Both the position numbers and the translations under genes were made by a program. Below, one piece after another: positions 1 to 64,000 of a DNA stretch of 64,000 bases (the stretch's first letter is position 1; each line of letters opens with the position of its first letter). The notes under the pieces are model-generated. The model saw nothing but the letters and a program-made list of their open reading frames with translations. It was not told where the DNA came from and did not search any database. Location of the stretch: assembly GCA_951406725.2 (NCBI GenBank), contig OX597821.1, forward strand, positions 3,844,001 to 3,908,000. Direction: 5' to 3'. The stretch is from Octopus vulgaris (lineage: Eukaryota).

Positions 1-895
1 TATTCATATACATTTTGTTAAAACCAATTTACTTCATGCATTTGTACACGCTATGGAAAACACTGCAATTATTTAATACCAAACTCAGAATCAGCCATAA
101 CATTTTTACCCATATCTATTCTCTTATTTGTGAGTTTCGAATATGAACACTCCGGATATGTATCTACCTGACTTTGCAGACCTACTATTAAGGCTTAATG
201 AGATCTCCCTCTCTTTTACAAGACAATATATTTTGTACTTTCGGATAACTACCTATCCATAAAGAAATACAAGGAGCTCCAGTTGTTCTGATCGTCCTGT
301 CTTTCTACTCACTAAGATATATATGCAATTCAATGCAAGTGTTTTATAAATGATTTGATGCTATTAAGGGACACATGTCCATCTATTTTATTGCACTTTC
401 ATTAACTCAAACCATATATTGCCTATAAGCAACTCTTGTTTGCCTTGCATGTTCGATATTCAAGTTTTACTTATCTCGTCATGTATGAACAGTAATTTTA
501 TGTATCTGTGATACGCATTTTTGACACATTCTTATCTAATATAATCACACACATGCATACATACCTAAACATACATACACATCTTTTTGTGTATATATCC
601 ATGTGTGTTTCTGTGTCACCGGACCAAATTTACTTGATAGAATTTGTCGAGAACAATAATTTAATCTATTCAGCTGATATATCATGCATTCCTATTTCAC
701 GTTCATTTGTGTTCGTATGACGTTAAGTGTGTATATGTGTTCCTCAATAGTTACGTGAATGCAGTAATGTCTATCGTCACTTCTGAGTGTGTCTTACTGC
801 GAAATACGAAAAACAAGTTAACACATTCCACAATATTAAGTGTTGACGAAAGTGTTGTACAACCGGTCTAGCATTCGAGCATCTATGTGTGTGCA

Positions 896-952
<57 letters not shown>

Positions 953-970
953 TGTGTGTTTGCACCTCGC

Positions 971-1033
<63 letters not shown>

Positions 1034-1039
1034 TATACG

Positions 1040-1070
<31 letters not shown>

Positions 1071-1828
1071 ATGTATATGTTTATATACGTACATTTTTTA
1101 CCTTGTATCACTTAGACGTCATCGAAACCATTACGAATATTTCTTTATTAAATGAAACTCTACATCACTAAAAGACAATTAGATTCTGCAAATAAATCTA
1201 TTGGATTCATAGCGATTACTTCCATTGTTGATACTAACAAATGTCTCTCCAGTGGAAAATACTCCTTGATAATCTCATTTAGATACAGGAGATTTTCATC
1301 CATTTGCTAAATCTATTTTGAACAGCGTCATTTGTCAATTGTAAATTTAGCAGACGACATCAATTTAGATTGGATTTACTGAAACGTTCATTGATTTTAC
1401 TGTTCCTATGATTACTTTACATTATTATACGTCTCTAAGTTTGCAAATGAGAATATGTTTAAAGAATATAATACTATTTTTATTTATTTTATATTTTATA
1501 TAATTCATTTTACGAAATTTGTGATGGCTGACGTTATCATGCATAGTATGTCAAGTTGTAGCTGCGTGGTGAAAAAGTTCCCGTCGGTAGTAGTTAACTC
1601 TGCATTAAGTGCCTATGTGTGTGTATGCGTGTGTGTGTGTGTGTGTGTACGTGGGCATGTGCGTATGTATTAAAATTTGTTTTTATACACAGTTATAATT
1701 TAACCGTTATCATTATTCTGATACGCCACTCCATACTCTTGTTGAGTGCAAATTTATCATTCTTATATAAGAATGATTTGACAGTGACCCAAAGATGTTT
1801 TGATTTTAACAGACACTGTATAAAAACA

Positions 1829-2054
1829 AGCTGGCAGAAACGTTAGCACGCCGGGCGAAATGCTAATCGGTATTTCGTCTGCCTCTACCTTCTGAGTTCA
1901 AATTCCACCGAGGTCGACTTTGCCTTTCATTCTTTCGGGGTCGATAAATTAAGTAGCAGTTACGCACTGGGGTCGGTCTAATCGACTTAATCCGTTTGTC
2001 TCTCCTTGTTTGTGCCCTCTATTTTTAGCCCCTTGTGGGCAATAAAGAAATAAG
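1829..2054 (+). mobile_element. tRNA-derived SINE family A, near full length
   Basis: Head ctggcagaaacgttagcacg, B-box-like gagttcaaattcc, central gcctttcattctttcggggtcgataaattaagta, tail gccccttgtgggcaataaagaaataag. Recurs at 6974, 17486, 24588 and 41051. Confidence 0.85.
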
Positions 2055-2496
2055 GGACTGTATAAAAGCAAGACTAAATCTAATGCATTGCAATACACCG
2101 ACGGCTTAGGTGGCTGATCCATCGAAGTTACTGTCAACCTCATTCAAGCATCAAAATTATACACACACACACACACACATACATTTATATATCAGAAACA
2201 AATTAAAAGCAATGGTCATTACATATTTTCTTTTATCGGACTAAACTTGGGTTACAGCTGTTTCCTGTATTCATTAAAGGTATATTACTAAATTTTCTTA
2301 ATTGGTCTATTAATCAATTGAGGCAAATTGAACGACATAAGAAAATCAATGTTACACCCATGAGAGATATTTCTGGTTACAATAATGTTAACCTGACGTG
2401 TATATATATATATATATATATATATACACGCACACACACCCACATATATATATGTGTGTGTGTGTGTATGTATATATATATAAATATATATATACA

Positions 2497-2544
<48 letters not shown>

Positions 2545-2681
2545 GGAGTAAACACATAAATGTGAAACAAGGTGGAAAAAAAAGTACTCAAATACCAGTG
2601 TTAGAGTAATATGCTTTATTTAAAGCAGCAGAAAATTCAACAAAATCTGTTACTCTGAGTTTCTCGTTGCCGTTCATCAGA

Positions 2682-2719
2682 CTGTCTGATGAACGGCAAC
2701 GAGAAACTCAGAGTAACAG
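2682..2719 (+). ncRNA. Minimal type-I hammerhead ribozyme motif (mirror copy on the minus strand at 2647-2684)
   Basis: ctgt-CTGATGA-acg gcaa cga-GAAA-ctc a gag-TA-acag: stem I 4 bp, GNRA-capped stem II with an A-A mismatch at its base, tiny stem III, GUA cleavage triplet. Confidence 0.75.
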
Positions 2720-2751
2720 ATTTTGTTGAATTTTCTGCTGCTTTAAATAAA

Positions 2752-2786
<35 letters not shown>

Positions 2787-2924
2787 TAAATAAATGGCAC
2801 AACGAAGTACCGATATTTACTGGAAAATAGCGAACGTAATAAATACGACACTAATGTATAGCTTCACTGCTTATGTACTAGCAAAAATGCGGGTGTGCAA
2901 CAAACTTGACAAAAATTGTCTTAC

Positions 2925-2939
2925 CTCCAGGGAGAACAT
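2925..2939 (-). CDS. Candidate 15-nt phase-1 microexon, (D)VLPG(G/E/D/V/A)
   Basis: Minus strand reads tatttcatctttcag|ATGTTCTCCCTGGAG|gtaaga: near-consensus acceptor and donor, length divisible by 3, and open in frame after the 23581 donor. Confidence 0.45.
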
Positions 2940-3186
2940 CTGAAAGATGAAATACCTAGAAAGGGATAATGTGGTACCGGTTTCAGATTTTTCAAGATAT
3001 GTCTGCCCACATATACTTGATTTATCTTCATCAGCCAACATATACCTCGACAACATTTCAAATGTTGCCACATTCATGCCAATACACTCGACTGAACGCC
3101 AAAACGTTGACAGAACGAGAACAGTGAAGAAGTTTCAATAATACCATTGGTCCAGGAGTTAGATGGTAAATATTTTTATATCTTTC

Positions 3187-3269
<83 letters not shown>

Positions 3270-3273
<4 letters not shown>

Positions 3274-3628
3274 CGTATTTTTGCCATTTCAATATGGCTA
3301 ACCCTTAAGGGTGGATGCTACTGTAGTTTTTAGCCCCAGGAGGACACACTCCTCCAGCTGGCCATAGACACACTTTCTGTGTCTATGACCTCTCGTCAGC
3401 GTGTGACAATCATAGTTGTCGCCGAGAATTAGATTTCCTTCACAAATACTTATACTTTTTCCAGCGTCCACTGTCGCTGATATTGAAAAAGTGAAATCAA
3501 ACAATGATAAATATCAGAGTTAGTTATATACAGTAGCGGCAACACATCGTGACGTATTTTTGCCATTTCAATATGGCTAACCCTTAAGGGTGGATGCTAC
3601 TGTAGTTTTTAGCCCCAGGAGGACACAC
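3270..3628. repeat. Element with identical 80-bp direct repeats next to (TA)n
   Basis: 3270-3349 is identical to 3549-3628. Confidence 0.93.
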
Positions 3629-4244
3629 ATATGCTTGTATAAATGCATATAGTATAAATATGTCTATGTATATTTATATACAGCAAACACAAGACTGTAG
3701 TAAATCAAAATTGGCTTTCCTGCTTCATACTTTACGTATAAACGTCGTAGATAAGCTATGTAGTAATGGATTCGATCTGACACACTTGCTATTTTGCAAA
3801 CAAAATAAATATTGTAGGGATACGGGAACTCATATAACTAGTTATCGGCAAGAACATCGAATAAGTCAAGGCTTTTGAGGCTGCTTCAACGACGTATTTT
3901 CAGCCAGCTTCTTTATTGTACGAGAAATCATCGCTCCTGGAAGCATAAAATACGCGGTGCCCTTTTCACTAGCCGCTGCTGGGACGAATTTTGTCTACCT
4001 CCGGTATTTATTATATACTTGAGGCAACACGCCCAGAAGAGATCTTATATACATTCGTGTACATTATTTGTGTTACATAGACACCTTTATTAATTTAAAT
4101 CTTACTGCATTACGCATATTAATCGGCGGATGGATATTCTGTTTAATGTTTACTCTATGCTTGCAAACATATTCTCTCTTTTCCCCATCTCTTTCTCTAT
4201 CTATCTTTGTGTAATAGTTGTGTCTGTATGTCCCCGCCACTGCT

Positions 4245-4446
4245 TTAAAAATGATGTTGTTGTGTTTGCATCCTCGTAACTTAGTGGTTCGGCAAAATGC
4301 CGATATAATAATTACCAAGTTAAACAAAGGGATACTGAGGTTAATTCATTCGTTTTGGAAAAGATTCAAAGTGGTGACTCAGTATCACTGTTAACTAATG
4401 GCGGAAACACGTAAAAGACCAAATAAAAAGATAAGAGGTAAAAGAG
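4245..4446 (+). mobile_element. SINE family B 3' fragment
   Basis: cgtaacttagtggttcggcaaaa...gaaacacgtaaaaga. Confidence 0.6.
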
Positions 4447-5328
4447 AAGATACACACACACACACAAACACACACACACGCGCAAACACACAAAAACACA
4501 CACCCACACACGCACACAAACACACTCACATACAAAAGCACACAAAAACACAAGCACACAAAACACACTCACACAAACTAACACACACACAAACTCACAC
4601 ATGTAAACAAAAATACAAAAATGCACACACACACACATAAACACACACACATATACAGAATCCAGCAAAAAATTTATACACACATCAGCGAAGGAAAAAA
4701 ATCTATATAAATATTTTTTATCTAGTGTTGCAACTTGTTCGGTGTTGTTGCAATTTCATAAAACATGGAAAGGGGTATTGATATTTATCGGGGTATTTAT
4801 ATATGTTAAATATTTATACAGATATTTCCTTTCCCGAAGTGTGTATAATATTTTTTCTTCTTTTTTGACTGATCCTGTATTTATATATATATATATATAT
4901 CTTAAAATTCTGAGAATTTTTTAAAGGAGCACTACAACGGTTACACATGGAGAATATAATACTGCAAATATATTCAAATTTATTATAAAATTCCTTTGCA
5001 ATTGGACATCATATTTTTCTTGACTGGTTATTTATCCAAGTACATTTACATATCAGACGCTTTGACTAAGTGAATGCACAATGTTTTGGTCGTTTACAAG
5101 TGTCAGACAGATGCATGCCTGTTTGTTGTTCTGTTTTATGTTAATATATTTGGAAATGAAGGGCTCATGGTTTGCTGGTTAGCGTTTTAGATATTCAATC
5201 AAAAAAGGTTTTCTTTTAATTCGTGGAACCTTCTGTGTTCTGTGTCCTTCAGGGAGGCTTTTCATTTGAAATTTATTCTACAATTCAGATCTAGAAATAA
5301 GTGTACCAGAAGAATGGTGCTATGGGAA

Positions 5329-5462
<134 letters not shown>

Positions 5463-6973
5463 GCCTATCTGTCTATTTCTCTGTGTCTCTCCAAATTTCA
5501 GATTTTAGAGAGTCAGATATTGGGAGGAACGAGAGTGCCTGCCCGCCACTACATAAGCACTTAAAAAATTTTCCTTTTCATTATTGCCTCCTATATTCTA
5601 TTGTAACAATTAGCATTATTATGTTGAGCTACTGTATCATGCTACGCAATATATATTAATTCCATTGATATCCATCTTCTACTAACACTGCTATTGCAGC
5701 TGTCGTTATCGCTTCTGTGGTTATATTTCTTATCATCTAAGTGACTCACCTCAACTGAAATCGATGACAATATATGTGACCCCAGACGTCAAATATCTTG
5801 CCATTTTACACTCGGTTTTAGTGTTACTTTAACCTATCGCTGATATTAACTGACAGGAATTTAGGTCGATAACCCGCTGACGTAGAATTATTTAAATTGA
5901 AAAACACCTGAGCGGTGCGTAGAGTAGATGTTGAAATCGAATTTAATGGCTTAGAACTGTTGCTGGGTTGTAGAGAATAGGAACGATATTAAGTGATATT
6001 ATATATATCGCAGTTAGGGTTGTAAATTTGAGAGTCCACGACGACGACGACTACGACGATAATGGGGATAATTATGGTGATGATGATCATCATCATGATC
6101 AAGATCTTGACGATCAGGATGGTGACGGCTATGCTGCTGGTGGTGGTGATGATGATCATGATCATGATGATGATGCCGATGACGATGACAGTGATGATGA
6201 CGATGGCGGTGGTGGTGTGAGTGGGGATGATGATGATGCTTTTAATGATGGCGGTGATGATGATATCGATATTAAACATGATTGTTCAAATGAAATATAG
6301 ACATGTATAAATTATATACACTGCAACGATACACCTCAAATGGAATAAAGTTAAGAGAAAGTCAATAGCAAATTCAAACATGGAAAGAACAAATGACTTA
6401 CTTTTTATAGACTGAATACTGAAAGCATCTAGAATTATTTTTCCCTTCAAGAGTTTCATCAGAGATAGAAAAATAAGTACCTGATGGAAAATTTGTCAAC
6501 AAGTCATCACGACTCGTTCTGGCCTAAGACAAAAAACGATTGAAAATACTTTCTCAATAATGGGGTGGACTAACTAGATAATGTTTTCAGTAACTTAGAC
6601 AATGCATTACTTACAACCTGAATTAAGAGTTTCACGTAATATGTTGGCCACAGGTAAAGACCATAATTTTGAGTAATGGGCGAAATTGGCTGGAACTAAG
6701 GTCGGAATATTACGCTTCCTTTTTATCTATCTATTAAAGTCTAACTTCCTGTACATACTAAAATCAATAACAAATCTCATAAACCCATCTCATTCCCACT
6801 GCTCTAAAAGACTTCTAATTTTGTTGTTCTTGAAATGTATTTATAGAGACACTAGTCTATGTTCCCTATTCATACCATAAAATTCATCTCACATCAGGTC
6901 TATAACGAAGAACTGAGCGAATAACTTTAAAATCTGCTACGTAATATAACGTGACAGAACATATTGGTTTAAA

Positions 6974-7136
6974 ATTTGGCACAAGGTCAGCAATTTCGGT
7001 TGAAGGCCTTCAACCGGTACTTATTTTATTGACCCCAGAAAGGAAGAGAAGCCAAGTGGATCGTGGCAAAAATTAAAGACGGACGCAATACCCTTAAGCA
7101 TTTTCCCAGCATGTTAACGATTGTGACAGCTCGCCC
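6974..7136 (-). mobile_element. SINE family A, diverged copy
   Basis: Reverse complement reads ggcgagctgtcacaatcgttaacatgctggg...ggggtcaataaaataagtacc...gctgaccttgtgccaaa. Confidence 0.65.
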
Positions 7137-7725
7137 TCTTGAATTTGACTAGATTTATTTCAAAACTTTTAGTAAATATGTTATCAAATACACTCTCAAA
7201 TCCCTACCTGTTCAAGTCAGCTACATTTTAAATTTGTTAGTCACTATAAACATTCTTGATCTGATAAATGTAGGAAATTTTATGGCTCATACTACATATT
7301 CTGCTACCATATAAATGATGTTATACAAAGCAATGGATTTTCATTGTGTGGTATGTCTTTGGTCTTCTATAATTGGAGTCTCGTAGGTCATAGTCATAGG
7401 TTTACTGGTGCATATATAAAATGGCGAAATGCTGCAAGTTCATCATAGTTGTCTTGCTATGATAATTAGCAGGAACTAGGGATCAAATTTGAACATATAT
7501 CTGTTGATACAGGCTTCACATTTTGGTTACACAGCAAATTTGAATAGGAGCTAAACAACATATCTTAAAAAGAAATCTTCTGTTGATCCAAGTCTAATAT
7601 GGGATTAGACAACAACTATCATAGTTCTACAACGAGAGGGCATTCAAGTTTACCATAATTCTCCTCAGACAACTGTGATCTGGAGTTCAAAAATTGACTT
7701 ATATAAAATTAACTAGGGAATATCT

Positions 7726-8140
7726 GCTGTGTGGTAAGTAGCTTGCTTACCAACCGCATGGTTCCGGGTTCAGTCCCACTGCGTGGCACCTTAGGCAGGT
7801 GGCTTCTACTATAGCCACGGTCCGACCAAAGCCTTGTGATTCGAATTGGTAGACGGAAACTGAAAGAAGCCCGTCGTATATATATATATATATATATATA
7901 AGTGTGTGTGTGTGTGTGTGTGGTGTGTGCGTGTGTGTGGTGTGTGTGGTGCGTGTGCGTGTGTGTGCGTGTGTGTGTGTGTGTTTGTGTGTCTGTGTTT
8001 GTCCCCGAAAATCGCTTGACAACAGATGGAATAAGTACAAGGCTTACAAAGAATAAGTCCTGGGGGCGATTTGCTCGACTAAATGCGCTGTTCCAGCCTG
8101 GCTGCAGTCAAATGACTGAAACAAGTAAAAGAGAAAAGAG
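7726..8140 (+). mobile_element. SINE family B copy with a small internal deletion
   Basis: Collinear with 31163-31580. Confidence 0.88.
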
Positions 8141-8915
8141 TAACAGTATATTCAATTAACATGCAAATAATAGCAGTGATATGCAGATTCAGTCACTCAC
8201 TAAAGTTTAAGCAGAAGGAGTTACAGTGGAAAATATGCGAAAATGGTTGTGCTTGCACAGTTTAAATTAGCTCAATTTCAACAGAACAATCATGGATCGA
8301 AACAAAATATCCACGATTCGTCCGTGCTTCTTCCAATTCTAAATCACAGAGGTAGGATTAAGATGGGGCAGATTGTGATGTAAAGGATATGAAGAAAGGG
8401 TGATTGAAAAGGCGGAGGAGTAAGAAGGAAAATTACTATATCTGTCACGTTGATTATTGTGATTATTATAATGATGATGATTAAGATGAATAGCACCGTT
8501 TGTATAAAGTTACAAAAAAACATTTCTAAAATCCTAGCAACATTGTAAATACTTTAATAGTTGTAAATGAGTTAAATCATGGAAGAATATAACGGTGAAG
8601 CATTGCTTTAATCATACGGTAATACGAGATTTGATAAAAGATGAGGGAAATGGGAAAATTTGTTAAAAGAACAAGAAGTGGAAGTTAGATGACAAATTAA
8701 ATGACAAAATATAATATGCATTTTGCTGAAGTAAAAGAAACTGTTGTATAAAATTACACATACACTTTACTGTCAAGTCATCTATCAGAATTCCTGCACT
8801 TATACACCATCTTGCACATATGTGTGTGCGTTTGAGTTTGTGTGCTTTCGCAAGAAATTAAATATGTATATATCCACATATGCATGCATGCATTTATATG
8901 ATATTGAAGAATACA

Positions 8916-9049
<134 letters not shown>

Positions 9050-9067
9050 TTATATATATATATATAC

Positions 9068-9116
<49 letters not shown>

Positions 9117-9884
9117 CATATATATACATACACATATACATATATATACACATATACATATATACACACACACACACATATATATATATATAGGCACACA
9201 CACAAATTTATAGGCTTCTGAATATAGGTTGATACTCACTTTTCTATGTATGTATGTATTCATGTGTGTATCTATATAAGTATGTATACATAGATGAGAA
9301 AATGAAAAATGCAGCAAATACTTAGCTTAGAAACAGGAAGACATTTTATTCTAGAAAATGATGTGACAGAAGGCCACTAGGCAATCTTCCTTCACTTTCG
9401 TTTTTAAATTGGAAAAGTTGAGAAGGAAAAATATCCATTTACAACGAAAACAATAAAATGTTAAACAATCATTGAAAGAATGGTTCGTAACGGGTTTGTT
9501 GTTCAATTTTTGATTTCTTCTTAGAATAATTGCAAAGATATTACTGACAATTAAATTGCATACTGAATAATACGGATTTCTTGTTTCTTATTTCAGTGAC
9601 ATTTATTTGAATATATATTATAACATAATATATTATAATATAATGAGGTTTTTGTTTTCACGTTTTTGCTTTCAGTTTGTAACATAGCTGCTTTTTATTT
9701 TTATTAAATTTATATACATTTTAAATTGAGGAAGAAAAACAAAACACGAAAATGCATCAAAATACAAAAAAGAAAGACAAAACCGCGTTTAATAGGTTTG
9801 AATGATGTTATAATGATAATGGCATTAAAGTAACAGAAATGACAATAATGAACATAATACATATAATAATAGCAATGATAACTG

Positions 9885-9887
9885 ATG

Positions 9888-9962
<75 letters not shown>

Positions 9963-9974
9963 GTAATGATAATG

Positions 9975-10005
<31 letters not shown>

Positions 10006-11123
10006 TAATAATGATAATGATAATAATAATAATAATAGTAATAATAATAATAATATTAATAATAATAGTAATGATAATGATAATAATAATAATAATAATA
10101 ATAACAATAATAATGATAATGATAATAATAATAATAATAGTAATAATAATAATAATAGTAATAATAATAATAATATTAATAATAATAGTAATGATAATAA
10201 TAATAATATTTATAAAAGCAGTAGTAGTAGTAGCAGTAATAATGATAATAATGATAATAATATTAATAATAATAACAATAATAATAATAATAATAATAAT
10301 GAGGATGATGATGATGATGATATACCATGCAAGTTTGACAAGCATTAAGATATTCAACTGTGTTCAAAATTCTTGTAATGATGAAGATGGTGAATGATGG
10401 TTCTTCCTGCGACTGATGATGAGGAGGAGGAGGAGGGGAGAAGGAATATGTGATGGAAGCGGCGGTAGATAATGTTTTGATGTGCATTATGGAAATATTC
10501 ATGGTATAATGATGGTGAAGAAGATGGTGGTAATTATACTAATGGTGATTTTAAGGAATATTATGAAGCTTCTTAGTATTATAAGGTTCATGATAAGGAA
10601 AACGACGATGACGACGACGACAATGAATACCGAGACTCCTGCTGGTACTCATGCTGCTTCTGATGATGATGATGATATGATGACGATGATGATGATGATG
10701 GTGTTGGTGATTATGGTGATGATGATGAGGAGGAGGAGGGGGATGGTGATGATGATGATGATGACGATGATGATAATGATGATAGTGGTGGTGATGATGG
10801 TGATGATGATGATGATGAGGAGGAGGAGGATGGTGATGATGATGATGAGGAGGAGGATGACGATGATGATTATTGATGATGTCGTGTTGATGATGTTAAT
10901 GACAGCATGGTGGTGATAACGAGGATGATGATGATGAAGCTCTGGAAGAGGAGGAGAAGGAGGATATGAATGACGGAGATGAAGTGAAGGAGGTTCAACA
11001 AGCTCCTAATCAGAAGGGTAATTACGAACGTGCAGTGAATTCTCGACAGCCGGTCTTATCACCATCGTCATCGTCGTCGTCATCATCATCAACATCAACA
11101 TCATCAACATCATCGTCATCATT

Positions 11124-11173
<50 letters not shown>

Positions 11174-12058
11174 TACCATCTTGAACATCATGGTCGTCTT
11201 CGTCGTCGTAATTATCATCATCAACATCATAAAGTTCAGCATCTTCATCATATGCATTAAATCCTTTATTCAACGATAGGAATCGAAACGTGAGCTAGGG
11301 TGCAGGAGGGAAATCGAATGAGATACGTGTTAAAAAGGTAGAGATGAAGGGGGGGAATACATGCGGAATAGTGTTTGAAAGATTCCTTTAAAACCTATGA
11401 TATAAGAAGATAGGCAATATAGTTTAAGGAGTAGGAACAGGGGGGAAGGGTGAGCAGAGGAAAGAGAAAGATGTGGGGAGGAGGAGATGAAGAAGAAGCA
11501 AGAGAAGGAGGAGATGGAAGAGGAGGAAAACTGGAGAGAGAGAATGAGGAGGAGGAAGAAGAAAAAGAAGGAAGAGGAGAAGAGAATGAGAGGAGAAGGA
11601 GAATGAAGAGGAGAGGAGGAGGGTGATGAGAAGGAGGAGGAGGATGAGGAAGAAGAGCAAGATGAAGAAGAAGAACCAGAAGGAGGAGAAGAAGGAGAAG
11701 AAGAAGAAGAAGAAAAAGGATAAGAAGAAGGAGAAGAAGAAGGAGAAGAGAAGAAGAAGAAATAGAAAGGTAGGACAAAGAAAGGAACGCGCTGGAGGCG
11801 AAAAAGAGAGAAAGGAGAAGGATGCGGAGATGAAAAAGGAGGTGATGGAGGAGTGTGACTGGAGGAGAAGAGGTAAAACGAAGAAAAAGAAGAAAACAAG
11901 AAGGAGCAGGAGAGAAGGGAGGAATACGAGAATGAAAGAAGTAGAAGAGGAAGGAGAAGAAGAAGAAGAAGAAGAAGAAGAAGAAGAAGAAGAAGAAGAA
12001 GAAGAAGAAGAAGAAGAAGAAGAAGAAGAAGAAGAAGAAGAAGAAGAAGAAGAAGAAG

Positions 12059-12087
<29 letters not shown>
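9885..12087. repeat. Trinucleotide repeat complex: (AAT)n, (GAT/GGT)n, (CAT)n, a polypurine tract and (GAA)44
   Basis: (AAT)n 9885-10300; (GAT)n about 10650-10935; (CAT)n about 11060-11230; purine tract about 11440-12087 with pure GAA at 11956-12087. Confidence 0.97.
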
Positions 12088-12090
<3 letters not shown>

Positions 12091-12434
12091 TGGTAACAAA
12101 CTAATAGATTCAGAAGCATGCAGCATGAACGAATCAAGAATCGCGAAAGATTACGTGTGAAATATAAACCAAAAACTAAATACGTCTAAATTTATTTACA
12201 ACGAAAAAGAGATTAAACTGGCTTAAAAATATAAAAGATTAATGGCACTCGGTATTATGCAATTATCTCTGCTAATTATTTGAACTATCTTGTTTAATCA
12301 AAATGGTCGCCTACCATTATATTTTATATTGTCTTCGAACGCAATCTAACATAGTGACATAATGACGTTAGCTAATCTGTGCGTATGCGTTTTTTCATCT
12401 TACGTATTCATTCCTACATATGCGCACATATGTC

Positions 12435-12485
<51 letters not shown>

Positions 12486-13647
12486 GTGTGTATGTGTGTA
12501 TATGTATATATCAATATATATATATGTAAATATACATATGCTTATGCATATATATGTATGTATGCATATATATATATGTATATTTGTATGTATATATACA
12601 CAGACACATATATCTATGTGTGTGTTTGTCTATGGATATATCAATATATATATATAAATACATATATATATATATATACATATGCTTATGCATATATATG
12701 TATGTATATATATATGTGTGTGTGTGTGCATACACACATATATCTATATATGTTGTGTGCTTGTCTATGTATGTATGAAGTCACACCTTTGGCGATGGAT
12801 TGCTAATACAATGTAATTTGTCACCAAACTGATCGTGTGCAATACATCAGAAATCCTAAAAACGTTTTAGAATATAATTGCCGGCCACCCTATTATACGA
12901 AACAAATTCAAGAAATATTTGCGTCAATATCGCCATCTTCTCTTTTCTCTGCGTTCGTCTTACAAGTTTTAGTACCGTTTCCTTTTTTCCATCAGTATTC
13001 TTGTTTATATTTATGATTCTTGAATGCTCTTTTTTTCTAATATACTATAGTAATTTTGTAATTTTATCAGGAAATCTAATTGCAATGAGATCTTATTCTT
13101 GTTCTTTTTATCTATTTTTGGCGGAGAAAATTTTATATCATTAATAAAGCAAATGCAATTCCTAATATATCAGCTACCTGACGCGTATATACATATGTAT
13201 CTGTGTAGTAGTAGTGTATTTGTGTATGTATGCATATGTACATATTCTATAATTTTTTGCGTTGTTTCTACCAAAGAAGTAACGTTACATGTATGCTTCA
13301 TTTCGACATCGAGCATTCCGTCAACTTCCAAAATATCCATTACATCATCTAACGCCTTGTTTTCTTTAACTGGTTAAATAGGTGAGCTGGGGTAATTTTG
13401 CTGCTATTTCTAACAGTATTAAAAAATACTATATCGAAGATCTACTCTCTCTCTCTCTCTGAGGTTTTTAACATAGGTTCGTACTTAATATTGTTTGCTC
13501 TTGTTTTCTGTATTATTTAGGATTTAGGAATCCATTATGAAGGTTATTGGAGTTTTAATGATCACGCATTCTCAGAAATATTACATATGTATATTTACAT
13601 TATACAGTTTCTTTTCCTTCTTCTTAAGAAAGATCTTACATTTCATA

Positions 13648-14392
13648 CAGGGTGCGGTAAGTAAACTGTCGTCTAAATTACGCAAAAATTAAAATAACAC
13701 TGACATCTCATTTTAACAGATATATTTACCAAAATTACATAAAAATATCTTGAAATACTAAAGAGTAAATTGATTCTATAAAATCGCCATTGGCTTCAAC
13801 CACGGCCTCCAGACGACTTCGGAATCATCTGGGCGGTCACCTTGTTTAAGTTGGTGAATTAAGAAGGTTGAAGTCTGTGGGGTAAGGTGACCAGATGTTA
13901 GGAATGATGTGATTGCAGAGATTCTCTGACAGCCATGACTGTGTTTTCCTATTTGTGTTGTATTGTGCTGAGTCTTGTTGCCAGACACAGAATGTTCTAG
14001 TAACCACTCTCTTGAAACAGAGCAGTACTACCGACTTCAGGCACATGACACTGTCCGTGTCTTCGTGTGGGAAGATGTCAGGAGGCATAATATTGCCATG
14101 ACTTGTGATCACTCCAAACACCATGATGTTTACTGAATGATTGATTTTCACCACTCTTGTTATATGTTCTCAGATTGCACTCTCCTCAGATTGACGCACA
14201 GTCACTCTGAAATATTCGTATTGCAGCTTCCGGAGTGAATGTCAAACGGTACAGCATGTTATTGCCAAATTCCTCGAAGGATGAATTGTGTCATGATGCC
14301 ATTTTTCGCACAGACTAACCCTACTGTAACAAACAACGCGCATGTGCCAAATTATAAATATAAAATGGTAACAATTCACCCATCGCTCCTTG
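13648..14392 (-). mobile_element. Internally deleted Tc1/mariner-superfamily transposon (maT/DD37D-like), dead
   Basis: Remnant protein IMVFGVITSHGNIMPP...WQQDSA...TQSWLSENLCNHIIPNIWSP (ORF 13846-14154). Degenerate TIRs cagggtgcggtaagtaaactgt / caaggagcgatgggtgaattgt with TA on both sides. Confidence 0.8.
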
Positions 14393-15469
14393 TATGTCAA
14401 GTATTAACAACTGCTAAATAATCAATATCTTCTAAGTGAATTTCAGTTGTATTTAAAAGTACAATTTCATTAAACGCCAGGGTTTCAAAGGATCCTTTTT
14501 TTATATTCTCCCCTTCTGTTTAACATATAATCATATTGATTTCAAATATGCTGACTTCTACCGTGGAACAAATGGGCCCCGATTTTAAAGTATTAACGTC
14601 CCAATTTCCTTGTTTTAAATAGTGACACTGTTAGCCTGCCGCCGTTGGCAGTGCCTTATCGGCTTCTGCATTGCTGTATATAACGTGTTCATTTTAGAGT
14701 GACGTATATTTATGAGAGTGTGGAAATCCCTATAGTGCTTGCATAAATTCTTTTTGTATGTTCTCGATATGAATTTGATATTGATATGCAATGGGAATTT
14801 GTCCCTTGAAATAAGCCTGTATTCTTATTTATTTATTTATTTATTTTGCTTACTTTAAGTTGTTTGCTTTATATTGGTAGATTATTGAATATTGTTTCCT
14901 CTCTTTCCATACTGTGATTACGTGGTTTGGTATGTAAATGTAAAAATGCACGAATTACTACCTGTGCTTTATAGCATATACACTGGACAAGGGAGTTAAC
15001 TGCAGAATATCGCCTTTTTATTTATATTCTGAGTTTTTTTTTTTTTTTATTTCTCAATTGATGCATATTTATGTGAATTAAGCTCTTAGAGTATAAGCTT
15101 TGAGAACTCTGCTGTAAAATACCGATGATATCAAAGTTGTTAAATTACCTGCATTGCTATCGCTGATAAATTTCCTCCTCGTTTCTCTCTTTTTCTATCA
15201 CATTACCTTCTCATTTGACTGCTTCTGGTGTTTGGATATTTCATTGCTATAATACTTATAAACAACATCAGATTTTTGTCGCATATTGCATAAAGTCCAC
15301 CATTTTCATCCACATCAATGTCTGGAGAGAATTCACTCGCAATTCTTTCAAATGTAATAACTGTACTTTGGTTTCTTCGTTGTAATTGAAGTGAACAGAT
15401 TGACTGCGCCTGCGTTTAGAAATAAGAATAGAAAGATATTCGTATCAGGAAATCATTCTCTGAGCTCCC

Positions 15470-16490
15470 GTTGTAGCCACATGGTTTTGCAGGGATCTTC
15501 ACTGCAAGTCACCGCGGTTATTTTCTACTGTGGTTGAAAGCCCGAACAATTCCTTGCGAAGCTATTTGGTAGAGAGATATTGTATGGAAGCTCATCGGGT
15601 ATACATATAATCCATGTGTGTTTCGTTTGTGTTTGTGCATGTGTGCGTGTACGTGTGTGTGCGTGTACGTGTGTGTGCGTGTACGTGTGTGTGCGTGTAC
15701 GTGTGTGTGCGTGTACGTGTGTGTGCGTGTACGTGTGTGTGCGTGTCCGTGTGTGTGCGTGTACGTGTGTGTGCGTGTACGTGTGTGTGCGTGTACGTGT
15801 GTGTGCGTGTACGTGTGTGTGCGTGTACGTGTGTGTGCGTGTACGTGTGTGTGCGTGTACGTGTGTGTGCGTGTCCGTGTGTGTGCGTGTACGTGTGTGT
15901 GCGTGTACGTGTGTGTGCGTGTCCGTGTGTGTGCGTGTACGTGTGTGTGCGTGTACGTGTGTGTGCGTGTACGTGTGTGTGCGTGTACGTGTGTGTGCGT
16001 GTCCGTGTGTGTGCGTGTACGTGTGTGTGCGTGTACGTGTGTGTGCGTGTACGTGTGTGTGCGTGTACGTGTGTGTGCATGTACGTGTGTGTGCGTGTCC
16101 GTGTGTGTGCGTGTACGTGTGTGTGCGTGTACGTGTGTGTGCGTGTCCGTGTGTGTGCGTGTACGTGTGTGTGCGTGTCCGTGTGTGTGCGTGTACGTGT
16201 GTGTGCGTGTACGTGTGTGTGCGTGTACGTGTGTGTGCGTGTACGTGTGTGTGCGTGTACGTGTGTATCTACGTCTTTGTGATTGTGTTTGCTACCCCAC
16301 ACCGTGCGACAAGCTGAATTCGTTTATTTGCAACCCCGTAGCTTAGCGGTTCTACAAAACTCTCTAATAGATATTGTACCAGACTTCAGCCATAAAAACT
16401 GAAAGTGATTTGTTGGACTAAATTCTACAAGGTAGTACCTGAACAGGACCAGAGTTCAATGACAGAAGAAAAAAGAGCAAATGATGAAAG
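15470..16490 (+). mobile_element. Old, diverged SINE family B copy whose internal tract is a 12-bp minisatellite
   Basis: 5' half remnants ccacatggtt...ttctact...tttggtaga...gaagctcatcg. 3' half ccccgtagcttagcggttc...gtaccagactt...aatgacagaa. Confidence 0.65.
15641..16265. repeat. 12-bp minisatellite (GTGTGCGTGTAC)n, about 52 copies
   Basis: Direct reading, with occasional GTCC variants. Confidence 0.97.
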
Positions 16491-17005
16491 ATGAAAAAGA
16501 AAATGCCTGTATAATGCATGCGGGCATACAAAGAAACATCTATAAACTTTTGAAGATACAGCGTATGATGTAAGAGAATAAGTTGTTAATGGTATTGTAA
16601 TACACTTAAGAATATTTCGATAAGAAATGTGAACGAAAATGTTCTCAAGTTTTTAGATATTCAGAAAGAACATATAAATATGTCAAATTCGGATAGTTAT
16701 CGCCTAATAAAAATGGAAGTATCTATGTATATACTTGTGTAATTTTGCACGCGCGTGTGTATTTAGTATTTATGTAAATGTATATATATATATATATATA
16801 TATATGGAGAGAGAGAGAGAGACAGAGAGATAGAGAGAGATAAATAGATAGATAGATAGATAGATAGATATATAGATAGATAGATATAGATATATATCAT
16901 AGTGTGTGTGTGTGCGTTGTACGTGTTATGTGTATCTGTTTGTTTCCCGATGAGACAATCGGAAACGCGTATTAGCAATACATCAACGCAAATACTTGTA
17001 CATAG

Positions 17006-17050
<45 letters not shown>

Positions 17051-17285
17051 AAGATACATACACATACGCACGCACATACACAAACACTAACATATAAATA
17101 TACGCACACAACATAAATATTATGTATAAGTATGTATACTCATTTCTGTATTATATTATTTCAGTGTTAGGAAAGTACATTGCTGGCTGCAAAATCTATA
17201 TTTTATATGTTTACACTATTAATGTTTATACCTCACAAGTTACTACTAACATAAAAGGTAGAGAGAGAGAGTGAAAGTGAGAGTG

Positions 17286-17481
17286 AGAGAGAGAGTCGGA
17301 GACAGAAAAAAAGGTGGAAAGAAAGAGAAGTGTACCTCTATACAAATTGTGCGCTATACTTATTGCCAAAATAAGCAATACTGGTTTATTATGTATATAT
17401 TTATATAATATAGCGCACAATTTGTATAGAGGTACACTTCTCTTTCTTTCCACCTTTTTTTCTGTCTCCGACTCTCTCTCT
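17286..17481. repeat. Perfect 73-bp inverted repeat with a 50-bp spacer
   Basis: 17286-17358 is the exact reverse complement of 17409-17481. Confidence 0.95.
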
Positions 17482-17485
17482 GTCA

Positions 17486-17790
17486 AGGTGGCAGAATCTT
17501 TAGCACGTCGGACAAAATGTCTTCTGAGTTCATATTCCGCCGAGGTCGACTTTCATGCCTTTCGGGGTCGATAACATACGTACCAGTAAAGCACTGGGGT
17601 CGATGTAATCGATTTTGTCCTTCCAAACAAATTGCTGACCTTGTGCCAAATACTTCAAACCATTCAATAGCGGAATAAGGCGGCGTCTGGTAGAATCCAT
17701 ACAACACCGGACAAAAGACTCCTCGGCATTTTGCCTGTTGTGAGCTCAAATCCCCGCGAGATTGATTTTATGTTATATCCTTTCTCGATC
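17486..17790 (+). mobile_element. SINE family A copy (17486-17661) followed by a second, degraded head (about 17678-17790)
   Basis: ggcagaatctttagcacgtcgg...ccgaggtcgactttc...cctttcggggtcgataa...cactggggtcgatgtaatcga matches the 1829 copy. Confidence 0.8.
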
Positions 17791-18746
17791 GATTAAGCAA
17801 AACATTTCAGGCCTGGTGCATATATTAGGAATTTTTGATGACTGTACTATTCTACACACATTTTGTTTAAAACTAATTCATTGTTTTACGGCTGGATATT
17901 CCTTTCTACTCTATGCACAAAGTCTGAAATTATTTTTGGACTGGGACTAAGTCGATTAGATCGATCCCAATACGCATATGATGAAGTCCATTACAATAAA
18001 GAAAAGAAAAGTGTTTCCATGACGGATGTTTGCTGTTATGGGAGCCTTTGGTTTTTTCATCACATTTGCTAGATTCTCATACATGAAGGTACCGGCTTCG
18101 ATACAATATTTCAAAAGAGTACGTATCATGGCCTTAAATGCCTAGGATAATTCTTTAGCCTTGAGATAATATTTGTTTGTGTTAATGAGCTGTTGAAGTG
18201 TTGATCTGACTTTACGGAAGCTTGCTTCATTCCCTCTTAAGATATCTGAAATTATTATGCAATTTTATCCAGTCTTTTTTGTTTTACCGCAGATGTGATG
18301 CGGTCAAACTTGCCCCGTACTCTTCCGTGTTTCAGGAAGTAACTTCCAGTTGAATGCTGAATCTACTTAATGAAACATGCCTATCACGGGTCAATTCAGG
18401 TCACTGTGCATCCTAGAAATTATAGAGGGCGCTGGATAAGCAGTAACTTTTCGAACTACTGATATCGTCGTATTTATTTCCAGCTCATTATATTCTCGGT
18501 TCAATTCTCACCGAGGTTTTCGTAAAGTGTTATAGATTTGGAATAGATAATTGCCATTTCATGAGTTATACTTTGCGCATAAGTTAGACTTTGTAATTAA
18601 TACTATCATTTCAGCACAGGATGAATATGCTAAGCCTCCCTCTGAAGTATTTTCTTTTCCCTCTTCAGGAATGAGAGAATCAGGAGCAAGTCAAAAGCTG
18701 AAATCAATTTTCCGAAACAAACTTCTACGCAAATCAGCGATATTTT

Positions 18747-18747
<1 letters not shown>

Positions 18748-18786
<39 letters not shown>

Positions 18787-18787
18787 C

Positions 18788-18843
<56 letters not shown>

Positions 18844-18940
18844 GAGTATTAGTAGTAGTAGTAGTAGTAGTAGTAGTAGGAGTATTAGTAGTAGTAGTAG
18901 TAGTAATTGTAATAGTAGTAGCAGCAGTATAAACAGTCAT

Positions 18941-18989
<49 letters not shown>
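18748..18989. repeat. (TAG)n microsatellite
   Basis: Direct reading. Confidence 0.97.
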
Positions 18990-19704
18990 CCCTGTATATT
19001 GTATATTTTTTGAATGGATTCTGTTTACCCCTTAACTTTTTCTGGGAGTTTTGCAATTCCAGAGTTTCTAAATAACAATCTCAGATGATTTACTTTACAC
19101 CATTAATATAACTAACTATTACCACCATAAAAAAAATTTCTTAACAAATTATAATAGTAATACATGCAGAAATAATAAACCTAAGCGTTATGCTTCCTTT
19201 TTTCTTTTTAATTTCCCGGCATCTAATATGCAATTAATTGTGAACGACACATCGTTTTTGATGTGGCGATCATATAATGGAATATGTTACCATTATTACA
19301 TAGATCAAAGTAAAAGGCTATTTATCATTTTAATTATGTTAGATTATTACAACCAAACACAAGACATTACTATCAAGATAAACGAAGAGTTAATATATGG
19401 ACTCTTTTAAAAATCTACTGCTGCAAGACTTTTTCTGAAATAATTCTTCATGTTTCTGTATAAACGAAATTTCTTGAATATTTTTGGTTGGCGCAGATAT
19501 TTATCATAAGACTGTTACTTACAAAAGCATGTGTAACCTTATGAAAATAGGATACATGCATGTATTAAAATGGTTTAATTGGGAATCCTTTTTATTCCTT
19601 GATGTAATCGAAGATGTAACTAAAGTAATTTGTGATATGGTTTCTCATTTAAATAATACAAAATAAGTTTCAACAAAATTATTCAAAAGCTACAGTGTTA
19701 TTTG

Positions 19705-19955
19705 TCTTTTATCTTTTACATGCTTCAGTTATTAAAATACGTCCAAGCTGGGGCATCGCCTTGCAGAATTTTAGTGAAACTTATATATGTATATATATTA
19801 AGGCCTGTAACTGATTGAATAGTTTTCTTCTGCTGAACGGCTAAGTTACGGAAATGTAAAGAGACTAACCCCGGATGTAAAGCAGCAGTGAAAAACACAC
19901 GCACAAACACGCACATACATACACATACACACAGACGCACACACACAGACACACA
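19705..19955 (-). mobile_element. SINE family B 3' fragment
   Basis: gctgaacggctaagttacggaaatgtaaa is the reverse complement of the family B 3' half. Confidence 0.6.
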
Positions 19956-19967
19956 GAGGGTCTTTTT

Positions 19968-20578
19968 CCTCTTCTTAATCATTTTTGCCCCTTGTGGATC
20001 ATAGGGCCTCAACGGTTCTTTTCCCCTTTTTGCGGTCATTGGCGAGTTTCTTGGCTGCTTCCCATGTCAGGCCGGTGGTCCTGAGCTCGTCCAAAATGCT
20101 CCGTTTCCATGTCTGCTTTGGGCGTCCTCAATTCCTTTTCCCCTGCGGGTTCTAGTCAAGTGCTTGTCGTATCACATTTGAGGGTTATTTCCGCAGTGTG
20201 TGTCCGATCCAACTCCATTTCCATCGTCTAATCTGACTATGTATAGGCTCCTGGTTGGCCCTCTCCCACAGGTCGGTGTTTGGCACTCTGTCGAATCACT
20301 TCAGATAGAGGATCTGCCGGAGACATTTGTTGTTGAAGGTCTGGATCTTCTTGTAGTTGCTGCAGGTGGCTCTCCATGTTTCAGAACCATACAAAAGCAC
20401 AGATTTTATGTTTGAACTAAATAAGCGAAGTTTAGTTCGAGTTGAGATGGCAGTGGACTTCCATGCGGGCCGAAGAATAGCGAAGGATTGCCAAGCCTTC
20501 TTGCTTCTTGCCGTGATGTCCTCGTCTGATCCACCTAATTTGCTGGTGTTGCTGCCAAAATAAACAAATTCCTCCTGT
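19968..20578 (-). mobile_element. RTE-clade LINE, 5'-truncated 3' end, dead
   Basis: EEFVYFGS...GGSDEDITARSKKAWQSF...TKLRLFSSNIKSVLLYGSETW is the typical post-RT C-terminus of RTE elements. Stops and frameshifts follow downstream. Confidence 0.9.
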
Positions 20579-20580
20579 GT

Positions 20581-20752
20581 GTGGCCTTGACGTGGCGGGG
20601 AGGCTTGCGTACTCTTATGATCCCTAGAGGATGTGCCAGTGGTGCACGTGTTCCCTGGTACGTTTAACCTTGTTGGTTTGGTCGAAGAGGAGGAGTCACA
20701 CTGAAGTATACATTTCGGCCCTCCAGATTCGGGAGTTGTGCTATACGCTAAC
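20581..20752 (+). mobile_element. RTE-type 5'UTR segment, inverted relative to the adjacent RTE 3' end
   Basis: gccttgacgtggcggggaggcttgcgt...atgatcc and ggccctccagattcgggagttgtgc...gctaac resemble conserved RTE 5'UTR blocks (recalled, not aligned). Confidence 0.6.
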
Positions 20753-20798
20753 ATCGTATACACAAAAACAAACACCCGTTACAGACACCAACACACAC

Positions 20799-20872
20799 AG
20801 GGTGCGGTGACTATTTTGTTGTCTGACTGACGCGAAAAGGAAAATGACACTGACATCTCATTTTAACAGCTA
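20799..20872. mobile_element. Isolated terminus of the same maT-like family as 13648
   Basis: acagggtgcggt...acactgacatctcattttaacag is shared with 13647-13720. Confidence 0.75.
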
Positions 20873-20874
20873 TA

Positions 20875-21370
20875 TGAGGTCTGATCAATAATTATCCGGT
20901 CTGTCACCATAGTAAAGAAATTTAAAGCATACATATTGAAGCTCCTTGACACAAATTGACCTTAAACTCTGCTGTGCATGCACCCAACGTTTCCGCGTTC
21001 TAGCTCACTTCCGCTGTTTACAGCAGTACTTGGAAGAATCGTATATAGCGTGATCATCGCATTCACCAAGACACAGAAAGTTGTCATGGCAATATATTCT
21101 CTGAGGGCTAAACAAAGTTTCATAAATCGTATGGAGCGGAGTGTATGAGCAGCGTACAAGTGTACGAGTGTTCCGGATGTTAACATGATGGCCGAAAAAT
21201 GTTCAAGTTGATGAACGTACTGGGAGACACACAAACCACAGAACTGACGTAAACATCACAGGTATGCGTGCAGCTGTGAGGGGAAAACGTGAAATCACTA
21301 TCCCTAAGTTATCAGAATATGTGCAGATTAGTTCCGGTTCAGTTCAGTCCATTATCACTGAAGATTCTAG
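20875..21370 (+). mobile_element. Mariner 5' fragment (TIR plus degraded HTH region)
   Basis: TIR-like tgaggtctgatcaataattatccgg. Remnants YGAECMSSVQVYE and RAAVRGKREITIPKLSEYVQISSGSVQSIITED match mariner HTH motifs. Confidence 0.75.
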
Positions 21371-21371
21371 C

Positions 21372-22382
21372 GATGAAATCAGAATTGATGCCAAAAGACA
21401 TAGAAACTTTGACAAAAGTTCAACACAACAACACACCTTCTCCGAAAATACTACCTTACATATCCACATACAACCCCAGAAACAAAGAAGCCTTCACCAT
21501 CATCACCCAGAATTTACCAATACTTCATAAGGACCCCAAATTAAAGGAAATTCTAAACATACATAAAAACATTAAAAGCTACAAACAACCTAAATCACTT
21601 AAAAAGATTCTCACAAGGGCAAAATTGCTTTCTAAAATTACGGATGCAAAAGTAAAAAAATGTGGTAGATCAAACTGTGCAACATGTCCAAACCTTCTAG
21701 AAGGATCAGAATTCCCCTTCAAAGAGGAACAAAAATTCAAGATCAAATCTAATTTTACTTGTGCCTCTGAAAACATAATTTATGTCATAAGATGCTCGGG
21801 ATGCCACCAAAGCTACGTGGGGTTCACGGGACTATCACTCAGACGCAGATGCACACTGCATCGACAACAGAATGATACCCTTTAGTGAGCATATTGAGAA
21901 ATGCGCAAAACAACTACTATCACAATTTTTAATCTTTCCATCTTACCAATGTGCTATTGGAACACCAACACAAATTAGACTAAACAAGGAAACATTCTTC
22001 ATTGAAAAATATAAGCCCAAACTTAGCCACTCTAACATTCTTATACAGAGAAACTCACCCCATTAAAAACAAAACAAGAAATATAACGCGATTATCTCCC
22101 TTACACCGGAAGAAATCACCTATTACCTCTCCTTACCTGGAACTCTTCTTTACACTTCTTAACGAAATCATAACGATGTTTTGATAAATTTGAAAAGTTA
22201 AACAAGAAACCGGTAATTTCTTCAAAAACTGTCACTGTATGAAAAAAAAGTTATAACATTCTTCTGACATAATGACTCAAATATATATTTTTTAACCTTT
22301 TAAAACAAGCCTCCTGTAGTTTTTTCACTTTTTACTATCTTCTATATATTCAACCACGTGTTTTGACACACCAACTTTCTCA

Positions 22383-22384
<2 letters not shown>
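21372..22384 (+). mobile_element. Penelope-like element 3' part: Cys-rich linker, GIY-YIG endonuclease and pLTR tail; frameshifted
   Basis: ORF 21289-21885 has STYNP...KKCGRSNCATC...FTCASENIIYVIRCSGCHQSYVGFTG..LRRR...H. It continues in ORF 21872-22066 (SEHIEKC...RLNKETFFIEKYKPKL). The element ends in (TA)n. Confidence 0.9.
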
Positions 22385-22422
<38 letters not shown>

Positions 22423-22501
22423 TATATATATATGTATATATACATATATATATATACATGCATGTGCGTGTATGTGTTTGCGTATGTGTGTGCACTCGAG
22501 T

Positions 22502-22556
<55 letters not shown>

Positions 22557-22586
22557 CATACATACATACATACATACATACATACA

Positions 22587-22619
<33 letters not shown>

Positions 22620-23580
22620 TTACACAAACACAGGCACATTTATATGCGTGTGTGTCTATGTATTTATATGCAACAAATTTCTCATGGAAGTTAGCCAAGT
22701 TCATTAATTCATTATATTTATGTTGTAGACATCTTGCTTCACATATTATTGATGTTTCGGGTACTAGTATGCTTGGCATTCTATTTCAAGTGAAATTCTA
22801 TTTCAGAAATGATGCAGGGTGTCTTAAATTACATTTCGTAATTCGAGGACGTGACATCATCCCAAAGCATTTGGAAACTATTATTTGAAATTCCAAAATA
22901 TTCATTTTCAATACCATCACTTTTCTTGTTTTGCCTCGATACACAAGTTCTTTTGCGAGTCGTTGGCCGTCATTTGCCGTCTAAGTAAATTGCTATATAC
23001 TGCTTATTCTTCTTCCATTTTGTTCATATATTAGTTTGGACTCATAACGTGATGTAAAATTAATCGTTTTATGTTTTTCCATTATGTTAAGTACATCAGG
23101 TTAACAACTCAATAAACGTTGCCAGGAGAAATAACATGAAAAATAAATAGATTTGTTGAAGCGATTATCTATAAATAGGTATTCATAAATGGCCGTTTTT
23201 GTGGAGACGTGGCTGCAAATATTAGGTATATCTCATCGTTAAAAATGATGGCGATTTCGGTCACAATGAGAAAAATACTGTGGAAATATATTAAATCTTA
23301 AACGCATACTGGCCAGTACATTTTAAACGAAATTTGATGGAAGGTGTGTGAAAACGTTTTGAACGACATGTTTATATTTGTGTGTGGATTTATTGCCATA
23401 TTTATCAGTTTGATATTGAAAACACTGAAATGTGACCCTTCAGACAAAAGACCTTCATTGCCAAACATCCAGGCAATATATACGGTTTAGATAAAGCTTC
23501 GAATCATAACATCAACATGCCTGAGGCTTCTTCAGTATGGTAAAAAATGTTCAAGGCCCCAACCAGAGTAGGGCATTCAC

Positions 23581-23698
23581 CTGCGCTGGAGTATCTTATT
23601 GTAACAATATTGCACATCTTATATAATATTATTAATGAGCATATAAGGTATCCAGCTATCGGGATCCTCAGCAGACCAGGCAAAATGCATAGCGGCAT
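23581..23698 (-). CDS. Candidate first coding exon of a host gene, encoding a signal-peptide/signal-anchor-like N-terminus (exon 23581-23827 including 5'UTR)
   Basis: Minus strand: acceptor gtgtctttgtctctaccag| opens the exon at 23827. ATG at 23698 gives MPLCILPGLLRIPIAGYLICSLIILYKMCNIVTIRYSSA + G, then donor gcag|gtgaat at 23581 (phase 1). Non-repetitive sequence with a hydrophobic core. No homology recognised. Confidence 0.5.
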
Positions 23699-23964
23699 CT
23701 ATAAAATCTGTATTCAAATTCTGCCGTTGTCCATTTTTTGTATCTTCTGCGGATAGGTGGGGATAAAACAGACGCACTGGGCCGATGTATATAAGTATAT
23801 TATGTGCGCTTGTAATACGCGTGACATCTGGTAGAGACAAAGACACAATTTACTTCCGCCTTGTGAGAAAAAAAGAGAGTTGAAAATAATACAGTAGTAT
23901 TTATTAGGCGGTAAATTTCTTTGTTCCTGAACATCTAATACTAAACAAGACATAGATGCGATGT

Positions 23965-24113
23965 CTGCTCGCAAGAAGGTTCGTTTCCAGCCGCTTGGTT
24001 CCGGGTTCAGTCCCACTTCATGACAATTTGGGCAACTGTTTACTACCATTGGCTCGGTCTGGCAAGATTCGGAAGTGGATTCCTTAGATGGAAACTGAAA
24101 GAAGCTCATTGTG
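23965..24113 (+). mobile_element. SINE family B 5' fragment
   Basis: ggttccgggttcagtcccact...tgggcaa...ggaaactgaaagaagc followed by (TA)n. Confidence 0.75.
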
Positions 24114-24121
24114 TATGTACT

Positions 24122-24277
<156 letters not shown>

Positions 24278-24587
24278 TGTGTGTGTGTGTGTGTATCATA
24301 ATACATGTATATCCACAAACCAAATTTTTAGCATGGAGCTGTATAAGTATGTTGATAACCTTTAACCCGTACGCCTGACTACTGTAATTTTTCTGTGGAT
24401 TTTTTTCATTGTTATTTGTGGTTTAACTGAGGGTTTTAACGCATCTTTCTAGCATGTAGGTGCCTTATGCGCCCTTATCATGAACATAACTTTTAGTTGT
24501 ATAGCTATGTAGTGCTATTTAAGGCATGTAACCAAATATATTACTGTTGTTATTAAAAACTATTTATATTTACCGCAGATGATAATC

Positions 24588-24698
24588 TTTTCGAAAGAAT
24601 GAAAGGCAAAGTTGACCCCCGTGGAATTTGAAATCAGAACGTAGCGGCAGGGGAAATACCGCTAAGCTTTTCACCCGGTGCGCTAACGATTACGACAG
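24588..24698 (-). mobile_element. SINE family A, 5' half
   Basis: gaaagaatgaaaggcaaagttgacc...ggaatttgaaatcagaacgtagcggcag...cggtgcgctaacgatt is the reverse complement of the family A head. Confidence 0.8.
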
Positions 24699-25189
24699 GA
24701 ATAGTGGGGGAAATTCATAGCCATGTATTGAGAGGAATCCGTTGCAACTGTGAGTAATCGACCTCTGGAAGCTCGATGTTTCCCCCGACCTGGTAGTCGA
24801 GAGAAATTTGGCTGTCTAATAGCGCAAATCAGTCAATGTCGTTGACTGTTTTAGTAACATATATAACTTTAAATCTGTCCAGAGTTACCTCTTCGCTATT
24901 TTCCATTGATTTCGGCTCAGAAGATAGACACGCAGCTTCTGGGAATCGGAAAGAAGACAGCAGAGGAGAGATCGGTATTCTTTACGCCTTTTATCATACG
25001 ACACAATATTTTTCCCCACTGCATTAGCAATGAAATTGCGTTTAAAATTTGAAATATGATATAAATATATTTTAACTAAACAAAAGTTACCTTATGCCGA
25101 AAGACTGCTTGGCGATGATACCGACGAGTATATGTATATGTGTGTGTGTGTGTGCGCGCGCGTGTGTCATTTTGTATATTTGTGTGTCT

Positions 25190-25400
25190 ACCATTTACTC
25201 TGTCTTTGTCAGCCACAAACGATGGGCAACCTGTTCTTATGTATTTACGTCCCCGTTAGCTAAAAGCTCGACAAAAATGAGTGATAGACTAAGTGTCAGG
25301 CAGAAGAGAAAACAACAAATACAGGGGTCGCTACGTTCGACTAAGAATTCTTGAAGACTGTTTCGGTCTAATGACTGAAACAAGCAGCAGATTAAAGATA
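25190..25400 (+). mobile_element. SINE family B 3' fragment
   Basis: tttacgtccccgt...ggggtcg...cgactaa...aatgactgaaacaag. Confidence 0.6.
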
Positions 25401-25416
25401 AGATACATACCTACGC

Positions 25417-25457
<41 letters not shown>

Positions 25458-25585
25458 CAGCAAAAATTTAGATTCAAATGAATATGGTACTTAATTTAGA
25501 TGCACCAGAATTCTTTATGGTGTTATCCATAAAAATCCGTGGGGTGATTATAATCAAAATAAGCAACAAGAATGACTCCGTTAAT

Positions 25586-25671
25586 TTGGTACGATCATTT
25601 CGTACTACATCATTTTATTAAATGTTGTAAGTATTACATCAGTTTTAAAATGCTGAGCACTCATCAGCCAA
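25586..25671 (-). ncRNA. Type-I hammerhead motif with long loop II and palindromic stem III
   Basis: Reverse complement: ttgg-CTGATGA-gtgc...gtac-GAAA-tgatcg-TA-ccaa. The inverted arm at about 26011 shows gtacGAAAcgatcgTAccaa. Confidence 0.7.
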
Positions 25672-26061
25672 TTATAGAGGTTTTCCATTAATACAAAAGA
25701 ATTCATATCAAGTGGCAACATTATAGAGAAGGTAGATACATAGACAAAGATGTGGATTTAAATTTTAAGAGAATTTGAGGTAGTGGAGCCCACCAACTGA
25801 CTGACTAAGATTCAGTTGTTACAGATTACTGTAAGGTTCTGAGAGGGAAGAACAAATGAAAGGAGACAATAAAGATTTTCTAATTATAGAAATGGGGTAA
25901 AGGGGATGTCATAGCTCTATATAAGGAAGTATGTGCAAGACAACATTGTCACAACTAAATGCCAATTACTACTATTTGATGAACAGATTCGGCGTTAATA
26001 AAATGATGTAGTACGAAACGATCGTACCAAATTAGCGGAGTCATTCTTGTTGCTTATTTTG

Positions 26062-26136
<75 letters not shown>

Positions 26137-27561
26137 CTTTAACCTATATATACGGATCAAGGAAGTGTTAGTTGTTGGGTGGTTGTTAAAGTAACACAAC
26201 AAAATCAAATATCTAAGAATGGACAATGCAAAAATATGAAAACAAATTGAAGGGTATAGAAATACAATTATAGAAAGGGAATAGAGAAATATTGTGCTAA
26301 GACATAAATCGTAAGTATAAACTGTCTCGAATATTATTCTGCCATTAAGTAACAGATAATGTTTTTTAGAGATCACACGTGAACGTAAACAAAGAAATGA
26401 AAAAGAAAAAAAAAACAATTACAGGAAATTATTTTCGATATCTGTTTCATAACGTGTCGGAAATAGTCGATTCCTGAGAGAGAGAGAGAGAGAACGAGAG
26501 AGGGAGAGAGAGAGCAAGTGAAAAGGAGTGAGAGAGGGTGAGGGAGAAAGAGGAGTGCTAATTATAGTCATGTATATGAATAGTTAATAGCCAGTGGCAC
26601 AATACACCAAGACAATTTGCTACTGACCGTGTTCGAAAAATGAATAACGCACTCAGGTTACGTATAATGTAAATCGTAGACAATTGGATATCGTGTACTG
26701 AACTGCACTGAATAAACTTAACGCTAATAATACGATTATAGTATTGATAAAACTGCTTGTATCTGCGAACGCTTATGTTTGTGTTTTGGTTTATATACAT
26801 ATATACATACTCATATAAAAACATACAAGCAATGCTTGTGTGAGTATTTGTTGCCCTATGTAAGTATATATATGTATGTGAAGGTTTCTTTTGGTGTATT
26901 TGTTTTAGAGCTTTATGTCACGAAATGCTTAATAATCCGGGTTGTCACAGATGTTAAATCCTAATAAATGACTCCTAAATTGTGATTCCTTGATGCGAAT
27001 AGGTGTAGGCCTGTGTCGACTAATTATCAACGTACAAAAAATAGCTACTTTAACAAGTTAAAATTAAATCTTTGCTTTGCTAAGATTAGCAAGAAATTAC
27101 TGGAGGTAAACAGGCATTGTGCAGGTTTGTTTGAAGCTCGTTCTGTAATAATAGAATTGACATGAAGATAAATCTTAATAGCAAGAACAAAGAAAATAAT
27201 TAAATATATTGCTCGACAATTCGATACACGACTATAGAATATGGGATGCTTATTTTGATTGAAGAATATCCGTTATTCGATTGCGGTAGTGACGAATATG
27301 TAAGGAAATAGAACTGGAGAGGAGCAACTGTATTCATGATGATCAGTGACAAGGCACTGTCTATGTATTTGGTTCTTAATCTCTCTCACCGGTAACACTA
27401 AATGCATACAAACAGATAGACATGGAATGCGTAACATACGGTACAAGCACACTAAAGGGCACGCGAATCGAGTCATACACATACATATACATACATACAC
27501 ATACATACATATATATCTGTGTGTGTATGTGCGTGTGTGTGCGTCTGTGTGCATATTTATT

Positions 27562-27598
<37 letters not shown>

Positions 27599-27664
27599 GT
27601 ATGCATATATATATATGTGTGTGTGTGTATTTATACATACACACACACACACACACACATATAC

Positions 27665-27702
<38 letters not shown>

Positions 27703-27724
27703 GTATATATATACATACATATAC

Positions 27725-27756
<32 letters not shown>

Positions 27757-27802
27757 ATTTATACATACACATATATATATATACATATACTTATACATAT
27801 AC

Positions 27803-27859
<57 letters not shown>

Positions 27860-28099
27860 TATATTTGCGCAGATAATGTGTGCCCTACTGGAGGCAGTTC
27901 TACGACCACCCACTCTGAAATCCCAAGCCTATAGAGGCTTATACAACATACTCAAATAGCCACCTTCATAAATGTGATATCTGACGCTGACCAAACATTC
28001 GCCCACACAAAGTACCTTCGCTAGTGTGTGCTATAGAAATAAAATCTGAGATAAATTTTGTTTGTTTGTTTTTGCTTTAAGTGACTTAATTCGTCTGAA

Positions 28100-29050
28100 T
28101 TATCTATATGCGTAGTAGCTCTTTCTCCAGAGTAACATTCTCGCGTCTTCTTCCATGCAAGCAATTAATAGCTTTTAAATGCAAAGCATGTAAAATCATC
28201 GGAGGATTCTTGTGAATGAGATGTGTCGCCCAAACGATATACACAGGAGACCAAAGTCTGTTTACGGAAATTGACGCAATTGTACAGATGGAAATTAAAA
28301 GAAAGGAAAACTGCCATCGTTCAAAAGTCAAGCACACACATTACCAGCGTGTGTACGCATTGCTTCGCACAGACCTATGAGTCTGTGGGCGTGCTGCACA
28401 GATGAACTCTGTTCAAAATTCTTGACAGGAGATACTGGAAGAATTTCGGCATGGAGATGTTGTTGCAAAGACGATAAACCGGCGGCTGACAATGAGTTTG
28501 ATGTAGAGAACGATAATAGTCTGCTGTTGTTTCCTGGAACATCTTGTAGCGGATGAAGGGTGACAGAATGAAAGAGAATGGATTTTGTGATTCGGAAACG
28601 AAGGTTTTGTCCGCTGAATAGTGTTGATTCTCTCTTGCAGGAACTAAGAGGTTCGAAACTGAGTGATAATTGCAGGATGACATGGAGATTACTTGCAGTG
28701 ACAAGCCCTACATTCACGATGAGTTCTTGGCATGTGTTTGTACTATGAACAGCAATTGGTGTTTTAAAGCATACGTTACAGCAATATATTAAAAGGAAAG
28801 GACAGGAGTAGAAGCTGAAAACACTCAAATGCGTGACCATACAAAACATGGCGGCAAATACGAGAATCTGAAATTTGCACAGGTGATTTGAACCCAATCC
28901 ACTTCACAGACAAGACTTGCCGCCTTTCGACTTTCTCTTGATCGGACTAATGAAGAATTATTAATCATAAGAAAACAAGGGAAACAAGGAAAACAAGGAT
29001 TTGATGACAGAGACGAGTTGTGAGTGACTGTGAGAAAGTGGCTACAGATG
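28100..29050 (+). pseudogene. Heavily decayed mariner transposase
   Basis: 28896-28958 translates NPLHRQDLPPFDFLLIGLMKN (compare HPPYSPDLAPSDFHLFGPLK), followed by FDDRDEL*VTVRKWLQ. Upstream is NHRRILVNEM. Confidence 0.65.
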
Positions 29051-29257
29051 TGTATAATGGTAATTCTTTATATTATTTACTGAGAACAATCATAATTGTA
29101 AATTTATTCATAATTGTCTACTTTTCTCTTATGAAAAACTTGTTTGATTGCATGTTTTGACCACTGGTATATGCATAAATAATTCTTCCTAATGTACTTT
29201 TACATTCCCCATTTTATTATTATTATTATGATTATTGTTATTATTATTATTATTATT

Positions 29258-29300
<43 letters not shown>

Positions 29301-29302
<2 letters not shown>

Positions 29303-29462
29303 GTGGTCTTCTTTCAGTTTCCGTCTATCAAATCCACTCGCAAGGCTTTGGTCAGCCCGACGCTATAGTAGCAGACACTAGCAGACACTTACACAAGGTT
29401 CCACTCAGTGGGACTGACCCAGAAACCTTGTAGTTTGGAAGCAATCTTTTTACCACAAAACC
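29301..29462 (-). mobile_element. SINE family B 5' fragment
   Basis: tctttcagtttccgtctatcaaatccactcgcaaggctttggtc...cagtgggactga. Confidence 0.8.
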
Positions 29463-29838
29463 GCGGACAAATTTCGTTTGGAGAAATGGTGTACACCGCC
29501 CTCTCTGGATTGAGCAAACATTGTACCTCTGTCTGCTGACTCATACTCCAACAGTCGGCTTTGATATGGCTTTGTTTTCAAAGCGGACATAACTCAAAAT
29601 GTCTTTTCTTTTTCCTTCTTCGTTTTTTATCTTTGCATCCACCATTTCATTTTGTTTCCCGTGATTTACCTTGTTCTAGCGCCCTGAATTGCAAATTGTA
29701 CAAGCCATTTGCTCAAAGCCTAATCATTGCTAAGAGAACCAAGGCGTGTTATTAAAATTTACCTGGACTACATCTCCACCTCATGAACCTATTAGTGTCT
29801 TGTAAGTTTATAGTCTGCACAGTAAATGAATTTATATA

Positions 29839-29913
<75 letters not shown>

Positions 29914-30079
29914 CACACATATATATATATATATATAAAAAAAATATATACACACACATATATACAAACATACATAGATATATACATATACATATATGTA
30001 TGTTTCTATGTATGTATATGCATTTAGTGATACCTACAAATGCACACACATAAAGATACATACACACATACATGCATAC

Positions 30080-30111
<32 letters not shown>

Positions 30112-30127
30112 TTATATATGCGTGTGT

Positions 30128-30172
<45 letters not shown>

Positions 30173-30230
30173 ATTATATATATATACATACATAAATATG
30201 CATACGTTTCAATACACATAAAAGAAGTAT

Positions 30231-30276
<46 letters not shown>

Positions 30277-31055
30277 GTGTGTCTGCGCGTAGGTGTGTTA
30301 GTGGTGTGGTCTCTCAGCCTAACGTTTCAACAGAGCATAAATATAATGAAAATTCAAAAAGGAAATGAATTGAATAATTTACACGATGTATGCGACTACC
30401 ATATGATATAATTAGCGATCATTCAATAATTTTGAATCTTGAAGATTATTGAACTGATGAAAATCTATCTCGTATCTGTCTCAGAATTAATAAATAAATA
30501 AATAAATAAATAAATGAACAAATTTAATAAATAAATAAAACCAAAAGCAGAAGAAAGTGTAACTTTAATTATTATTTAGATTCAAACGTTCGATCATTCG
30601 GGTCAACGGAATTGTATTATAGACATGTATCGTGATATGAAGCGACATATAATTGTCATATTGTCTCTTCATGTCTTGGCGTTTTGAGACGTAGAAGTTT
30701 TACGACTTTTATAAGTGATTGCTAATGCTTAATTCTAATTGGTTTCACGCTAAGTTGAAGATGGAGGTTGGTTGAACGCTGGTCTGTTTTAATATTCCAA
30801 TATTTTAATGTGTTTTTAACAGTTGCAAAAAAATGTAATTTTCTAAATTGAATTTGCAATTCAAGTTGCCTATTTGCAATAACATTTATCAAAGAAAATA
30901 TCAAAAATTTTGTTTTTTTCTTTTTACTTCCTTATGCATATATAAATAAATACATACACACACATGCATACCGACATTCTAAGCTATGCACGCTTATGTA
31001 TATGCATGCGTACATACATACATATATATATGTACATATGTACGCATATATGTGA

Positions 31056-31580
<525 letters not shown>

Positions 31581-31886
31581 TATGTACGCATATATGTGAA
31601 TATATATGTGTGTATTTTATATAGGAGATTTTTGTGAATGTATATATGTGCATATATTTAATAAATATCTTATCTCAGCATTTAATCATACAGGCAATCA
31701 TACACAGTAATATATACATCCGATCACGCAGCCCACGCATGCATATATGTAATATACATGTACTAATATATATATATATATATATATAACGGGAAGCTTT
31801 ATGGAAATAAACAAAAGACGAAGGCAGGTGGAAAACAAACGAACAATTGTATTAGTATGGCGCTCAGGAAATATAAATAAAACAAG

Positions 31887-31924
31887 TCTTTAACGTTTCG
31901 AGCCTACGCTCTTCAACAGAAAGA
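31887..31924 (-). ncRNA. Variant minimal hammerhead motif in a 210-bp element (31789-31999) between (TA)n tracts
   Basis: Reverse complement: tcttt-CTGTTGA-a-gagc gtag gctc-GAAA-cg-TT-aaaga. Stems I and II are perfect; the core is non-canonical. Confidence 0.6.
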
Positions 31925-32025
31925 TACACAGAGAGAGAAAAACACAGAAAGAAGGAGAGAAAAAAAATGCGTGCAGTAGCTAACGAATCAACATGGCGAT
32001 ATATATATATATATATATATATATA

Positions 32026-32167
32026 GGCGCAGGACTGGCTGTGTGGTGAGAAGCTTGGTTCCCAACAACTCGGCTCGGGTTCCGTGCGTGGCACCTTCGG
32101 AATGTGTCCTCTGCTATGGCGTCGGGTCACCTAAAGTGAGTGGATTTGGTAGGCAGAAACTGAAAAA

Positions 32168-32217
<50 letters not shown>

Positions 32218-32452
32218 TGTGTGTGAGTGTGTGTATGCATGTATGTATTTGTGTGTCTTTGTTTGTCCCCCCCATTATAGCCTGAGAACCGATGTTGGTG
32301 TGCTTATATCCCGTAACATGGCCGTTCGTTCTGCAAAAGATATCGATAGAATATGTACAAGGCTTACAAAGAATAAGACCTGTTTTCGATTTATTCGGCT
32401 AAAGGGCTCTGTCTCAGCATAGCCGTAGTCAAATGACTGAAACAAGTAAAAG
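32026..32452 (+). mobile_element. SINE family B copy
   Basis: ggcgcaggactggctgtgtggtgag...tgactgaaacaagtaaaag, between (TA)n tracts. Confidence 0.85.
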
Positions 32453-32455
32453 ATT

Positions 32456-32513
<58 letters not shown>

Positions 32514-34124
32514 GTAGAAACACACATATAAATGTAAGAGCAATGTTATCGAAAATTAGAAACAATGGCACATATCTCTATTCATACCTTCTGAATGGTA
32601 TTTTCGAATGTAACTACACGCTTAACAGGATTCCTCTGGCTTCAGTTTAGAAGTAGATTTGGGGAAATTTCTCATACGAAACGCTAAGTCATAGTGATAA
32701 GAAAAACATTCTGAAAACGAGACGGGCGACATTGCATATATGAACAAGGACAGAAAAATCGTAATCCAGTGTATACGAAATTACGACAATAGGTATCGTA
32801 TGACACAATTTTTTTATCTAGTGGCGTAACGAAAACAATGTAGGAAGTAAGTTGATTTTCTTGCTGAAAGAAATTCAAACATAAATACCGGTTAAAATGC
32901 CAAAGAATATTTGGGAGAAATTTGCATGCATTTCTGAAATAAGATGACAGCTACGAAAGAGCCAAGACAAAAACAAAAAATAACAACAAACCCAAAAGAG
33001 AAACGAAAGACGATGGAATAGCACAGTTTTCTAACTAAGAGACGTGAGAACATGACAGCTTCAGATAACTTAATGTATAGCCTATTTCATGCCTGACTCG
33101 AAAAGCCGTAGGAAATCGCGAATCGGAAACATATTAAGAGATAGAAACGAATGACATACAAAGAAAAGGTAGAAGACTAAATGAGAGAAAGCACATGTAT
33201 TCATATCTATCTATCTCACTCACTCTCTCTGTCTGTATGTCTGTCTTTCTCTCTCTCTATCTCTCTCTCTATATATATATATATACCAACATATCTCTCT
33301 TTCTCTCTTTTATATATATATATATATACTCTTCCTATGTACTCTCCTGTTCGACTTTTGGACTTTACTCATAGGACATTGGAATATTGCATATATATCA
33401 TGATGCCTAAAAAATGGATTCACAACTTCAATACCCCTACTTGTCTTGCATCTATTTTCCTTCCTCCACCTTACTCTCCATTTTGTATCGCATCTAAACT
33501 AACTATGACAACTATCCTCTCAAACCGTCTCCAGACAAGGGTTATAATTAATAAATATCCTAGAAACAGCTGTAAGACTTATCAAGCTCTAATATAAGAC
33601 TTATCAAGCTCTAATATCTACACAGACTTGGTTTTATTATCTTACGGAATAAAAATTCCGGCATAACAGAGGTTCATATTATTGTCAATGAAGAAATATA
33701 TTTTAATTTAGTAGGCCCCTACATCTCACCATATAAAAATAATTTTTATTTATCCTTTAAACACCTTCCGATGGACTTCAGTATACATAATCTTACGAAC
33801 TGTACTTTGATCAATCAGTATGCGGCTTAGATGTCTCGCAGATTGGTGAGCGCACCAACTAAGCTCCAACTGTATTCCCACCAATCAAGACGTGGGTTAG
33901 ATCCAAATGATTCGTGAACGCGCCAAATTGGTTAGCAGTTACCCTCCTTTTTCCATTGAAATCTATTGCTACTATTCTTACAGTTTGCCAGAAATTTTAC
34001 GGCGGTGCATCAGCATGACCCCAACTATGAGCTGAGATTACGGAAAAAATTCAATTGGGTCAATGTTGTTATGGTTACTACTACTACCATCATCGCCATC
34101 ACGTTCATTAATATTGTCTTCAGT

Positions 34125-34185
<61 letters not shown>

Positions 34186-34282
34186 CGTAGGTGAGTTGAG
34201 TATAGAAATTCGGGGTGAGTACTTGATAATTATAAGCACCTGTGTATACCGTTTGGTGGTGTAGGTGGTGGAAAATTGATCA

Positions 34283-34326
<44 letters not shown>

Positions 34327-34497
34327 ATATATATTTCACATAAATGTGAAACAAGGTGGAAAAAAAGAGTATATATATATATACTTTATGTCAATAACGT
34401 AATGTCAATAACGCTATTGACATAAAGCATATTACTCTACTACTGGTATTTGAGTACTCTTTTTTTCCACCTTGTTTCACATTTATGTGTTTACTCC

Positions 34498-34544
<47 letters not shown>

Positions 34545-34547
<3 letters not shown>

Positions 34548-34868
34548 CAAAACATGGACGGTGCTGAGTTATCAAACAACTTAAAATTTTCTCAAAACAA
34601 CTTGTCCAACCGTCGCATAGGCCTCCCCTTTGAGAAAGAATGATTTAGCCTAAATTTGAGACACCGGCAAAATAAGACATAAAGATAGACATTTTTTCTA
34701 TTCCAAAGAAAAACAATTTTATTCACTTTATCGATCATATTCTCACCTGGAATCGATTTTTGTAATACCGTCGGTATCTTCATATCAAATTTGGGCGCAA
34801 TCCGATGGAGGATGCCCGAGATCCTAGAAGACACGCACACACAGAACGGATTTTATATAATATATTAG
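34545..34868 (-). mobile_element. Possible non-autonomous Helitron-like element
   Basis: The minus-strand start ctaatatattatataaaatcc...tgtgtgtgcgtgtc and the block aaatttgggcgcaatccgat resemble non-autonomous Helitron layouts. The 3' hairpin/CTAG was not confirmed. Confidence 0.35.
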
Positions 34869-35071
34869 GAAGTTGATTTGATCGTCATAGAGTGACCATT
34901 GGTTTCGCGCCTATAAAGTGACACATCATACTCAAAAGGCGGAAGGCCAACAACCCTCAACCATTTGAGTCTGACGAATCGCTAATCGTTTTGTAAGTGA
35001 GGAAGCAATGGTTCTTATCTTTCGGATACCTGAATTGCTGACATATATATGTCTACACACACACACACACA

Positions 35072-35127
<56 letters not shown>

Positions 35128-35284
35128 CACATGTAGTGATAGAATAGGCTCCCGATATTTTCTGAGAAATCTGTGGGCAACGCCGTTCTTCTTGGCGAAA
35201 GATGTTCTAACATTAAACTGACGTATAATCGCCGATCATCTTGAAAAACCGTTCATTGGAACCTACTTTTATAGTCGACAGACT

Positions 35285-35484
35285 TACTCTTCCACTCTTT
35301 CACATGTTTCAGTCATTTGACTGTGGCCATGCTGGAGTATTGCCTTTAGTCGAGCAAATCTTATTCTTTGTAAGCCTGGTACTGATTCTATCAGTCTCTT
35401 TTGCCGAACCGGTAAGTTATGGAGATATAAACACACCACCATCTGTTGTCGGGTTATGTTGGGGGGACAAACACAGAAACACAA

Positions 35485-35561
<77 letters not shown>

Positions 35562-35731
35562 CATACATATATACGAAGGGCTTTTTCAGCTTCCCTCTAA
35601 TACATCCACTCATAAGGCTTTGGTCGGCCCGAGGCTACAGCAGAAGACATTTGCCCAAGGTGCCACGCAGTGGGACTGAACCCGGAACCATGTGGCTTGC
35701 AAGCAAGCAACTTGCCACACAACCACTCCTG
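35285..35731 (-). mobile_element. SINE family B copy
   Basis: Reverse complement of 31163-31580 over its full length. Confidence 0.88.
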
Positions 35732-36258
35732 TAAAATTACCATACAAGCTTTCCTCGCTAAAACCCAGTCTCGTCCAGATACCCTGCTGCTGTTTAATTT
35801 CTTGAACAGATTCGTGTTGTATAAAGTCCTATGGTGGTCGATGCGTTCAATGAAAACGCATAACCATTCACTTGTAAATATGAAATTAAGCCAGAGCAAT
35901 TTGTCTCAGTTTGAAACGGTTATCAGGTAGCATGATGAGGCAATCAAAATCGCAATTATGTATATTTATAAAGATACACACACGCACACACACATATATA
36001 TAATTATAATTGAGGGTATATAAGAGATACCACCACACTAGAAATAACAGCCAAAACTTGACTCTGAAACCACATTAAATGTTCATACGGCACCAGGAGA
36101 GAAGACAGGAAGACGAAATAAACCATGAAAAAAATGCTGGATAATTCCAGATCCCGGATTTCTGACGCTGCTTTAGAAATGCTTTGCCTTTGAAAGTTTT
36201 TATTACTATGCTGAGAACTTGATACGATCGATATCTAAATAACGATCATATCCTTATT

Positions 36259-36329
<71 letters not shown>

Positions 36330-37010
36330 ACATATACTTATATAAATACATATATATTTACATATGCATAAGATATATCATGTGTATGCGTGTTTGTGTG
36401 TGTGCGTATGTATATGCACGCGCGCGTATACGAAGCATGCTTTCTTCATACTTGTGTTGAGAAATAGATATGTATGGAAAACCATGCAGGCAGGTTTAGA
36501 AAAATCTGTGTATTTAACCTACGTACTTTGTCTGCGTATGTTTGAATAGGTGTGTGTGTGTGTGTGTGTGTGTGTTTTGTGACCACGTCATGCTATATTG
36601 CATTTCTGAATTTGTCTATCTGTGCTTACATGGACTTGCATATGCAGAACACAGAACACAGCATAATATCTACAATTCAATGTAGAAATTACAAAATTAA
36701 TGGGGATATGGTCTATACAAATTGATCACCTGCTGATACTTTATCTAAGGACGCAACCGGTTTCAAATACTTTCACGTTAGAGATGAGAAACGTAGGTAT
36801 CAGCAGGTGAACAGCAGGGTGGATATAGTGTCTCCAAGTAAGTCATTGAGCCACAGAACAAATAACTAAACCAACAATTGAGGATATCAGTTACCGTAGC
36901 AGCTGCGTGAGTATAGAGAAAATTTATCGCAATTATCATGAATGTATGCATCAAACACACACTGTTCTCTTTTAATGAAATGTCTTTCAATCAATATTTC
37001 TATTAAAGGA

Positions 37011-37222
<212 letters not shown>

Positions 37223-37227
37223 GATAA

Positions 37228-37505
37228 TACTCATTTACTCTTTTACTTGTTTCAGTCATTTGATTGCACCCATGCTGAAGCACCGCCTTTATAGTCAAGC
37301 AAATCGACCCCAGGACTTATTCGTTGTAAGCCTAGTACTTATTCTATTGTGCTCATTTGCCGAACCGCTAAGTTACGTGTATATAACACACCACCACCGG
37401 TTGCTCAAATCCGTCTACCAAATCCACTCACAAGGTTTTAGTTGGCCCGTTCCTATAGTAGAAGACACCTGTCCTAGCTACTTACCTCACATCCATTCCT
37501 GCGCC
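37228..37505 (-). mobile_element. SINE family B copy lacking the internal microsatellite, inserted in (AAT)n
   Basis: cttttacttgtttcagtcatttga...ccgtctaccaaatccactcacaagg...cctgcgcc, flanked by AAT/GAT repeats. Confidence 0.8.
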
Positions 37506-37537
37506 TTTAAATGATGATGATGATGATAATAATAATA

Positions 37538-37586
<49 letters not shown>

Positions 37587-38533
37587 TAATAATAATATTG
37601 ATGATGATGATAACACAACAATAATAATATATTAATAACAATATATTTTAGTCGGTTGTCAGGTGATGTAAGATTGATGGATAAAAATTACTAAATGAAT
37701 ATTTTTTTTACATCAAAATATAGAGGCTATTAATCATTGAAACAGTTTATTGTAATTCATCATAAATATGTCGGATATTTACTTCCAGTGAAATATTTTT
37801 ACTCCGCGATGGATTACAAAGTAATGTCTGGAATTCGAAAGCAATAAGATAACCCGACCCGGTGTGTTATGGTTACTCTCATTAGGCATCACATAAAAGA
37901 GCCAATGGATGCCAGCGTAAGAAAGTATATATGATTGCCGTATTTGCTATAAATAATAGCGAAAGCGAAATTTCGCTTAAAAAGGGAAATTTCATGTTGG
38001 ATAAATATATTGTTAGGAAACATCTGAACCGTAATTGTAATTAAGCCTCCTCGAAACTTTAAACAATTGCCTCAGGTGTGTAATACATTTATGTAAACCG
38101 CCAGAAGTACTGCGTTGTTGCATGGAAACCTCTGCACGCAATGATAATAACGATGATGGTCTTAAATTTTGGTATAAGACAAGAAATTATTAAAGGGTGG
38201 TCTTAGTGGATTGCATTCACACCAGTGCTCAGCGGGTATGAAATTCAGTGGCGTGGACATGAGGAAAGGAATAGTTGACATCACCGAAACTTGAAGACAC
38301 AACGTAAAAAGCCGAAATAATTTTCGTGAAGCATTTTGCCGATACTTAAAAAAAATCTACAAATCTGCCTGCTCACCACCCTATATTGGTTACTAATTTA
38401 GGCACACGGACTGTAACTTTGAGGAATTAAGTGCAGGACATAAGGACGGGTGAAATGACCCGAAACATTAGAACCATTATGCACGGCGGGGTACCCGTTT
38501 TCCAATCTATTCGCCTTGTTTCCCCACACTATA

Positions 38534-38727
38534 TGAGGTGAGTGCTGAAAATTTGTTGGCTTTAAGGCCCAACACTTCGGTTCTTTTACGGCATTTGGAA
38601 AAACTGATGTCCCACTGCAATAGATGTGTGAATCTGAGATGGGGATATGTGGAATAAAATCATAATTAACTGATGCACACATTAGTTTATTTTTACCCAA
38701 AGCCAGAAACTATGGAACATCCCATCG
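38534..38727 (+). mobile_element. Mariner deletion derivative (MITE-like) retaining both TIRs
   Basis: TA-tgaggtgagtgctgaaaatttgttggcttt ... aaagccagaaactatggaacatcccatcg-TA. Internal HCNRCVNLRWGYVE* matches the mariner C-terminus. Confidence 0.7.
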
Positions 38728-38731
38728 TATT

Positions 38732-38908
38732 ACAGTTCTATATTTAAGAGATGAACGATTATGAACATTATTTACATTATTTACATTATTTAAATTTGTC
38801 CTCATCTTTTTGATGTTAACACAACGTTTCGGCTGATATATCCTCCAGCATTCATGAGGTGCCTTGGGAGATTTTCGAACCTGGGTTCTTATTCTTAAGG
38901 TTTTTTGA

Positions 38909-38910
<2 letters not shown>
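38732..38910 (-). mobile_element. Hammerhead-bearing repeat module, core mutated (motif at 38818-38863)
   Basis: Reverse complement: ggcac-CTcATGA-atgctg...cagcc-GAAA-cg-TT-gtgtt. Same family as 58640. Confidence 0.7.
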
Positions 38911-38989
<79 letters not shown>

Positions 38990-39000
38990 CATCATCATCA

Positions 39001-39061
<61 letters not shown>

Positions 39062-39317
39062 GTAGTGAACGATATTTCGGCATCTTTTGTGTCTTCAACT
39101 GGTTCAAAAAATAATTTTGCCAATCCACTTCATTCTGGTTAATATATAAAGGATTGAGGAAAATTCCTCCTGATGTCGAAATATAGTTCGCTAGATAACA
39201 ATGGCATTCTGCTTTTAATTTTGACTCTATATCTTCAGGAGGAGTTACCTCAATCCTTTCGATATTATTATTGTTATTATTATTACTATTATTATTATTA
39301 TTATTATTATTATTGTT

Positions 39318-39398
<81 letters not shown>

Positions 39399-39955
39399 GA
39401 GTGAGAGAGCAGTTCATGCCATCAAAGTGACACTGGGGTAAAATATACGAAGCCCAATATACCCATCATGACTACCCGTCTGATAAGGGTACACCAGGCA
39501 CATGCATCACAACCATACGTGCGCGACATGGTAATCTCATATCAAGATAAGCAGCACATGACCTTGCAGGTGGGGCCCAGTTAGAATTTTCTTCAGGTTG
39601 AGTAGCCCATCCCGCTCAAAAGGTCCCTGAATAAGGGTTGTTTAAGGATGTTGAACGAACCACCCATGTTTCCAGAGGTGAATTATTCAAACCCCAAAGA
39701 ATCCCTCTCAACACCCGGCTATGATGCTCCCCCACTACTTCTGCTCGTGATCAGAGATGCACATATCGTCAGCCACTAAGGGACATGCTCAACTGGCTAA
39801 GGTGAAACAACTGACAAGCAAATCTGTGGTATTGAGCAGAATATTTGCTGTAGCCCATCTTTTATACTAAGACAAAACAATGTACATGATAACACTTCCA
39901 ATCAGTTAAGATCAGAAGCTATGAGAGCCACTGCCTGGTACTGCATCAGGGCATT
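39399..39955 (-). mobile_element. About 555-bp non-coding repeat inserted in (AAT)n
   Basis: Sharp boundaries inside (ATT)n on both sides, raised GC, no ORF. A diverged fragment lies at about 24701-24775 in the opposite orientation. Confidence 0.7.
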
Positions 39956-40090
39956 TATTATTATTATTACTTTTTTTTCTTCTTTCAAATTTTCTTCCAT
40001 TTCTTGCCGAGTGTCTAGGGCAAAGAAACTCATAGTATACATTGGTAAGCCATTAAACCAAACTCAGTAGTTCGTTTATTTTTTTTTTAA

Positions 40091-40157
<67 letters not shown>

Positions 40158-40197
40158 GATTATAATTATTGTCGCTGTTGTTGTTGTTGTTGTTATT

Positions 40198-40274
40198 CAG
40201 GTTGTTATGGAATTGAACTCGGAATCTTGGGATTAGTAGCCCCCGCTCTTAACCACTACGGCATATGCCCGTGG
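40198..40274 (-). mobile_element. Short tRNA-like SINE head running into an (AAC)n/(AAT)n tract
   Basis: Reverse complement: gggcatatgccgtagtggttaagagcgggggctactaatcccaagattccgagttcaattcc, with A and B boxes. Confidence 0.75.
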
Positions 40275-41050
40275 TATTGTTTGAGATATTGGCTGAAGAT
40301 CAGTCATTTAAGAGAGTGGTTTTGTTGATTATATCGAACTCAGAACAACTTCTCTGGTTCTTCATTCTATCGAATCAGTAAAATGTAATGGCGAACTTTG
40401 AACTCGGCATTTTGTCCAACATTTTAACGAACCTTCTTGACGTCTTTTCCTTCACTGATATGTAATAAAACCTAATTCTTCTGATAATTATATGCTAATA
40501 ATTTGAAAGTGTTTATCACCTGCAAATGGTTAGCAACCTATCTCCTATGTGTATGGCAAGTTATTAAGTATAGAGAGAAATCGATCCTTCCTAGCACTTC
40601 ATGTAATCTTCATAAATAAAAACTGAAAAAACAGACGATGAATGAAATCCAGATATAGGTAGCAAAATTGCTCTGAATTATTTTTCTCTTAGGAAAAGAG
40701 ACAAATCGAAGACAAACTTTCAAGAAAGCAATTACTAAAAGTTTACCAAAGTACTTGTAATCGAAAGGTTTAATAAAAAGGAAAAATGATATTTAAATAT
40801 TCATATTTAGTATTCATAATCGAGTATAAACTGCCCCAAATGAAATCAATATCAGAAAATGCCAATAATAAAGATAATGTACAGATACTACAGCAAGAGC
40901 AACGCTAAAAACAAAATTATTTTTCTGAGGCGTCTTTACATGGCTAACTATATGAAGTCAGAAGTGAACGTTCCAATACAATCCACTATATTTCAAGTAT
41001 ACGCTCTATAACATTGCTTAACGTTATGTAAAAACGACTCCCTAACACAC

Positions 41051-41250
41051 TGGCAGAAATGTTAGCACGCCGGGCGAAGTGATTAGCGTTATTTAGTCTA
41101 CCGATACGTTCTGAGTTCAAATAATGCCGAGGTCGACTTTGCCTTTCATCTTTTCGGGTCGATATATTAAGTACCAGTTACGCACTGGGGTCGATGTAAT
41201 TGACTTAATCCCCTCTGTGTTTGGCCCCTTGTGGGCAATAATGCAATAAG
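41051..41250 (+). mobile_element. SINE family A, near full length
   Basis: Collinear with 1829-2054, including the gccccttgtgggcaata tail. Confidence 0.85.
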
Positions 41251-41371
41251 GCACAAGGTTCCAGTATTCTAGAAAATCAGTTGACCTGCTCAAAAGAGCA
41301 GTTAATCTCCCTCAAATAATAAACTATTGTCTCATAACATAAGAACTCACAGTTCACGGTAGTAACTGATC

Positions 41372-41420
<49 letters not shown>

Positions 41421-42334
41421 GTGCACCTCAGGGGGCGAACTACATTATTAGACTAAACATTCTCAGTCAGGCTTCATGTTCAGATTTATATCAGTAACTC
41501 CAAGCTGGAAGTAATCTTTGAATTATAGTAACATATATATTTTGGCTTGCATCTTACGTAGGCTTTCTTGCCAACTGATTCAGTTTCATGAAAGGCTTCT
41601 TGGCCAAAAATATTGCCCAATGGACTTTAGCTGTACCAAATTTTGTGATGGTTATTAGAAGTACTATAGTTTATCACAGAAACCACCATGAAGACCAGAG
41701 ATGAAGATAACGTGTACTTCTACTATTCTGAGTCCATGATTTAAAAAAAAGAGATTTATTGTAATTAGCGATCATGAAACTCTGTATTTTAATATCCTAT
41801 CCAGATATATTTACAAATTACCTAACGTTGATATAAATATACACGAATATCACTCAATCATGTTCACCATGATAAGTGAATTTAGTGTACAATGCCGTCT
41901 ATTGTAGATTTCAAAATGGGCGTTGGTAACTATATCAGCAGTCAAATGTGCAGTGTTATTCTTCACATGCAGTAATTATTTAATAATGGCAGTTTACAAT
42001 GAAGAAGGAAAGAAAACGAAAAGCGTTTTATTCTAACCTTGTTGTAATCGATTTCTCTGCAGACATCTCTATTCTGGTACATCTTTGACTCTTTCAGGTT
42101 TAAATGTTAACAAGTGAATCTTTGCGTAATCATCAGTCAAATTATATAATAGCCACAACGTATCGTTCAAAAGTATCAGAAAGGTTACATTACCTAATGT
42201 GATCCTCTAAGCACATGATCGACTAGACTATCGGATGCTGTTCTACATCGTCGGTCAAAATGCAATTTGCATCGATTAAACTTTCGAATGACGCTATCTC
42301 CCCGGCTAGAAGATGTGTCCAACATTCCACCCGA

Positions 42335-42455
42335 AAGAGGACTGAAACAAAGTGAAATGATGTGTATTGCTCGAGACAACAAGGCACTACCCGTTTTGGG
42401 AATCGAAACCTCGTTCTAGCAATCGTGAGTACAGCTACTTATCCACTAGGTTACT
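42335..42455 (-). mobile_element. Diverged tRNA-derived SINE head related to family C, pointing away from 42567
   Basis: Reverse complement: aacctagtggataag...ggtttcgattccc...ttgttgtctcgagcaatacacatcatttcac. Confidence 0.6.
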
Positions 42456-42566
42456 TATCTTCACAATACCTAATGTGGGCATTGTAAAATATAATTGGAT
42501 GTCATTCGCATCCCTGCATAGAATAGAAACACATTCCATATTTTAGCAAATACTTGTATGTTTCGT

Positions 42567-42900
42567 GAGGGTGCATGGCTCAGTGGATAGAGAGTCGATC
42601 TTAGGACCGTTAGGTTGTGAGTTCGAATTCCAGACAGCGCTGCGTGTTGTGTTTTTGAGCAAGACCCTTTATTTCACGTTGCTCCAGTTCACTCAGCTGT
42701 AAAAATGTGTCGCGACGTAACTGATGCCAAACTGTATCAGCCTTTGCCTTTCCTTTGGATAACATCAGTGGCGTGGAAAGAGGAGGCTGGTATGCACGGA
42801 CGACTGCTGGTCTTCCATAAAGAACCTTGCCCGGACTTGTGATTTGGAGGCTAACTTTCTAGGTGCAATCCCATGGTCATTCATGACCGAAAGGGGTCTT
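42567..42900 (+). mobile_element. tRNA-derived CORE-like SINE family C
   Basis: A-box tggctcagtgg, B-box gagttcgaattcc, CORE-like gtgttgtgtttttgagcaagacccttt, and a distinct 3' tail. Confidence 0.8.
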
Positions 42901-45584
42901 CGAGTATGTTTCAATGAAGTCAGGCACAGATATACAGAGCCTCTGGGACTCCTCATCCTCGATACGCAGAACCCAGCTGACGTGACCTCTGGTTAGAAGG
43001 AAGGCTGCACTAGTAATTATACGGGCAGTAGACCTTAAGAGATGTATATATATTTAGCAACGTAAAGTTATGAATCTGACTCGAGGAAACAACGAGTTGT
43101 CCTGTGCAGGATTTTGCCACCTAGGCAAATGTTTATGAATCAAATAAAGCCTCACTGGCGACTGTCAAGGCACATCTGACAAAATAGGATAATGTGTGAA
43201 ACGCGTATGTTAATAGATAGACACTGACTTGTGACTAATCACAATAATACGAATCTTGCAGGGGCAACGATTCCTCAAGCTAGAAGAATACGCCATACAA
43301 TAATTTAATGATACATAATCGAGAATATTTCACCAGTATGATTACATCTTTAATTGGTTAACTAGACAAGTGTGGGTCCGGGAAAAAGCAAACATTCATT
43401 CAGCTGTGTCTACAATCTGTAACAAATGGAAATCTGTCGATTTTAAAAGTAAATATCCAGTACATTCGAGTAACTGTATTTTTCTACAAGTATGATGAAC
43501 GTGACAGTACAGTCTGTACGCTCGTACGAATTTTACCGTAATTCTCAGGATTAAACACCACCTTAAACACTAGGCCATTCGCTCTCCACAATATGCAGGG
43601 AAAATATCTTAAAACAGTGTCTTTGATAGGTATTCAACACAGTCTCAGTCAAGTTAATTTCAATCTTAATTCACTGTGGTTGACTTATGGCAATAGCAAA
43701 AGGAATTTATCTGATGGAAATGCTACAGAAACCGAAACTAAATTATTGCGAAGTGAACTTGTTAAGTAGACAGCCATGTAACAATCACTCAAAACCCTCT
43801 TCCTTAGCTGCAGCCTTTCCTGCACGTTGTTGCCACCAAACTATCGACGTTTATAATATTTGTCTTGATAAAAGCATATGAAACTAAAAGCTACATCAAA
43901 CAACAGGAAAAACTAACGATGACAACAACAGCAACAACAACAAAGTTTATAAATCTCTTTGAACTCTTGATCAATATATTTTAAACAAGATATATTTCTT
44001 GTGTTTATTTTCCCGTAGAAAACATTGTATAAAGATTAAAGAAAAAGAAGAAAAAAGATAAAAACAGTAAGTCACGTTACACTATTATTTAGATTGTCCA
44101 ACAGTGGGGCAGATTTATCAGAAAATCTTTTGCATTTATCACTTTTATATTCATAACTATTTGACTTTTATATTCTTCATAGCTATTTGCCGTTCACTAC
44201 AAATCACTAAATTATTTTTAGAGTAGCGAATAAAATATTTTGTTAGTGCGTTTCACATCATATTTTTATCTTCATTATCTTAATTAAATTTATGTTATTT
44301 CTTGTCCATGTGCTGAACATAACAAACACGTACGCACTTATACACAACAAACCTCTCTGACGCACATAAACATACAGACAGATTTAGACACACAACCACA
44401 GACTGAGATTCACACTACAAACACTATGAGCCATACACATCACACATTTAAATACGTCGTTCAAAAATAGATACTAAGAGAAAGCTGTCTACACTTTCTT
44501 TTTAAATTGTATTTATAGTAGAAAGGAACTATAAATTGTATAAATTGTAAACGAAGAGCAATGAGTATAAAATACGTTAACTCACGTAAGAACAACAAAA
44601 TTGAACATGCAGAAACGAATCATTTCTAAACATATTGCAAACATGTTAAGATATATTTGAAAAGAAAAAGCAGGAGGTGTAGGTTCTGAGATTTTAGTCA
44701 CGAATATTTTGTATCTTACTGCGTTCTATTGTATTATGCGATTTGGTGGAGCTCTTATACCCAAGAGGGATGCAAAAAAACAAAGATAAAAGATGAGCTA
44801 AATATATAGATGCTGCTGTATCTATTGCTCGATGTAAAGTGTTATATTAAGACATTTACAGAAGCTATCACATGTGTGTCTTACTTTCAACATCAGACAC
44901 AACGAAATGAACGAGAAAGTTTCATAGTCTGTTCGCTAGTTTTAAGAACCAAACTTCATCAAATAGCAAGTACTTGCTTTAATAAAGATGTATGAATATA
45001 TCAAAAAATGAATACATGCATGTAACATGGCCTGCTTGAAATAACAACCAAATGTGCATCAAACGTTTTCTTCCTGTTTACTGACACAAGATGCGCATTG
45101 TCTGATGGAAGCCGAGATCAAAGATGCACGAGAGGGGTGGTAGAATTTGGTTAGAATGCTAGTTATTTTTGTTCACTTTAGGCAAGAGACATGAATCTAA
45201 ACCCTTTCAAACTAAACCATAACATGTTCTGAACCATAACATATTCTAACCCCCCTCCCCTTCCAGACTAATATTATGGAGGAATTATGTCATTCACAAA
45301 CTGAAGTACTATCTCAAATTCTTGCAACAGACTAGCATCCAGCAAAGGTATCTGATGTGGTGTTGTTAAAATGAGTAATGAAATGAATATTTGAGTTCAA
45401 ATCACCTCACGACAACCTGTAGTATTTCTCACACCAGTTTTGATAATAGCCAAGAACTCTTATCAGTTAAACTAATTTGGCGTCTGCACAGTAAACTTGA
45501 AATAATTAGCAACAACTATGTATGTGTGTCTGTATGACTAAAAGCATGTATGTTCCTATATACATACATGCATACATACGCGAA

Positions 45585-45638
<54 letters not shown>

Positions 45639-45665
45639 ATTTATTTATTTATATATATACATACT

Positions 45666-45790
<125 letters not shown>

Positions 45791-47573
45791 CAGTATATGA
45801 TTTAACTTAATAAACACAGTACAACAAATACATTCATATTTATGTAATGGAGGACATTAGATGTTAAAATGGATTATAGTTTTTACTTTTCATGTTGCTA
45901 TACAATTTGTTTCTTGCAAAATACTCAGATATTCATAAATAGAATGACGTCATAAACATATTTGTATACGTCTGTCGCTGATATGAAAACTAAAAACGAC
46001 GTTAGAAGTACATAGATCTTCTCTTAGTTACATTTTAGAATCGTTCCATTCGTTCTCGTAGTCATATACACCACCCTAACATGATTACCAAGAGAAAATC
46101 TATGTACTTCTATCGTAATTTCTAGTTTTTATATAAGCTACTGACGAGTACAAATGTGACTATTACGATGTTCTATTTGTGAATATCTCAATCTTTTTGT
46201 ATGAAACAAATTGTATAGCAACATGAAAAATATAAAAAAACTATAAGCCATTTTAACATTTAAACTCCGCCATTACATAAATATGAATAAACTTGTTGAT
46301 CTGTGTTTCGTCAGTTATATCATATACTGATTATTTCTATATACCTCTTCATACCTCTACGGATTTATATAACTAAATTCAAAATTAAAGTTTGAAGAAA
46401 AGACATTGGAAATATTTGGAAATATATCCAGTTAAAGGACGAACTCACATTCATCCGTTAAAAAATATATATCAAAAATACATATATGCATGTATATATA
46501 TATATATATATGTTATATATAGAGAGAGATTTGCATGTATGTATGTATGAATGTATGTAAGTATATATGTATTATATAATGTCAGGGCATTTTTTAAGTT
46601 TTTCATGAGCGTTGTTGAACCAAAACACATTTCGTTAGGTTTCCTGAGCGTTTCTTTTTGATAGCCTTTAGTAAATGCCTCAAGAATTTGACATAGAACT
46701 CCCCGACTCCCTTGCAGATGAAACGGCCATAGCCTCATTTGAAGCTACCGGACCTATTGAAAGGACAGGTGAACCCGATGCAAGTTCACTGGTTACCTAG
46801 CAATAGAACAGACCATCCATAATCCTGAGTTGGTGACCAGCGTGTTGGAAGACTACTTGAACTGAGAAACACTTTAGATTGTGTTACAGCATTTCTATAA
46901 GTGGTCACTCTTATATAAAACCAGGTATTCAGGGCATGGGATTGAACATTTTTTTTGCTTGCGTTTGGGATCATCAGGATCCTGCATTTCTGAACATGAG
47001 ACCCATATTAGTACTGAATATATTTCCCAGACATGTCTCGAGATCATATCAATATGGCAGAGAGTGTCATATATATATATATATATATAATGGCCTTCCC
47101 GCCAAATTTAGGTTGTAAAATCATCGGCGCGGTGACTATCTGAAGCCAACTCGTGTAAGAGGGTTCCACCACTTGCATCGAAGCTAGGCTAACCGAACCA
47201 AGGGAAGCCAACAGCCGAGGCATTAATCTCTTGCACGAGCATTGCTGACATTGTGCATGGGTAATTGTCATTCTGTGTCCTCCTCGGTCGGCAGCGTGAG
47301 AGCCATCATGTATATATATTCGCTGCTTTCTTCCAAGGAATCTAATGCTCTTAGCTTATTTTTTCTTTGGGGCTGGCCAGATTGGAGCAATCTCGTGTAT
47401 AACAGGGACGAAATTTCAAAGATAATCTGGAACTCGACTGAGGATAGAAATCTCCGAATGACCTGTCCTTGTTTTCCTTGTATCGTCTGTCTGGATATTT
47501 TATTCTCTCTTTTTTGCTTCACCTTAACTGTCTGGAAGTTTTGCGTTCTTGTCCCATTTTCGTATTTGATATA

Positions 47574-47633
<60 letters not shown>

Positions 47634-49321
47634 CTCACATTCATTCATTCATACATTTGTTTTTTCTATCAATATCATTTTTTCTTTCATTTTCATCTAC
47701 TTTCAGCTCACGAGCTGTGGCCATGCTGGGGCTCCGCCATTCAAAAAGACGGGAAACTACGGATACATATATATATATATATTCCTCATACGAATATTTT
47801 ACGCAAATAATGTAATACAATCTTTTTCTTTGAATTTAAGTGCGCGTAAGTGTTCATCTCCATAGTTATGTATTTACACTGATGTAGATGTTGTCGAGTC
47901 GGATAAATGCCGCGCTAAAGGTATTGTTGTATTGTCTGCTGTGCTCTTAATCGAGCCAAATCTCCACTTTTCTATGTATTATAATCGACATGAAATATCC
48001 AGCGTTATCTCACTGTTTCACTCTTACCAAAAAGTTAATTTCTTTTTTGTGCTCTTCTTCATATAAGCTACTTTTATGAGCAGCAACTTTCGATCATTGC
48101 ATTCATCGCCCAACTGACGGAGATCCACTTTAATGCTACAACATATTATTTTAGGAGCATACTAAACAAGATATGGGGAATGTGTAAATAAGTAAACACA
48201 AAGCAAAAGAAACAAAAATGTAAACATTAATTACAGTGCGATTATCATAGATCTAGATGAAAGTGATAGACCATATTTTTGGGGTGTATTTTCGTAAAAA
48301 CCTATTATAAATATATTTGCACATATTGGAAAAGTTGTTTAAAATAAATATCAATTTGTAATGTTTTTTAGAAATGCAATAAAGTAATTTATTATATTAC
48401 GTCTCTTAATAGTCAGTATATATATATATATATATTGTAAATGGATTTCTTCTCTTTATTTATATATTTTATAGTTACTATTTTCGTAATTGTGTTCATG
48501 TACACAATATCCACGTTAACTACATCATGAAAATTTCAAGGGAGAGTCATATACGTTTATGCACTATTTATGGAATAATATCGAAGTTGCATGCAAATGT
48601 GTTTATATTCATATAAACCTTCTTCATAGCATCAAATCATTTACGAAGCATTTAAATATGCTCTTCTTCAAAGTTTTTATTTTATTTTTCACACACTTTT
48701 AGCAGAACACACAAACAAACACACACACATACATACACAAATGTATATATATATATATTTATTTATAGGCTAGCAATGGATTCCAATGTACGTAGATAAG
48801 TAAGTATATATATATATTGATATATACTTAGATATATGTACATGCGCGCGTGTGTTTGAGTGTGTGTGTGTGTGTGAGTGTGTATGTGTGTGTGCGTGTG
48901 TCTGTGTGTGTGTGTTCGCGTGCGTATGCATACATTGTGTATGCGTGTAAATTTTAAAATAAAGATAGAAAACACAATTAGGAAACTGGAATGTAAATTT
49001 TTCCAGGGGCTGATAATGCTACAGCAGTTACTCAGAAATAAATATGCATTTATCTATCTATATATATATATATATATATTCATCTATCTTTCTGTCTATC
49101 TATTTATCCATATCCACACATACATATATATATATATATACATCCATCCATACATACATACATACATACAGATGTACATGTATGTATGTATGTATGTATG
49201 TATGTATGTATGTATGTATGTATGTATGTATGTATTTATGTATGTATGTATGTATGTATGTATGTGTGCGCGTGTATGAAAATGTACATGTACAATGTCT
49301 ATGTATATTTACATGTACATA

Positions 49322-49354
<33 letters not shown>

Positions 49355-50676
49355 TTAAACTCACACACACTCACACACACACACACATATATATATACAT
49401 ATATATATAGATAAATATATATATATATATAAACGTGTATCTATATATACATATATATATATGTATATATGCTTATCCATATCCATGCATATGTACACAT
49501 ACACTCACACATATATATGTGCTCAAATATACATACAAACGTGTATGAATGTATGAACATTTCTACGTGTATATGTTCCTATGTTTGCATGTACGGATGT
49601 GTAGACCTAAACGCTAAGTATAATTGAAGTAAATAAAAATTTATTTAAAAGCGTTCAGCGAAAAGTTACCCGAAATACTTATTGTATCATTGAAATGAAA
49701 TAACTTTCGTTCGCTTTCAGCGATTCTTTGATATATGGTGGAATATTTACTACCCGATATGAGATACATAAACTAATATTATTGTATATTTTAAAAGGGA
49801 AATTTGAATGTTTTCAATAATTTATGACATGAACAGCCGAGGTTTTGTTTCATATTGCCATTTTCGCTTCCTACATATTTTTTAGCTTTTCAAATATTCT
49901 AGCAAAATTTTCCATATTTCTTGCCTTTATTCTGTTTCATTAATATTTCTCTGATTGCTCATCTCTTTTCCCTTGAATCATATTTACTTCTCGTTCTGTT
50001 GAAATGTATTTATGTAATTCAAATTATCTATGAAATATATTACGTGAGAATCAATGTGTGTCTGTCTGTCTCTTTGTCTATCTGACTGCTTATGTATGTA
50101 TGTATGTATGTATGTATGTATGTATGTATGTATGTATATATGTATGTACGTATGCACATATGAATGTATGTATGTCATTATTCACTCTTATTTCAAGATT
50201 TCTTGCCAGTGGAGAACGAGCCGGTTTCTAACCTAGATCCAATATCTTTCATTTGAATTTCACCTACATTGACATGGTATTTTTGCAGTTATGTGAGTAT
50301 ATGTTCAGTATTTGGAGTCAGTGCAGGTTCAAAATTGTATGTTTTGTTTTATCTATGTATTTTCATGCATACATTTTGATATCTAGACGTGCTCATGTAT
50401 ATAAAATTTTACAGGTTTTGACAGTTCCAGTGATGAGTTAGATCTGTAGACTTCGAATCATCTTACATCTTTCTGATTCTCAGAAGACTAATTTCACAAG
50501 ATTTAGTAATTAGGCAGTGTGTTACATATGCCAATAATTCAGCGTAGTTATTTCCTTTCTCGCTGATCTTTAGCTATATAATAACATCCGCTTCACACCT
50601 GATTTGCATAACTGTACAACGTTTCTCTCTTCAATCCGAAATCATTATGTCAGGTCTATGTATGTATGTATATATA

Positions 50677-50733
<57 letters not shown>

Positions 50734-51230
50734 GTACGCCTCTGTCAGAAAATAAGAAAATATGTTATTATTATCATTATTATCATAATTATTTTGGTTT
50801 GGAACATGTTCGGTCTTATTCCTGGCAGGAATTATGTGGATAGCGAGTTATTAACTGTATCCTTAGATATCCATAAGTTTTCATCAGTCTTTCAACTGGT
50901 TTGGACTCTCCTGATAATCCTTGCTGTCCCTAAGAGAAACTTTCAGTAGGGGCTCACATTTCGATGTGGCAATTATAATAAGAGAAACCTATCTCTTGTT
51001 AGTTCGTAGCTTTCAGCTCCACGGTATCTGATCCCGAAGAAAAATATACATACGAAATGCTGACATCTATCAGTCCGGTTAGGGCACTCTTCAAGCTGAC
51101 TCTGACTGTTTACACCTAAGTGTCTCCTGCGACAGAGTTTTCTCCGTGATAATATACGATGAATAGCTTTCTTACAGACACGAACATGCCTCACATCTAT
51201 TTGAACTGGCAAGAAGTTTGTATACATACA

Positions 51231-51266
<36 letters not shown>

Positions 51267-51789
51267 AGTGCGCGGACACACACACACGCACACACAGATA
51301 TATTGATATATATTGATTCATGAGTTGTGAGTTCAGATTTCACCTAGGTAGATTTATTTTTCGTCAGACTTTGACAAGAATGTGTGTGTTTGTGTGTGTG
51401 CGTCTGCCTGTCTCTCTGTCACTCTGATTAGGTGCATGTGTGTGTGTGAATATATGAATCATTTACATGATTGTTCAGCACGCCGAATCTTTGCTGTCAT
51501 TATCAATACTAATTTTGTAAAGAATAATAGAAGAAAATATGCTAAGAAAGTATCTAGTAATCCTTCGGTAAAAAAAATAGTCTCTCTTATAACTTAACAT
51601 CAAAGCAAACATTATCCTATACGCACATCCTTGTACACGCGCACACACATACACACACACACACACATTCTCACACACATTCTCATGCACACATACGCAC
51701 ACACACATACAAGCATTTTTACAGATATCCATCTATCCATCTATCTATTTATCTATCTATCCATCTCACCTTGAGCATAATCCTATGAA

Positions 51790-52127
51790 CACGGAAAATT
51801 TAAAACAGAGGGTTACCTACTGGCAAACAAATGTGGTAACGTGTAACATTACTTACCGAGGTTACCGTGGGTTTTTCCGTAGGCTTTTCTTCCCACAGAT
51901 AAACCTTATCTACTTCCCCCTTTATACTTTACATCATGACACTGTGATACACGATCCCCATTGATCGTTTTTTCCCTTTTTTCTTTTCTTCTTTCCCTTT
52001 TACGATCCCTTTTTGATCGAAATCCTACCCCACCCTTTTCTTCTTGTTTTTTCTCTCCCCCAAAAAGAAAAGCTCTACTTTATAATCTGTCCTGTCTGTG
52101 TGCAGCCCTGAGTGGCTAATAAAGAAA
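51790..52127 (+). mobile_element. Probable LINE 3'UTR
   Basis: Pyrimidine-rich stretch ending gcagccctgagtggctAATAAAgaaa, similar to the SINE A tail. Confidence 0.45.
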
Positions 52128-53543
52128 CATATTTATCTCTGTGAGTGTGTGCGTGTGTGTGTATTTATATATTACTTAAGCATACGTAGTCGAATGTTCA
52201 AAAGATCACGCCCTGGAACTACGTGTTGTTCATTCGGTGGTACTGCTTCACTTATAGAAGCTCACCGATTCTTTTCATCCAGATATGATCACCCACTCAA
52301 AATTCATTTATATGAATGGTGACCGCAGTACTTGAGACTTGTCACCCTCTGGTATGGGGACTGGCATTTTCTTCAATCTCTCATTCACTCAGTTTTTTTT
52401 TATTGCAACCTTTCACTTCGTAACAGAACGCAGCTCAGTTAACTATAATCGTTTTGTTCTTGTACACTTCTACAATGATAATATTCTACGTTATATGTGC
52501 GTATTTCCTATTATTTGTGTAGTGTAATATACTGCCAAACCTCTATATATAATTTTGCAGATATTCTATTTCTTCGACAATTTTTGTCAATACTTTGAGT
52601 TGTCCCTGAGGCACTATTATTATAGAGATTAATTTGGGATTTATTTCCCAGTTCATCTAAAGAGACATTATCGGATTTAAGATGTATTCCCTTTCTCAGT
52701 TTCCGTGATAATAATACCTACTTCTAACATGTGTGGGTTGGCTAATAAATTGTACAGATTTATAAAGTAGAAAATTGTATTTTCATTTAGAAAACAGAAA
52801 TTTTCACTTTAATTTTCTTTTCTTTCGTTTTTGTCTCAATAATTTTCACTTTAAGTTGTTTTGTTTTTCGTTTATTTTATTTTTCAAGAGTAGTGTGGGG
52901 AGAATCGGGACATTTGTAATCAGTCAGCGACCGTTTTGAATGTTTCAAGCAAACTGAATTACACGGAAGACAACCAAGTACCACATATCTTCTCCCAGAA
53001 TACAAAACACAACGACCGGGAATAGAAGCCACTAGGAATACCCCTTGAAGTCTACGTAACACTCCAATACACAGATACATCGCCGAACATGAAGGGAAGG
53101 AAAGCAATCTTAATTTCAGTGGGAACCGAACACAGCGCATAGCAAATCGGTATAATTTATTGCTAAGGCAATTTGTCCTACGCCCTTACGATTCTGTCTT
53201 TTCGTCCCCTTAAGCATGGTCATTATGACATTCGACGAATGATTTTCTATGTACATTTATACAACCTCTTTACTGTTTGTATTCTGTGCCAGCATAACTT
53301 CCAGTGTTCTGAAGCCCTGAAATTGTCATGCTCATAAACGTAATATTTCCTAGTTAATACCGGGCAGTTAGAGACAATGCGCTTAATTGTTTCTCTCTAA
53401 CTACCACATATTATGCATTTACTTAATGTGTTCCGCTTCATTACATGCTTTTGGTGGTTTCGGTTATGAAGGCTTTGATCTTGTACAGCAATGAAGTACT
53501 ATCATCATCATCATCATCATCATCGTTGTTGTTGTTGTGGTTT

Positions 53544-53602
<59 letters not shown>

Positions 53603-54113
53603 GTTATTATTATTAGCTGGTGTTGTTTTGTTGCCTTCTGTGCGTAGTCTTGTATTATCGGACTCCTTAAGAAATAGGAAATCATTATGGGACTCCTTAG
53701 GAAATACGAAAAAAATTACCTCATGTGAAAAGTATCTTTTATTATATTTATACCAGGACATAGCTTTGATATTCTGTGTTCATCTGCCTCAACATAGACA
53801 TGACAAAAATGTTGTTTGACATTCATTGATATTTTATCATTTCTTTTGTTTTTTCATGATTATCTTGTATAATTCCTGGAGATGTTAGTTGTTTTCAACG
53901 TGCACCTTATGCATGCAATGAACTTAACAATTTTTAGTTAAGAATTTACTTAACAATTTGCTTTGTATCTCCACCAATATGAGACTTAAATGTTTATACA
54001 TTGCGCAGCTTCCATTCTTAGATTTCATGTTAAATACTTCTTTTCTAGTAATGTCGATTCCATTCTTTTGCTTTCAATTTTTACAATTTAGCTCTGTTAA
54101 ATTTGAATCCATG

Positions 54114-54372
54114 TGGAGGCTCGTGGCCTAGTGGTTAGAGCATCGGACTCACGGTCGAGGGATCGCGGGTTCGAATCTCAGACCGGGCAATGTGTGTGTT
54201 TATGAGCTAAACAGCTAAGCTCCACGCATCTCGAGCGGAAGGTAACGGCGAACTTCTGCTGACTCCGCCATAACTATCTCTTACTCTTTCCTCCTGTATC
54301 TTGCAGCTCACCTGCGACGGACCGGCGTCCCGTCCAAGTAGGCAAAACCAGCCCTTATGAGCCAGCCCTTAT
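54114..54372 (+). mobile_element. tRNA-derived SINE family D with a V/Meta-domain-like motif
   Basis: A-box tggcctagtgg, B-box ggttcgaatct, downstream cctgcgacggaccggcgtcccgtcca. The acceptor stem is imperfect, so this is not a functional tRNA. Confidence 0.75.
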
Positions 54373-54659
54373 AGTAGATATGACAGAATATTTCCTTGAA
54401 ATATTCCTTTTCGATTACTATCTCTAAGTTATAACCACCTTATGAGTCTTCTCAGTCTCACGGTGGCATGTTCTCACTCCAAGATTATTACTTGATGCTA
54501 TAGGCTATTTTGAATATCTTTAAATATATTATGATACAAAAATGGGGGATTGTTTTTGAAGTATTTAGTTAATCAATCCAGGTTATACCGACCACATGCT
54601 GTCTTTTTACACCACATCTAAGTTGGCCTTTTCTACCAATTCGCTTTTGCATTATTTCC

Positions 54660-54980
54660 TTCTCCTACTAACTTTCCTTCTCATAGCAACTTTTCTTCTA
54701 GCAACTTTCCGTCTTCTAACAACTTTCCTTCTCCTAGCAAATTTTCTTCTAGCAACTTTCTTTCTTCTAGCAACTTTCTCCTAGCAACTTTCTTTCTCCT
54801 AGCAACTTTCCTTCTTCTTGCAACTTTCCTTATTCTAGCAACTTTCCATCTTCTAGCAAATTTCCTTCTCCTAGCAACTTTCCTTCTTCTAACAACTTTC
54901 CTTCACCTAGCAACTGTCCTTCTTCTAGCAACTTTCCTTCTTCTAGCAACTTCCTTCCTCCTAGCGACTTTTCTTCTCCT
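54660..54980. repeat. 18-bp minisatellite (CTAGCAACTTTCCTTCTT)n, about 17 diverged copies
   Basis: Direct reading. Followed by (TAG)n at about 55017-55135. Confidence 0.92.
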
Positions 54981-55015
54981 ATGAAGTAACAGTAGTTGGA
55001 GTTGTTCCTGTTGCT

Positions 55016-55136
<121 letters not shown>

Positions 55137-55642
55137 AGAGGAGGAGGAGGAGAAGAGTGGAGGAAGAAGAGAAGAGTGGAGGAGGAAGAGCAGAGTGGTG
55201 GAATATGAAGAGGAGGAGTGTAGAGAAAGACAAATGAGCGGAGGTATTGGAAACGAGACACTTTGTATGTGTTCGTGAAATGTCTTAGTCACCATCTGAT
55301 ATGAAACACTCTCAAAGTCTAAACATACACGACAGAATGTTTTAATAAATGTTCTGTAGTTTCTGATGATGTTTCGTTTCTTTTCTTCTCACCTCCTCGA
55401 TCGATTTGGTTAAATGATTTCTCAGCTAAGCACACAAGTGGATGTTCCGCATCACTTCATTGTTTAAACAAGCTAAGGCTATTTTCTCACCTTTGCCAAC
55501 CGATGAAGAAAACAAACTGACAACTGTCTACTGCAGCGTTTACATATTTCCTCATTATCTAGGTAACATTAGACCATCTATGCAAATATCTGCAAGCAAA
55601 TGTAATTATTTAGTTTCAATTAAAAAAAAACTATTTCTCTCA

Positions 55643-55720
<78 letters not shown>

Positions 55721-55961
55721 GGTATGTATATATATGTATGTATCGCTCTCTGTTTCCCTCTCAGTCTCTTTATATATGTGTGTGCGTGTGTGTTTCTATG
55801 TGTTTGTGCCTGTATCTATATATGTATATGTGTATGTGCGAATGTGTCTATGTTTTCAGGTATAGTAGGCACACATACATTTGCACACACACGTTTCCAT
55901 GTCTCTTGGCATATATTCCTTATATAATCTCTTACATTCATCATCTCAGTATGTTACTCTT

Positions 55962-55994
<33 letters not shown>

Positions 55995-56018
55995 ATCTGG
56001 CTCTCTTTCCTTTTCTCG

Positions 56019-56061
<43 letters not shown>

Positions 56062-56328
56062 CTTCTCTCGTTCTTTCTCACACTCATCGACATCGAATTT
56101 CATTCTAAATACGATATGGCATGAAATACTTGAACACAGAATTCTGGTAAACAAATGCAATCGAGATATCAGACACTTCCATTACCATACACACATAAGT
56201 CACACGAATTAATTAAGATGGTTAATTAAAACATGACATGCAACAAATTTAAGCATACAATAGAAATGAATAATCGAAAAAGTTTGGGTTCTTAACTAAC
56301 TTTGTTTAATTTATGCTAATTACACAGC

Positions 56329-56408
<80 letters not shown>

Positions 56409-56604
56409 TGCTCACATACATGTATGTATAAATAAATAGATAGATAGGCACACACACATATGAATACATGTGTATATGTGTATAAATATATATATGCATA
56501 TACGTAAGATCTTGTATGCAAGTATATATTTATATGCATATATACATATAAGTTTCAATATATACACACATTTACATATACATGTATGCGTGTGTATATA
56601 TATA

Positions 56605-56639
<35 letters not shown>

Positions 56640-58639
56640 CAGAGCATGTATGTATGGATGTTTCTGAGTATTATTATTTCGCTTAGAGGATTGCGCAACA
56701 AGTGGAAAAGGAATCTGGTAGATAAGAGGACATTATTCGATTTTTTCTAGGAAATCTACTAAGAGATTTCAAACTTACCTTTCTATGCTTGGATAACAGC
56801 AAACGAATCCACATTATATGCTCATACACTGGCCTCCTTACAGTAGTAGATTTCAATTAAAAGTGTGAGAGGAATGTCCGATCAAACAAATTCTACAATA
56901 AAGACACTTGCAGGAATTTATTTGTGTACTACATATCAGGCTTCCGTATCCGTTCCACGGCCGGTTATATAGACAATGAACATTGCTGTATCGAGACAAA
57001 ATTTTGAATTCTCAAATCATAAAATTATACAAGGTAATTGAAGGTAACTACGACTTGGCATCTATAAATGGTCGCGTAAGCCCAATAAACTGCGGATTTA
57101 TTGTAATATCTGAAGTTACCTGAATTCAGTGACCTTAGAGTAGTTTTTAAACTCAGAACTTAGAGAACCAAAACCAATCCCGGTAACGAAGTTTTTTCAA
57201 CGCTACCATTAATTTGCCAAGGAAACCTTTTTTGTTTCAAAGAAAGGACCCACATTTAACAACCTAGTAGAGTGGAATTTGTGTCAATGCAGGCTATAAA
57301 ATCATCGTTTAGGTACCTCACCAAACGCAACCGTATTTCTGCTCCTTTCAACATTAAGAAACATTTCTTTTCTCACAATTTAGAGAATAATTTATGAATC
57401 GTTTTACAAAAATATGAATACGATATATCTTCCAGTGTATCACGCTATCACGCAATCTCGCGGTATGTTATAAAATACCTGCCCAGCCTCCTCGTTCATA
57501 TCACATCATACACTCTTACATAAAGGATAAACGTGTATGAAAATCAAAGAGATAAGATCATTACAGTACGTCTTTGATCATAGTTTCCTTGCTCAATGAC
57601 GATCAGGGTTAAACACCACTACCGCCATCTCCACAACGAAGAACAACAATAACTACAACAAATGTACAATTTATAGAAAGTGAGCTTTTCTGTATTATAT
57701 TATGCATTTCTCTTTCTAGACAAACATATGAATTGAATAAATACGCTATTCAATCTATTCAATTTTAAATTTGAATAGAATTGTTGCAGAGTTCTTTCAG
57801 ATAGCTGTGATGGATATACAAAATATTGCATTTTGATGAAATATTTACATCTTAATCAATCATTTGTCAAAATAGAATAAAGTTATGTAGTGAATGTGAG
57901 TAAAAGCTAAAAAAAAATTAAGATAACTGCATTATTATTAATAATTGAGAGAAAATAAATTTCCTGATTTAAAATGTATTGCTTGTCAAAAATGATAACA
58001 AATGCAAAACTTTAGCGAATTTTACACTATAACTCGGCATTCGGGTAATTAGGTTGCTTAGACGACAACTGCAACAGCAACAACAGCAGCAATAACAACA
58101 GCAACAACAACAAAATTAACAATAACTTGAGGAATAGCATTAACAGCCAATTCGATGATTGAATTCAAATCAGACTAAAGGGTTGTGGACTGGTATAATG
58201 CATTTATTTATTTTTATTCGACGTTATGTCTGAATGGTAAACAAATGCGTGAGGTGTTCACGATATTAAAATCTACAGTTGTATATGTCACAGACGACAT
58301 ATACAGAATGACACAAAGGTACAGAGCCTTACTCTATGAACTGGAAAACAGTAGACTCAAACAAAATGATACTCTGAGTATAAGTCCATCAAATATTCAA
58401 TCAGCATAGGCCAAAAAAACATATAATTCCTGATACAGATTATTTCTTGTATGCATTAAATCTAAATCGCTGTATAAAATCAAATATGTGTGTGTGAGTG
58501 TAGGAGTGTCGGTGAGTGTGTGTGTATGTGTGTGTGAACGCTTAAGTAGTGACAAACCAAAATGCAACGATCAAAGAAGGGTAGATCGAAGATAAATATA
58601 TTAAAGGATTGAAAGAAACAAGAAGAAAAAATAGTTATA

Positions 58640-58869
58640 TTTTCAAAAGATGAGGAATTATGTACATTATTTACATTATTTACATTTGACGGATATTTGT
58701 CCTCATCTTTGTTGTTATCACAATGTTTCGGCTGATACACCCTCCAGCCTTCATCAGCTCTCTTGGGGAAATTTCGAACCTAGTTTTTCATTCCTATATC
58801 ATCCGAAACGTTATGTTGATGACAAACAAGATGAGGACAAATATCCGTCAAATGTAAATAATGTAAATA
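58640..58869 (-). mobile_element. Second copy of the hammerhead module, with an inverted partial duplication
   Basis: CTGATGA-aggctg...cagcc-GAAA at 58717-58762 on the minus strand. 58797-58869 is an inverted copy of 58668-58737. Confidence 0.75.
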
Positions 58870-58972
58870 GGGAGAAAAAAATTGCGATGCTGATATTATG
58901 AAACCTCTTTCCATGGGAGGAATTATGTGTACATCTATGTATACACTCACACACATAAACACACACACACAC

Positions 58973-59059
<87 letters not shown>

Positions 59060-59502
59060 AAGAGAAAAAGAGAGAGAGAGTGCATTTGAACTAAATTTGA
59101 TGATGTTTATGTCGCCTTTCTTCAACGGTGAATCGTCAACGGTGTTAATCAGCGTAAACTTGAATCTGAGACAAATTTAACTGATATGGGGGATTTGGAA
59201 ACCGTTTGAATATCAGAAATGATTTACCTGTGCCATGATGATTCGATGGACGTATGAAATCGCGGACATCATGACTACTCCTCAATGCTATATAAACCCT
59301 GTAAATAATGAAATACCTGACATGAACAGCTGCAACAGAGACTACGCCACTATGGCCAACGGGAAGGGACGTAGCGAACGCTTGGACTGCAATCATACAT
59401 CAGAATTCATCCTTATTTGTTTCAAAAGTGTTTTAGGCTCAATTTAGATGCAGGAAACTATGGTCAATCCCTGACTGGAGAGTTTTGCTGCTGAAAGAAC
59501 AT

Positions 59503-59911
59503 GTGGGACTGAACCTGGGACCATGTGGTTGAGAAGGAAGCTTCTTACTACACAGCCACTCCTGAGCCTATATATATGTATATATGTTAATGTGTGTGTG
59601 TGTGTGCATACGTGTGTGCGTGTAGGTGTAACTTCATGACAGTTAACCATACTTCCGGAAATGTTGTTGAAGAATTTTTACCAGCCGCAAATTCTGGCTT
59701 CGTAATTCTCCGCATTGTAATTCCATAGTATGCAGTGAGGAACGCATGGGTCAGGTTCCGAATAGGTCATAAAGCCATGGGGGAAACTGAGAGAAACTAA
59801 GCCATAATCTAGTAGATATTTTGTTAAAAACTTTCACTTTCTAAACTGTTGTCAGAAATACACACATGTCAAATTATTGAGCGCTGCATACTGGCTATAA
59901 AGGCAAACACA

Positions 59912-59973
<62 letters not shown>

Positions 59974-60144
59974 CTATATTAGAAAACACTCGCACAAGGT
60001 ACCACGCAGTGGGACTGAACTTGAGACCATGTGGTTGTGAAGGAAGCTTCTTACCACACAGCCACTCTTGAGCCAATATAGATGTTAATATGTTTATGTG
60101 TGTGTGCGTGTGTGCGTGTAGGTGTAACTTCACGACAGTTAAGC
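59503..60144 (-). mobile_element. Two SINE family B heads (59503-59568 and about 59985-60075) within a local duplication
   Basis: gtgggactgaac...ccatgtggttg...cacagccactc(c/t)tgagcc occurs twice, each time with the same flank. Confidence 0.8.
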
Positions 60145-60535
60145 CAGTGTTTCGAAGGGTTGTAGTCTTGATCATTATATCGTGTATTTGATTATTGGTC
60201 AGCGATCCCAATACGAATCTGAGTATGTCACCCTTTTGTTGGTACTCCATTCTTGTCATCTACGAATGTGTACTAGAAAGATTGCCCGCTAATTTTCCTC
60301 TTTCCCCCGTTGCATTTTCTATGCAAATTTGGCTAAACAAGATTGTGCTTCTTATGACTACTTAGGCTTCTAGAACAGCTAACGGGTATAAGTACAATCT
60401 ACGAGGCCATACCCGCAGGCATGTGGCGGCAAAGCTGATGCAGTCATACGTAAGGAGACACATACACAAAAGCTAACACACATCTATGTATGTATCTCGC
60501 GTTCTCTCTCACTGTCTCTTTCTCTCTCTTTCTGT

Positions 60536-60577
<42 letters not shown>

Positions 60578-61378
60578 GTGTGCATGTGTGTGCATGCGCG
60601 CGCGTGTGTTGCTGGTTGGCTACCTGGTCCAGCTCAATTTATTATCATTGGCTCACAATACCTCTGGGCTGGATAGAATGACATCGGTTCACATCGGGTG
60701 TTCTTTGTCGTCCATAAGTAAATCATGTTTCTCAAAGATTGATTTATTTCCAGACGCATTATGTACTTGTAAATGCCGGGTACATTTGTGACTTTATTTA
60801 GAGTGTATTTACAACCGAAAATATTGTAATGACTTCACTCAATTCTATTATCCTTTTGGCTTATTTTGTCTATTCCTGACGTTCCAGAAATACTCTAAAA
60901 ATAATGTAACTGTGTGTAAAGCGGAAGAAATACCTGTATAGAATGTTGTGTTATGTTATTATGTATCTGCGTATGCTCGAAGAGGAAATCAGTGGGCATT
61001 TGTGCAATCGTGTGCGGACGATAGCTTGTGCTCGCGTTGTTTGGTTATGCGTGATCGTGCATGAATATATGTGCGAATATATGTGTCTGTGTGTGTATGT
61101 GTGTGAGAGAGAGGGAGGGGAGAGAGCCGGCGAGAGAGAAAGAGAGAGTATGTGTGTTGATGTAATTCGTGACTGACGTTAACAATACAGAATCTATTTC
61201 GTACCCAGTTTCTAGATGCCAGCTATATTCATTGCAGAAACCAACAGCTCTTACTCATATAGGTATATTATGTGTGTGTACGTATATATACATCTTTATA
61301 TATATATGATATATATATATATATACACGCATACACATTCACGTATGTATATATATACACACGCACATGCACATTCAC

Positions 61379-61427
<49 letters not shown>

Positions 61428-62940
61428 CATACATGCATATGTGTGTTTATATACATGAATAAGTGTTTCTTTGTGTGTTTATGTGTGAGTATATGTGTGC
61501 AATCGTCTGAGTCGTTGTGAGTATTTGTACGTATAAGAGTGTGTGAGTGTATCTTTCCAAAATGAATATTTTCGCTAACATACCTTGTATATTTAAAATC
61601 ACCATTTATAATCTGGTTTAAAATAGATTTCCAACTGTAAACCTCTAAGGCATATGAGCCAAACTAGGATTTACAAAAGTCATATATTCCTGCAATATAA
61701 AGATGGCGATTAATCTTATTGTGTGCCCAATATTAATTCGCATGTCTTTTTCTTTTATATTTTATTAATTCATTACTTTTTTTTACATTTTATATTGATG
61801 TCCTTTGGCGATTGGGGATTTTTTAAATACTGTATTAGGTTTCTTTTTCCATATTACTGAAATTAAATATTTCTGCAACCATGTTACATATTCAAAAAGT
61901 TAAATATTTTACAGTATAATCTTTCAATTTATATTGGAAAATCAACAGAAACCTAATCTGCGCTATGCTTGGATGAAAACATACAATCGGTTGTTAGTAT
62001 TCACTCCGAACAATATGAGATTATTCCGCTTAATTAATTGATACTGAAATATAGAGTATTTATTGCTAATTTGAAAGTGTTGTATTCGTTTACTCATATA
62101 CATTCTATTTTAAGCGCATACTGAAAAGTAAACAAATGGATTATAGCTCAGGTTTGTTTGTCTATGGGAAGAGTTTATGAGAACGTAATTACAAGTTTTT
62201 AATGTCTTCAAACAAAAGGCTATGAATCTTCCGTCTACGGAATGAATTGTAGGTTGTGATTTTATATGGCGTGTACAAAATTTGCTTCAAAGTGTTCATA
62301 TTAAAACTAATCTAAAATAGGGAACAAACGAATCAACGTTAGAATATTTCTAAGATTATCAAATAATTGTTGTCTATTGTTGTTTATTAAGCACTTCACT
62401 TTTTCAGTTTGTACACTTTTATACAAATTAAAACTGGTTATCTGAACAGAAGTTCATTAAAGGAGAACACGTAGCACTCTATGTATATTGTTATTCAGAT
62501 GCAATTCAGAGGCATTCGGAGGCAGGAATCAAAAAGTACATACAAAAGTAAGAATATATTTTTATAACTTAATAGTCAGATCTCTTTATAATGAATGACA
62601 TTTTACTTAGTACGCATAAAGAATAAAAACAGGACAAGGAAACCAACATAGAGGGCTTTTTTAAGCCTAGACGGTGGAAAAATTCGTTGGAGCGCGATTC
62701 AGAAAATCGACTTGCTAGAGACAGAAGAAGTCGGTGTTGACTTGTTGAAATCTGCGAGTGAAAGAAAGTTAGTAGTCATGACTGCGGCCAGAGAGAGGAG
62801 GAGTGAGAGAGAGAGAGAGTGAGAGAGGGGCAAAGAAACCAGAAAGGGTGAAAAATAAGGAGAGAGACAGGTAGAGATGAAGACAGACAGGCAGGGAGGA
62901 AAGGTCAAGTAAAGGCTTAAAGAGTGCGCGTCATAATTAT

Positions 62941-63281
62941 TAATAAAAACTTACTTGGAGGATAAGAAACGACGCGAGGCGCTCAGTCATATAATAACAA
63001 TTTAACAAATATGCTTTTACGTCCTGTTCTTGTAATTCTTTTCTTTTTTTACCCCTCTGCAAAAGAATTTAATTTAATTCATTTTGTAGGAAGGACTGCT
63101 TCGGCCGGATCGTGTTCTGCCTTTACCTTCCAAACACGCATTGATTGGAACCAGGAGCAGCTGATGAAGGGGAATATTACTTGTATTGTTTGTCTTGTAC
63201 TCTGTTTTTTCGTTGTTTTGTTTTTAAGTTTTCGTTTCACGTTGTGGTCTACGTTTATTTGTGGTGTCCTGTACACACACC

Positions 63282-63317
<36 letters not shown>

Positions 63318-63471
63318 CACATATATATATATATATATATATGCATGTATATATACATATATATGTAGGTATGTACATATATGTCTGTATGCATATGTTT
63401 TATTTGTTAAATTGTAATTATATGACTGAGCGCCTCGCGTCGTTTCGTATCCTCCAAGTAAGTTTTTATTA
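62941..63471. repeat. 71-bp inverted repeat (2 mismatches) with a spacer of about 390 bp
   Basis: 62941-63011 versus 63401-63471. The right arm runs into (TA)n. Confidence 0.92.
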
Positions 63472-64000
63472 TATATATATATATGCATATATGTAGTTAT
63501 GTATGCATGATATAATATCAAATATGTATATATGCAATTATGTGTGTATGAACCCGGAAGTGTATATGCACGTGATGTATGTTTATTTATGAAGAGTAAC
63601 TTTTATTCAGCCTAAATAATGAATTAATTTTCTATGAGAATGGATAGTTTAAGAAAGCGGAACATAAATATAGTGGCGATGAATATCGAGATAATATTTC
63701 GTAGATATCTCTACAATGAAATCAAAAGCTATTAAGAGGCAATACAAACTTGTATATACGTTCAATAGCGAAAGCAAACATCCATGCCTATTCGTATCAG
63801 TAAATATATATTATATATTATATATTTATTATATATGTTATTTATGTGTGCGTGTAAGTGTGTGTTTGTGTATATACACATGAATATATATTCACGTAAA
63901 CACATTTACACGCATGTAATTATAAATGTATATGTGTAAAAGTAAATATATCTGTATGCACGTGTATGAAGTTCTAAATGTTGGCATTGATAAAAATGAG

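Follow-up and report, generated by a model that had tools for sequence, protein, structure and literature searches.

Mirror-Image Penelope-Type Stubs with Hammerhead Motifs in TA Repeats of the Octopus vulgaris Genome

A perfect palindrome with a hammerhead core on each strand is found in a stretch of 64,000 nucleotides from Octopus vulgaris (contig OX597821.1, positions 3,844,001 to 3,908,000 of the forward strand), referred to here as the window and used for all coordinates below. The locus raises the questions of what the palindrome is, how it was formed, and whether it acts on a candidate microexon nearby, as was proposed in an initial annotation. The segment at 2614–2682 is the exact reverse complement of 2684–2752, with 69 bp in each arm and T2683 at the center, and the cores start at 2686 on the plus strand and at 2680 on the minus strand, which confirms the palindrome and the paired hammerheads of that annotation. 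No second perfect, non-microsatellite palindrome (arms of at least 14 bp, loop of at most 10) is present in the 64-kb window. The palindrome had also been described as bounded by (TA)n. This holds for the right arm, which abuts the run at 2753–2783; the left arm is separated from the run at 2498–2542 by a further 71 nt (2613 to 2543). The whole unit is an asymmetric insertion of 210 bp (2543–2752) with (TA)n, identified from the sequence as the target microsatellite, on either side. With (TA)n on both flanks a target-site duplication is unreadable, and the same difficulty is noted in the available text of PMC8557442.

The palindrome is the overlapping part of two truncated Penelope-type ends that lie head to head in a TA repeat. 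Positions within these ends are numbered from the first C of the hammerhead core (C3) as +1. The long arm (2543–2682, minus strand) is a 5′-truncated pLTR that begins 2 nt ahead of the core and includes the whole tail, and it is 95–99% identical to 39 other full-length matches. Its tail (2543–2613, minus strand) is found on this arm only and measures 71 nt here and 72 nt in copy L031; such tails are described in the available parts of PMC3846280, PMC8557442, and PMC11167929. The short arm (2681–2752, plus strand) is a 5′-truncated pLTR without a tail that extends from 5 nt before the core to a fixed internal end at +67. This end is matched exactly 3644 times on (TA)3 across the genome and recurs on kilobase-long arms in copies L031 and L034. 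When compared with the natural sequence upstream of the core in other copies, 5 nt are left on the plus arm and 2 nt on the minus arm, which places the arm ends at −5 and −2 with the 2 nt at 2681–2682 common to both as a microhomology overlap. The central T2683 is read from this comparison as a by-product of the joint that belongs to the plus arm only.

Sequence features identify the repeat as the ribozyme-bearing pLTR of a Penelope-like retrotransposon with RT and GIY-YIG domains. The long-arm sequence runs on into the RT open reading frame in copies L003 and L032, and a single open reading frame with RT and GIY-YIG endonuclease, starting from an ATG at +206, is attached to the repeat. Copy L032 contains two same-strand cores 3362 bp apart with the reading frame between them, as a partial tandem of pLTRs, and in this tandem unit 141 nt of the arm lie downstream of the GIY-YIG-type domain and upstream of the RT frame. 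A Pfam search of two reading-frame pieces of the element gave no match, and the identification of RT and endonuclease was therefore made by reading motifs against those described in the available text of PMC8557442. The RWK motif and a change of DKG to DKT are found in the N-terminal piece of L032. The translations of L031 and L032 contain a C-terminal endonuclease without CCHH but with CxxC and CxH around the conserved E and N. The CxCX5C linker is intact in L032, and its second cysteine is replaced by F in L031 and L033.

These features are shared with the Hydra clade (for example Hydra-2_aMil, Penelope-13_HM, and Hydra-1_oBim), for which RWK, DKT, CxCX5C, CxxC, CxH, the absence of CCHH, a C-terminal endonuclease, and a (TA)n target are given as marks in the portions of PMC8557442 considered here. 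The octopus element has both the (TA)n target and a hammerhead in the pLTR, and it is a probable member of this clade on the basis of these motifs. Its hammerhead shares with that of Hydra-2_aMil an inner helix I of 4 bp and a helix III that is palindromic (PMC8557442), and an inverted copy with a second hammerhead also occurs in Penelope-13_HM. The hammerhead of Hydra-1_oBim is different, and the octopus core sequence has no match in the available supplement text of PMC8557442. The octopus unit of 3362 bp is longer than the usual length of less than 3 kb in the clade, a tendency that is not diagnostic in PMC8557442 as far as its available text goes, and helix II of only 2 bp with a GCAA loop is a further difference. 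The Naiad clade was rejected because the endonuclease is C-terminal.

The locus is an ordinary stub, one of hundreds in the genome. A search of the 2.8-Gb genome with the long arm gave 480 candidates, and all 40 of those scored were full-length matches at 95–100% identity. Among 30 family copies that were fetched, the arm mostly stops at one base on (TA)n, tail ends adjoin (TA)n in most, and many have an inverted partner that stops at the fixed internal base. In copies L031 and L034, with arms of 1.2–2.8 kb, a tail arm is paired with an inverted arm that stops at this fixed base. Exact-pattern searches of the whole genome, for which the reversed-pattern controls gave zero, returned 3935 tail-bearing arms and 649 loci at which two cores lie back to back within 30 nt of each other, in addition to the tail-less ends on (TA)3 counted above. 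The center of the palindrome recurs identically at 12 loci, 6 of them with perfect 69-bp arms. The palindrome is therefore neither unique nor likely to be an assembly fold-back. The 12 loci include both polarities of the joint and both sequence variants, and their flanks are unrelated. That the insertion at 2543–2752 is young is indicated by its identical arms and by its 99% identity to other copies.

Several other copies of the family deserve mention. A second stub lies in the window at 34337–34501, where a tail-only arm on (TA)n is preceded by a short fold-back filler and accompanied by an inverted tail fragment at 34337–34371. Copy L057 (G000:C1:1514300-1515100) has the center of the palindrome, but its second arm extends about 17 nt beyond the usual end and is an exception to the rule of +67. 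On the small contigs C35, C36, and C44 (G000) the palindromic joint appears several times, a pattern that hints at either the amplification of an array or the duplication of pieces of the assembly.

Both strands of the palindrome contain the conserved core and a UH cleavage site of a type I hammerhead. The plus-strand motif spans 2682–2719 with a predicted cut after 2715, and the minus-strand motif spans 2647–2682 with a predicted cut after 2651. Helix I could form 4 bp on the plus strand and 2 bp at most on the minus strand, compared with 15 bp in an untruncated copy; judged from the sequence, most of the 5′ strand of helix I is lost from both ribozymes. Helix II is flanked by A and A and lacks the G10.1–C11.1 pair described in the available text of PMC4209133; helices II of 3–7 bp are found in the Hydra motifs listed in the part of PMC8557442 File S2 that was available. 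Helix III is short and palindromic with the same layout as these File S2 entries. The core and helix III are typical of the minimal hammerheads of Penelope-like elements, for which weak cleavage and activity as dimers are described in the available parts of PMC4209133 and PMC6765202. An Rfam search gave no match in the window, and an untruncated copy gave 22 weak hits, none of them to a hammerhead family. In the sample from C1 described below, a subfamily has U4 of the core changed to C, apparently together with changes at +17 and +35.

The suggestion that a transcript would mask its own ribozyme in a hairpin is borne out by the folding predictions. For transcripts of both strands the prediction is a single hairpin of approximately −122 to −125 kcal/mol, and the predicted probability of the hammerhead helix pairs within the whole hairpin is below 1e-18. 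As read from the sequence, the antisense arm is transcribed first on both strands, which would leave the ribozyme no folding window. It is plausible that such a hairpin would be a substrate for Dicer or ADAR; in transgenic Drosophila, siRNAs were produced from Penelope copies in inverted orientation (PMC3681739).

A donor-like site was located 173 nt from the palindrome at a 15-nt AG...GT segment (2926–2940, minus strand), which is assumed to be the microexon candidate previously annotated. An influence of the palindrome on the splicing of a host microexon had been envisaged and is not supported: the segment lies in a dispersed repeat, and no host-gene exon scored above the Pfam cut-off among the nearby frames searched. 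This second repeat lies outside the palindrome (2790–3141, minus strand) and has its own hammerhead motif with the core at 3034. All 40 of its scored near-full matches, from 1852 candidates, are 95–100% identical, its contig depth is very high in four sequencing runs, and the 15-nt motif occurs in 6 of 7 fetched copies. The repeat is found between (TA)n runs, often as tandem or inverted pieces, with a long helix II and a palindromic helix III. A reading-frame piece close to its copy L104 has a CX4CxxC linker, a hint at a Neptune-type Penelope-like element. A Pfam search of 150 of the 170 filtered open reading frames of at least 62 amino acids in the window and the 20 kb to its left found no host exon, at a length at which short exons would escape, so that the locus may still be intronic; the two matches above cut-off were zf-RVT (LINE-type) and DUF6451. 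An open frame of 201 codons at 21280–21882 (plus strand) has a weak match to Sir2 (E value of 0.002, below the Pfam cut-off) and may represent an exon or part of a transposon. Directly repeated copies of about 80 nt (3270–3349 and 3549–3628) bound a short element beside the (TA)n run.

The formation of the stubs was analyzed using the first 100 tail-less ends listed on C1, a sample from one chromosome arm that is restricted to exact-pattern copies and favors well-preserved ones. An exact-pattern tail arm lies head to head within 12 kb of 55 of these ends, and the 45 without such a partner, which are explained in part by divergence, count against the double-copying explanation given below. The fixed ends of the arms are at +67 and +139, and the centers are variable. 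The 5′ ends of the 100 tail-less arms fall at or beyond −100 in 32 cases, at −99 to −26 in 7, at −25 to −19 in 1, at −18 to −12 in 28, at −11 to −5 in 7, and at −4 to +36 in 25, where ends at −195 to −198, which reflect a subfamily insertion relative to the reference, are counted as long arms. The pile at −18 to −12 is sharply bounded relative to the next 7 nt (28 versus 1, p = 1e-7). The edge of the pile at −17 falls on the base at which the 15-bp helix I of the untruncated motif begins, and this base is also the A of an initiator-like sequence. The pile is likely to mark the start of the RNA, at −17. An internal TATA-less promoter is located in the pLTR of Drosophila Penelope according to the available text of PMC2377424.

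Across 45 pairs, 35 of 2735 positions differ between the arms of one locus, compared with 3.6% between loci, and the arms agree in 140 of 141 comparisons at variable sites, where 51–64% would be expected. Of 51 pairs, 28 have a tail-less arm that extends further 5′ than its partner, 14 have a tail arm that does so, and 9 have arms of equal reach. Because the tail-less arm in those 28 pairs contains 5′ sequence that is absent from the tail arm, it is not a simple fold-back copy of the tail arm. The 56 joints comprise 31 with an overlap of 1–6 nt, 5 without overlap or filler (blunt), and 20 with filler or gaps in the alignment.

Three further ideas about the arm ends were considered, of which the first, for this family, and the last are rejected. 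A start at the ribozyme cut site (+31) is found, at +28 to +34, in only 2 of 88 tail-less arms and 1 of 56 tail arms; about 5–9 of 84 genome-wide joints fall at +30 to +32 by eye, no more than an even spread. There is accordingly no excess of insertion or arm ends at the predicted cut site in the C1 sample or the genome-wide joints, which is in line with the uncleaved RNA as template in the available text of PMC11167929. A collision of two enzymes at +82 to +87 was hinted at by 4 of 56 joints and was not upheld in 42 genome-wide matches, in which the predicted stop just 3′ of +67 is absent and the non-overlapping tail-arm starts spread over about +63 to +92, a result that counts against the double-copying explanation. 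A splice acceptor at −10 was proposed for the edge; this position is the end of 3 of 100 arms, and the sequence past it is unrelated.

It is probable that a stub arises in one insertion, in which both target strands are cut, one RNA is copied from two fixed internal starts, and the copies are joined through microhomology. The enzyme of the element would cut both DNA strands in a TA repeat, and the same RNA would be copied from the fixed sites at +67 and +139 toward its predicted 5′ end. Priming on both strands is suggested by analogy with the anole element in vitro, where both target strands are cut and extended by the purified protein, which initiates at two positions within the RNA, one on either side of the tail (PMC11167929). 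Copying would run off at or before the 5′ end of the RNA, with −17 as the putative transcription start, and the two copies would then be joined via a short matching sequence, presumably by microhomology end joining. At 2543–2752, the two copies would have lost 12 and 15 nt before they were joined. The result is most likely an inert footprint, with its ribozymes truncated and predicted to be masked. Later central deletions of a uniform palindrome could be an alternative source of the variable centers and the microhomology, and gene conversion could be an alternative source of the concordance between arms. A literature search that covered sources other than subscription journals returned no publication that describes double priming and run-off for Penelope-like elements.

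The proposed double copying differs from twin priming of L1, in which both target strands prime and an inversion is joined by microhomology. The inverted segments of L1 are not known to duplicate each other, nor is the second site known to be fixed, whereas the octopus arms mostly overlap and both sites are fixed. PAc, the Poseidon element of Anolis carolinensis, shares with the octopus family the two internal RT starts that bound the tail, the cutting and extension of both strands, an AT-rich target, and ribozyme cleavage that is dispensable (PMC11167929). Its start sites lie inside the reading frame, whereas those of the octopus family are both in the leader, upstream of the ATG, and inverted arms are left unexplained in the available text of PMC11167929. 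The EN+ insertions of Penelope-like elements described in the available parts of PMC3846280 and PMC8557442 have the same head-to-head inverted pLTRs, palindromic joint, one-arm tail, partial tandems, and hammerhead in the pLTR. The octopus stub differs from them as a miniature of 210 bp with no reading frame, with a tail of 72 nt rather than 30–40 nt, and in having no readable target duplication in (TA)n. Animal non-LTR retrozymes (bioRxiv 10.64898/2026.07.22.740005, available portion) are likewise non-coding, derived from Penelope-like elements, and hammerhead-bearing, but they form tandem arrays instead of a single inverted pair.

The same stub might also arise if the mirror arm were made by self-priming of one cDNA or antisense template as a fold-back, with the endonuclease setting the end at +67 and later central deletions varying the joint. 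Self-priming was proposed for Adineta Penelope in the available text of PMC3846280, and it accounts for concordant arms and for the commonest center, which is a palindrome without a loop and sits on 4 self-complementary nt at −14. The pairs whose tail arm extends further 5′ and those with equal arms are both predicted by a fold-back, but the larger class with 5′ sequence on the tail-less arm only is not. The non-overlapping arms at 5 of 56 joints, the reciprocal centers of both polarities, and the tail-less arms that often still stop at −13 to −17 when the partner starts 80–100 nt further on also speak against it, and self-priming, although the chief rival explanation, is considered unlikely. 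Mobility of the palindrome as a unit, as a MITE-like or retrozyme-like non-autonomous element, would agree with the identical center at 12 loci and the existence of a modal center type. It is largely refuted and retains a very low probability, given centers that vary continuously up to the kilobase scale, the mixed polarities, variants, and unrelated flanks of those 12 loci, and the asymmetric ends, without a tandem array or a uniform unit length or termini.

It is highly improbable that the palindrome is a hairpin adopted by the host to regulate a microexon through editing or dicing, even though a perfect hairpin is predicted and inverted Penelope copies are a source of siRNAs in flies (PMC3681739). 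The supposed microexon sits within a high-copy repeat, the Pfam search of 150 of 170 filtered frames in the window and the 20 kb to its left gave no host exon above cut-off, and the identical arms with 99% identity to other copies suggest a young insertion. An artefact of assembly or library fold-back is the least probable of these explanations. It is favored by the 100% identity of the arms and by the result that no contig of the public runs spans the locus; these contigs provided depth at the level of the family and listed no empty-site joint. The mirror symmetry nevertheless stops exactly at the fixed +67 end of the family, with different flanks beyond, this end is common to thousands of loci, and tail-less ends on (TA)n appear in the contigs of three other runs (X1, X2, and X4), a correspondence at the family level only. 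One insertion with double copying of one RNA is the preferred explanation.

The layout of these insertions is already in print (PMC3846280 and PMC8557442, available portions), and the single palindrome is of no importance, since the genome holds at least 649 stubs of this kind. For annotators, the stubs are a warning that hammerhead palindromes with nearby "microexons" in the octopus genome are usually repeat debris. The stub population is a large natural data set on how Penelope-like elements build inverted repeats and tails, the origin of which is named as an open question in the available text of PMC8557442 and PMC11167929. It makes the sharp and testable prediction that the RNA starts about 17 nt before the ribozyme core and that both strands are primed from one RNA. 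A bolder reading, quite possible though held tentatively, is that the thousands of stubs are a record of Penelope insertion in which a single RNA, starting with the base that opens helix I, serves twice as template, once from each of two fixed sites in the leader, and is copied onto both cut strands. If this is true, RNA from the element's own promoter could give rise to nothing more than tiny mirror-image stubs, read-through from a neighbor in tandem would be required for full-length copies, and each event would leave behind a perfect hairpin directed against ribozyme and leader, a silencing trigger of the element's own making.

Follow-up and report, generated by a model that had tools for sequence, protein, structure and literature searches.

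Within a window of 64,000 nucleotides of Octopus vulgaris DNA (the whole stretch that was analysed in this study), a tRNA-like head, an (AAT)n spacer and a module with a hammerhead motif follow one another on the minus strand, and together they almost certainly form the terminal repeat (pseudo-LTR) of a Penelope-like element (PLE). The original prediction had placed the head, the (AAC/AAT)n tracts, three inserts and the module on this strand, and a check of the sequence found all of them in position, as follows.

40198..40274, minus strand: head derived from tRNA-Arg(ACG), the first part of the pseudo-LTR; in long copies it lies 29 nt past the PLE stop codon
40253..40263, minus strand: A-box-like motif TGCCGTAGTGG, by sequence, with one change from the family majority in the window copy
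40209..40218, minus strand: B-box-like motif GTTCAATTCC, by sequence
40091..40197, minus strand: 5' part of the (AAC/AAT)n spacer, by sequence
39969..40090, minus strand: insert 1, 3'-terminal piece of a non-LTR retrotransposon of the restriction-like endonuclease (RLE) type, 85% identical to L024:1341-1457
39399..39956, minus strand: insert 2, a non-coding repeat of ~555 nt with matches in ~20 other loci (74-98%)
39263..39398, minus strand: middle part of the (AAT)n spacer, by sequence
39061..39262, minus strand: insert 3, a fragment of another dispersed repeat, as a back-to-back pair, by genome search and flanks
38911..39060, minus strand: 3' part of the (AAT)n spacer, by sequence
38732..38910, minus strand: module, the start of the PLE open reading frame (ORF) with hammerhead and tail, 87% identical to the family majority
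38818..38863, minus strand: minimal type I hammerhead, core at 38858-38852, predicted cut after 38823
38732..38765, minus strand: PLE tail of ~30-40 nt between two preferred 3' ends; the window copy has the long end
58624..58869, back-to-back (58796-58624 minus, 58795-58869 plus): second copy of the module, without head, by sequence

The head of the window copy starts 4 nt ahead of the first G of the tRNA (40270) in plain flanking sequence, and the two boxes within 40274-40198 were assigned by the box consensus. Relative to the PLE reading frame, the start codon of the module is altered and the frame is shifted. The hammerhead announced for this module is present in the family, whereas the core of the window copy itself is mutated: it reads CTCATGA, with G5 and the first base of stem II altered, and this ribozyme is predicted to be inactive. 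Rfam at gathering score found no tRNA or hammerhead in the window and, at E<=1 on 12 element loci, returned microsatellite noise only; ARAGORN found 0 tRNAs in the window and 0 in 43 element loci, and a repeat search within the window returned microsatellites alone. Upstream of the element, at ~41270-41050 (minus), there is a different SINE-like repeat, presumably similar to the octopus Meta-domain SINEs. Hammerhead-like cores of unrelated sequence were also seen at window position 31919 (minus) and, in locus L022, just beyond the module.

When the genome (2.8 Gb, 227 contigs) was searched separately with the head and with the module, the two co-occurred in the same orientation far above chance, and an independent dispersal of head and module was not borne out. 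The likeness searches gave 3,533 first-look candidates for the module and 1,036 for the head, and 40 of each were scored. With 3 kb fetched per locus and the window locus left out, a co-oriented partner was present in 28 of 29 head-picked loci and in 21 of 29 module-picked loci, the misses among the latter being 5'-truncated or having long inserts inside the spacer; the chance expectation is ~0.002 per locus within 300 nt. Two further samples were drawn by exact match, so as not to depend on similarity to the window copy; since a perfect 21-mer was required, they are biased to younger copies: sample 1 comprised the first 100 of 4,924 matches to a module 21-mer (first 60 Mb of contig C1), and sample 2 comprised 49 loci from among the first 100 hits of a head 21-mer, out of 2,555 in all (62-114 Mb of C1). 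The module lies downstream of the head in 75 of 77 head segments of sample 1 (79 before two duplicates from the overlapping loci L114/L115 were removed) and is present in 37/49 of sample 2, the other 12 entering inserted repeats or ending within the 1.2 kb fetched. Therefore, with their association fixed in order and orientation, head and module are one unit, as the original prediction had proposed. The gap between them in uninterrupted copies is mostly 13-130 nt. Genome-wide, exact 21-mers numbered 953 for the linker, 2,555 for the head and 4,924 for the module (reversed controls, 0), and correction for exact-match rates brings these counts to ~2,500, ~13,000 and 20,000-33,000, respectively.

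The parent of this unit was recognised from one locus (L011), in which a decayed endonuclease frame stands just ahead of the head. A search with this endonuclease stretch gave 30 loci and, besides L011, the frame runs into the head in 29 of 29, two of which have a partial head only. The head begins 29 nt past the stop codon of the PLE, and the module is the first 165 nt of the PLE's own reading frame, in which the hammerhead is located. A majority sequence of long copies (median depth 33) contains a single frame that opens within the module and extends for 844 codons without interruption; counted from its first ATG, at module base 20, the product is 838 aa long. The ORF includes a reverse transcriptase (RT; Pfam RVT_1, E=1.4e-10), and its C-terminal part is nearest to GIY-YIG-bearing atlas clusters (0.96-0.97); the endonuclease (EN) part was not recognised by Pfam alone. 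The module directly precedes the 5' part of the ORF in L215, L221, L225, L227 and most of L275-L304, and the pseudo-LTR comes from a partial tandem in which the module, with the head present or absent, stands directly ahead of the ORF start. One period of the element is ~2.66 kb and runs from module through ORF, 29 nt, head and (AAT)n to the next module. This layout resembles that of Drosophila virilis Penelope, where the 3' UTR of one copy is the 5' end of the next, according to the sections available (PMC2377424). Module length varies mainly by 0 (44 copies), -9 (25) or +9 (8) nt, steps that keep the frame; -10, +1, -12 and -1 are the next most common.

Movement by a PLE, which had also been suggested from the window sequence, is borne out by the hallmarks of such elements. 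The 3' ends of 100 copies are bimodal, with 47 at module positions 139-158, 47 at 176-183 and 6 earlier. An optional tail of 30-40 nt is known for PLEs (PMC8557442, in part), and in Poseidon_Ac the tail marks two internal RT start sites (PMC11167929, in part). Back-to-back junctions with an inverted 5'-truncated copy occur at 58 of 91 loci (two of which overlap) and at 30 of 49. No poly(A) was found in 38 long-end flanks, and no target duplication in 8 solo copies, where the mean shared word was 4.25 versus 4.41 in mismatched pairs. An extra Cys cluster between RT and EN, where Neptune/Nematis elements have a zinc-finger linker and the control Neptune-type family has such a cluster, was not seen by eye. 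By the features tested, the element is an EN+ PLE, apparently of the Penelope/Poseidon type. A separate, Neptune-type PLE (L364-L393) was also encountered in this genome; it is young, its copies being 93-95% identical at the protein level and retaining open frames of more than 800 aa; there are 23,247 first-look candidates, and no tRNA head was present in the four 3' ends inspected.

In the family, the hammerhead consists of CUGAUGA, one extra A, a stem II of 5-6 bp, GAAA, a palindromic ACGU and a 5-bp stem I, and 58 of 100 copies retain an intact core together with the beginning of stem II, truncated copies being counted as misses. The extra base after A9, the G-C pair that opens stem II and the ACGU palindrome in place of stem III are also listed for the minimal type I hammerheads of animal PLEs by Cervera and De la Pena (2014). 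In the available part of that report (PMC4209133), the extra base between 9 and 10.1, the G10.1-C11.1 pair, the palindromic 15.2-16.2 and the short stem I are shared with the octopus motif, with no notable difference. By analogy, a single minimal hammerhead is predicted to be active only as a dimer. Among the first-sample and likeness-picked loci, tandem non-coding hammerhead units occur only in L007 (also L200; G000:C30:17291632-17292700), where six modules of ~188 nt, all of them with a hammerhead, stand in tandem behind one head; the other loci are single or back-to-back. This array is retrozyme-like and could cut as dimers. In L114/L115 and L121, both members of the back-to-back pair are long-ended and have a common downstream flank; these are inverted duplications including host DNA.

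The head is, by alignment, derived from tRNA-Arg(ACG). It was compared with 11 isotype/anticodon classes, for which Arg genes were fetched on purpose via a degenerate pattern and 30 further loci were added from a tRNA family search, and tRNA-Arg(ACG) was the best of the 11. The family head is identical to tRNA-Arg(ACG) of its own genome at 52 of 74 positions, with a score of 70 versus a maximum of 41 in 2,000 shuffles; tRNA-Thr, Asn and Ser, also considered as parents, were rejected in favour of Arg(ACG). In the family-majority head, the A box is identical to that of tRNA-Arg at 9 of 11 positions and the B box at 9 of 10; the boxes were retained and the cloverleaf was lost, the T-stem being mismatched. 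As separate observations, a true tRNA-Arg(ACG) gene lies ~800 nt from one element copy (L061:589-661; G000:C4:23211435), which is probably chance, and a tandem cluster at G000:C2:211887720-211907118 holds ~20 tRNA-Arg(ACG)-like matches.

The 5' ends of the copies pile up at the start of the head. In sample 1, 43 of the 56 head segments at risk (those reaching +10) end within -9 to +10 of the first base of the tRNA, and the hazard of a 5' end is 0.038 per nt at the head start, 0.008 just inside the head and 0.0006-0.002 in the ORF. In sample 2, 31 of 49 ends are at -9 to +4 (14 of them exactly at +1), 8 at -10 to -16 and 10 further up; most ends at -13/-16 are fold-back overshoot on a palindrome and belong to the same class as the head-start ends. 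These 5' ends are what a Pol III transcript would give. Further upstream, a weaker cluster of ends at ~390-405 nt from the head was noted in 4 segments (L128, L145, L170, L179), together with two 5' ends near -705 to -720; these are possible further stop or fold-back sites.

On this evidence, and with the two boxes retained, an RNA 5' end made at the head by Pol III is probable. The reading that comes next, which we consider rather unlikely, is a PLE read by Pol II whose 3' UTR simply includes an old fragment of a tRNA or SINE, the pile-up being due to fold-back, an RT stop or an RNase P cut at +1. Many junctions are indeed near-perfect fold-backs centred on the palindrome at -6 to +6, with 35 of 48 ends near the head start adjoining an inverted piece, and fold-back alone could be the source of the pile-up; however, the +1 peak is seen without inversion too, in 6 of 13 copies with plain flanks. 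Of 30 copies that extend beyond the tail into the ORF, 7 get as far as the head in forward direction: 1 stops at the head start, 2 inside the head, and 4 continue 61-689 nt into the upstream ORF. Since 4 of these 7 tandem-derived copies read through the head, which fits a Pol II transcript, some templates appear to have begun upstream of it, as longer tandems, circles or Pol II RNA. On the other hand, head-start stops are rarer in tandem-derived copies (3/9, a hand count including inverted partners) than in tail-ended copies (43/56; Fisher P=0.015), a difference that an intrinsic RT stop would not predict. A Pol II-type internal promoter and an intron are reported for D. virilis Penelope (PMC2377424, in part), and the octopus module has a GT...AG stretch of 38-56 nt, a candidate intron that would join a downstream ATG in frame; no spliced joint in the module was seen in RNA runs X21-X23 (source species uncertain), at the low depth of 5-17 beyond the module. 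In these runs, both read directions are equal, and 82-86% of aligned reads continue into unlike sequence with no common start or end. Nor does a Pol II-read element account for boxes that are kept though the cloverleaf is lost, or for TTTT missing along the whole unit.

There is no TTTT in the 2,640-nt sense strand (P=0.006 by base shuffle, P=0.025 by synonymous-codon shuffle), as compared with 10 in 2,457 nt of the control Neptune-type PLE of the same genome and T content; across copies, the density is 0.54 per kb here versus 4.8 per kb in 30 control PLE copies. The comparison rests on one control PLE family, and the strength of the test is moderate. GGGG is likewise absent from the same strand (base-shuffle P=0.04), TTTT is equally missing from the 1,281 nt of an unrelated RLE ORF piece in L024 (P=0.07), and the Phe content of the PLE protein is half that of the control PLE protein. 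That the coding RNA is made by Pol III as well is possible though doubtful, and an uncapped Pol III RNA is a poor message, which counts against it. It may tentatively be suggested that a coding PLE acquired a promoter from a tRNA and rid its 2.6-kb coding strand of Pol III terminators, so that Pol III makes both message and genome, and internal priming on this RNA yields tens of thousands of SINE look-alikes, but we hold this full scenario to be improbable as it stands.

The class of element given in the original prediction, a separate SINE that borrowed a PLE tail, was not supported, with the head lying within the autonomous element in 29/29 and the module being its ORF start. As expected of a tRNA-derived SINE, a tRNA head with A and B boxes is present; a separate non-autonomous family, a target duplication and an A-rich or simple-repeat tail were not found. 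A self-propagating tRNA-headed hammerhead SINE, with solo copies read by Pol III and a PLE acting in trans, is accordingly quite unlikely. It would explain why short copies outnumber ORF-linked ones about five to one, begin at the tRNA start and form a short unit without TTTT, and head +64 A and module 58 A are commoner in short copies (40/95 vs 6/39, P=0.0014). However, the short (96) and ORF-linked (43) copies agree in their majority base throughout the 75 head and 180 module positions tested, and each main haplotype at three variable sites occurs in both (short/ORF-linked: GTA 52/22, ATA 15/4, AAG 11/1, AAA 5/1). A SINE-only subfamily was sought among these copies and not found. In addition, solo copies would be without the RNA beyond the priming sites that the enzyme needs, by analogy with Poseidon_Ac, whose enzyme requires the first 172 nt of the ORF, past the priming sites (PMC11167929, in part). 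Short copies are therefore best read as arising from RNA of the autonomous element instead of forming a separate lineage. That a tRNA SINE unrelated to the PLE came by chance to share a microsatellite with a PLE end can be dismissed, for although both kinds of element favour AT-rich sites and 12 of 49 heads have no module within 1.2 kb, those exceptions mostly retain the AAT tract and then enter inserts, order, orientation and joints are fixed in 75/77 and 28/29, and the ORF continues into the head in 29/29.

For the preferred reading, a PLE with a Pol III start in the upstream repeat followed by internal priming that yields SINE-like copies, the following course may be proposed, and on balance we lean towards it. 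In a partial tandem, Pol III would initiate in the upstream repeat's head, near -6 to +1 of the tRNA, and without TTTT it could continue through the ORF; in D. virilis Penelope, too, the promoter is described as sitting in the pseudo-LTR (PMC2377424, in part). The RT-endonuclease would then nick AT-rich DNA and prime inside the RNA at two ORF-start sites 30-40 nt apart. Internal RT starts and dispensable cleavage were demonstrated in vitro for anole Poseidon_Ac, in the portion of the report at hand (PMC11167929). Priming at the first repeat would lead to run-off at the RNA 5' end after ~280 nt and thus to SINE-like copies, which would often fold back on the short palindrome at -6 to +6 to give back-to-back pairs, while priming at the second repeat would give 5'-truncated copies bearing the ORF. 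If the hammerhead cuts only as a dimer, most templates would remain uncut. Elements that seek AAT would insert later in the spacer, as three did in the window copy.

The three inserts had been predicted to be nested in the spacer, and they are later, independent repeats inside the AAT tract. The match of insert 1 (L024:1341-1457) follows the end of a 427-aa RT-linked ORF, putatively of the R4/Dong-like clade; Dong-R4 elements target (TAA)n. Dong-R4 is among the LINEs listed as recently active in O. vulgaris in the available text (PMC13282606). The repeat of insert 2 sits in (AAT)n tracts with variable 5' truncation, and that of insert 3 (693 first-look candidates, 40 scored) occurs beside such tracts; both inserts carry TTTT runs. 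The spacer of many other copies is interrupted by similar inserts, and it appears that the (AAT)n spacer acts as a landing pad. Further observations concern the inserted repeats themselves. The 3' ends of at least two RLE non-LTR families were seen in the spacer of L010, L013, L014, L024, L025, L036, L067 and others. The insert 2 repeat (L020, L177, L200) has no tRNA head, is 91-98% identical between many copies and has an (AAT)n end, and short tandem repeats of its first bases occur in L020 and L137. The insert 3 repeat (G000:C1:33626160-33629307) forms back-to-back pairs and a 151-nt tandem array, and looks as if it may be mobilised by a PLE.

Compared with known systems, as far as the parts of the reports that were available describe them, the octopus PLE appears to work like Poseidon_Ac of Anolis carolinensis (PMC11167929). 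It differs from both Poseidon_Ac and Penelope in that its 3' UTR consists almost entirely of the head derived from tRNA-Arg and of (AAT)n, that the 5' ends pile up at the tRNA start, and that TTTT is absent. Penelope has a TATA-less Pol II-type promoter with an intron, and no tRNA piece is described in the sections consulted (PMC2377424). The Schistosoma repeats Sm-alpha and Sj-alpha (PMC6765202, PMC2770079) are similar in being short and of high copy number, with a hammerhead behind a tRNA-type promoter, and now and then in having tandem modules, as in the six of L007; however, Sm-alpha is described as a non-coding SINE-like repeat, whereas the octopus layout is the end repeat of a coding element with the hammerhead in frame. 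Non-LTR retrozymes (10.64898/2026.07.22.740005), described as non-autonomous PLE derivatives, and non-autonomous Chlamys such as MRC1 (PMC8557442) are likewise short, PLE-related units of hammerhead or pLTR-like type, but they are tandem or evolve separately and no tRNA head is described for them in the available text, whereas no separate lineage was found for the octopus short copies. Helenus, Ajax and Cassandra also hold a piece of a small-RNA gene within a terminal repeat, although these are non-autonomous LTR elements and the octopus element is an autonomous PLE (PMC10886601, in part).

The short form may already have been published as a SINE. Three tRNA-derived retroposons of octopus were reportedly described by Ohshima and Okada in 1994, some of which are said to come from tRNA-Arg, and the short form may be among them. 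OR1, one of the three, is a CORE-SINE according to the accessible part of its description (PMC4824008), unlike the short form of the octopus PLE. A tRNA head in a PLE pseudo-LTR was not found in the literature searched; repeat libraries (PMC13282606) and tables (PMC4209133) may hold the family. The octopus element is thus read as a PLE whose terminal repeat includes a head of tRNA origin, which is probably a Pol III start, possibly for the whole coding RNA.

It is generally assumed that retrotransposons with coding capacity are transcribed by Pol II or as part of a host transcript, and PLE transcription has been dissected for D. virilis Penelope only, within the literature examined (both PMC2377424, in part). 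If Pol III is not used, the octopus element would be an ordinary PLE with a strong truncation hot spot. If it is used, this PLE, terminator-free and driven from a tRNA-type promoter, would be an exception to the Pol II rule and would raise the matter of cap-independent translation; it would also show how an autonomous element can lead directly to a repeat of SINE shape, and Sm-alpha might be explained by the same model. Repeats that are annotated as tRNA-SINEs can be mere by-products of the RNA of an autonomous element. This matters for repeat libraries in genomes where SINEs reportedly account for about 12% and are mostly unclassified, in the available text (PMC13282606).
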